Notes under the pieces: model-generated
The model's database searches: none
What the model was told of the DNA's origin: nothing
The model's input: only the letters and a program-made list of their open reading frames with translations
DNA from: a virus
Lineage: Duplodnaviria; Heunggongvirae; Uroviricota; Caudoviricetes
Length of the DNA: 7,280 nucleotides
Reading direction: 5' to 3' (one strand)
IMG/VR virus record: IMGVR_UViG_2700989509_000014
Part shown: positions 1-7,280 of the stretch, piece after piece
How positions within the stretch are numbered: position 1 is the first letter of the stretch
Layout: every line of letters begins with the position of its first letter
Position numbers and translations under genes: made by a program

Positions 1-839
1 TTCATGGCTATGTCATGACTGACGGCAAACTCCATGCCGATGATACCCCGGTCCAGGTACTGCTGCCGGGTAATAAGAAGACGAAGACCGGGCGGTTGTG
101 GGCGTATGTTCGTGATGACCGCAATGCCGGGTCAGCGTTGGCACCTGCAGTGTGGTTCGCTTACAGCCCGGACAGGAAAGGCATCCATCCGCAGACTCAT
201 CTTGCCTGCTTCAGCGGTGTGCTGCAAGCGGATGCGTACGCCGGGTTCAACGAGCTGTATCGCAATGGTCGGATAACGGAAGCTGCCTGCTGGGCTCATG
301 CCCGCCGAAAGATCCACGATGTGCACGTCCGCATCCCGTCAGCACTGACGGAAGAAGCCCTGGAGCAGATCGGTCAGTTGTACGCCATAGAGGCGGATAT
401 AAGGGGAATGCCGGCAGAGCAGCGGCTTGCTGAACGTCAGCGAAAAACGAAACCGCTGTTGAAATCCCTGGAAAGCTGGTTGCGTGAAAAGATGAAGACC
501 CTGTCGCGACACTCAGAGTTGGCGAAGGCGTTCGCGTACGCACTTAACCAGTGGCCGGCACTGACGTACTATGCGAACGATGGCTGGGTGGAAATCGACA
601 ACAACATCGCTGAAAATGCCCTGCGGGCGGTCAGTCTGGGTCGTAAAAACTTCCTGTTCTTCGGCTCTGACCATGGTGGTGAGCGGGGAGCGCTACTGTA
701 CAGCCTGATCGGGACGTGCAAACTGAATGACGTGGATCCAGAAAGTTACCTTCGCCATGTGCTTGGCGTCATAGCAGACTGGCCGGTCAACCGGGTCAGC
801 GAACTGCTTCCGTGGCGCATAGCACTGCCAGCTGAATAA
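1..839 (+). CDS. IS66-family transposase (TnpC-type), C-terminal ~279 aa; 5' end truncated by the window edge (reading frame enters at position 3)
   Basis: Open frame from position 3 with no upstream stop inside the window; the ORF-track translation (…[11 protein letters not shown]…[10 protein letters not shown]…[10 protein letters not shown]…) is what I recognise as the conserved C-terminal region of IS66 transposases. The internal ATG at 15 is unlikely to be the true start. Confidence 0.8.
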
Positions 840-876
840 CACATCCCCGTCAATACGGCCCTCGCTGTACGCTTAC
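1..876 (+). mobile_element. Right-hand end of an IS66-family insertion sequence (partial; element continues upstream of the window). The proposed terminus at 873-876 (TTAC on the plus strand, GTAAGCG... on the minus strand) is tentative.
   Basis: The 1-839 ORF encodes the C-terminal part of an IS66-family transposase. About 25 bp past its stop, the minus strand reads GTAAGCGTACAGCGAGG (reverse complement of 860-876); IS66-family terminal inverted repeats are described as beginning 5'-GTAA. GC-rich (about 57% in a sampled 60-mer) compared with the adjacent cassette. Exact boundary is uncertain because a second copy of the end motif lies at 1040-1055. Confidence 0.6.
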
Positions 877-879
877 GGA
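864..879. repeat. 16-bp direct repeat gctgtacgcttacgga, copy 1 (IS66 end-like motif)
   Basis: Exact 16-mer, present again at 1040-1055. On the minus strand it contains GTAAGCGTACAGC. Confidence 0.7.
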
Positions 880-1039
880 GGCAGCAACGAGCTGCTGTTT
901 AAATTCGGGAGGATAATTAGGGCAGCCTTTTCGCCTGCCGGGAGTCACATTTTTCTGCATATCTGATACTTTGGTTCCCACTACTTATTTGGTGGACACC
1001 ACTTTGTCTAATTCGTCAGATTCTGACCAGACGGTTCAG

Positions 1040-1055
1040 GCTGTACGCTTACGGA
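1040..1055. repeat. 16-bp direct repeat gctgtacgcttacgga, copy 2 (possible solo IS66-type terminal repeat or remnant)
   Basis: Exact match to 864-879, 176 bp further right, in non-coding DNA between the IS and the prophage cassette. Confidence 0.6.
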
Positions 1056-1162
1056 TGAAGGTGATGGGGCAGGGATCAGAATTGCGTGGTGTAGCAAGTT
1101 GTATCTATCAATTTTCAATAAATACAATTGGTTATGTGTTTTTAGGTGGAGCGATCGTGAGG

Positions 1163-1189
1163 CAAAGAAAACCCGGCGCGGTGGCCGGG
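1163..1189 (-). terminator. Rho-independent terminator closing the minus-strand two-gene cassette
   Basis: On the minus strand: CCCGGC-caccgc-GCCGGG (6-bp GC stem, plus coordinates 1172-1189) followed directly by TTTTCTTT (plus 1164-1171). It starts about 15 nt after the stop codon of the 1205-2134 gene. There is no T-tract on the plus-strand side, so it is unidirectional. Confidence 0.65.
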
Positions 1190-1204
1190 CTGAAGGGGCT
1201 CATT

Positions 1205-2134
1205 CTAATCGATTGATTTAATATCCCATTGAGGTCGAGAAACCAGAGTGTATCTGGGCTTGCCCTTACCAACAGTTTTTTTCAGGAACGTGGCTGTTGC
1301 AACGCTTCCTAAGTGCTTGTTTATAATATCTGGGTCATCTACAGCTTTGTCAATGCTAGCGGTTCTGATATCAGTGTTACCTAAAACTATAAATTCACAT
1401 TGGCGCTTGTTAGGAAGAGTTCCCAAAAATATAACGTTCTCAATAATTTTTTCCTGCTGAATGTTATCATTGCTGAGATGTTGATATACAGCTTCAAGCT
1501 GTTTTGGCTCTCTAAAAACGATGCTAAAACCTTGGCTTTTAAGTGTAAAAACTGTTTTATTTTCATGCAGATAATGAATGAATGCTCTGATTTTATCTAA
1601 GGCCCGAGAGTCTAAGTTTTCTATAGCATCAGACAATTCTTCATCATCATTATCCAAGCTTGCCTGAAATATTTTTCTGGCCTTATTAATAGCTTTTGCT
1701 ACTGGGGTTTCTTCATCGAATTCAAGAGGAGCATCAGGTCTAAACTCTTCAAGTACGAATCCGAAAGAACCACGGGCTGACGCGGTAATCATGAGATGAT
1801 TATTTTCTATGTTTGGTATCTTGCCTGATGCAGGAAGTGGGCCATTGAAAGAGGTTGCCAAGTAAGCTATTGCATCATTAAAACAAGATATAGCTTTTGT
1901 TCCAAATACTGCTGAAATGCCATGCGTGCCAACTACTGTTGGGCCTCTAAAAGTTAACACAGCATGCGTAGGTTCATGTTCTCGAACGTCAGCTTGTGAA
2001 ATTAATCGCTCAACTTTCTCCAGACGGTCTTCTAAGCTTTTTCGGCTAATAGAATGACTTGTTGGCATATTTTTTAATAGATTACTTATTTGCTCGCGCT
2101 CACTGAGAGCGAAAACATAATCATTACGATTCAT
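1205..2134 (-). CDS. Hypothetical protein, 309 aa; distal gene of a two-gene cassette downstream of cI; candidate defence/exclusion component, function unknown
   Basis: Long ORF with ATG at 2134 preceded by GAGGGGG 7 nt upstream on the minus strand. Its start overlaps the stop of the upstream gene by 4 bp (ATGA). AT-rich (about 33% GC in a sampled 60-mer). Ends just before an intrinsic terminator. No Walker motif, no obvious transmembrane segment, no family I can name. A weak R-x6-H string (RAFIHYLH) is noted but not relied on. Confidence 0.75.
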   Translation of the reverse strand: MNRNDYVFALSEREQISNLLKNMPTSHSISRKSLEDRLEKVERLISQADVREHEPTHAVLTFRGPTVVGTHGISAVFGTKAISCFNDAIAYLATSFNGPLPASGKIPNIENNHLMITASARGSFGFVLEEFRPDAPLEFDEETPVAKAINKARKIFQASLDNDDEELSDAIENLDSRALDKIRAFIHYLHENKTVFTLKSQGFSIVFREPKQLEAVYQHLSNDNIQQEKIIENVIFLGTLPNKRQCEFIVLGNTDIRTASIDKAVDDPDIINKHLGSVATATFLKKTVGKGKPRYTLVSRPQWDIKSID

Positions 2135-2709
2135 TGTTTGACCCCCTCAGTAGTAGCCGAATTAAGTATAGTCATTGCCACAACATCAAGTTGTGGGTTT
2201 AACGGGATTTGGATAAATCCCTTCCACGACAGATCGCGTCTATGTGCCCACATACTGTACCAGTATACAGTCATTTCAACAAGCTCATGACTTGGTAGAT
2301 TAAGTTCTTGGAAGTAGGAATCTACGAAAAACTCCTTCTTAACAAAATCATGATCAAATAGCTCTGGCTTTCTACCGATTACGATTGCATCATTATCGCC
2401 ATTACTGAATTGAAAAAAGGTCACAACATCGACATCATTCGGTGGCCTTTTTTCAATAAGTTCAATATGTTCTGTGAAGCTTCCATCTACCCACTGAAAA
2501 CCTTCAACTAGCCCTGCTTGAGTGAGTGAAACACGAAAGTTAAGAAAACCCTTAAGGATTTTAATCCTTGCAGGGCTAAGCGAAAAAGTACTAACAAAGC
2601 GTACTATATCCATTTTGTATGGGGAACGAGTATGGCTTGTAGGATCAGCCTCGTCTATTGGGGGGATTAACCCCATCTCATTCCATAGAGAGACAGTTGG
2701 TATACTCAA
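2131..2709 (-). CDS. Hypothetical protein, ~192 aa (TTG start at 2709; alternative ATG at 2676 gives 181 aa); proximal gene of the cassette; possible nucleotidyltransferase-like fold, tentative
   Basis: ORF with TTG start preceded by AAGGT 5 nt upstream on the minus strand; the internal in-frame ATG at 2676 has a weaker GGAA signal. Contains W-V-D-G-S-F, then 15 residues, then D-V-D-V-V, which resembles the hG[GS]…DhDh signature of Pol-beta-type (minimal) nucleotidyltransferases; this is pattern resemblance only. AT-rich. Lies 114 bp downstream of the cI stop on the same strand. Confidence 0.7.
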   Translation of the reverse strand: MSIPTVSLWNEMGLIPPIDEADPTSHTRSPYKMDIVRFVSTFSLSPARIKILKGFLNFRVSLTQAGLVEGFQWVDGSFTEHIELIEKRPPNDVDVVTFFQFSNGDNDAIVIGRKPELFDHDFVKKEFFVDSYFQELNLPSHELVEMTVYWYSMWAHRRDLSWKGFIQIPLNPQLDVVAMTILNSATTEGVKQ

Positions 2710-2823
2710 TGCTTAACCTTTATAACGAACTGAATATTCGGCAAAATATTGTTTTTAGGTATTGGCTGCTGTGCTTGTCGGACGGTTATTTCGTGTCACC
2801 CAAACGTTTCTTCTGGCCACTGG

Positions 2824-3531
2824 TTACCAGCTATGTGATGACCAGAATACTCTGCCAATAATCCTTACTGTTTCATGAAACTCATCTCTATCCATTACTT
2901 CATCAGGGTACTCTTCGCGATTTATTGATCTGATTATCACGGATGTAGGTGTGGCTATTAATGTCTTTACTCTTAGTAAATCAGATTGACAAATAGCGTA
3001 GGTTTTACCATCTCTGATGGTGGTGTCTTGCGTGTTGACTCCAACAACATCACCATCGTGAAGGGTTGGCTCCATGCTTTGGCCTATCACCCTAACCAGC
3101 TTGGCAGAGCTTTCAGATACCCCCATCTTTTTCAGATAGTACTTTCTGAAAACCAAAGAGAACTCAGATGATTCCTCTAACTCACAGCTACCACTCCCGG
3201 CGGAAAGAGAAACATTAAGAAGAGGCAATGCGACAAACTCGTCATCGTTTCTTTTTATGTCCTCCCATACCACCGCTTTTAAAGATGACTCACGCACATT
3301 CGATGGCTCTTCATGTGCACCATCCCTCATTTCACCAATACCTGAGCTAAGCCATTCAGGGCGTACTTTTAAAGCATTGGCTAACTCAACCATCTTTCGA
3401 GATCCGTTTGTTTTACCGGATGACATCTTCTGTATGGCTGGCTGAGATATTCCAACCATGTCAGCAAGCTGTGATTGTGACACCCCTGCTGAGCTCATGG
3501 CTGCATTTAGTCTTTCTGCGAATGTTTTCAT
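2824..3531 (-). CDS. cI: Phage CI-like repressor (N-terminal HTH, C-terminal S24/LexA-type autopeptidase), 235 aa from ATG 3531
   Basis: HTH segment SQSQLADMVGISQPAIQKM. Ala-Gly candidate autocleavage site (LSAGSG). Ser nucleophile in GQSMEP and a downstream Lys (LLRVKTL), as in LexA/CI S24 peptidases. Divergent from a cro-like gene across an operator region. The ORF track starts at a TTG (3561), but that extension would overlap operator site 1; the ATG at 3529-3531 (MKTFAERLN…) is the more likely start. Confidence 0.85.
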   Translation of the reverse strand: MKTFAERLNAAMSSAGVSQSQLADMVGISQPAIQKMSSGKTNGSRKMVELANALKVRPEWLSSGIGEMRDGAHEEPSNVRESSLKAVVWEDIKRNDDEFVALPLLNVSLSAGSGSCELEESSEFSLVFRKYYLKKMGVSESSAKLVRVIGQSMEPTLHDGDVVGVNTQDTTIRDGKTYAICQSDLLRVKTLIATPTSVIIRSINREEYPDEVMDRDEFHETVRIIGRVFWSSHSW

Positions 3532-3543
3532 ACCCACAAATCT

Positions 3544-3606
3544 ATAACTACGGTTATCCAAAGTAAAATAACAAAGGTTATTGCTATTTTTTATAACTTG
3601 AGTTAT
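3544..3606. promoter_or_regulatory. Tripartite operator (OR-like): three perfect ATAAC-N4-GTTAT palindromes between the divergent cI and cro genes; overlapping pRM/pR-type promoters inferred
   Basis: Exact sites ATAACtacgGTTAT (3544-3557), ATAACaaagGTTAT (3568-3581) and ATAACttgaGTTAT (3593-3606), spaced 24 and 25 bp start to start, like lambda OR3-OR2-OR1. Candidate rightward promoter TTGCTA (3581-3586), 17-bp spacer, TATCTT (3604-3609), or alternatively a -10 TATAAG at 3614-3619. Candidate leftward -10 is TATAGA on the minus strand (plus 3541-3546). Promoter hexamers are guesses; the palindromes are exact. Confidence 0.65.
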
Positions 3607-3642
3607 CTTTGGTTATAAGTAATGTCCACAAGAGGTATGCTC

Positions 3643-3867
3643 ATGAATTTAGTAATTCAACGAGCCTTGAAAATTGTCGGTAGCCAAAAGCGCCTTGCCG
3701 ACAAGTGTGGTGTAACGCAGCCAGCAGTACATAAATGGCTGAAAGGCGGGTTGGTCTCTCCAGAGAAAGTTACCGCCATCGTTAACGCCACAGGAGGGCA
3801 GATCAAGGCTTACGAAATCCGCCCAGATTTGCCACACCTGTTTCCAAAACCGAATCAGGCAGCATAA
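3643..3867 (+). CDS. cro: Cro-like small HTH regulator (YdaS/Cro family), 74 aa from ATG 3643
   Basis: First rightward gene opposite the repressor. HTH-like segment QKRLADKCGVTQPAVHKWLKG followed by AIVNATGG, which resembles YdaS/Cro-type proteins. AGAGG at 3631-3635 sits 7 nt before ATG 3643; the upstream in-frame ATGs at 3622 and 3637 lack a properly spaced RBS. Stop TAA at 3865-3867. Confidence 0.65.
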   Translation: MNLVIQRALKIVGSQKRLADKCGVTQPAVHKWLKGGLVSPEKVTAIVNATGGQIKAYEIRPDLPHLFPKPNQAA

Positions 3868-3874
3868 GTAACAC

Positions 3875-3909
3875 CGCTCTTTATCAATCTGCACCGCCGA
3901 CAACGCGGT
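3875..3909 (+). promoter_or_regulatory. nutR-like antitermination site: boxA-like CGCTCTTTATCAA followed by a boxB-like hairpin
   Basis: CGCTCTTTA (3875-3883) matches the boxA core (GCTCTTTA / CGCTCTTA). Ten nt downstream is the hairpin ACCGC-cgacaac-GCGGT (3893-3909), a 5-bp stem whose loop contains GACAA, which I recall as the P22-type boxB loop. It lies immediately 3' of cro and 5' of cII, where nutR sits in lambda and P22. Confidence 0.5.
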
Positions 3910-3973
3910 AACTAATTAAGCGCTCATCGAAAGATGGGTATTAGTGATTATTTACCTATGGAAATAGTAAGAA

Positions 3974-4273
3974 ATGGAACAAACAAGTTACAGCAAACTA
4001 TCACAGCGCGACGTTGATCGCGCAGAAACAGATTTACTCATCAACCTGTCAACGCTTACACAGCGCGGTCTGGCAAAGATGATTGGCTGTCATGAATCGA
4101 AGATAAGCAGAACGGACTGGAGATTTATTGCTTCGGTCTTGTGTGCTTTCGGAATGGCATCAGACATCAGTCCGATTAGCAGGGCTTTTAAGTATGCGCT
4201 TGATGGACTCACCAATAAAAAACGCCCGGTGTGCAAGACCGAGCGTTCTGATCAAATACAAATGGAATTTTAA
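3974..4273 (+). CDS. cII: CII-like transcriptional activator (lambda CII homolog), 99 aa
   Basis: C-terminus LTNKKRPVCKTERSDQIQMEF closely matches the lambda CII C-terminus (…ILTNKKRPAATERSEQIQMEF); a central HTH-like segment is present; position after cro/nutR is canonical. Stop TAA at 4271-4273. Confidence 0.8.
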   Translation: MEQTSYSKLSQRDVDRAETDLLINLSTLTQRGLAKMIGCHESKISRTDWRFIASVLCAFGMASDISPISRAFKYALDGLTNKKRPVCKTERSDQIQMEF

Positions 4274-4295
4274 CAACATCCAACGAGGTAATTAT

Positions 4296-4568
4296 ATGCG
4301 AAACAAAGGCTTTAATCCACCTGATACACACAAAGAAGCTAAGCGTTTGCGCTTCCTTCGTTCCATTGATGAAAGAACTCAAATCTCTTTTGTGAAAGTT
4401 GCCAGAACTGAGCTTCTGAAGGCTGAGGCGAGGGCGTTGCTCCCGTCTCTACCAAAAGAGGAGGGATATACGTCCATTCCAAACGCATTTCTGGAAAAGC
4501 TGCTCAAAGAAGACATATCCGTAAGTCAGTTTAACGATGTTCTTAAGGTCTTTCGTCAAGGCAGGTAG
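4296..4568 (+). CDS. Small hypothetical protein (90 aa) between cII and the O-like gene
   Basis: ATG at 4296 preceded by GAGG (4285-4288) with a 7-nt spacer; ends with TAG at 4566-4568, 2 nt before the O-like start. The ORF-track entry 4128-4568 is the same frame extended upstream across cII and is not the real N-terminus. Basic and charged, no recognisable motif. Confidence 0.55.
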   Translation: MRNKGFNPPDTHKEAKRLRFLRSIDERTQISFVKVARTELLKAEARALLPSLPKEEGYTSIPNAFLEKLLKEDISVSQFNDVLKVFRQGR

Positions 4569-4570
4569 TT

Positions 4571-5518
4571 ATGAGCAATACAGCAAAAATCTACGATTTC
4601 AGCGCCGCACACGAGCGCAGGAGCAACAGGATGGAGAACCAGAAAACTGGTTACATTCCGTTGTACCGGAGCATTCTGAAACAGTCATGGGCGAAAGATG
4701 TTTATCTTCGCACCCTGTGGGAAAACCTTCTCCTGAATGCCGCCAGAAAGCCATACAAAGCGAATTTCAAAGGTCATGAATGGCATCTGCAACCCGGTCA
4801 ACTGGTTGTGACAGCAGCTGATTTAGGTCTTCAGTTATGCGACAGGCATGGCAAGCCAGCAAGCCGCGATCAGGTTGAGCGGATGCTTCAGGTTTTTGTG
4901 AAAGAGGGGGTGATCACCATTGATGGAGAGAAGCAAAAAGGTCGTGTGATTACCATCACAAATTACCATGAATATGCTCAAAAAATGGACGATTCACCCG
5001 CACATGAAGCCGCACAAACAACCGCACATGATGCCGCACATGACGAAGCCAGCAATGGCGCGGCTTTCAGAGTACATGCCGCACATGAAAGCGCACATGA
5101 AGCCGCACAAACAACCGCACATCATGAACAAGAAGGTATTAACAAGAATATAAATAATACCCCCCTACCCCCCAATGGGGGAGGCGATGGGCAGGTTAAA
5201 CCTGAACGTCGCAAGGCAGAACGAATCGACTACGAATCCTTCCTGAACGCCTACAACACCGAAGTCGGTGGCAGACTTCCACACGCTGTTGCGGTCAACG
5301 AGAAACGCAAACGCCGCCTGAAGAAAATCATCCCGCAACTGAAAACGCCAAACGTGGACGGTTTCAGAGCGTATGTCAGGGCGTTTGTACATCAGGCCAA
5401 GCCGTTTTACTTCGGAGACAACGACACGGGCTGGACGGCTGATTTTGATTACCTGCTGAGGGAAGACTCGTTAACGGGAGTTCGGGAAGGGAAGTTTGCA
5501 GACAGGGGGATTGCATGA
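4571..5518 (+). CDS. Replication initiation protein, lambda O-like N-terminus with a conserved phage replication-protein C-terminal region, 315 aa; carries the origin iterons internally
   Basis: N-terminus [11 protein letters not shown]… parallels lambda O (MTNTAKILNFG…). A His/Ala-rich linker is encoded by the iteron repeats. Directly followed by, and overlapping by 4 bp with, a DnaB-family helicase gene (P22 gene 18 / gene 12-type arrangement). Confidence 0.75.
4998..5181. repeat. Putative phage origin of replication: iteron array, AT-rich tract and C/G palindrome inside the O-like gene
   Basis: A 31-bp perfect direct repeat cgcacatgaagccgcacaaacaaccgcacat at 4999-5029 and 5092-5122. At least eight copies of the 10-mer (c/g)cgcacat(g/c)a between 4998 and 5123. 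Then an AT-rich stretch (5125-5159, …aacaagaatataaataata…), then C6-TA-C6-AAT-G5 (5160-5181). The organisation mirrors ori-lambda, which also lies inside O. Confidence 0.6.
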
Positions 5519-6891
5519 AACAGGATATCGAAGCGAGCGTTATCGGTGGCCTGCTGATTGGTGGATTAACACCAACTGCCAGTGACGTTCTGGCAACGCT
5601 GGAGCCGGAAGCGTTTTCAATTCCGCTCTACCGGAAAGCCTTCGAGGTTATCCGCAAGCAGGCGCGAAACAGAAACCTAATCGACGCGCTGATGGTTGCC
5701 GAGGCGTGCGGAGAGGAGCATTTCACGTCAATCCTGATGACCAGTAAGAACTGCCCGAGTGCCGCAAACCTGAAGGGATATGCCGGAATGGTCGCGGATA
5801 ACTATCACCGCCGCCTGGTGCTGGAAATCATGGATGAAATGCGTGAACCAATTCAGAGAGGAACCATCGATACATCGAGTCAGGCGATGGACGAGCTTGT
5901 AAAGCGTCTTTCAGCCATCAGAAAGCCCCGTGACGAGGTTAAACCTGTACGGTTAGGGGAAATCATCACTGACTACACTGACACGCTTGACAGGCGCCTG
6001 AGGAACGGAGAAGAGTCAGATACCCTGAAGACCGGAATCGAAGAACTTGATGTCATCACCGGAGGGATGAACGCGGAAGACCTGGTGATTATCGCCGCTC
6101 GTCCTGGTATGGGGAAAACCGAACTGGCGCTGAAGATTGCCGAAGGTGTGGCAAGCCGCGTTATTCCTGGTTCTGACGTCCGGCGCGGGGTATTGATTTT
6201 CTCAATGGAAATGAGCGCATTGCAGATTGCAGAGCGAAGCATTGCCAACGCCGGGAGGATGTCGGTTAGCGTGCTGCGAAATCCTGCATCGATGGATGAC
6301 GAAGGCTGGGCGCGTGTTGCTAACGGCATGAGTCAGCTTGCAGATTTGGATGTATGGGTAGTCGATGCCTCGCGGTTATCGGTCGAAGAAATACGCTCAA
6401 TCGCAGAACGGCACAAACAGGAAAATCCAAACCTGTCACTCATCATGGCGGATTATCTTGGCCTGATTGAGAAGCCGAAAGCAGACCGCAACGACCTCGC
6501 AATTGCTCACATCTCCGGAAGCCTGAAGGCGATGGCGAAAGACCTGAAAACGCCTGTTATCTCCCTGAGTCAGCTTTCGCGCGATGTTGAGAAGCGACCA
6601 AACAAACGCCCGACAAACGCAGATTTGCGTGATTCAGGAAGCATTGAGCAGGACGCAGACTCAATCATCATGCTCTATCGGGAAGCGGTATATGACGAGA
6701 ACAGTAGCGCCGCACCATTTGCTGAAATCATTGTGACAAAAAACCGTTTTGGCTCGCTTGGTACGGTTTACCAGCGGTTCTGCAACGGACACTTTGTTGC
6801 ATGTGACCAGGATGAAGCCAGAAAGATTTGCACAGCATCAAATGCACCCGCTGCACGTGGCAGACGATATGCACAAGGGGCTGACGTATGA
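5515..6891 (+). CDS. Replicative DNA helicase, DnaB family (phage-encoded), 458 aa
   Basis: Walker A in [11 protein letters not shown], Walker B-like [10 protein letters not shown], and DnaB C-terminal motifs ([40 protein letters not shown]). DnaB-like N-terminal domain (…[11 protein letters not shown]…). ATG 5515 overlaps the O-like stop (ATGA). Confidence 0.9.
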
Positions 6892-7157
6892 ATAAAAAAC
6901 AATTAGCCATTCTCGAAAAGGCATGGGATGCACAAATATCATGCGCTTTGAAAGAACAGGCACTACCAATAATCCAGACCAAATCGAAAATAGCCAGGCA
7001 GTTATGCGATGACGGATTCCTGAACGAGGTTGAGATTACGCGCCAGATGGTAACGTTCAAAGGGTATGAGATAAATCATCATGGTATAGCGGCGTATTGC
7101 TCCCATCTTCCTGATGACGTTGACATTGATGAAATGGAAAGGGAGATGAAGCAATGA
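6888..7157 (+). CDS. Small hypothetical phage protein (89 aa), translationally coupled to the helicase
   Basis: ATG 6888 overlaps the helicase stop (ATGA); AAGGGG lies 7 nt upstream; acidic C-terminus; no recognisable motif. Confidence 0.55.
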
Positions 7158-7182
7158 CCATCTACATCACTGAGCTAATAAC

Positions 7183-7214
7183 AGGCCTGCAGGTAATCGC
7201 AGGCCTTTTTATTT
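7183..7214 (+). terminator. Rho-independent terminator after the replication operon (tR2-like position)
   Basis: AGGCCTGC (7183-7190), loop aggtaatc, GCAGGCCT (7199-7206), an 8-bp stem, followed by TTTTTATTT (7206-7214); it begins 26 nt after the stop of the 6888-7157 ORF. Confidence 0.7.
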
Positions 7215-7280
7215 GGGGGAGAGGGAAGTGAACGATAGCTACCGACAGTTTGAAAACTGGTGGTCAAAAGACAGAGGCGC

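Follow-up and report, generated by a model that had tools for sequence, protein, structure and literature searches.

A duplicated 16-mer in a lambda-like Escherichia coli prophage very probably marks two nested, inverted copies of ISEc8

Insertion sequences of the IS66 family, such as IS66 and IS679, carry the genes tnpA, tnpB and tnpC in this order, have termini that start with GTAAGCG and generate 8-bp duplications of their target sites. These features were reportedly described by Han et al. in 2001 and by Gourbeyre et al. in 2010. One member of the family, ISEc8, was originally reported from E. coli O157:H7. The tnpABC organization and rearrangements mediated by IS66 are covered in PMC6778807. 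The DNA analyzed here, which we refer to as the window, is a stretch of 7,280 nt that, as a search with the DnaB-like protein it encodes showed, makes up the whole of the draft contig JZEB01000030.1 (GCA_000965715.1). When complete E. coli genomes were searched by BLAST, the left portion of the window matched an IS66-family element that is present in 4,322 of the 5,426 genomes and is labeled “IS66-like element ISEc8 family transposase” in RefSeq. We take this element to be ISEc8 (IS66 family, 2442 bp), a name taken from the RefSeq annotation and from ISfinder.

As a reference we used a 2442-bp copy of ISEc8 (nt 1435–3876 of locus L001), which starts with GTAAGCGTACAGCCTGAACC, ends with GGCCCTCGCTGTACGCTTAC and encodes tnpA (381 nt), tnpB (348 nt) and tnpC (1539 nt) in this order. 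The ends of the element, GTAAGCG...CGCTTAC, were defined from copies with 8-bp duplications. When the left inverted repeat (IRL, GTAAGCGTACAGCCTGAACC...) is compared with the right inverted repeat (IRR) in reverse complement (GTAAGCGTACAGCGAGGGCC...), the two agree at 13 of 13 positions at the tip, GTAAGCGTACAGC, and at 22 of 30 positions overall. Across the 45 distinct flanks surveyed, the right end of ISEc8 was always ...CGCTTAC, and the 8-bp duplication begins right after it wherever the left end could be read in the same locus. Besides copy B, described below, eleven ISEc8 copies have such duplications.

The window contains segments of two ISEc8 copies, a tnpC-bearing copy A and, adjacent to it and inverted, a left-end fragment of a copy B (Table 1). 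Their identity and orientation are observed directly. Both segments are nearly identical to the reference, share the terminal tip and display the imperfect terminal inverted repeats with 5′-GTAAGCG that are characteristic of the family, and copy B has an 8-bp target duplication. The predicted protein of copy A is an IS66-type DDE transposase, with matches at window positions 15–839 to PF03050 DDE_Tnp_IS66 (E 4.5e-81) and PF13817 DDE_Tnp_IS66_C (E 5e-17). All testable defining features of ISEc8 and of the IS66 family are found in the window, and ISEc8, with its tnpA-tnpB-tnpC organization, GTAAGCG termini and 8-bp duplications, shows no relevant difference from the family. The tnpA and tnpB genes of copy A lie beyond the start of the contig. 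The element itself does not differ from ISEc8, whereas the insertion site and the nesting position at nt 169–176 of copy B are specific to this lineage.

Table 1. Features of the ISEc8 block in the window, and the positions of nested or one-sided ISEc8 junctions in other genomes and plasmids.
Feature	Position	Strand	Remarks
3′ portion of ISEc8 copy A (IS nt 1567–2442)	1–876	+	99.3% identity, 6 mismatches to the reference
TnpC transposase, C-terminal 278 codons of copy A	1–839	+	Pfam
IRR of copy A	847–876	+	13-bp tip 864–876 lies in the first 16-mer copy
Truncated chimeric tnpA′ frame	850–960	-	MQKNVTPGRRKGCPNYPPEFKQQLVAAS/VSVQRGPY; 28 native codons, 8 codons from the IRR of copy A, stop
ISEc8 copy B, left-end fragment (IS nt 1–176)	877–1052	-	100% identity to the reverse complement
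GGAGGCAG, predicted 8-bp target duplication of copy A	877–884	+	Reverse complement of copy B nt 169–176
IRL of copy B	1023–1052	-	13-bp tip 1040–1052 lies in the second 16-mer copy
GGATGAAG, prophage target (8 bp) duplicated by copy B	1053–1060	+	Sister contig L052
Nested ISEc8, 8-bp duplication	B nt 255–262		L067
Nested ISEc8, 8-bp duplication	B nt 303–310		L070
Nested ISEc8, 8-bp duplication	B nt 822–829		L002
Nested ISEc8, 8-bp duplication	B nt 998–1005		L068
One-sided, IRR adjoins inverted ISEc8	nt 1–237		L065; no upstream partner, no target duplication
One-sided, IRR adjoins inverted ISEc8	nt 1–297		L001; no upstream partner, no target duplication
One-sided, IRR adjoins inverted ISEc8	nt 1–328		L066/L069; no upstream partner, no target duplication

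The 16-mer GCTGTACGCTTACGGA occurs exactly twice in the window, at 864–879 and 1040–1055 on the plus strand with a start-to-start distance of 176 bp, and no third match was found in the window when up to three mismatches were allowed. By chance, 0.03 matches would be expected, and two matches were seen in none of 200 dinucleotide-preserving shuffles; the duplication pointed out in the initial annotation is thus real. The similarity continues inward in a weaker form, with 80% identity over 30 nt between 855–884 and 1031–1060 according to a repeat finder, which is consistent with the imperfect IRL and IRR of one IS. Both copies of the 16-mer had been interpreted as the right terminus of an IS66 element. 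This interpretation applies to the left one, which contains the tip of the ISEc8 IRR, whereas the right one contains the IRL of the inverted copy B. The two ends appear as a direct 13-bp repeat 176 bp apart because the tips of IRL and IRR are identical and one of the IS copies is flipped. The boundary of the IS, which had seemed ambiguous between 876 and 1052, is accordingly resolved: copy A stops at 876 and the IS block as a whole at 1052, from where the prophage DNA takes over.

The fragment of copy B contains the IRL, a leader of 92 nt and the initial 28 codons of tnpA, the ATG of which corresponds to IS nt 93 and to window position 960 on the minus strand. At the point where the intact TnpA goes on ...VAASCEPGISI..., the reading frame in the window diverges into the IRR of copy A, and the resulting chimeric tnpA′ is presumably non-functional. 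Homology to prophages begins directly after the IRL of copy B. The flank on the IRR side comes from the sister assembly only, in which a contig recovered in a scan of IMG/VR for IRR tips (L052) ends with ...TGTAAATGTTGAGGATGAAG/GTAAGCGTACAGCGAGG, or ...TTTTTGTAAATGTTGAGGATGAAG/GTAAGCGTACAGCGAGGGCC... around the junction, that is, with phage DNA, GGATGAAG and the outermost 127 nt of ISEc8 on the IRR side. The window reads IRL/GGATGAAGGTGATGGGG at the junction of copy B and the phage, and the two ends taken together therefore define an ISEc8 element in minus orientation that is flanked by a direct 8-bp repeat of GGATGAAG. We rebuilt the empty site from the two flanks and one 8-mer (300 nt), and this sequence yielded one contiguous match with a single GGATGAAG in uninterrupted prophages (STEC299, 93%; phage SH2026Stx1, 90%). 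The target duplication and the empty site are direct observations, and copy B is a normal insertion in a lambda-like prophage.

The insertion site of copy B has the OL/pL operator region on its N side and, on the other, a terminator-like hairpin (1170–1191), which terminates a transcription unit consisting of cI, a gene for a DUF6932 protein and a gene for a 309-aa protein. No phage ORF is cut by the insertion. Both sides of the immunity region carry operator-like ATAAC(N4-6)GTTAT palindromes: OR, at 3540–3625 of the window between cI and cro, and OL, which is found in L052 of the sister assembly at about 14,730–14,810, immediately to the left of the IS insertion. Roughly 25 bp separate the IS block, which is upstream of the presumed pL, from the closest palindrome of the OL type.

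Some other features of the prophage were also observed. The last two genes of the cI unit make up a cassette (1205–2709, minus strand) that occupies the “rex position” between cI and OL. The DUF6932 protein (192 aa) was matched by the PADLOC candidate PDC-M63A (E 2e-10), and no Pfam or PADLOC match was obtained for the 309-aa protein. This protein appears in identical form in 1,356 blocks of the collection. In the loci shown, which were retrieved via this protein and all represent uninterrupted prophages, its gene is situated directly after those for cI and DUF6932 in 10 of 10 cases, with an N-type gene just beyond in 9 of 10. The cassette may be a prophage defense or exclusion module. Elsewhere in the window, a 12-bp unit (CCGCACATGAAG/A) forms two arrays of about 3.8 copies each, at 4998–5043 and 5079–5122, inside a replication-initiator gene, where they encode repeated HEAAQTTAH-like peptide segments. 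These arrays resemble origin iterons that lie within an O-like gene. The version of the replication initiator encoded by the 315-aa ORF is absent from the protein collection.

The sister assembly GCA_000965555.1 contains a contig, JZEC01000031.1 (L014, identical to L031), that corresponds to positions 750–7278 of the window except for three bases at the end, and both junctions, 876/877 and 1052/1053, can be read directly in it as well as in the window. Neither junction was present as one contiguous piece in any of the 5,426 complete E. coli RefSeq genomes, and searches for 876/877 retrieved only the sister contig from IMG/VR and nothing from the JGI metagenomes. The two sides of 876/877 have only 3 nt in common (TCC/GGA), and intact ISEc8 runs ...GCCTCC/TGTGAACC at this point, unlike the window. 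Copy A differs from the reference by SNPs at window positions 128, 176, 270, 456, 671 and 746, and since the window begins 127 nt upstream of the first of these, this suggests that copy A differs from the other ISEc8 copies of the same genome too. The start of the window is exactly 127 nt upstream of this SNP, and in the sister contigs the sequence reaches exactly 127 nt into the IS before it stops; breaks at this distance are a typical signature of a k=127 assembly graph that breaks in a multicopy repeat.

We consider it very probable that the window contains a nested pair of ISEc8 copies, with A inverted within B, inside the lambda-like prophage. According to this hypothesis, copy B would have come before copy A, and would have entered the immunity region between the OL/pL operators and the terminator that closes the two-gene cassette following cI, whereby its 8-bp target GGATGAAG was duplicated. 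Copy A, a slightly divergent and tnpC-bearing variant, would then have inserted the opposite way into nt 169–176 of copy B, at codon 28/29 of its tnpA. The outcome would be the order seen in the window, with the IRR of A up to 876, the first 176 nt of B in inverted orientation, the IRL up to 1052, GGATGAAG and the phage. The rest of copy B (nt 169–2442) would be located directly upstream of copy A, outside the contig, and the left junction of copy A, where the second GGAGGCAG duplication would be found, lies beyond the left end of the contig. The insertion of copy A into copy B is thus inferred, as the left end of A falls beyond the contig and a search of IMG/VR and of the JGI metagenomes for the predicted reciprocal junction, ...GTTCACAGGAGGCAG/GTAAGCGTACAGCC..., gave no match. 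The model of A within B is supported by the precedent of nested ISEc8 copies in complete genomes and plasmids.

The identity of the two 16-mers extends beyond the ends of the IS by three nucleotides, GGA, which the initial annotation had correctly seen in both copies. In the left copy these are the first 3 nt of GGAGGCAG (877–879) and in the right copy the first 3 nt of GGATGAAG (1053–1055), the latter being prophage DNA. Since the duplications start directly after ...CGCTTAC, GGA is outside the IS in both cases and does not form part of the terminus. We collected 45 distinct ISEc8 right flanks from loci L001–L070 in genomes and viral contigs, 10 loci of which were contributed by a scan of species-representative genomes for IRR tips. 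The first position next to the IRR was a G in 24 of the 45 flanks, the second position a G in 20 and the third position an A or a T in 35, with GG in 12 and GGA in 5, including the window's own, as compared with 0.7 of 45 for GGA under a uniform expectation. Among the outward flanks of the IRL, GGA was found in 3 of 29, again including the window's own. The shared GGA is best read as a coincidence of two unrelated flanks, made less unlikely by the mild bias of ISEc8 targets toward GG(A/T). We searched the literature for an account of the target preference of ISEc8 or of a bias at its right end and found none.

Clean insertions of ISEc8 into an inverted ISEc8, with 8-bp duplications, were identified at four other positions in other genomes and plasmids (e.g., NZ_CP013025.1, NZ_AP042570.1, NZ_CP027589.1 and pEX262-1; Table 1). 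As in the window, a complete ISEc8 resides in an inverted ISEc8, whereas the inner targets are different and the inner target duplication can be seen in full, the window showing one of the two inner junctions. The partner fragment is kept to the edge of the fetched region in L067, L068 and L070, and L002 keeps 61 nt of it. In yet other genomes, the IRR adjoins the inverted left end of another copy on one side only. An intact nested pair in the strain studied here would form a 2.27-kb inverted repeat with a spacer of 184 bp. Structures of this type tend to be unstable in E. coli; the nested pair could be unstable too, which may explain the one-sided remnants in the other genomes.

Six of the eight nesting positions, the window included, fall within nt 169–328, in a sample obtained with a query that detects inverted left-end fragments near an IRR only. 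One could hypothesize from this that ISEc8 has a preference for the first ~330 bp of copies already present, which it would enter in the inverted orientation. If true, such preferential self-insertion could represent a self-limiting mechanism, or a source of IRL-IRL-bounded derivatives that can use 1052 as an alternative end. However, because the query finds that kind of case only, neither a bias in orientation nor a bias in position can be established, and we regard the preference as very doubtful.

We also considered the possibility that copy B is a truncated remnant, of which only the first 176 nt are left in the strain while the remainder has been lost or relocated, so that the junction between the IRR and nt 176 of B would be a scar. 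Recombination of copy A with another ISEc8, or an IS-mediated adjacent deletion, could produce such a remnant. Secondary loss is a live alternative here because one-sided derived forms, with neither a partner nor a target duplication, exist in L065, L001 and L066/L069, and the inverted repeat of the nested pair is in general of an instability-prone type. However, in the sister genome the N-side phage flank, which carries the matching 8-bp duplication, still runs into the IRR of an ISEc8, as predicted by an intact right part of B, and the partner fragment is retained in three of the four nested cases with target duplications; we therefore hold a remnant to be improbable. A simple inversion of B nt 177–2442 is excluded, as the N-side flank adjoins the IRR and not nt 177. 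A false joining of the right end of one ISEc8 to the left end of another via the repeat might also be suspected, given a draft contig of 7.3 kb that ends in a multicopy IS and breaks 127 nt into the repeats, as for a k=127 graph. Yet the 3 nt common to the two sides of 876/877 are far below a usable k-mer, and intact ISEc8 has a different continuation there, which makes a graph artefact very unlikely. The same junction is moreover contained in two separately deposited assemblies, and its geometry is that of the verified nested insertions in complete genomes, so that we attach almost no weight to an artefact.

The initial annotation had proposed a solo terminal repeat from an earlier IS66-family insertion, a terminus duplicated by aberrant transposition, or a small non-autonomous element. 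An earlier insertion of an IS66-family element did take place, but its trace is not a solo repeat, since another 146 nt of uninterrupted ISEc8 sequence, with the start of tnpA, adjoin the IRL. In favor of aberrant transposition or a small mobile derivative, or else of a 2.6-kb element made up of A and the 176-bp segment, bounded by two IRLs and ending at 1052, it can be argued that perfect inverted ends would result from the inverted IRL at 1052 together with the IRL of copy A, which is not within the window, and that the transposase presumably recognizes both types of end. Against this, only one side of the segment 877–1052 is an IS end, and the segment lacks a target duplication of its own, the partner of the GGATGAAG next to it being found across the entire IS block. 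The 876/877 junction is also absent from the complete E. coli genomes and the metagenomes and was seen in IMG/VR in the sister contig only, and there is thus no sign that the 176-bp piece ever moved alone or that its terminus arose by aberrant transposition; we find such a derivative scarcely credible. A MITE-like derivative was likewise rejected, since the two 13-mers are direct repeats that come from different IS copies and no duplication surrounds 877–1052. We therefore favor the hypothesis of a nested pair of ISEc8 copies.

The annotation of the locus can be settled on this basis, with the tnpC-bearing ISEc8 up to 876, a 176-bp fragment of a second copy at 877–1052 and the prophage from 1053. 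It also accounts for the stop of the contig inside the IS, since short reads cannot resolve nested, inverted copies of a multicopy IS. For the prophage, the outcome would be an IS block of about 4.9 kb placed upstream of pL in the immunity region, with the phage genes uncut. In E. coli genomes rich in insertion sequences, such nesting is common, and a finding of this kind is already known. We consider it a routine consequence of the proliferation of insertion sequences in Shiga-toxin-type E. coli genomes.

Follow-up and report, generated by a model that had tools for sequence, protein, structure and literature searches.

The window, a stretch of 7,280 nucleotides from a virus of the class Caudoviricetes, begins with a remnant of ISEc8, an element of the IS66 family. 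Beyond this remnant, it covers the region of a lambdoid prophage that is responsible for immunity and replication. The minus strand carries a cI-type repressor gene followed by two genes, which we refer to as orfA and orfB, while the plus strand carries cro, cII and the genes for an O-type initiator and a DnaB helicase. The region 1205-2709, which had been singled out for its low GC content, coincides exactly with the two-gene cassette formed by orfB and orfA. The features of the window discussed below are:

About 1-1060, left end of the window: ISEc8 (IS66-family) remnant
15-839, plus strand: C-terminus of the transposase of the ISEc8 remnant
About 950-4600: AT-rich domain with 41.8% GC, comprising Timm, the cassette, cI, oR, cro and cII up to the start of O (three-segment partition with the best BIC)
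1071-1204, minus strand: conserved Timm region that borders the cargo slot on the left, homologous to the lambda DNA directly past rexB
1170-1191, minus strand: intrinsic terminator hairpin with an 8-bp stem (6 GC pairs) followed by a U-rich tail (terminator scan)
1205-2134, minus strand: orfB, 309 aa, partner protein without a Pfam family
2131-2709, minus strand: orfA, 192 aa, member of DUF6932 with the signature of a Pol-beta-type nucleotidyltransferase
2710-2823, minus strand: cI-orfA spacer, 114 nt
2796-2822, minus strand: relic of a lambda-type cI, 27 nt, consisting of the last 8 codons (QWPEETFG) and the stop codon
2824-3561, minus strand: cI-type repressor with HTH and S24 peptidase domains (Peptidase_S24, 3e-17; HTH_3; phrog_4)
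3543-3607: oR operators, three copies of TATAACnnnnGTTATC with start-to-start spacings of 24 and 25 nt

The oR repeat TATAACnnnnGTTATC gave nine strand-matches where 0.33 would be expected, and zero copies are present in the part of the window to the left of the cassette. oR is the expected site of pRM and pR, and hence the presumed start of a cI-orfA-orfB transcript. Since the TTG codon at position 3561 sits past oR3, the true start of cI is probably the ATG at position 3531. The 114-nt spacer between cI and orfA, compared with 112 nt between cI and rexA in lambda, was scanned on the minus strand and revealed no promoter-like or terminator-like site, and a weak promoter-like site inside cI (2961-2933, 9/12 matches) was no better than chance. 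orfA has a TTG start codon with an AAAGG Shine-Dalgarno sequence, the GGGGG Shine-Dalgarno sequence of orfB lies inside orfA, and the orfA stop codon overlaps the orfB start codon (ATGA), so that the two genes are translationally coupled. The terminator hairpin lies 14 nt past the orfB stop codon, in agreement with the position of the annotated Timm of mEp332, to which the Timm region of the window is 91% identical; its RNA fold of -19.8 kcal/mol corresponds to a z-score of just -1.7 against shuffled sequences. Because the spacer lacks such signals, and by analogy with cI-rexA-rexB of lambda, we infer that the cassette is co-transcribed with cI from pRM. The transcription unit most likely runs from cI through orfA and orfB to Timm, and the cassette would thus be embedded in the cI operon in the same way as rexAB. 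The cassette, which had been described as one transcription unit, is probably not a unit of its own. It is followed by a terminator, which is the shared Timm, but no promoter or terminator parts it from cI.

The GC values of the three 60-mers on which the original prediction was based were all reproduced: 33.3% in the cassette (1441-1500), 56.7% in the transposase gene (61-120) and 48.3% in the helicase gene (6001-6060). The value of about 33% describes 1441-1500, which is a local minimum, but not the cassette as a whole, which has a mean GC content of 39.3% (orfB, 38.5% GC and a GC3 of 29.0%; orfA, 40.6% GC and a GC3 of 34.7%). Its 1.5 kb are the most AT-rich of the window; in a sliding analysis the minimum of 38.9% is found at position 1259, and the cassette itself ranks 152 of 5776. 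A comparison of GC and GC3 revealed a difference far larger than expected by chance between the cassette and O plus dnaB (51.7% GC, Fisher p=6e-14; GC3 53.7%, p=2e-15). The same applies to the left flank with the IS element (1-1070, 55.6% GC, p=3e-16) and to two host genes from related loci (GC3 56.8%, p=6e-23). A strong shift towards AT is therefore confirmed against the IS element, O, dnaB and host genes, but not against the adjoining cI gene, whose GC content of 43.2% is not significantly different from that of the cassette (p=0.08; GC3 39.0%, p=0.04). The intergenic region with oR has a GC content of 21.7%, and cro and cII have 45-49%.

Segmentation by dynamic programming yielded the lowest BIC with three segments of 56.8, 41.8 and 50.9% GC and breaks at approximately 950 and 4600. 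None of the models with up to 8 segments placed a break at the border between the cassette and cI (2709-2823), and this border was rejected as a compositional boundary. The left edge of the AT-rich block, at the IS element and Timm, is sharp and the right edge of the cassette is not, which means that the AT-rich domain is the entire immunity region (approximately 950-4600) and that the shift extends beyond the single transcription unit to which it had been assigned. The rexA, rexB and cI genes of lambda are similarly AT-rich (40.2, 42.5 and 45.2% GC, versus 53.4% for P), so that the profile of the cassette is ordinary for lambdoid immunity regions. The composition shift is therefore genuine, but it had been overstated, is a textbook property of such regions, adds little and by itself delimits no cassette.

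The boundaries of the cassette become apparent from the comparison with related phages and prophages, which had also been proposed as a check and which revealed different cargo between the same flanks. On the left, positions 1071-1189 of the window are 84% identical to positions 35709-35824 of lambda, just past the end of rexB. On the right, positions 2796-2822 match the 3' end of the cI genes of lambda and CE10 (Blast) and directly follow the stop codon of the cI present in the window, which is a different one; as judged from this sequence match, the relic of a lambda-type cI marks the site of recombination at which a shared block ends on the right. This block (1073-2822), which comprises Timm, orfB, orfA and the spacer, has counterparts of approximately 98% identity in further prophages of E. 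coli. In contrast to the window, those prophages carry a lambda-type cI of 237 aa together with a lambda-type Cro, and they differ among themselves in the replication module (toprim primase-helicase, O/P or O/DnaB). The presence of the same block next to differing cI, cro and replication modules is direct evidence of modular exchange at a recombination-bounded rexAB slot. Other cargo in this slot includes rexAB in lambda, gene 04 in mEp332 and an ORF of 173 aa in strain SMN197SH3. The cassette is located between cI and Timm and on the cI strand, as are rexA and rexB, and we conclude that it is an exchangeable cargo module in the cI-to-Timm slot of a lambdoid prophage. It resembles a moron in the sense of Hendrix, with the same flanks, cargo that is replaced in relatives, and a different composition. 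The mosaic boundaries uphold the proposal of an acquired moron independently of composition, which does not serve as proof, as cI is nearly as AT-rich.

OrfA matches the Pfam family DUF6932 (PF22014) with 93.6 bits (gathering cutoff 27) over profile positions 3-141 of 142, and the copy of OrfA in CE10 is named 'DUF6932 family protein' in RefSeq. Across 44 diverse OrfA homologues, residues G76, S77, D92, D94 and D130 are invariant. In an AF2 model of OrfA with a pLDDT of 89.3, G76-S77 are located at the end of the strand formed by residues 69-75, D92-x-D94 on strand 93-100 and D130 on strand 129-135. The hG[GS] and DxD motifs and a third carboxylate are thus all found on the strands expected for the Pol-beta superfamily. 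By sequence conservation and predicted structure, OrfA is a small member of DUF6932 that carries the catalytic signature of nucleotidyltransferases of the Pol-beta superfamily, and it might possess the corresponding activity. The extensions on either side are also conserved, with an IPxWN...RSPY motif at the N-terminus and a YWYSMWxHRR...WKG motif at the C-terminus. Searches with the sequences and profiles of OrfA and OrfB against PDB sequences gave either nothing or spurious matches to repeats (PPR, BAG), and neither protein had a match in NCBIfam. Both proteins are predicted to be soluble and acidic, with a maximal 19-residue hydropathy of approximately 1.1 and no hydrophobic segment.

The OrfB of the window has no match in Pfam, NCBIfam or PADLOC, the latter with no hit at an E-value below 0.1. 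The structural model of OrfB (pLDDT 86.5) starts with a helical hairpin at the N-terminus, continues with a small alpha/beta domain and a helical segment, and ends in an OB-like beta-barrel at the C-terminus. The alpha/beta domain bears a GSFGF loop, in which G122-S123 are invariant and F124-G125-F126 are present in at least 90% of the members. No whole-chain counterpart of the model was found in the PDB, and the C-terminal barrel of approximately 70 residues alone resembles OB-like domains such as those of SilF and PriB. The best-conserved positions of OrfB are mostly Gly, Phe and Pro and therefore give no catalytic clue; conserved polar residues are limited to S123, R37, R177 and E247. We also considered whether OrfB might be a HEPN protein. 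This was rejected, as OrfB has no conserved Rx4-6H motif, with no conserved His following R177 or R183, and is not an all-helical bundle but a mixed alpha/beta protein with a beta-barrel. Likewise, a membrane protein similar to RexB or HalA was rejected due to the lack of a hydrophobic segment. A fold search of the BFVD with OrfB yielded three full-length matches with E-values of approximately 1e-10 to uncharacterised viral proteins, one of which is labelled DUF6575. DUF6575 is among the newly validated defence domains (PMC9519451). A search of OrfB relatives against the Pfam model of DUF6575 gave zero matches, and we regard the possible connection of OrfB to DUF6575, which comes from model comparison, as a lead.

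A profile search assigned the relatives of OrfB, all of about 300 aa, to 1468 clusters at 50% identity. Scanning one genome per species revealed 77 OrfB loci in Proteobacteria, Planctomycetota, Acidobacteriota, Cyanobacteria, Spirochaetes and Bacteroidota and in three Methanomicrobiales archaea; the motif GSFGF[VI]LEE is invariant among these loci by construction of the scan. Where enough upstream sequence was available, a DUF6932 gene is located directly upstream on the same strand in 72 of 73 loci, at a distance of -10 to +23 nt. The distance matrices of OrfA and OrfB are correlated with r=0.90, a value that was matched by 0 of 2000 permutations, and hhalign identified the partner proteins of Proteus, Burkholderia and a planctomycete as homologues of OrfB (E-values of 1e-52 to 1e-60). 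Among 5426 complete E. coli genomes, the pair is present in 8, plus 26 with a diverged version. It follows a CI-type repressor gene in E. coli (in two variants), Citrobacter, Proteus and Providencia, and the two E. coli variants share approximately 67% nucleotide identity across the roughly 470 nt of the DUF6932 gene that can be aligned. Elsewhere, the genes directly beside the pair include those for integrases, resolvases, type I methylases, defence reverse transcriptases, DpdF, Avs3 and IS605 TnpB. Outside the Enterobacterales the neighbourhoods are heterogeneous and include housekeeping genes such as those for LepA, KARI and PheS. A tblastn search with OrfB against 50,697 sequenced phage records detected no homologue, and the module is therefore known solely from prophages and chromosomes. 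In 74 of 76 loci the orfA-orfB pair is AT-richer than its flanks, on average by 8.2 GC points (Wilcoxon p=2e-13), which makes the low GC content noticed at this locus typical of the entire family, a mobile unit. The AT-richness of the cassette would then reflect its past as a horizontally mobile unit. The cI-to-Timm slot can thus be described as a recombination-bounded cargo site, which is here occupied by a strictly conserved two-gene unit (approximately 1,500 clusters at 50% identity) that is present in both Bacteria and Archaea and whose larger protein, OrfB, has no Pfam family.

What could be the function of this module? We propose, with an even chance of being correct, that the cassette is a superinfection-exclusion or abortive-infection module that is expressed in the lysogen. 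In the lysogen, pRM would drive a transcript of cI and the module, which would end at Timm. OrfA would be the enzymatic component and would either nucleotidylate a target (OrfB, an RNA or some other molecule) or produce a small nucleotide, and OrfB would act as sensor, regulator or effector. A role in exclusion is favoured by the rexAB slot, the exchange of cargo in this slot, the operon structure, the obligate pairing of the two genes, the nucleotidyltransferase signature of OrfA and the association with mobility and conflict genes. It is weakened by the housekeeping genes next to some loci, by the position of OrfB outside the PADLOC models, by the lack of a catalytic clue in OrfB, by the zero matches among sequenced phages and by the negative result for a distant relative, PDC-M63AB. 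In the only experimental test of a relative, deletion of the prophage-borne PDC-M63AB locus of E. coli NILS69 caused no change for 10 virulent phages (bioRxiv 10.1101/2024.12.20.629700). The suggestion of a defence island is not supported, as the window contains one two-gene candidate and no island and the relative that was assayed gave no defence. A literature search on DUF6932, PF22014 and the RefSeq accessions returned no study. The module might have been characterised earlier under another name, and a 2025 study by Brenes and Laub, reportedly a screen of E. coli prophage defence systems, was outside the coverage of the search. Should the module turn out to act in exclusion, this would represent a new nucleotidyltransferase-based mechanism and encourage searches of the repressor-adjacent slots in temperate phages for lysogen-expressed defence genes.

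The main rival to an exclusion function is that of a toxin-antitoxin or addiction module, which stabilises the prophage in a manner similar to the type VII HEPN-MNT systems and perhaps has no primary role in phage exclusion. In this case, OrfA would neutralise OrfB by nucleotidylation, perhaps at the invariant residue S123. We consider this unlikely, as OrfB has none of the hallmarks of a HEPN toxin described above, no toxin-antitoxin or HEPN/MNT model in Pfam or PADLOC was matched, and both OrfA and OrfB exceed typical toxin-antitoxin partners in size. Many toxin-antitoxin systems are defence systems, and for this reason an addiction module would overlap with abortive infection. An even lower probability is assigned to a function in lysogenic conversion or counter-defence, in which, for example, the nucleotidyltransferase would modify a host molecule for the benefit of the lysogen or protect the induced prophage. 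The morons of lambdoid phages encode functions of many kinds, the relative PDC-M63AB showed no defence phenotype, and some of the pair loci lie amid housekeeping genes, all of which would fit such a role. On the other hand, the pair spans several phyla as well as archaea in variable contexts associated with integrases, restriction-modification systems and reverse transcriptases, which argues against a host-specific conversion function, and its position in the prophage is the classical exclusion slot.

A different kind of explanation would be that the low GC content is a mere regional trait of lambdoid immunity regions, caused by AT-rich regulatory DNA, silencing or mutational bias, and that the cassette is an old resident. 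The lack of a composition break between the cassette and cI and the similar profile of the cI-rex region of lambda are in line with this. It is nevertheless very improbable and largely refuted by the exact mosaic boundaries at 1073 and 2822 with the cI relic at the junction, by the occurrence of the shared block beside a different immunity and replication module, and by the AT excess of the pair in 74 of the 76 loci, which come from unrelated genomes.

The proposed role in exclusion can be set against several known systems. The type VII HEPN-MNT toxin-antitoxin systems differ in that their partner protein is a HEPN protein, which OrfB is not, and the MNTs, with approximately 100-130 aa, lack the conserved N- and C-terminal extensions of OrfA. 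The DUF1814 toxins of AbiE/MenAT, the CD-NTases of CBASS and HalB of Hailong gave no match in the PADLOC or Pfam models. The CD-NTases of CBASS possess a second helical domain, which is missing in the 192-aa OrfA, and none of the known CBASS effectors resembles OrfB. HalA of Hailong is a channel, whereas OrfB is predicted to be soluble.

The cassette is, as judged by profile matches, distantly related to PDC-M63AB, which is itself just a computational candidate. As in our cassette, PDC-M63AB consists of two genes with a small A ahead of a B of approximately 300 aa. The PADLOC model for PDC-M63A is matched by OrfA and its relatives with E-values of 2e-10 to 2e-15 (2e-10 for OrfA of the window). 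The model for PDC-M63B, with 309 profile positions, is matched by some relatives of OrfB with E-values down to 6.7e-7, and is reached weakly by 8 of 71 family members plus the Burkholderia copy, but not by the OrfB proteins of the window, of other E. coli and of the Proteus and planctomycete loci. Only the A protein of the cassette thus matches its HMM. As the OrfB of the window is not recognised by PDC-M63B, the cassette belongs to a sister branch that PADLOC v2 would miss.

The closest parallel in position is RexA-RexB of lambda. RexB is a small polytopic membrane protein, in contrast to OrfA and OrfB with their lack of hydrophobic segments. The two systems share no sequence or fold relationship, the Rex proteins lack the nucleotidyltransferase signature of OrfA, and no Rex homologue was matched by the cassette proteins in PADLOC, Pfam or PHROGs. 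Both systems are two-gene units that occupy the slot between the cI stop codon and a conserved Timm in the same orientation, with a homologous Timm flank (84%), cI spacers of 112 and 114 nt and a similar AT-richness, and by analogy the cassette would be expressed in the lysogen. We speculate, although the balance is against us on so broad a claim, that DUF6932-OrfB is an uncharacterised minimal-nucleotidyltransferase immune system. Such a system would have spread horizontally across phyla and into methanogenic archaea and repeatedly occupied the RexAB slot in enterobacterial prophages, with a partner whose fold, an OB-like barrel combined with a Gly-rich GSFGF loop, is absent from solved structures, and it would act by a mechanism unlike that of CBASS, HEPN-MNT, AbiE/MenT or Hailong.

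Several features of the window lie outside the gene pair formed by orfA (a DUF6932 protein with a nucleotidyltransferase signature) and its partner orfB:

1-1070, remnant of ISEc8 (IS66 family), adjoining Timm, the conserved terminator region
2796-2822, minus strand, 3'-end relic of a lambda-type cI, 27 nt coding QWPEETFG-stop
3543, 3567 and 3592, three operators of the form TATAACnnnnGTTATC, within 3531-3607
4986-5140, two clusters of CCGCACATGAAG-like repeats with a 12-nt period, within the O gene

The window has a different cI of its own, and the relic at 2796-2822 lies immediately past the stop codon of that gene. This QWPEETFG-stop fossil is the C-terminus of a lambda-type cI, and it is the mark of an immunity-module swap with its breakpoint at the very 3' end of the cI gene. 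Intact relatives carry oL operators, pL and an N gene about 450 nt past orfB; here none of these is present at that place, which indicates that the prophage has a truncated or disrupted left arm. The cI-orfA-orfB unit, in contrast, is intact.

The mechanical cI open reading frame begins with a TTG at 3561, past oR3; the ATG at 3531 (MKTFAERL...) is the more probable true start and gives a 235-aa repressor. For orfA, gene callers place the start either at a TTG at 2709, yielding 192 aa, or at an ATG at 2676, yielding 181 aa. The 192-aa form is preceded by an AAAGG Shine-Dalgarno sequence and retains the N-terminal IPxWN motif, in which 96% of 71 homologues share Pro7; the 181-aa calls probably cut the protein short. 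Within O, the 12-nt-period repeats code for a recurring peptide, and the two clusters are probably the iterons of ori.

Using tblastn, an OrfB homologue was found in none of 50,697 sequenced phage genome records. In contrast, all eight loci read from the contig collection, in which the identical OrfB protein is indexed in 1356 blocks, lie within a prophage. The pair is also present in the methanogenic archaea Methanogenium, Methanomicrobiaceae and Methanoculleus nereidis (L021-L023), where OrfB is 35-38% identical, and this distribution implies that the pair was transferred between domains. In M. nereidis, a type I HsdM methylase is encoded directly upstream of the pair, and in the Methanomicrobiaceae MAG an IS605 TnpB is located two open reading frames away. 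In Proteus and Providencia prophages (L012-L014, L019), a small DUF3024 gene lies between cI and the DUF6932-OrfB pair, whereas the E. coli versions of the cI-DUF6932-OrfB locus lack this gene.

Follow-up and report, generated by a model that had tools for sequence, protein, structure and literature searches.

Several two-gene conflict modules are built around a nucleotidyltransferase (NTase). In AbiE (AbiEi/AbiEii) and MenAT, the Pol-beta-fold NTase is the downstream toxin (~280-300 aa, DUF1814) and its partner is a wHTH antitoxin, so that the antitoxin gene precedes the NTase gene. In MNT-HEPN type VII toxin-antitoxin (TA) systems, the NTase gene comes first. The Shewanella pair SO_3166/SO_3165 (PDB 8xeh) is of this second type, in which the gene for a small NTase with a GS/DxD/D active site precedes that of a larger partner and is coupled to it. 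The two-gene systems Hailong (HalAB) and Clover (CloAB) follow a related logic, in which the NTases HalB and CloB negatively regulate a toxic partner and the effector is constitutively restrained through a nucleotide or oligonucleotide product (PMC13434031). PDC-M63AB, a candidate system in PADLOC, is a computational prediction without a mechanism. In its sole test, deletion of PDC-M63AB from E. coli NILS69, where it is prophage-encoded, produced no defence phenotype against 10 virulent phages (bioRxiv 10.1101/2024.12.20.629700).

In lambdoid prophages, the region between cI and N is a mosaic hotspot that houses rexAB and bstA and is expressed in lysogens (PMC8585504). Here we describe a gene pair at such a site in a 7,280-nucleotide stretch of a Caudoviricetes genome (IMG/VR record IMGVR_UViG_2700989509_000014; hereafter the window). 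A first-pass annotation had proposed from short motifs that the pair encodes an NTase and a HEPN-like partner. The features of the locus are collected in Table 1, in which the NTase gene is gene A and the partner gene is gene B.

Table 1. Features of the gene pair and its surroundings in the window.
Feature	Coordinates	Strand	Description or basis
Mobile cassette (spacer, gene A, gene B, terminator)	1073..2822	-	Homology limits, G+C
Intrinsic-terminator-like hairpin	1170..1191	-	8-bp stem, 6 G-C pairs, U-tract; starts 14 nt past gene B stop
Gene B, 309-aa partner, unassigned family	1205..2134	-	Soluble; N-terminal helical hairpin, middle domain, helical region, OB-like barrel
ATGA stop/start overlap of genes A and B	2131..2134	-	4 nt, read from sequence; translational coupling
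Gene A, 192-aa DUF6932 protein	2131..2709	-	TTG start; predicted minimal Pol-beta-type nucleotidyltransferase
Spacer, cI stop codon to gene A, 114 nt	2710..2823	-	Part of cassette
cI-like repressor, HTH_3 + Peptidase_S24	2824..3561	-	Pfam; directly upstream of pair

A DUF6932 protein with a conserved, predicted nucleotidyltransferase active site

The reading frame originally called for gene A is correct, and the same 192-aa CDS is annotated in E. coli CE10, where RefSeq names it 'DUF6932 family protein'. Gene A matches the Pfam DUF6932 model (PF22014) with 93.6 bits (gathering threshold 27) over profile positions 3-141 of 142, and this domain is present in 78/78 gene A homologs. Pfam describes PF22014 as a 'Family of unknown function' and says no more, and a Pfam scan of 36 gene A homologs at E<=10 returned DUF6932 and no other family.

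Both motifs that had suggested an NTase are present, WVDGSF from residue 73 and DVDVV from residue 92, though 13 residues separate them and not 15 as first given. In 96/96 non-redundant homologs, drawn from methanogenic archaea and a wide range of bacterial phyla, the candidate catalytic residues are unchanged: G76-S77, D92, D94 and, as the third carboxylate, D130. Further invariant residues are R48, R59, Q72, W73, E83, R88, Y149, W150, H156, W162 and G164. Because the pattern G[GS]-x9-16-D-x-[DE] arises in only 6% of shuffled 192-aa gene A sequences and the GS, DxD and D130 positions never vary among the homologs, we conclude from the sequences that the NTase-like signature is real and lies far beyond chance.

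A predicted model of gene A (pLDDT 90.6) places these residues on the strands expected of a Pol-beta NTase. The hG[GS] motif (V74-D75-G76-S77) closes strand 1 (70-76), the [DE]h[DE]h carboxylate pair (D92-V-D94-V) opens strand 2 (93-99) and the third carboxylate, in an h[DE]h motif (V129-D130-S131), opens strand 3 (129-135). The top structural matches by two methods, one of them Foldseek against the PDB, are Pol-beta-fold NTases that include MNT antitoxins, and the CD-NTases CdnB, CdnC, CdnD, CdnE, CdnG and DncV are also among the matches. Searching PDB sequences with individual proteins or profiles of both genes returned nothing meaningful. Pentatricopeptide matches to the gene A profile were rejected as artefacts in which many sub-threshold repeat matches are summed. 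Conservation and the predicted fold together indicate that gene A is very probably an active minimal Pol-beta-type NTase.

The appearance of MNT antitoxins among the structural matches has no counterpart at the profile level. An hhalign comparison of 45 DUF6932 sequences with 24 MNT sequences (PF18765/PF01909) gave a probability of 1.2% with the motifs unaligned, and a local hhalign comparison of DUF6932 with a thin, 5-sequence MNT alignment gave no link. Two features set gene A (~190 aa) further apart from MNT proteins, a helical insertion and an extension of the N-terminus (W9...PP17...RSPY31).

The partner is a soluble protein without HEPN features

Gene B begins with a helical hairpin (residues 3-46). 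Its middle domain holds an invariant loop G122-S123-F124-G125-F126 (GSFGF). Residues 144-191 are helical, and at the C-terminus lies an OB-like barrel rich in beta structure (~225-297) with conserved G238, P241, R244, E247 and F248. A Pfam scan of 45 gene B homologs at E<=10 gave scattered matches, the commonest being SnoaL (7/45, best 4e-4). BAG-domain matches to gene B (E 0.03) were set aside as weak helical matches. Neither gene A nor gene B encodes a transmembrane segment. Gene B represents a new soluble protein family with an OB-like C-terminal barrel.

The idea that this partner is HEPN-like came from the sequence RAFIHYLH, an R-x6-H motif that does occur at residues 183-190. Its suggested meaning does not hold. 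Shuffled versions of the 309-aa protein are expected to hold 1.4 R-x4-6-H patterns each, and 78% of them contain at least one. Of 88 non-redundant homologs, 53 have R183 but only 5 have H190, and no R-x4-6-H position is shared by more than 34/88 family members. We found neither a HEPN helical-bundle fold nor a HEPN profile match for gene B, and we interpret the motif in its sequence as a chance match. Of the proposed motif residues, G76, S77, D92 and D94 of gene A are invariant and the R/H pair of gene B is not conserved. We call gene B the 'effector' below as an assumption, since neither a toxic nor a catalytic domain can be recognised in it and it lacks a membrane-spanning segment.

The two genes form an obligate, co-diverging pair

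The suggestion that the two genes are coupled was borne out across the family. In the window, they share an ATGA stop/start overlap, and a GAGGGGG Shine-Dalgarno sequence sits within the 3' end of gene A. An overlap of 4 nt recurs in 82/158 loci and one of 8-14 nt in ~60 further loci, and at every locus the partner directly follows the NTase in the same orientation.

Co-occurrence is close to absolute in both directions. The partner is found at 163/164 uncut NTase loci, and the NTase at 37/37 and 74/74 partner loci. Pairwise identities of NTases and partners correlate (r = 0.79, Mantel 0/999), and the two genes co-diverge. We regard it as virtually certain that genes A and B are an obligate coupled pair. 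The sole orphan seen, at locus L084, is an NTase whose catalytic residues are intact; no orphan partner was seen.

A swappable cassette downstream of a lambdoid repressor

The pair sits directly downstream of a cI-like repressor gene that probably starts with the ATG at 3531; this start yields a protein of 235 aa, the length of its RefSeq homolog. A cassette with 97.9% identity over 1751 bp is found in an E. coli CE10 prophage, which is a different lambdoid prophage with another cI allele, and the homology between the two, which reaches position 2822, ends exactly at the cI stop codon on one side and at position 1073 on the other, so that the cassette is exchanged between cI alleles at the cI stop codon. 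Strain 09-00049 conversely has the same cI allele as the window and a different gene downstream. The G+C content of the cassette is 0.36-0.41, compared with 0.43-0.58 in its flanks. Of 5426 complete E. coli genomes, 8 carry the cassette, with 99.9% identity, and a DNA search of a phage collection gave no match.

A minus-strand scan of the spacer between cI and gene A found no terminator-like or promoter-like site, and the spacer has no RNA structure (fold z-score +0.84). Solely from this lack of a predicted promoter or terminator signal, we infer that the pair is probably co-transcribed with cI, transcription in lysogens reading through from the promoter of the repressor. The terminator-like hairpin that follows gene B has an MFE of -19.8 kcal/mol (z -1.7), and an Rfam search of the whole window gave no match.

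The pair is swappable cargo of the cI-N hotspot and belongs to the same positional class as rexAB and bstA. Like lambda RexAB and Salmonella BTP1 BstA, it fills the slot that directly follows the repressor gene, reads in the same direction and has a terminator at its end. Neither of these systems is related to the window pair in sequence or fold. RexB is a membrane protein, unlike the products of genes A and B, and BstA is a single protein, whereas the window cassette has two genes.

A widespread pair in prophages, restriction-modification operons and chromosomes

The pair is known from at least 585 species-level genomes of bacteria and archaea (methanogens), and DUF6932 comprises ~1,970 clusters at 50% identity. 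It occurs in the immunity regions of prophages, in operons for type I restriction-modification (RM) and on the chromosomes of planctomycetes and archaea. In 20/94 non-redundant loci the gene immediately before it encodes a cI-like S24 repressor, and hsdM, hsdS or hsdR flanks the pair in ~16-17/94. A location within type I RM loci has been reported to predict a defence function (bioRxiv 10.1101/2024.01.29.577857). MNT-HEPN pairs likewise adjoin type I RM genes. At locus L049, an MNT gene adjoins hsdS. From these genomic contexts, we consider a role of the pair in conflict or defence likely.

The closest described system is PDC-M63AB. Gene A matches the PDC-M63A model (38.7 bits, E 2.2e-10), as do 45/45 diverse members of its family (best 8e-15). 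Partners from 45 loci gave 14 matches to PDC-M63B, distributed 8, 3, 2 and 1 over four models (best 1.6e-7), and the window's own gene B matches none of these models at E<=1. From these matches across the two families, both components of the pair appear to be remote homologs of those of PDC-M63AB; given the mere 38.7 bits of gene A against PDC-M63A, profile similarity places the window pair on a distant, divergent sister branch. The term 'DUF6932' and the associated RefSeq accessions and locus tags are absent from the literature that we searched, and the DefensePredictor paper does not mention NTases. A prior description in the E. coli prophage defence screen of Brenes & Laub 2025 (Cell Host Microbe) is possible.

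A tentative model for NTase control and its alternatives

Of the original proposal, an NTase with a coupled partner in a conflict module still stands, on the strength of the invariant NTase residues and the coupling, and its assignment to MNT/HEPN falls with the absence of a HEPN fold in gene B and of a profile link from gene A to MNT. Coupling and genomic context fit a TA or abortive-infection cassette of another kind. Our preferred, though tentative, reading is a prophage-carried TA-like or guard defence module in which the NTase controls its partner. The two-gene cassette would be transcribed in the lysogen from the repressor promoter, and the upstream NTase would constitutively restrain the downstream partner, taken to be the effector. 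It might do so by nucleotidylylating gene B, for which the invariant Ser123 of GSFGF is the obvious candidate site, or by making a nucleotide or oligonucleotide product that is bound by the OB-like domain of gene B, which by inference from Hailong and Clover could accommodate such a ligand. Phage infection would relieve this control and lead to abortive infection or to exclusion of the superinfecting phage. The proposed direction of control and its chemistry, drawn by analogy with the known systems, are possible though somewhat less likely than not. The pointers to direction are weak: the NTase comes first, as in MNT-HEPN, HalB and CloB are precedents for an NTase that represses a toxic partner, and the lone orphan is an NTase with intact catalytic residues, an argument from the single locus L084. 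The lack of a defence phenotype after deletion of the related PDC-M63AB speaks against the model.

The roles could also be reversed, with the NTase as a MenT- or AbiEii-like toxin that nucleotidylates tRNA acceptor ends and the 309-aa partner as its antitoxin or as a sensor keeping it in check until a phage infects. AbiE and MenAT (PMC10435456, PMC11541572) are precedents for such NTase toxins, and these roles would suit an invariant gene A active site beside a gene B without a recognisable catalytic domain, whose OB-like domain could sense phage ssDNA or protein. We nevertheless consider this reading unlikely. The gene order is opposite to that of AbiE and MenAT, gene A is much smaller than MenT and AbiEii and lacks their C-terminal motifs, and the AbiEii profile is matched by 1/45 gene A family members at E 0.028 only, which is no meaningful AbiEii/MenT match; the NTase at L084 persists without a partner despite its intact catalytic residues. 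A CBASS- or Pycsar-like scheme, in which the NTase is silent until infection and then makes a second messenger that activates the partner through its OB-like barrel or GSFGF domain, would agree with the CD-NTases among the structural matches and with the NTase-plus-effector layout of minimal type I CBASS (PMC13434031). It appears quite unlikely, with gene A at about half the size of a CD-NTase and without the helical C-terminal half, no match of either protein to the PADLOC CD-NTase or Cap models, no known sensor (SAVED, STING) or effector domain in gene B, and a strict start/stop overlap that suggests a stoichiometric complex and not an enzyme with a receptor.

In a bona fide MNT/HEPN type VII TA system, the partner would be a HEPN RNase neutralised by AMPylation; the conservation data refute such membership, and we hold this to be exceedingly improbable. 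The pair might alternatively have no immune role and serve its mobile element, through addiction of the prophage or RM island, anti-defence, or nucleic-acid modification or repair. The lack of a defence phenotype after deletion of the related PDC-M63AB would fit such a role, cI-N cargo and RM-embedded genes include addiction and anti-defence genes, and nucleic-acid metabolism makes frequent use of OB folds and NTases. Occurrence of the same pair in contexts as unrelated as prophages, type I RM loci and planctomycete or archaeal chromosomes argues against a role specific to the phage life cycle, however, and the pair lies on the lysogenic transcription unit, whereas anti-defence genes are usually found among early lytic genes. 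A non-immune role is in our estimation decidedly unlikely.

Returning to NTase control of the partner, a broader and rather doubtful reading is that the pair represents a new, widespread NTase-controlled immune module, in which a DUF6932 NTase would keep an unknown soluble, OB-like effector inactive until infection breaks that control and abortive infection follows. Its two conceivable routes are nucleotidylylation of the GSFGF serine, which would make the pair a non-HEPN type VII TA system, and a Hailong-like oligonucleotide guard ligand.

If the pair is a working defence or TA module, DUF6932 and a partner family without a recognisable domain would both gain a function, and this would validate the PDC-M63 candidate of PADLOC. 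The lambdoid cI-N slot would acquire a third, mechanistically different occupant beside rexAB and bstA. Small NTases that regulate toxic effectors covalently or through a ligand, as in MNT-HEPN, Hailong and Clover, would then include one whose effector is neither a HEPN nor a membrane protein. Should the pair not serve defence, it would still be an unusually strict and ancient two-gene unit.

A two-gene cassette in the rexAB slot of a lambdoid prophage

ORF calls and Pfam matches show that the window is the part of a lambdoid prophage that governs immunity and replication. The order of ORFs on the minus strand places gene A, a 192-aa DUF6932 ORF, and gene B, its 309-aa partner, directly downstream of the cI-like repressor and on the same strand. 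In lambda, this slot right downstream of cI is the position of rexAB. The G+C content of the gene pair is 0.36–0.41, against 0.43–0.58 in its surroundings.

Features of the window (nucleotides) and of the two predicted protein models (residues)
Feature	Position	Strand	Remarks
ISEc8 (IS66-family) element, 3' part	1 to ~1060 (left end, 1-1072)		99% identity with copies in thousands of E. coli records up to ~1053-1063
Transposase ORF	15-839		Pfam alignment only from profile position 66
Gene B	1205-2134	minus	309 aa
Gene A	2131-2709	minus	192 aa
cI-like repressor	2824-3561	minus	HTH_3 and Peptidase_S24
Cro, CII, O-like replication protein, DnaB-type helicase	in that order	plus	CII: PF05269, E 2e-34
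ORF between cII and the O-like gene	4128-4568	plus	146 aa; no function assigned; overlaps cII 3' end in a different frame
O-like replication gene	4571-5518	plus
Short direct repeats in the O-like gene	4998-5130		encode a His/Ala-rich repeated peptide
Gene A model (AlphaFold)	46-64; 70-76; 82-85; 93-99; 107-127; 129-135		helix; strand; short helix; strand; helices; strand
Gene B model, N-terminal helical hairpin	3-46
Gene B model, mixed domain			invariant loop G122-S123-F124-G125-F126, plus G64 and F77
Gene B model, three helices	144-191
Gene B model, C-terminal part			beta-rich

The ISEc8 end adjoins the cassette, ~10–20 nt from position 1073, and the element took the place of whatever separated the cassette from the N/cIII side of the prophage. 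The incomplete transposase alignment reflects either a cut at the window edge or a truncated gene. The direct repeats in the O-like gene cross-match that gene's homolog in strain 09-00049 at shifted positions and, by analogy with lambda, could be origin iterons.

Genes A and B form an obligate pair

Genes A and B share an ATGA overlap, preceded by a GAGGGGG ribosome-binding site. When each species was represented by a single genome, at least 585 genomes proved to encode a relative (Proteobacteria, Planctomycetota, Myxococcota, Chlorobi, Acidobacteriota, Verrucomicrobiota, Clostridiales and the archaea Methanothrix and Methanomicrobiaceae), and IMG/VR viral contigs contained 102; a profile search of 1.84 billion representatives returned 1,970 clusters at E<=1e-3. 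A partner HMM matches 163 of 166 fetched NTase loci, and two of the three remaining loci are cut by contig ends. Searching in reverse from the partner, an NTase lies immediately upstream in 37/37 and 74/74 viral loci. The partner is downstream on the same strand in all 158 measurable loci, with a start/stop overlap of 4 nt in 82 and of 8–14 nt in ~60. The pairwise identities of protein A track those of protein B (r = 0.79, a value reached by 0 of 999 permutations), and the profile of the enterobacterial partners recovers those of Bremerella (Planctomycetota), Burkholderia and Proteus at E 1e-84 to 1e-95. Genes A and B are thus an obligate, translationally coupled and co-diverging pair.

One locus alone, in Cupriavidus sp. 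D384 (L084, 5875–6618), has space for a partner but encodes none. Its orphan DUF6932 gene retains the GS/DxD/D residues, has a divergent C-terminal tail and is followed by unrelated genes; this state is probably the outcome of gene B deletion.

Gene A encodes a predicted nucleotidyltransferase

The first-pass annotation had recognized a nucleotidyltransferase-like signature in gene A, correctly so, and the case for it is now far stronger than that annotation could have made it. WVDGSF (residues 73–78) and DVDVV (92–96) are separated by 13 residues, rather than the 15 first reported, and a G[GS]-x9-16-D-x-[DE] pattern arises in 6% of shuffles of the protein. G76, S77, D92, D94 and a third aspartate, D130, are invariant in all three sets inspected (36 homologs, 96 non-redundant homologs from fetched loci and a diverse set of 45), as are R48, R59, Q72, W73, E83, R88, Y149, W150, H156, W162 and G164. 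In a confident AlphaFold model (pLDDT 90.6, pTM 0.87), GS ends strand 1, DxD starts strand 2 and the third Asp starts strand 3, the defining layout of the Pol-beta NTase fold. Structure searches of the model point weakly in the same direction: the top Foldseek match is 2rff (E 0.044), and none reaches 1e-3.

Gene A scores 93.6 bits with DUF6932 (PF22014), where the cut-off is 27; it also matches phrog_9194 and has a weak match to PADLOC PDC-M63A. DUF6932 was the sole Pfam match among 36 family members, and PDB sequence and profile searches gave no genuine match. A comparison by hhalign with 24 aligned MNT proteins (PF18765/PF01909) returned a probability of 1.2%. A sequence-level bridge is missing. 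On the evidence as a whole, we infer with high confidence an NTase fold with an intact active site and do not assign gene A to the MNT family. Gene A very likely encodes an active nucleotidyltransferase.

The partner is a new, predicted OB-like protein rather than HEPN

The proposed HEPN-like R-x6-H in gene B (RAFIHYLH, residues 183–190) is present as a chance match. An R-x4-6-H motif is expected 1.4 times per shuffle of the protein and occurs at least once in 78% of shuffles. Of 88 non-redundant homologs, 53 retain R183 and 5 retain H190, and no R-x4-6-H position is conserved. We therefore rejected gene B as a HEPN protein.

Pfam, NCBIfam, PADLOC and PDB sequence searches with gene B gave no significant match, and neither protein has transmembrane segments. 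The gene B model (pLDDT 85) has four parts. Its strand pattern would place an OB match at about residues 225–297, so that the conserved G238, P241, R244, E247 and F248 would flank the first loop of the barrel. Weak Pfam matches to SnoaL-like polyketide cyclase occur in 7 of 45 partner homologs (best E 4e-4), and PADLOC PDC-M32A is matched by 7 of 45 (best 1.3e-6). The three helices and following beta-strands could form an NTF2/SnoaL-like cone, instead of or besides the OB barrel.

The pair is mobile cargo in two defence hotspots

Of 94 non-redundant loci, with neighbours confirmed by Pfam, 20 have a cI-like HTH/S24 repressor as the immediate same-strand neighbour upstream, and in ~16–17 the pair is framed by same-strand type I restriction-modification (RM) genes (hsdM or hsdS upstream, hsdR downstream). 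The cI–N region is a mosaic hotspot that carries rexAB and bstA and is strongly transcribed in lysogens (PMC8585504), and defence functions are over-represented among genes that lie within type I RM, BREX and DISARM loci (bioRxiv 10.1101/2024.01.29.577857). The pair is mobile cargo in two classic, literature-supported defence hotspots, a context that suggests a role in conflict.

The cassette occurs in 8 of 5,426 complete E. coli genomes at 99.9% identity. In strain CE10 it lies within an intact prophage beside torS, likewise right after the repressor. Homology to CE10 covers exactly 1073–2822 (97.9%) and ends at the cI stop codon; cI alleles and replication genes differ. Other E. coli prophages share the cI-cro-cII-O-dnaB module at 96.7% identity from 2808 or 2822 on, and prophages with this module hold a different, 98-aa hypothetical gene in the slot (strain 09-00049, L168 4166–4462). 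Positions 2808–2822 are a sharp mosaic junction, and the cassette travels as a single unit. A terminator-like hairpin lies 14 nt beyond gene B, and no terminator, promoter-like site or stable structure was found between cI and gene A; these signals are consistent with read-through from cI.

In Proteus mirabilis prophages (L005–L007, 4614–4949), a 111-aa DUF3024 gene sits between the cI-like repressor and the pair, so that the slot has room for more than a single cargo gene. A type I RM locus with the pair in a Lautropia sp. MAG (L049, 2289–4103) has a classical MNT-type NTase (PF18765/PF01909) just upstream of hsdS in the same stop-to-stop reading frame; two different small NTases thus adjoin in one RM island.

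Possible mechanisms

Minimal NTases have no substrate-binding domain of their own; they typically act on the product of an adjacent gene or together with it, and HI0073/HI0074 and MNT-HEPN are examples. In Hailong and Clover, NTases constitutively restrain a toxic partner (PMC13434031). Given this habit and precedent, the NTase-first gene order (common to MNT-HEPN) and an orphan pattern in which the only orphan is an intact NTase and no partner is found alone, we tentatively favour, at somewhat below even confidence, a model in which gene A would keep gene B inactive until infection relieves this control. Gene A might nucleotidylylate gene B, with invariant Ser123 as a candidate site, or might act through a ligand, a nucleotide or an oligonucleotide, that the OB-like domain binds. 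CBASS-like inducible signalling is a rival reading that we consider quite unlikely. In another, which we regard as unlikely, gene A would be a MenT/AbiEii-like toxin and gene B its antitoxin or sensor.

The pair proposed by the first-pass annotation survives as a coupled NTase and partner; its HEPN half and MNT membership do not, and a true MNT/HEPN system is highly improbable. Both components have remote PADLOC matches: PDC-M63A is matched by 45/45 diverse NTases (best 8e-15) and PDC-M63B models by 8, 3, 2 and 1 of 45 partners (best 1.6e-7). This makes the pair a divergent sister branch of PDC-M63AB, itself a two-gene candidate. The window's own partner matches neither PDC-M63B nor PDC-M32A. 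In the single test so far, deletion of PDC-M63AB in E. coli NILS69 revealed no defence against ten virulent phages (bioRxiv 10.1101/2024.12.20.629700). That result would accord with a non-defence function, a reading that we consider improbable.

The cassette is thus already flagged indirectly as a computational candidate (PDC-M63); we found no mention of DUF6932 or the pair's RefSeq accessions in the openly accessible literature. It is a widespread two-gene unit of uncharacterised kind, a DUF6932 NTase with a new OB-like partner, which a lambdoid prophage carries at the position of rexAB. Its context suggests that it belongs among NTase-based conflict modules, perhaps with a guard or type VII-like mechanism.

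Follow-up and report, generated by a model that had tools for sequence, protein, structure and literature searches.

Three perfect ATAAC-N4-GTTAT palindromes between divergent cI and cro genes as the predicted right operator of an E. coli lambdoid immunity group

The window, by which we mean the whole 7280-bp stretch of DNA analysed here, comes from an E. coli lambdoid, Stx-phage-type prophage and carries its early control region. The cI and cro genes are divergently transcribed and flank three palindromes, with cII, O and a helicase gene following cro:

2824-3531, minus strand: cI repressor, 235 aa (Pfam Peptidase_S24, 2.7e-17, and HTH_3, 7.8e-7)
3643-3867, plus strand: Cro, 74 aa (Pfam YdaS/P22_Cro/HTH_3), with recognition helix TQPAVHKW
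3974-4273, downstream of cro: CII protein (Pfam)
4571-5518, downstream of cII: replication protein O (Pfam)
5515-6891, downstream of O: DnaB-type helicase (Pfam)

The Pfam matches place the helix-turn-helix (HTH) of cI at the N-terminus, where the recognition helix SQPAIQKM spans residues 29-36, and the Peptidase_S24 domain at the C-terminus. Direct reading of the translation shows Ala111-Gly112, Ser152 and Lys189 of the S24 domain in place, which we take to be the LexA/lambda-cI self-cleavage site and, for the last two, the catalytic dyad. An NCBI protein found on 195 contigs is exactly this 235-aa cI, beginning at the ATG at 3531. On the other side, an AAGAGG Shine-Dalgarno sequence at 3630-3635 lies 7 nt ahead of the ATG at 3643, most likely the start of cro. 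The cI-cro-cII segment of the window is 98.7% identical to that of the Stx1 phage SH2026Stx1, and it occurs at a coverage of at least 80% in 72 of 5426 complete E. coli genomes.

The SH2026Stx1 record MG986485 annotates its cI (11838-12407 of locus L001) as a protein of ~189 aa, starting from an internal Met and without an HTH, while the RefSeq version and the window favour the 235-aa form. Short annotations of this kind may explain the Stx-phage CI clades reported as "lacking the HTH domain" (PMC8951638).

A motif search of the whole window for ATAACNNNNGTTAT returned three exact matches, all of them between cI and cro. These are listed here with one weaker neighbour; being dyads, the sites have no strand:

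3544-3557: OR3, nearest cI, ATAACTACGGTTAT = ATAACtacgGTTAT, centre tacg, exact palindrome
3568-3581: OR2, ATAACAAAGGTTAT = ATAACaaagGTTAT, centre aaag, exact palindrome
3593-3606: OR1, nearest cro, ATAACTTGAGTTAT = ATAACttgaGTTAT, centre ttga, exact palindrome
3603-3616: candidate for a weak fourth site or a lone half-site, TTATCTTTGGTTAT = TTATCtttgGTTAT, 2 mismatches, function uncertain

All six half-sites of the three palindromes are identical, the start-to-start distances are 24 and 25 bp, or about 2.3 helical turns, and OR3 begins at a distance of 13 bp from the first base of the cI start codon. A sequence-only reading of the same DNA had described three such palindromes with identical half-sites and these centres, spaced 24 and 25 bp apart between cI and cro, the nearest 13 bp from the ATG at 3531; the motif search recovers the same sites, the coordinates and the Pfam-identified genes agree with the spacing and placement, and we measure the same distance to the start codon. 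When up to 2 mismatches are allowed, the element at 3603-3616 is the sole extra intergenic site, overlapping OR1 by 4 bp. In the alignment of OR regions its GGTTAT is kept only in the window type, locus L057 and the PA28 type, and is absent in HK639, the ECO95 type and Kluyvera. The remaining relaxed matches in the window (at 1122, 2993 and 6547) are within chance expectation.

We consider it about 90% probable that the interval 3532-3642 is the right operator of this E. coli lambdoid prophage, its palindromes being predicted from sequence to bind cI dimers and, in lytic growth, Cro. Comparison with relatives, comprising PA28 (representing the O157 Stx1a phages), HK639, a wastewater phage clone, six genomic loci and 80 viral-contig loci, reveals a footprint at the three sites. 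Every repressor with the SQPAIQKM helix is accompanied by three sites at the same positions, OR2 often being one base off (36 distinct upstream regions). An alignment of eight diverged OR regions shows 20/20 half-site columns of OR1 and OR3 to be invariant, together with most of those of OR2; none of the central columns is invariant, the inter-site spacers vary, and the site spacing of ~24-25 bp recurs in all eight relatives. The half-sites are thus kept, with centres and spacers changed, beside the diverged repressors of PA28/O157 Stx1 phages, HK639 and a Kluyvera prophage, the last of which is only 47% identical overall and still has both SQPAIQKM and the three sites. Because OR2 in close relatives is usually one base off, reading ATAATaaagGTTAT, ACAACaattGTTAT or ATAACaatgCTTAT (ATAAT.., ACAAC.., ..CTTAT), the three perfect sites of the window are the clean end of a range.

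The same motif marks a second operator, OL, upstream of N, which we found in the relatives only; the search for further sites that the sequence-only reading had proposed thus succeeds there, and the window itself holds no fourth exact site. In SH2026Stx1 (L001) an exact site at 10183 and a site with one mismatch at 10208 lie 25 bp apart directly upstream of N, and the 25-kb locus contains, besides OR and this pair, three scattered one-mismatch matches, where chance would give 0.73 at one mismatch or fewer. Three OL sites are present in PA28 (L002; 5158, 5178 and 5203) and in HK639 (L003; 6534, 6555 and 6580). A pair consisting of an exact site and ATAAA-N4-GTTAT, 25 bp apart, occurs in nearly all SQPAIQKM loci fetched, 1.2-2.5 kb beyond cI, at a distance set by the cargo genes in between.

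Palindromes as short and AT-rich as these could in principle have arisen by chance or form a repeat without a regulatory role, such as a mobile-element remnant or a recombination site. We regard this as vanishingly improbable and effectively refuted: none of 200 dinucleotide-preserving shuffles of the window yields even one exact site (mean 0.00, maximum 0), the positions of the sites are conserved while their centres vary freely, and the only place outside OR where relatives repeat the motif is OL.

At OL, the third site is degenerate and stands nearer to its neighbour, at 20-21 bp (L001 10229-10265, L002 5140-5171, L003 6520-6547), with 1-2 mismatches in HK639 and PA28 and a half-site only in SH2026Stx1; beyond it follows a conserved GTTAT-N9/10-ATAAC arrangement. 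Two OL sites have been reported for phage 933W (PMC8065619), and the OL of the present group may likewise be effectively two-site. The operators of 933W belong to a different repressor. So do those of BAA2326, the Stx2 phage of O104:H4, which we set aside: they share the words ATAAC and GGTTAT, but their symmetry is weak.

Distant relatives with other half-sites retain the 5-N4-5 architecture and the spacing, and the recognition helices of both regulators change along with the half-site, giving four specificity classes:

ATAAC half-site: cI SQPAIQKM, Cro [ST]QPAVHKW
ACAAC half-site: cI SQAAIQKI, Cro [ST]QQAVYKW
ATCGC half-site: cI AQSS[IV]N[RK]L, Cro AQSTICDW
ATAGC half-site: cI AQPSVWKL, Cro KQPSVWAW

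In all four classes the helix of cI resembles that of Cro (for example, QPA[IV]xK in both, or QPSVW in both), as would be expected if the two proteins read one half-site. This covariation is the strongest computational evidence in favour of the palindromes as the predicted cognate operators. The OR3-OR2-OR1 layout, which the sequence-only reading had called textbook, is accordingly backed by gene context, phylogenetic footprinting, the recurrence of the motif at OL in relatives and the helix covariation.

A different possibility is that the palindromes are bound by one regulator only, such as Cro, or by a further factor from the prophage or the host, and that the repressor reads some other sequence. 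cI and Cro are different folds of HTH protein, so that their shared recognition is something we infer. The half-site changes, however, follow the helices of both cI and Cro through all four classes, the two helices being alike in each, and the 111-bp interval 3532-3642 contains no other repeated dyad; we therefore judge this alternative very unlikely and retain the right operator, recognised by both proteins, as the preferred reading.

The specificity suggested by these comparisons appears to belong to an immunity group, beyond this prophage alone, because repressors that are 47-85% identical overall share SQPAIQKM and the same half-sites. The claim that the palindromes define the immunity specificity of this prophage therefore holds as far as they are its predicted operators, and is too narrow in assigning to one prophage what its group has in common.

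To relate the sites to transcription, we placed promoters by hexamer matches of 8/12 together with conserved position, because a sigma-70 consensus scan of 3400-3750 at a threshold of 9/12 returned no promoter; a terminator consensus scan of the same span returned none at threshold. The proposed elements are as follows:

3562-3567, minus strand: proposed PRM -35, TTTACT, by inspection; AGTAAA conserved in 7 of 8 relatives
3539-3544, minus strand: proposed PRM -10, TAGATT; TAnATT invariant in 8 relatives
3581-3586, plus strand: proposed PR -35, TTGCTA, abutting OR2; TGGACA, TAGACA or TTGCTC in relatives
3604-3609, plus strand: proposed PR -10, TATCTT, overlapping the right half of OR1; TATCTT, TATTTT, TATCCT or TATAAT in relatives

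The two hexamers of each promoter are 17 bp apart and their positions are fixed in relatives. OR3 fills the proposed PRM spacer, OR1 fills the proposed PR spacer and overlaps its -10, and OR2 is flanked by the two -35 hexamers and centred at ~-43.5 from the proposed PRM start. PL follows the same design as the proposed PR in the three relatives with the OL sites given above (L001, L002 and L003), in that TTGACC, TTGCAC or TTGCCA is separated from TATCTT by 17 bp with O1 inside, and in HK639 it coincides with the annotated "putative pL".

The proposed PRM -10 ends 7 nt ahead of the cI ATG in the window and 6 nt ahead in relatives, a geometry from which we predict a leaderless cI mRNA whose first nucleotide is the A of the ATG or one next to it. 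Two other start codons lie in frame upstream of the ATG in the window, a GTG two codons away (3537) and a TTG ten codons away (3561). A stop codon interrupts the frame 4-8 codons ahead of the ATG in six of the eight relatives, which rules out the TTG-extended cI reading frame. The ATG start for which the sequence-only reading had argued is supported by these stops and by the NCBI protein, and its short or leaderless PRM transcript agrees, as a prediction, with the conserved position of the TAnATT -10.

An unlikely alternative, though one we weigh more heavily than recognition by a single regulator, keeps the operators as described and changes the promoter geometry: PR would use TTGAGT (3598-3603) in the OR1 centre as its -35, with a downstream -10 (TATAAG or AGTAAT), or PRM would give a leadered cI mRNA, translated from the TTG (3561) or GTG (3537) codon. 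The HK639 record does place a "putative pR" in this way, with TTGGGT inside OR1, 17 bp and AGTAAT; the window contains both TTGAGT and AGTAAT as well as the two upstream start codons, and the empty 9/12 scan leaves room for another assignment. In the window, however, TTGAGT is just 14 bp from AGTAAT and 10 bp from TATAAG, a geometry that is not conserved, whereas all relatives keep, at OR as well as at OL, a -35 against O2 and a -10 over O1, and the upstream stops exclude a conserved N-terminal extension of cI. We therefore continue with the promoters as listed.

With these promoters, the operator would work as follows. In the lysogen, cI dimers would occupy OR1 and OR2, probably cooperatively; lying over the spacer and -10 of PR and against its -35, they would block cro, cII, O and the helicase gene. 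The dimer at OR2 would at the same time abut the -35 of the divergent PRM at ~-43.5, where lambda cI sits when it activates PRM, and the PRM transcript would begin with the A of the cI ATG or a neighbouring nucleotide. Filling of OR3, within the PRM spacer, by Cro or by abundant repressor would turn off the synthesis of cI. As in phage 434, identical half-sites leave three sources for any order of filling: the flanks, cooperativity and the non-contacted centres, of which that of OR3 contains CG and that of OR2 is A/T-rich. SOS induction would proceed by RecA-stimulated self-cleavage of cI at Ala111-Gly112.

A close parallel is the phage 434 repressor with its operators. Residues 4-67 of cI, its N-terminal 64, align without gaps to the 434 DNA-binding domain, and a phmmer search against the PDB matched the 434 repressor entries 1sq8, 2r63 and 1per (E 7.6e-8 to 2.8e-7), with weaker matches of the N-terminal domain to 434 Cro and P22 c2. 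The likeness extends to a 14-bp operator with invariant outer bases and a variable centre, to positions 1, 3 and 4 of the half-site (A-x-A-A; ATAA here, ACAA in the ACAA-N6-TTGT of 434), to the Gln at the start of the helix (434 Gln28, Gln30 here), and to three sites between divergent cI and cro genes whose products have similar helices. Gln28 of the 434 repressor makes contact with A1, a base that all four specificity classes here keep; the centre of the 434 operator is not contacted but still modulates affinity. Lys or Arg at the 434 Gln33 position accompanies the invariant C5:G5', and it is by analogy with 434 that we infer contact assignments from such pairs.

There are also differences from 434. 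Position 2 is T here and C in 434, position 5 is a fixed C, the helix is SQPAIQKM and not TQQSIEQL, and Cro is of the YdaS/P22-Cro type, unlike 434 Cro. The 24/25-bp spacing between site centres is lambda-like, whereas the sites of the 434 operator stand closer together. The specificity of imm434 (ACAA with TQQSIEQL) is thus absent, and because both helix and half-site differ, the present immunity is not imm434 and the phages should be heteroimmune.

Lambda matches in layout, with three sites ~24 bp apart, OR1 and OR2 over PR (proposed here) and OR3 over PRM (likewise), OR2 centred at about -43 from the predicted PRM start, and a cI mRNA that is predicted to be leaderless here. The lambda PRM -10 is TAGATT, the same hexamer as in the window. 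The Ala111-Gly112 cleavage site, and cII, O and a replicative-helicase function downstream, are further points in common. Unlike lambda, whose operators are 17 bp long, imperfect and non-identical, the window has perfect 14-bp dyads that share one half-site; its cI has a 434/HTH_3-type DNA-binding domain, and OL in relatives consists of two good sites and a degenerate third. The sequence-only reading had found the sites unusually clean, a remark that stands against lambda but fails against 434, where the outer bases are invariant and the centres variable too.

Among the Stx1 phages, the PA28/O157 repressor has the same helix and half-sites as that of the window, even though the two are only ~85% identical overall. 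The early region of H-19B is close to that of O157 Stx1 phages; H-19B probably belongs to the same immunity group as the window, and the motif may therefore already have been footprinted in it. For H-19B, four sites in OR have been reported (review PMC8065619, citing Shi and Friedman 2001, Mol Microbiol 41:585); beside OR1, both the window and PA28 show a partial fourth element, GGTTAT. Phage HK639 (NC_016158) has three exact ATAAC-N4-GTTAT sites at OR, three sites at OL and the same helix. It differs in its antitermination, which is RNA-based (put-like) and does not use N, and its record lacks annotated operators and places pR differently. A search of open-access full text found none of these operator sequences, the single hit being an unrelated S. 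aureus paper; they are absent from the BMC Genomics 2022 paper on CI clades (PMC8951638), and the NAR 2012 paper on H-19B N contains none that is usable.

The operator is of ordinary textbook design, and the understanding of lambdoid regulation is unchanged by these results. Their use lies in having the switch annotated for an immunity group that includes the Stx1-converting phages of E. coli O157:H7 (PA28 type, SH2026Stx1) and HK639, with a motif that predicts mutually excluding prophages and offers defined targets for footprinting and for reporter constructs of Stx-phage induction. The ATAAC/ACAAC/ATCGC/ATAGC series could serve for studying how HTH specificity evolves on a 434-like scaffold.

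A bolder joint reading, which we put forward tentatively and with the odds somewhat against it, combines a natural recognition-code series, a fill order set through centres and cooperativity, and homoimmunity across repressors of 47-85% identity. If it is true, a fixed 434-like scaffold with 5-N4-5 operators would translate small changes in the cI and Cro helices into defined half-site changes, as in the step of cI from SQPAIQKM to SQAAIQKI that accompanies ATAAC to ACAAC; the fill order of OR1, OR2 and OR3 would be coded solely by the non-contacted central 4 bp, through indirect readout, and by cooperativity. The prophage studied here, the PA28-type O157 Stx1 phages, HK639 and the Kluyvera prophage would then be homoimmune, which would bear on which Stx phages superinfect which lysogens.

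Two further elements lie on the cro side. In the gap between cro and cII (3886-3925), inspection by eye reveals a boxA-like CGCTCTTTA at ~3886-3894 followed by short GC-rich inverted repeats, ccgccgacaacgcgg, which are consistent with a candidate nutR site for the N antiterminator. Within the first cII codons, on the cI-sense strand and at the position of lambda PRE, TTGCTGTAACTTGT (3983-3996, minus strand) has one mismatch to the CII box TTGC-N6-TTGC; a search of the window for TTGC-N6-TTGC gave a match count not above chance, and this element is only a candidate.

The far side of cI is occupied by insertion-sequence DNA and by two genes of another kind:

1-877, ORF 15-839 on the plus strand: 3' part of an IS66-family transposase element
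878-1053: terminal ~176 bp of ISEc8, 99-100% identical to ISEc8 of Stx2 phage 1717
1205-2134, minus strand: 309-aa protein, no Pfam match
2131-2709, minus strand: DUF6932 protein, 192 aa, PADLOC candidate defence family PDC-M63A (E 2e-10)

The IS66-family element and the ISEc8 piece are nested, both ends finishing in GTACGCTTAC. Window positions 1056-1190 match L001 10280-10420, the cI-proximal side of OL, so the IS block takes the place of the OL-proximal DNA of relatives, and IS DNA therefore stands between cI and the OL, PL and N of this prophage, which may be rearranged or defective. The prophage's arrangement of IS DNA, DUF6932 cassette and cI was found in no complete E. coli genome or phage record searched.

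The DUF6932 and 309-aa genes overlap and sit downstream of cI, in the position of rexA/rexB. An identical 309-aa protein is widespread, and in 8 of the 8 places listed its gene and a DUF6932 gene lie together downstream of a lambda-type cI of 237 aa, with a Cro of 66 aa. Because the pair accompanies a lambda-type cI and Cro elsewhere, the two genes look like a mobile cassette passing from one immunity type to another, and they are a candidate for a prophage-encoded defence or exclusion module.

Follow-up and report, generated by a model that had tools for sequence, protein, structure and literature searches.

The DNA analysed here, a stretch of 7,280 nucleotides referred to below as the window, comprises the whole of a 7.28-kb draft contig (JZEB01000030.1, assembly GCA_000965715.1) that ends in IS66-family (ISEc8) sequence. 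Its contents outlined a lambdoid immunity and replication region, with genes encoding a cI-type repressor, Cro, CII, an O-type initiator and a DnaB-type helicase, a group of operators between cI and cro, and the site of interest between cro and cII. The features discussed throughout are the following:

1-1052: IS66-family (ISEc8-like) sequence, with the 3' part of a transposase up to an IS terminus at 876, followed by 877-1052
2824-3531, minus strand: cI-type repressor, 235 aa, with HTH and S24 peptidase domains, divergent from cro
3544-3557, 3568-3581 and 3593-3606: OR operators, three exact instances of ATAACN4GTTAT, between cI and cro
3643-3867, plus strand: cro, 74 aa, first rightward early gene, with weak matches to the Pfam Cro, P22_Cro and HTH families
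3875-3883, plus strand: boxA, CGCTCTTTA (extended form CGCTCTTTATCAA, 3875-3887)
3884-3892, plus strand: spacer of 9 nt between boxA and boxB, TCAATCTGC
3893-3909, plus strand: boxB (right), with a 5-bp stem formed by ACCGC (3893-3897) and GCGGT (3905-3909)
3911-3945, plus strand: second stem-loop (RNAfold), outer stem 3911-3916/3940-3945
3974-4273, plus strand: cII, 99 aa, first gene past nutR, matching Pfam Phage_CII
7183-7216, plus strand: intrinsic terminator, stem-loop AGGCCTGCAGGTAATCGCAGGCCT (7183-7206) followed by the T-rich tail TTTTTATTTGG

The closest complete relative was Escherichia phage SH2026Stx1, with 98.7% identity across window positions 2796-4231 (cI-cro-nutR-cII), and from position 3855 onward an identity of approximately 98% was also observed with many Stx2a-converting phages. 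In SH2026Stx1 the counterpart of cro is annotated as a transcriptional repressor, and that of cII is CII-like. Exact matches to the operator sequence were detected only between cI and cro. Based on the analogy with the PL arrangement in SH2026Stx1, the rightward promoter PR was assigned to putative hexamers lying within these operators (-35 TTGCTA, 3581-3586; -10 TATCTT, 3604-3609); PR was not reported by the consensus promoter scan. An additional operator-like sequence (ATACAATTGGTTAT, 1122-1135), with two mismatches to ATAACN4GTTAT, is located in the interval that separates the cI-distal genes from the IS, and is conserved in SH2026Stx1 upstream of the PL operators.

Several other elements of the region were observed alongside the site. 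Downstream of cI, in the position of rexAB, two minus-strand genes (1205-2134 and 2131-2709) encode a protein of 309 aa without a Pfam family and a DUF6932 protein of 192 aa. This pair is 98.6-98.9% identical to genes located beside a lambda-type cI/Cro (237 aa and 66 aa) and is absent from SH2026Stx1; it looks like a mobile, cI-linked two-gene cassette, possibly with an exclusion or defence function. Antisense to the 3' end of cII, the minus strand contains a strong intrinsic terminator (4249-4219; 12-bp stem, then TTTTTT), located where lambda and P22 have the terminator of their oop RNA. Within the O-type replication gene (4571/4631-5518), about eight 12-bp units (CCGCACATGAAG and variants) form two clusters at 4986-5140. 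These units also encode a repetitive peptide segment, the stretch that contains them has no match to SH2026Stx1 and, by analogy with lambda, they are probably origin iterons inside the initiator gene. The intrinsic terminator at 7183-7216 comes after an 89-aa ORF (6888-7157) of the rightward operon, and its hairpin (7183-7206) coincides with a weak, sub-threshold match to the Rfam Trp_leader family at 7106-7212.

Read directly from the window, the sequence spanning the end of cro and the site is ...GCA TAA gtaacac CGCTCTTTA tcaatctgc ACCGC CGACAAC GCGGT aactaattaag.... The site starts 7 nt past the cro stop codon (3865-3867) with boxA, which presents an exact core GCTCTTTA at 3876-3883, matching the GCUCUUUA-type core recognised by NusB-NusE. 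Recognition by NusB-NusE involves 8 nt of BoxA (PMC3177189), and boxA on the PR transcript would be expected to constitute a binding site for NusB-NusE (S10). The 9-nt spacer shows no dyad symmetry on direct reading of its sequence and leads to boxB, a short hairpin of 17 nt (ACCGCCGACAACGCGGT as DNA, ACCGCCGACAACGCGGU in RNA form) that begins a few nucleotides 3' of boxA. The loop of this hairpin, CGACAAC (3898-3904), encompasses the GACAA pentaloop sequence (3899-3903), flanked on either side by an unpaired C (C3898 and C3904), and the 5-bp hairpin was present in both the minimum-energy and the centroid structures computed by RNAfold for the intergenic RNA. The start of cII lies 65 nt 3' of the boxB hairpin, and the order along the window is thus operators (3544-3606), cro (3643-3867), site (3875-3909) and cII (3974-4273). 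A scan of both strands of the window for the composite of boxA and a GAxAA hairpin returned this single occurrence. The preliminary description of this DNA had proposed a near-consensus boxA and an adjacent hairpin with a 5-bp stem and a cgacaac loop including GACAA, immediately downstream of cro and spanning 3875-3909; all these elements were recovered, and the proposed interval brackets them exactly.

Taken one by one, the parts of such a site have limited statistical weight. A single boxA core is present in the window, where 0.28 would be expected, and 46 of 200 shuffles contained one or more copies. Likewise, the intergenic region as a whole (108 nt) has an unexceptional fold (RNAfold, z = -1.41), and a permissive Rfam scan of the whole window identified no family at the site, with four sub-threshold chance matches elsewhere. 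Furthermore, of the matches across the whole collection to boxA-N15-GACAA in a relaxed form, most have a stem that is not fully paired. Thermodynamic and motif statistics are by themselves weak, and they leave room for chance in the single parts. The same does not hold for the site as a whole. The composite boxA-N15-GACAA occurs once in the window and was matched in just 2 of 200 shuffles, and comparison of positions 3875-3908 with the nutR feature of the curated P22 record (BK000583, 31937-31970; CGCTCTTTACCAATCTGAACCGCCGACAACGCGG) revealed 32 identical bases out of 34, in the same cro-cII context, indicating that the site is more than a chance assembly. At least 120 viral contigs carry the same composite, which co-occurs with N and nutL as detailed below. 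Given this homology, the proposition that a short GC-rich hairpin and a boxA-like word merely happen to lie together in an intergenic region can be considered refuted, and we assign it a negligible probability.

Relative to P22, the window has T instead of C at 3884 and C instead of A at 3892; these are the two mismatched positions, and both belong to the spacer. The boxB hairpin, ACCGC-CGACAAC-GCGGT, is 100% identical in P22, ES18, L and BTP1, and the alignment of these four phages with SH2026Stx1 and the window showed boxA, the entire hairpin and the larger part of the spacer to be invariant. The ES18 record annotates nutR over the same 34 nt, boxA being where the curated features start, and sensitive blastn searches using positions 3860-3975 as the sole query returned P22-group Salmonella phages. 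A comparison with catalogued boxB sequences, which had been suggested as a check on the hairpin, hence identified it as the boxB half of the nutR annotated in P22 (BK000583) and ES18. A text search of papers returned no instance of the boxB-right sequence, which rests on these GenBank features. Judged from its sequence, the site is the P22 allele of nutR, a more specific designation than merely nutR-like.

The distribution of this allele was analysed by scanning IMG/VR for boxA-N10-CCGCCGACAACGCGG, which identified at least 120 contigs. Among the matches listed, the exact P22 37-mer was present in 63 and the exact 37-mer of the window in 49. Co-occurrence with the other components of the system was assessed in the 73 contigs, among the matches listed, with at least 3.5 kb of readable upstream sequence. 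A leftward nutL, combining boxA with a P22 boxB of the GCGCUGACAAAGCGC type, was observed in 70 of these 73 contigs among the matches listed, and an ORF with a P22-type arginine-rich N motif in 66 (exactly GNAKTRRHERRRK in 64); in the remaining seven of the 73 contigs among the matches listed, the P22-type N motif was missing within 7 kb upstream.

The survey also bears on the two unpaired C residues that flank GACAA. A control scan that kept the spacing but required a base other than C ahead of GACAA yielded just 92 sites in the whole collection, two of which have a fully paired 5-bp stem around GACAA, and four more have 4 of 5 pairs. This indicates that a loop flanked by C and C is the norm for this nutR lineage and does not constitute a defect. 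Formally, the loop is a heptaloop, and on sequence comparison this is the normal state of the P22-type boxB-right, with no deviation in the window. On the 3' side of the invariant boxB, the contigs (at least 120) fall into at least seven unrelated sequence classes. The same nutR was hence found beside at least seven downstream sequences and several types of cro, showing that the nut module travels as a unit, independently of immunity specificity.

The identity of the loop points to the class of N protein involved. GACAA is the pentaloop of the solved complex of the P22 N peptide with boxB (PDB 1A4T), in which the C is looped out and the remaining bases adopt a GNRA-like fold (PMC12550061). The peptide in question is NAKTRRHERRRKLAIERDT and its boxB RNA GCGCUGACAAAGCGC (PMC11480772), and the gp24 proteins of P22 and L have been described as interchangeable, with identical boxBs in nutL and nutR (PMC8022706). 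The N protein of SH2026Stx1 opens with MTVIVYGKSTFAGNAKTRRHERRRKLAIERD and is identical to P22 gp24 through the arginine-rich motif, GNAKTRRHERRRKLAIER, which is the same in both proteins. The PL leader of this phage carries a nutL (GGCTCTTTAAC-TTCGATGTG-GCGCTGACAAAGCGC) that matches the nutL of P22. The boxB hairpin of the window would thus be expected, by analogy, to constitute the RNA bound by the arginine-rich motif of a P22-class N. At the position adjoining the loop, boxB-right has a C-C mismatch where the solved boxB-left has U-A. Cocozaki et al. 2008 reportedly describe a preference for U:A or A:U there; if so, N may bind boxB-right more weakly.

The N gene of SH2026Stx1 (4086-4427, minus strand of L001) presents an organisation of its own. 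The first 40 residues of its product, arginine-rich motif included, belong to the P22 gp24 type, and the C-terminal half aligns with the lambda N of the solved antitermination complex 6GOV. On the basis of both alignments, this protein is a mosaic of a P22-type RNA-binding head and a lambda-type tail.

A second stem-loop was predicted immediately downstream of boxB, at 3911-3945 (-11.6 kcal/mol, z = -2.59; RNAfold). Its inner stem pairs GCTCATC (3922-3928) with GATGGGT (3933-3939) around a GAAA loop. In seven classes with unrelated downstream sequence (the window type, the P22 type, the L/BTP1 type and four others), a stable hairpin starts 9-16 nt past boxB, with energies from -8.7 to -16.2 kcal/mol and z values from -1.9 to -4.7, and for six of these classes no more than 4 of 200 shuffled sequences folded equally well. 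Across these classes the form of the hairpin is kept and its sequence is not, with loops such as CAACGA, UGUAUU, CCAC, GAGA and others in the relatives. Variation within the class of the window mostly preserves pairing, through G-U/A-U switches and one double change from U-A to C-G, and one variant (six contigs) carries a mismatch; a test for covariation in the second hairpin of this class gave a weak, non-significant result. Hairpins at the equivalent place after nutL could not be statistically distinguished, and the P22, ES18 and lambda records contain no annotation for the second hairpin. At the corresponding place, lambda presents the dyads ACACC-TAT-GGTGT and GTATGCA-TTTATT-TGCATAC.

The presence of a true GNRA loop in this second, more stable hairpin brings up the question of which of the two hairpins is boxB. 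A nutR with two hairpins, of which one lies within the spacer, has been described for H-19B (PMC3526286), and the window could by this precedent be read with the lambda-like GAAA hairpin at 3922-3939 as the real boxB and the GACAA hairpin as an H-19B-like spacer "reducer". The details of H-19B speak against this assignment, since the boxB of that phage, UCGCUGACAAAGCGA, is itself of the GACAA type, and its spacer hairpin is another sequence lying between boxA and boxB. Furthermore, the curated nutR features of P22 and ES18 end at the GACAA hairpin, which is invariant among the relatives, whereas in the second hairpin neither sequence nor loop is kept. The co-occurring N carries the P22 motif, the solved target of which is GACAA, and the nutL sites of the relatives share the GACAA hairpin and have no GAAA loop. 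The GAAA hairpin was hence rejected as boxB on the basis of the H-19B oligonucleotides, of the curated P22 and ES18 features and of its own lack of conservation, and we regard this assignment as highly improbable. With the GACAA hairpin retained as boxB, the stem-loop at 3911-3945 is probably a separate tR1-type or post-boxB structural element. There is a tentative possibility, which we rate as somewhat doubtful, that the post-boxB stem-loop is a distinct functional element of P22-class nutR regions, in which case it could act as a pause or release hairpin of tR1, or as a structure tuning the assembly of the N complex.

The operation of a P22-class nutR implicitly entails an N protein, and the preliminary description had pointed out that no N gene is present in the window. 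This was borne out by searches of both strands of the window, in which no N homologue, nutL or second nut site was found. In SH2026Stx1, the sequence equivalent to window position 1053 onward leads within approximately 20 bp into the PL operators, and then into nutL and N. The IS element can hence be located just outside OL/PL, and the contig stops where PL, nutL and N would lie; N may be intact beyond the IS or may equally be gone. The IS region has itself a composite structure. At 876, one IS copy reaches its terminus and is joined directly to the interior of another copy, of which the last 176 bp, up to the opposite terminus at 1052, are present (877-1052). The junction at 876/877 may represent either the nesting of one IS within another or a join made within repeats during assembly. 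In E. coli 13E0725 (L014), a prophage with lambda immunity carries an independent ISEc8 insertion close to OL, with a target duplication. That two such insertions occur in almost the same location beside OL hints at a target region preferred by the element.

This arrangement raises the alternative that the site is a nutR by descent but a functionless one, a relic in a defective prophage whose PL, nutL and N have been deleted or detached by IS66-family activity, and in which the PR transcript would stop at tR1 and at later terminators. The position at which the draft contig ends in the IS is precisely that expected for OL/PL, nutL and N, the IS region is rearranged, with the terminus at 876 set against an internal point of another copy, and the window lacks an N homologue and a second nut site, all of which are in line with such a loss. 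However, the terminus at 1052 lies about 20 bp outside the equivalent of the outermost PL operator in SH2026Stx1, and a simple insertion there would spare PL, nutL and N on its far side; the comparable ISEc8 insertion of E. coli 13E0725, with its target duplication, has an intact N beyond it. Moreover, no degenerative change was detected in nutR, the 37-mer of which is identical in 49 other viral contigs among the matches listed, and the reading frames of cI, cro, cII, O and the helicase are uninterrupted. We consider it unlikely, on balance, that the site is such a relic. A related proposal, an IS-mediated deletion of N, nutL and PL derived from the BLAST comparison with SH2026Stx1, was withdrawn, as the IS of SH2026Stx1 is located elsewhere; it is also undercut by the position of the IS terminus just outside the operators and by the window being a complete contig. 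The place to seek the N gene of this prophage is beyond the IS element, and a prophage missing N would likely be locked out of delayed-early expression.

The sequence identity with P22 nutR, the genomic position, the predicted hairpin and the near-constant co-occurrence with N and nutL observed in related phages support the interpretation of positions 3875-3909 as the P22-allele nutR of a lambdoid prophage, working by P22-class N antitermination, a reading to which we assign a probability of roughly 0.9. The preliminary description had identified GACAA as the P22 boxB pentaloop and had predicted from it N-type processive antitermination of the rightward operon and a P22-class N specificity. 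The first point agrees with the solved complex (PDB 1A4T; PMC12550061, PMC11480772); the specificity is supported by the N motif and nutL of SH2026Stx1 and, among the matches listed, by nutL in 70 and the N motif in 66 of the 73 contigs, and antitermination as an interpretation is consistent with the identity with P22 nutR and with the layout of the region.

According to this reading of the site as a P22-class nutR, transcripts would start at PR, approximately 260 nt upstream, and run through cro, so that the RNA would then carry boxA (CGCUCUUUA), the 9-nt spacer and boxB (ACCGC-CGACAAC-GCGGU). The boxB loop would present GACAA in a GNRA-tetraloop-like fold, with the C flipped out, to be bound by the bent alpha-helical arginine-rich motif of a P22-class N (GNAKTRRHERRRKLAIER), while boxA would recruit NusB-NusE (S10) and NusA would sit on the spacer together with N. 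The resulting complex of N and Nus factors, tethered to the RNA, would render RNA polymerase resistant to termination, enabling it to pass the tR1 region, which lies between nutR and cII, and then later terminators, such as the intrinsic terminator at 7183-7216, a candidate target for the N-modified RNA polymerase. The predicted outcome is full expression of cII, of the replication genes and of the nin region. The same RNA would also contain the Rho loading site of tR1, as in H-19B (PMC3526286) and in lambda, where rutA and rutB flank boxB. For the binding of N and Nus factors, the read-through of terminators and the overlap with Rho utilisation, this model draws on what has been established in lambda, P22 and H-19B. 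In terms of annotation, the site would mark the rightward early operon of this prophage as dependent on a P22-class N, as in many Stx- and P22-type phages; its significance beyond correct annotation is small.

Three characterised systems provide the context for this assignment. The nutR of lambda (J02459, 38265-38281, with rutA and rutB on either side) is identical to the window in architecture and spacing, and both regions are colinear nucleotide for nucleotide through the cro stop codon, the 7-nt gap, boxA, the 9-nt spacer and boxB. They also share a boxB with a 5-bp stem and a GNRA-like pentaloop, followed by further dyad symmetries and then by cII, and by analogy the likeness would extend to function as N-dependent processive antitermination. 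In contrast, the lambda boxA (CGCTCTTA) is one T shorter, and the lambda boxB (GCCCUGAAAAAGGGC) has the loop GAAAA, with its fourth base extruded. The loops characteristic of the lambda class, GAAAA or GAAGA, were not found at the site, where the loop is GACAA. The arginine-rich motif of lambda N is likewise of another sequence, and this difference between N proteins sets lambda and P22 apart as distinct specificity classes.

The Shiga-toxin phage H-19B, the nutR of which has been studied by the Friedman and Sen laboratories, shares with the window an E. coli Stx-phage setting, a similar cro-proximal flank (CATAAGTAACACCGCT...) and a boxB with a GACAA loop, given as UCGCUGACAAAGCGA in an oligonucleotide table (PMC3526286); the antisense oligonucleotides in the supplement of the same paper yield TCGCTGACAAAGCGA, also of the GACAA type. 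The nutR of this phage has been described as a site where N binds boxB, NusA and Rho bind the spacer, and antitermination shares its RNA with the loading of Rho at tR1 (PMC3526286). Its boxA is degenerate (CGCTATTTT), whereas that of the window is a consensus boxA, and a U-A pair closes its loop at the position occupied by C-C in the window. The main difference lies in the spacer, which in H-19B is long (CACAATGGACATTCGTCCTACG, oligonucleotide RS663) and contains a stem-loop of its own, GGAC-AUUC-GUCC, in contrast with the short, unstructured spacer of the window. A dyad between boxA and boxB of the H-19B "reducer" type was not found in the 9 nt that separate these elements here. The N protein of H-19B reportedly has a reduced requirement for Nus factors, a result attributed to Neely and Friedman in 2000.

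The closest correspondence is with the nutR of P22, which has the same boxA (CGCTCTTTA), a spacer of the same 9-nt length, the same 17-nt boxB (ACCGCCGACAACGCGGT) and an equivalent position between cro and cII/c1. The relatives of the window site also carry the same partners, namely a gp24-type N motif and GCGCUGACAAAGCGC in nutL. Besides the two substitutions in the spacer, the differences lie around the site: the sequence 3' of boxB is unrelated to that of P22, with another second hairpin and another cII leader; cro and the repressor of the window are of a different immunity specificity, defined by the ATAACN4GTTAT operators; and the window carries replication genes of the type seen in E. 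coli Stx phages, against the background of a mosaic prophage of E. coli type. Set within that background, the site itself corresponds to an ordinary and already well-characterised P22-type nutR, with nothing new in kind.

Follow-up and report, generated by a model that had tools for sequence, protein, structure and literature searches.

The replication origin of lambdoid phages is known to lie inside the gene for their O-type initiator. The lambda O protein binds four ~20-bp repeats within its own gene, and phages P22 and L carry different repeats in gene 18 (PMC8022706). In phage L, six imprecise 11-bp repeats (TGTCCAACGGA) were proposed as the origin from sequence alone (PMC8022706). The Shiga-toxin (Stx) phages 933W and P27 have a lambda-type origin with six iterons in the O gene, where the extra iterons lengthen the O linker, and a phage P27 plasmid no longer replicates once its iterons carry silent mutations (PMC7466680). 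The lambda iterons are 18 bp long with internal dyad symmetry and are spaced 20-24 bp; P22 has units of ~20 bp on GGTAAA/TTTACC, and HK97 has units of the AGCTAA/AGCCAA type. In iteron plasmids with Rep proteins of the pPS10, R6K and RK2 type, direct-repeat sites for a winged-helix initiator lie beside an A+T-rich unwinding element. Plasmid iterons are ~17-22 bp long and lie outside the rep gene, and the Rep proteins have two winged-helix domains.

We analysed a 7,280-nucleotide stretch of viral DNA (IMG/VR record IMGVR_UViG_2700989509_000014; this whole stretch is the window), part of which had been predicted to be an iteron-based origin. We consider it highly probable (about 85%) from the comparisons below that positions 4998-5181 form a lambdoid prophage replication origin in the linker-coding middle of its own O-like initiator gene (Table 1). 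The ori-lambda architecture of the original prediction was present. Repeats, an A-rich tract (its A-rich strand is the sense strand, as in lambda) and an inverted repeat follow one another in the lambda order within the linker of a Phage_rep_O protein, between its predicted N-terminal DNA-binding and C-terminal partner-binding domains. This kind of origin is already known, and the iterons of the window, being short, non-palindromic and bipartite, depart from it only modestly. No new principle is added, since a two-module O protein with the origin within its gene is textbook.

Table 1. Coordinates of the predicted origin, the initiator gene and the neighbouring helicase gene in the window.
Feature	Position	Strand	Basis or description
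O-like replication initiator gene, 315 aa, containing the predicted origin	4571..5518	+	ORF, Pfam, phrog match
N-terminal winged-helix domain, ~residues 31-135, predicted iteron-binding module	4661..4975	+	AlphaFold2 model
Asp100 codon; candidate specificity residue at the start of the predicted recognition helix	4868..4870	+	
Iteron block 1, four 12-bp units	4998..5045	+	CCGCACATGAAG, CCGCACAAACAA, CCGCACATGATG, CCGCACATGACG
Spacer between the iteron blocks, 33 bp	5046..5078	+	AAGCCAGCAATGGCGCGGCTTTCAGAGTACATG
Iteron block 2, four 12-bp units	5079..5126	+	CCGCACATGAAA, GCGCACATGAAG, CCGCACAAACAA, CCGCACATCATG
A-rich/T-rich tract, predicted DNA-unwinding element	5127..5159	+	33 bp, 18% GC, 20 A vs 7 T
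Initiator C-terminal domain of the HK97/P22 gp18 type (residues 187-315), predicted to recruit the helicase	5129..5518	+	Identity to HK97 gp54, P22 gp18
C-rich element, CCCCCC-TA-CCCCCC-AAT-GGGGG	5160..5181	+	Sequence and P22/HK97 homology
Replicative helicase gene of the DnaB family; overlaps the initiator stop codon	5515..6891	+	Pfam DnaB and DnaB_C

We observed eight copies of an 8-bp core (CCGCACAT/CCGCACAA/GCGCACAT) that recur strictly every 12 bp and are split into two blocks of four by a 33-bp spacer. Every copy was on the + strand, with unit starts at 4998, 5010, 5022 and 5034 in block 1 and at 5079, 5091, 5103 and 5115 in block 2. TRF reported a period of 12 at 4998-5043 and 5079-5122, and the repeat search gave spacings of 12, 12, 57, 12 and 12. 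The pattern SCGCACAW occurred 8 times against 1.29 expected (0/200 shuffles reached 8), and the two-unit pattern 6 times against 0.01 expected. A 31-bp perfect direct repeat had been predicted here and is exact (4999-5029 equals 5092-5122), with no extension on either side. The accompanying claim of at least six further copies of a 10-mer was right about the repeat family but not about the count: only two further copies exist, and the other six lie inside the 31-bp copies.

The array differs from that of lambda in having eight 8-bp cores, 12 bp apart in two blocks, without dyad symmetry. The repeat search reported no inverted repeats in 4900-5300, and we did not find here the dyad-symmetric iterons of lambda (18 bp) and P22, each of which takes an O dimer. 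Because the units have no internal dyad symmetry, they may be bound in another way than by the lambda O dimer. Dyad symmetry of the iterons is a trait of lambda and P22, not of the whole class; the phage L repeats are also short and direct. Phage L resembles the window in carrying such repeats inside the O-like gene of a P22-like phage, and both are predicted origins. Its repeat sequence is unlike that of the window, however, and no bipartite arrangement has been described for L. The original prediction of a different iteron sequence was checked against lambda, P22, HK97 and phage L, and the repeats were unlike those of all four, so that a separate replication specificity is the natural reading.

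We assessed the initiator gene and its context. The protein matched phrog_345 ('replication initiation O-like') over its full length (4e-98), and residues 20-132 matched Phage_rep_O (Pfam PF04492, E = 2.2e-15, above the gathering score). The gene order in the window is cI-cro-cII-orf-O-helicase, and the Phage_rep_O initiator thus lies in the early right operon after cII. The AlphaFold2 model was of moderate confidence overall (pLDDT 74.5) and reached pLDDT 81-92 over residues 41-130, with a helix at 82-88, a helix at 99-112 and a beta wing at 115-129. Foldseek of the N-domain model against the PDB gave winged-helix regulators only (MarR, CodY, RosR), and these matches were weak and non-significant (E ≥ 0.013). 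The full protein had no match among PDB sequences, even at E = 10. The likeness to iteron plasmids is by analogy only, as the initiator has neither a sequence match nor a significant structural match in these PDB searches.

The two halves of the initiator have different affinities. BLAST gave no similarity between this N-domain and its counterparts in lambda O, P22 gp18 and HK97 gp54; in the lambda O comparison, similarity ended after the first ~10 residues. The C-domain was 94.6% identical to the C-terminus of HK97 gp54 and 57% identical to P22 gp18, and the helicase was 90% identical to P22 gp12 across all 458 aa. The C-domain is of the type found in the P22 gene 18/gene 12 and HK97 gp54/gp55 systems, and the partner is a P22 gp12-type helicase, whereas that of lambda O is the helicase loader P. 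When we compared the window with a P22-type replication module, the gp18-type C-domain and the immediately downstream DnaB-family helicase were present, and the P22-type N-domain and ~20-bp GGTAAA-based iterons were absent from the window. Judged by these comparisons, the window is outside the P22 specificity type, its N-domain and iterons both being unrelated to those of P22. The N-domain and iterons are likewise unrelated to those of HK97 while the C-terminal module is shared, and the window therefore appears to be a hybrid in which an HK97/P22-type helicase-recruiting module carries a specificity module of another kind. In relatives, the same N-domain and iterons were fused to lambda-O-type C-termini with a lambda-type palindrome, followed by lambda-P-family genes.

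We compared the window with ~200 related loci. The survey of the architecture drew on one genome per species and covered 57 loci; these came from Xenorhabdus, Yersinia, Enterobacter, Citrobacter, Brenneria, Sodalis, Proteus, Morganella, Pantoea and other genera, and 53 of them could be parsed. Three plus three or four plus four units with a 12-bp period, a 33-bp spacer and then CATCATGAACAAGAAGGTAATAACAA... were found in 46/53, the spacer being 33 bp in all 46. Block layout, spacer length and A-rich tract were all kept across enterobacterial genera. Two distant N-domains (L062 and L063, 40-45% identity) were accompanied by different units (AGGTAACAAA / GTGACAAA) encoding the peptide EVTN, in the same 3+3, 12-bp layout with a spacer. 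The first 21 nt of the spacer were recognisable across genera, and also in L062 despite its different iterons. An AAGCC/GGCTT inverted repeat in the spacer had mixed pair counts, and the spacer folded as single-stranded DNA was no lower in energy than dinucleotide shuffles. The last unit of block 2 together with its junction (CCGCRCATCATGAACAAGAAGG) was the most conserved stretch of the family. Over the origin segment, L064 and two other IMG/VR contigs were identical.

The predicted AT-rich tract after the repeats was found and is strand-asymmetric. None of its 33 sites varied in 63 close haplotypes, in which variation at neighbouring coding third positions is 18-33%. Across genera, its first ~25 nt were ~90% or more conserved irrespective of the type of C-terminal module. 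The tract enters the C-rich element, which reads as described in the original prediction: CCCCCC (5160-5165), TA, CCCCCC (5168-5173), AAT and GGGGG (5177-5181). The second C run and the G run form an inverted repeat around AAT, and a direct repeat of TACCCCCC (two copies, 5158-5173) begins 2 nt upstream of the element. The element is homologous to ...CCCCCTTACCCCCTAAAGGGGG, a C5-TTA-C5-NNN-G5 sequence that the A-rich tract also enters in P22 and with which the annotated P22 rep_origin (32840-32984) ends; the HK97 counterpart is homologous as well. The element belongs with the HK97/P22-type C-terminal module, not with the iteron module.

It is conceivable, but rather unlikely, that the origin consists of the iterons and the A-rich tract only, and that the C-rich element is conserved coding sequence at the start of the HK97/P22-type C-domain or a recombination junction. 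The element does encode a conserved Pro/Gly peptide (PLPPNGG) that looks hinge-like, and it travels with the C-terminal module rather than with the iterons. Its hairpin, folded as single-stranded DNA, had an energy no better than that of dinucleotide shuffles (z = 0.03 and -0.36), so that the case for the inverted repeat is purely comparative. That comparison nevertheless counts against this reading. Each other type of C-terminal module has its own, different inverted repeat right of the A-rich tract, such that five unrelated sequences make an inverted repeat at the same position, and the inverted-repeat score over the 53 loci averaged 6.74 versus 4.3 in shuffles and other coding windows. In the lambda-type module the arms change in compensation (GAGAATTC/GAATCCTC, CGGAATTC/GAATCCCG, GACATTC/GAATGTC, GATGATTC/GAATCACC), and in L063 the peptide is altered to PLTPQEG while the palindrome stays (CCCCTCAAGAGGGG). 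The P22 annotators, moreover, placed the element inside the rep_origin. To our knowledge, even the lambda palindrome has no settled role.

The array could also be a genuine initiator binding site that serves mainly for control (titration, autoregulation or superinfection exclusion), with initiation at another site. We regard this as very unlikely. Ectopic lambda iterons do inhibit repLambda phages and not repP22 phages (PMC3349717), and of the six iterons of Stx phages only four are strongly bound (PMC7466680). Some prophage alleles would, in addition, yield a protein consisting of the N-domain only. Against this, the array was always joined directly to the conserved A-rich tract and inverted repeat, the arrangement of an origin that unwinds. 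We found no second core cluster in ~280 kb of sequence flanking the related loci, where ~10 genuine isolated exact cores remained outside the origin once parsing artefacts were removed (8.5 expected), and no alternative repeat array elsewhere in the window.

The preferred reading, a replication origin, would tie the iterons to the N-domain encoded beside them. Core position 5 is a synonymous GCA/GCG site at which A or G is uniform within each locus: the A type comprised 24 loci (A in 99% of their units) and the G type 29 loci (G in 98%). We observed Asp100 in 24/24 loci with CCGCACAT cores and His100 in 29/29 loci with CCGCGCAT cores. A replication set of 69 further viral contigs, chosen by the CCGCGCAT DNA pattern alone, had His100 in 69/69. 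Residue 82 (codon 4814-4816) was split in the same way as residue 100, with Ala/Pro versus Ser/Thr/Leu. The Asp and His types were interleaved in a tree built without those columns; the tree is a neighbour-joining one on short sequences, and the covariation could partly reflect shared ancestry. How O-type initiators recognise their iterons can be tested directly through the pairing of Asp100/His100 with A/G at core position 5.

The repeats are translated in the O-like frame as a His/Ala-rich linker, as predicted, and the stretch is read as residues 143-186; all eight units lie between the N-domain (to ~residue 135) and the C-domain (from ~residue 187). At four-fold third positions of the N-domain, identity between loci was 43%. 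Each core contains three third positions; these were 100%, 97-99% (within a type) and ~80% identical, and the pattern of conservation was that of a contiguous 8-bp block, not codon-like. The encoded peptide varied among relatives (AHE/AHN/ALK/EHN, with EVTN at loci that have another iteron), and codons between the cores were hypervariable. A dual constraint, as protein and as binding site, had been proposed for this segment; the DNA half holds for the cores, but the encoded peptide varies freely and is not constrained. The protein side seems to need little beyond an open frame and a flexible linker. Among the 63 close haplotypes, core variability was 25% versus 18% at N-domain third positions and thus not markedly lower, which suggests that individual units are under weak selection. 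Weak selection per unit fits redundancy, yet it weakens the argument for DNA constraint at shallow depth.

The weakest alternative, in which the repeats are a slippage-expanded, low-complexity His/Ala-rich peptide linker with no DNA role and the origin lies elsewhere, can point to a translated segment with a unit of exactly four codons, to copy number that shifts by whole units (3+3 vs 4+4) and to a peptide as poorly conserved as low-complexity sequence would be, but it is scarcely credible given that the 8-bp block is conserved at its third positions (80-100% vs 43% background), that the cores persist while the peptide changes freely, that synonymous position 5 is uniform per locus and follows residue 100, that the adjoining A-rich tract is invariant, and that position and order agree with the known lambda and P22 origins.

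We infer the following mechanism for an origin of this anatomy. The N-terminal winged-helix domain would bind the eight direct-repeat sites (CCGCACAT core, 12-bp period, two blocks of four), and the resulting nucleoprotein complex would destabilise the adjoining 33-bp A-rich tract. The HK97/P22 gp18-type C-domain would then recruit the phage's DnaB-type helicase from the next gene, as in P22 gene 18/gene 12, giving origin activity. The protein reading of the repeats would be incidental and yield a His/Ala-rich flexible linker. Iteron core and N-domain would make up one exchangeable specificity module, and the C-rich inverted repeat, the C-domain and the helicase a second, with a junction in or just after the A-rich tract. 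Exchange between such modules is observed among the related loci.

A further reading, which we hold only tentatively and at less than even odds, is that these loci represent a distinct class of O-type origin. One winged-helix domain would bind each short, non-palindromic core of the 12-bp-period array, as a monomer or head to tail and not as a dimer, and the blocks would be set around the fixed 33-bp spacer, whose DNA is itself conserved and might be recognised by another factor. In nature, a single recognition-helix residue would re-set the specificity (Asp100/CCGCACAT, His100/CCGCGCAT and, in distant members, Lys/AGGTAACA). If true, this would amount to a simple natural recognition code, with enterobacterial prophages, Stx2a phages among them, falling into several groups by replication specificity.

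Other signals in and around the array were assessed. An Rfam scan of the whole window gave no family at gathering score, and a promoter scan of 3500-5600 gave no promoter-like site. Two terminator-like calls within the iterons, from a scan of 3500-5600, were rejected as weak 5-bp stems at shuffle level, and the C-rich hairpin was rejected as a terminator because no T run follows it. The A6 run before the iterons is out of phase for a tandem-slippage heptamer, which argues against programmed frameshifting, and is too short for efficient transcriptional slippage. A one-mismatch near-copy of the core at 4605 (CCGCACACGA) was rejected as an autoregulatory site, being unconserved in relatives and at chance level.

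Replication specificity governs complementation, exclusion and recombination among lambdoid phages and prophages; in Stx phages, the toxin gene dosage reached after induction also depends on replication. The present iteron type is so far uncharacterised and is common to many enterobacterial prophages, including Stx2a phages. A literal search for the iteron sequence across 8 million papers gave coincidental primer matches only and no text describing these iterons, and the Hf4s preprint does not discuss the origin. The origin type is common, yet it is annotated only as 'replication protein'. Relatives of the N-domain number >596 in IMG/VR. Like 933W and P27, the Stx2a phages that share the window's origin are Shiga-toxin phages whose O gene holds the origin; 933W and P27 have lambda-type iterons, O and P, whereas these Stx2a phages (LC616031 and others) are of a different specificity type. 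We found the origin type in 48 Stx2a-converting phage records. LC616031 and others of these Stx2a phages were 98.6% identical, and the viable phages Hf4s, JEP4 and many Stx2a phages carry the origin at 97-98% identity, with 97% for the segment in Hf4s and JEP4.

The window spans the part of a lambdoid prophage that serves immunity and replication, and the putative origin (4998-5181) encodes residues 143-204 of the O-like initiator. The 31-bp perfect direct repeat of the original prediction was exact (4999-5029 and 5092-5122), and we observed a finer structure under it: eight 12-bp units in two blocks of four, with 33 bp between the blocks. Each unit is an 8-bp core plus four variable bases; the cores read CCGCACAT five times, CCGCACAA twice and GCGCACAT once. 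The core pattern occurred 8 times (1.29 expected) and the two-unit pattern 6 times (0.01 expected), values reached by no shuffle. The prediction had added at least six further copies of a 10-mer to the 31-bp repeat, which is too many, as six of the eight units already lie within its two copies. The AT-rich tract it placed after the repeats (33 bp, 18% GC; 20 A and 7 T on the sense strand) and the C6-TA-C6-AAT-G5 element were both found.

Features of the window, including the parts of the origin segment
Feature	Coordinates	Strand	Remark
IS66 transposase fragment	15-839		
Two genes of unknown function	1205-2709	minus	
cI	2824-3561	minus	
cro	3622-3867		
cII	3974-4273		
Small ORF	4293-4568		
O-like initiator	4571-5518	plus	origin segment in middle of gene
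Units, block 1	starts 4998, 5010, 5022, 5034		
Spacer	5046-5078		
Units, block 2	starts 5079, 5091, 5103, 5115		
A-rich tract	5127-5159		
C-rich element	5160-5181		
DnaB-family helicase	5515-6891		458 aa
89-aa ORF			last in window, after helicase

A profile search with the predicted winged-helix N-terminal domain (N-domain) of the initiator, using one genome per species, gave 57 loci from Xenorhabdus, Yersinia, Enterobacter, Citrobacter, Brenneria, Sodalis, Proteus, Morganella, Pantoea, Atlantibacter and other genera. Parsing succeeded for 53 of these loci, of which 26 had 3+3 units and 20 had 4+4; the remainder were mostly mis-parsed because their units are degenerate. The 12-bp period and the 33-bp spacer were invariant across parsed loci, and the sequence after the units was the same throughout the family (CATCATGAACAAGAAGGTAATAACAA.AATA...).

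Between family loci the N-domain was 73% identical as protein, and its four-fold degenerate third positions were only 43% identical. Third positions within the cores (unit positions 2, 5 and 8) were 100%, 97-99% (within a core type) and ~80% identical, and identity fell to 29-55% at unit positions 9-12, a stretch with one complete codon in it. Conservation thus runs through 8 contiguous bp irrespective of codon phase. The peptide encoded there varies (AHE, AHN, AQT, ALK, EHN; EVTN in two distant members), and these data show that the repeats are conserved as DNA and not as protein.

We also assessed shallow variation in at least 80 IMG/VR contigs with an N-domain at least 97% identical to that of the window (>596 relatives in all). 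The 4+4 units and the C-rich element were kept in every readable contig. Across 63 distinct full-length haplotypes, variable sites made up 8% of the N-domain, 19% of the cores, 53% of the inter-core bases and 52% of the spacer. The A-rich tract had 0 of 33, which argues for strong constraint on it as DNA. Occasional changes in single cores are tolerated, as expected with eight redundant sites; this agrees with the in vitro result for lambda, as cited in PMC7466680, that the two iterons adjoining the A-rich tract suffice.

The cores fell into two versions, CCGCACAT in 24 loci and CCGCGCAT in 29. Position 5 was A in 99% of 149 units of the former loci and G in 98% of 180 units of the latter. This is a synonymous change of an Ala codon (GCA/GCG), yet it is uniform in each origin. 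The division by core type recurred, with no exception, in two N-domain columns: residue 100 (Asp with CCGCACAT, His with CCGCGCAT) and residue 82 (Ala/Pro with CCGCACAT, Ser/Thr/Leu with CCGCGCAT). The core types were interleaved in a neighbour-joining tree built without these columns, although the alignment is short and the tree not robust. As an independent check, we picked 120 viral contigs by the DNA pattern CCGCGCAT-N4-CCGCGCAT alone; the N-domain lay directly upstream in 69, and all 69 had His100 and Ser/Thr82. Two loci with distant N-domains (L062 and L063, 40-45% identity) carried Lys at the position corresponding to residue 100 and had different units (AGGTAACAAA / GTGACAAA), with the 3+3, 12-bp layout and spacer retained.

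The AlphaFold2 model of the N-domain (mean pLDDT 74.5; 81-92 over residues 41-130) showed a winged-helix layout with helices at 82-88 and 99-112 and a beta wing at 115-129. On this layout, residue 100 would lie where the predicted recognition helix begins, and residue 82 where the helix before it does. Foldseek returned weak matches only, all to winged-helix regulators. The covariation is the pattern expected if the cores are read by the N-domain. Because it can be put directly to the test, the pairing of Asp100/His100 with A/G is the analysis's most useful by-product.

Many Stx2a-converting phages carry an initiator gene 98.6% identical to the one in the window, and the origin segment was 96.7-98.3% identical to its counterparts in TL-2011a, JEP4 and Hf4s, the latter two being isolated, plaque-forming phages. 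In TL-2011a (L001), the near-identical O gene is followed at 5556-7949 by a gene for a 797-aa DnaB-family helicase with an inserted LAGLIDADG homing-endonuclease domain, intein-like in appearance; the window helicase lacks the insertion. Klebsiella and Yersinia phages had only the N-domain, iterons and A-rich part in common with the window (73-85% DNA identity), and HK97, P22-like and other phages only the C-rich element onwards. The C-terminal 129 residues were 94.6% identical to HK97 gp54 and 57% to P22 gp18, and the helicase 90% to P22 gp12. BLAST detected no similarity between the N-domain and its counterparts in lambda O, P22 gp18 or HK97 gp54. The first ~10 residues of the initiator (4571-4600) resemble the lambda O N-terminus, MTNTAKILNF. 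This module-wise sharing makes the gene a mosaic, with an N-domain and iteron module joined to an HK97/P22-type, helicase-associated module.

Past ~25-30 bp of the A-rich tract, the family loci split into several unrelated C-terminal modules. The majority were lambda-O-like and followed by a lambda-P-family gene; the window and L018 had a gp18-type domain with a DnaB-type helicase. Such an arrangement follows the two-domain logic classically known from lambda O; here the modules cross over within the A-rich tract or immediately behind it.

In the P22 record, the final G of ...ATACCCCCTTACCCCCTAAAGGGGG is the last base of the annotated rep_origin (32840-32984), and HK97 has ...CCCCCTTACCCCCTAACGGGGG at the corresponding place; the C-rich element of the window is their homologue. 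It encodes PLPPNGG, and its hairpin, taken singly, folded no better than shuffles. An inverted repeat was found at the corresponding position in every C-terminal module type. Lambda-type arms showed compensatory variation (GAGAATTC/GAATCCTC, CGGAATTC/GAATCCCG, GACATTC/GAATGTC, GATGATTC/GAATCACC) and reached 14 bp in L033. Other arms were ATCTAATAAT/ATTATTAGAT in Xenorhabdus prophages, ATTAAATAC/GTATTTAAT in another group, GTCATC/GATGAC in L018, and C5/G5 or CCCCTC/GAGGGG in gp18-type modules. The mean best score was 6.74, compared to 4.32 for shuffles and 4.22 for other coding windows of the same loci. The three-part layout of repeats, A-rich tract and inverted repeat is thus a property of the whole family. 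Two IMG/VR contigs (L069 and L071), otherwise near-identical, have C5 for C6 at the equivalent of 5160-5165, which would shift the initiator frame; either the homopolymer was misread in sequencing or the prophage is inactivated.

It is textbook knowledge that the origin can lie within the O gene, that N-domain and iterons carry the specificity, and that C-terminal modules can be exchanged. The architectural peculiarities here are modest: 8-bp non-palindromic cores, a 12-bp period and a division into two blocks by a spacer of fixed length. Since the units have no dyad symmetry and are phased at 12 bp, their binding geometry may, speculatively, be unlike that of a lambda O dimer on an 18-bp iteron. 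A literal literature search for the iteron sequence found no text on this iteron type, and database annotation of the gene goes no further than "replication protein" or "replication protein O". Short direct repeats were noted before in phage L gene 18 (PMC8022706). The best-supported reading is initiation of the lambda/P22 type: the N-domain would bind the eight cores, the A-rich tract would open, and the gp18/gp54-type C-domain would then recruit the phage's own DnaB-type helicase. We infer these three steps from homology and from the lambda, P22 and Stx phage literature (PMC8022706, PMC7466680, PMC3349717).

The spacer was 33 bp long in the window and its L007-L063 counterparts. Its first 21 bases (AAGCCAGYAATGGCGCGGCTT) were kept across genera, even beside different iterons, with third positions 60-90% identical, and its 3' half was hypervariable among close haplotypes. 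Pair counts for a possible AAGCC/GGCTT pairing were mixed. Another factor might use the spacer as its site, or the spacer might encode a conserved peptide, (E/K)(A/P)SN(G/D)AA.

An alternative frame through the iterons (4968-5153) appears in three proteins from the databases (P0017, P0039 and P0044), ..AQKWTIYPHIKPH...MNKKVITRI, with a stop in the A-rich tract, as would result from an A run (A6, 4980-4985) one base shorter. Such alleles, whether real prophage alleles or homopolymer errors, would give an N-domain-only protein. Many initiator entries (P0001-P0012 and others) are "partial", 150-210 aa, and their ends fall among the iterons or shortly beyond them. The junction with the C-terminal module seems to be a break point in assemblies, a likely reason being that several prophages in one genome share this module.

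The two minus-strand genes between the IS66 transposase fragment and cI occupy the place of rexAB in lambda. One product (309 aa, phrog_18731) had no Pfam match; the other, a 192-aa DUF6932 protein, matched the PADLOC candidate defence family PDC-M63A (E 2e-10). They may form a prophage-borne defence cassette. Within the 3' end of cII, where lambda and P22 have the oop terminator, the minus strand carries a strong terminator-like hairpin at 4249-4219 (12 pairs, then a T run).
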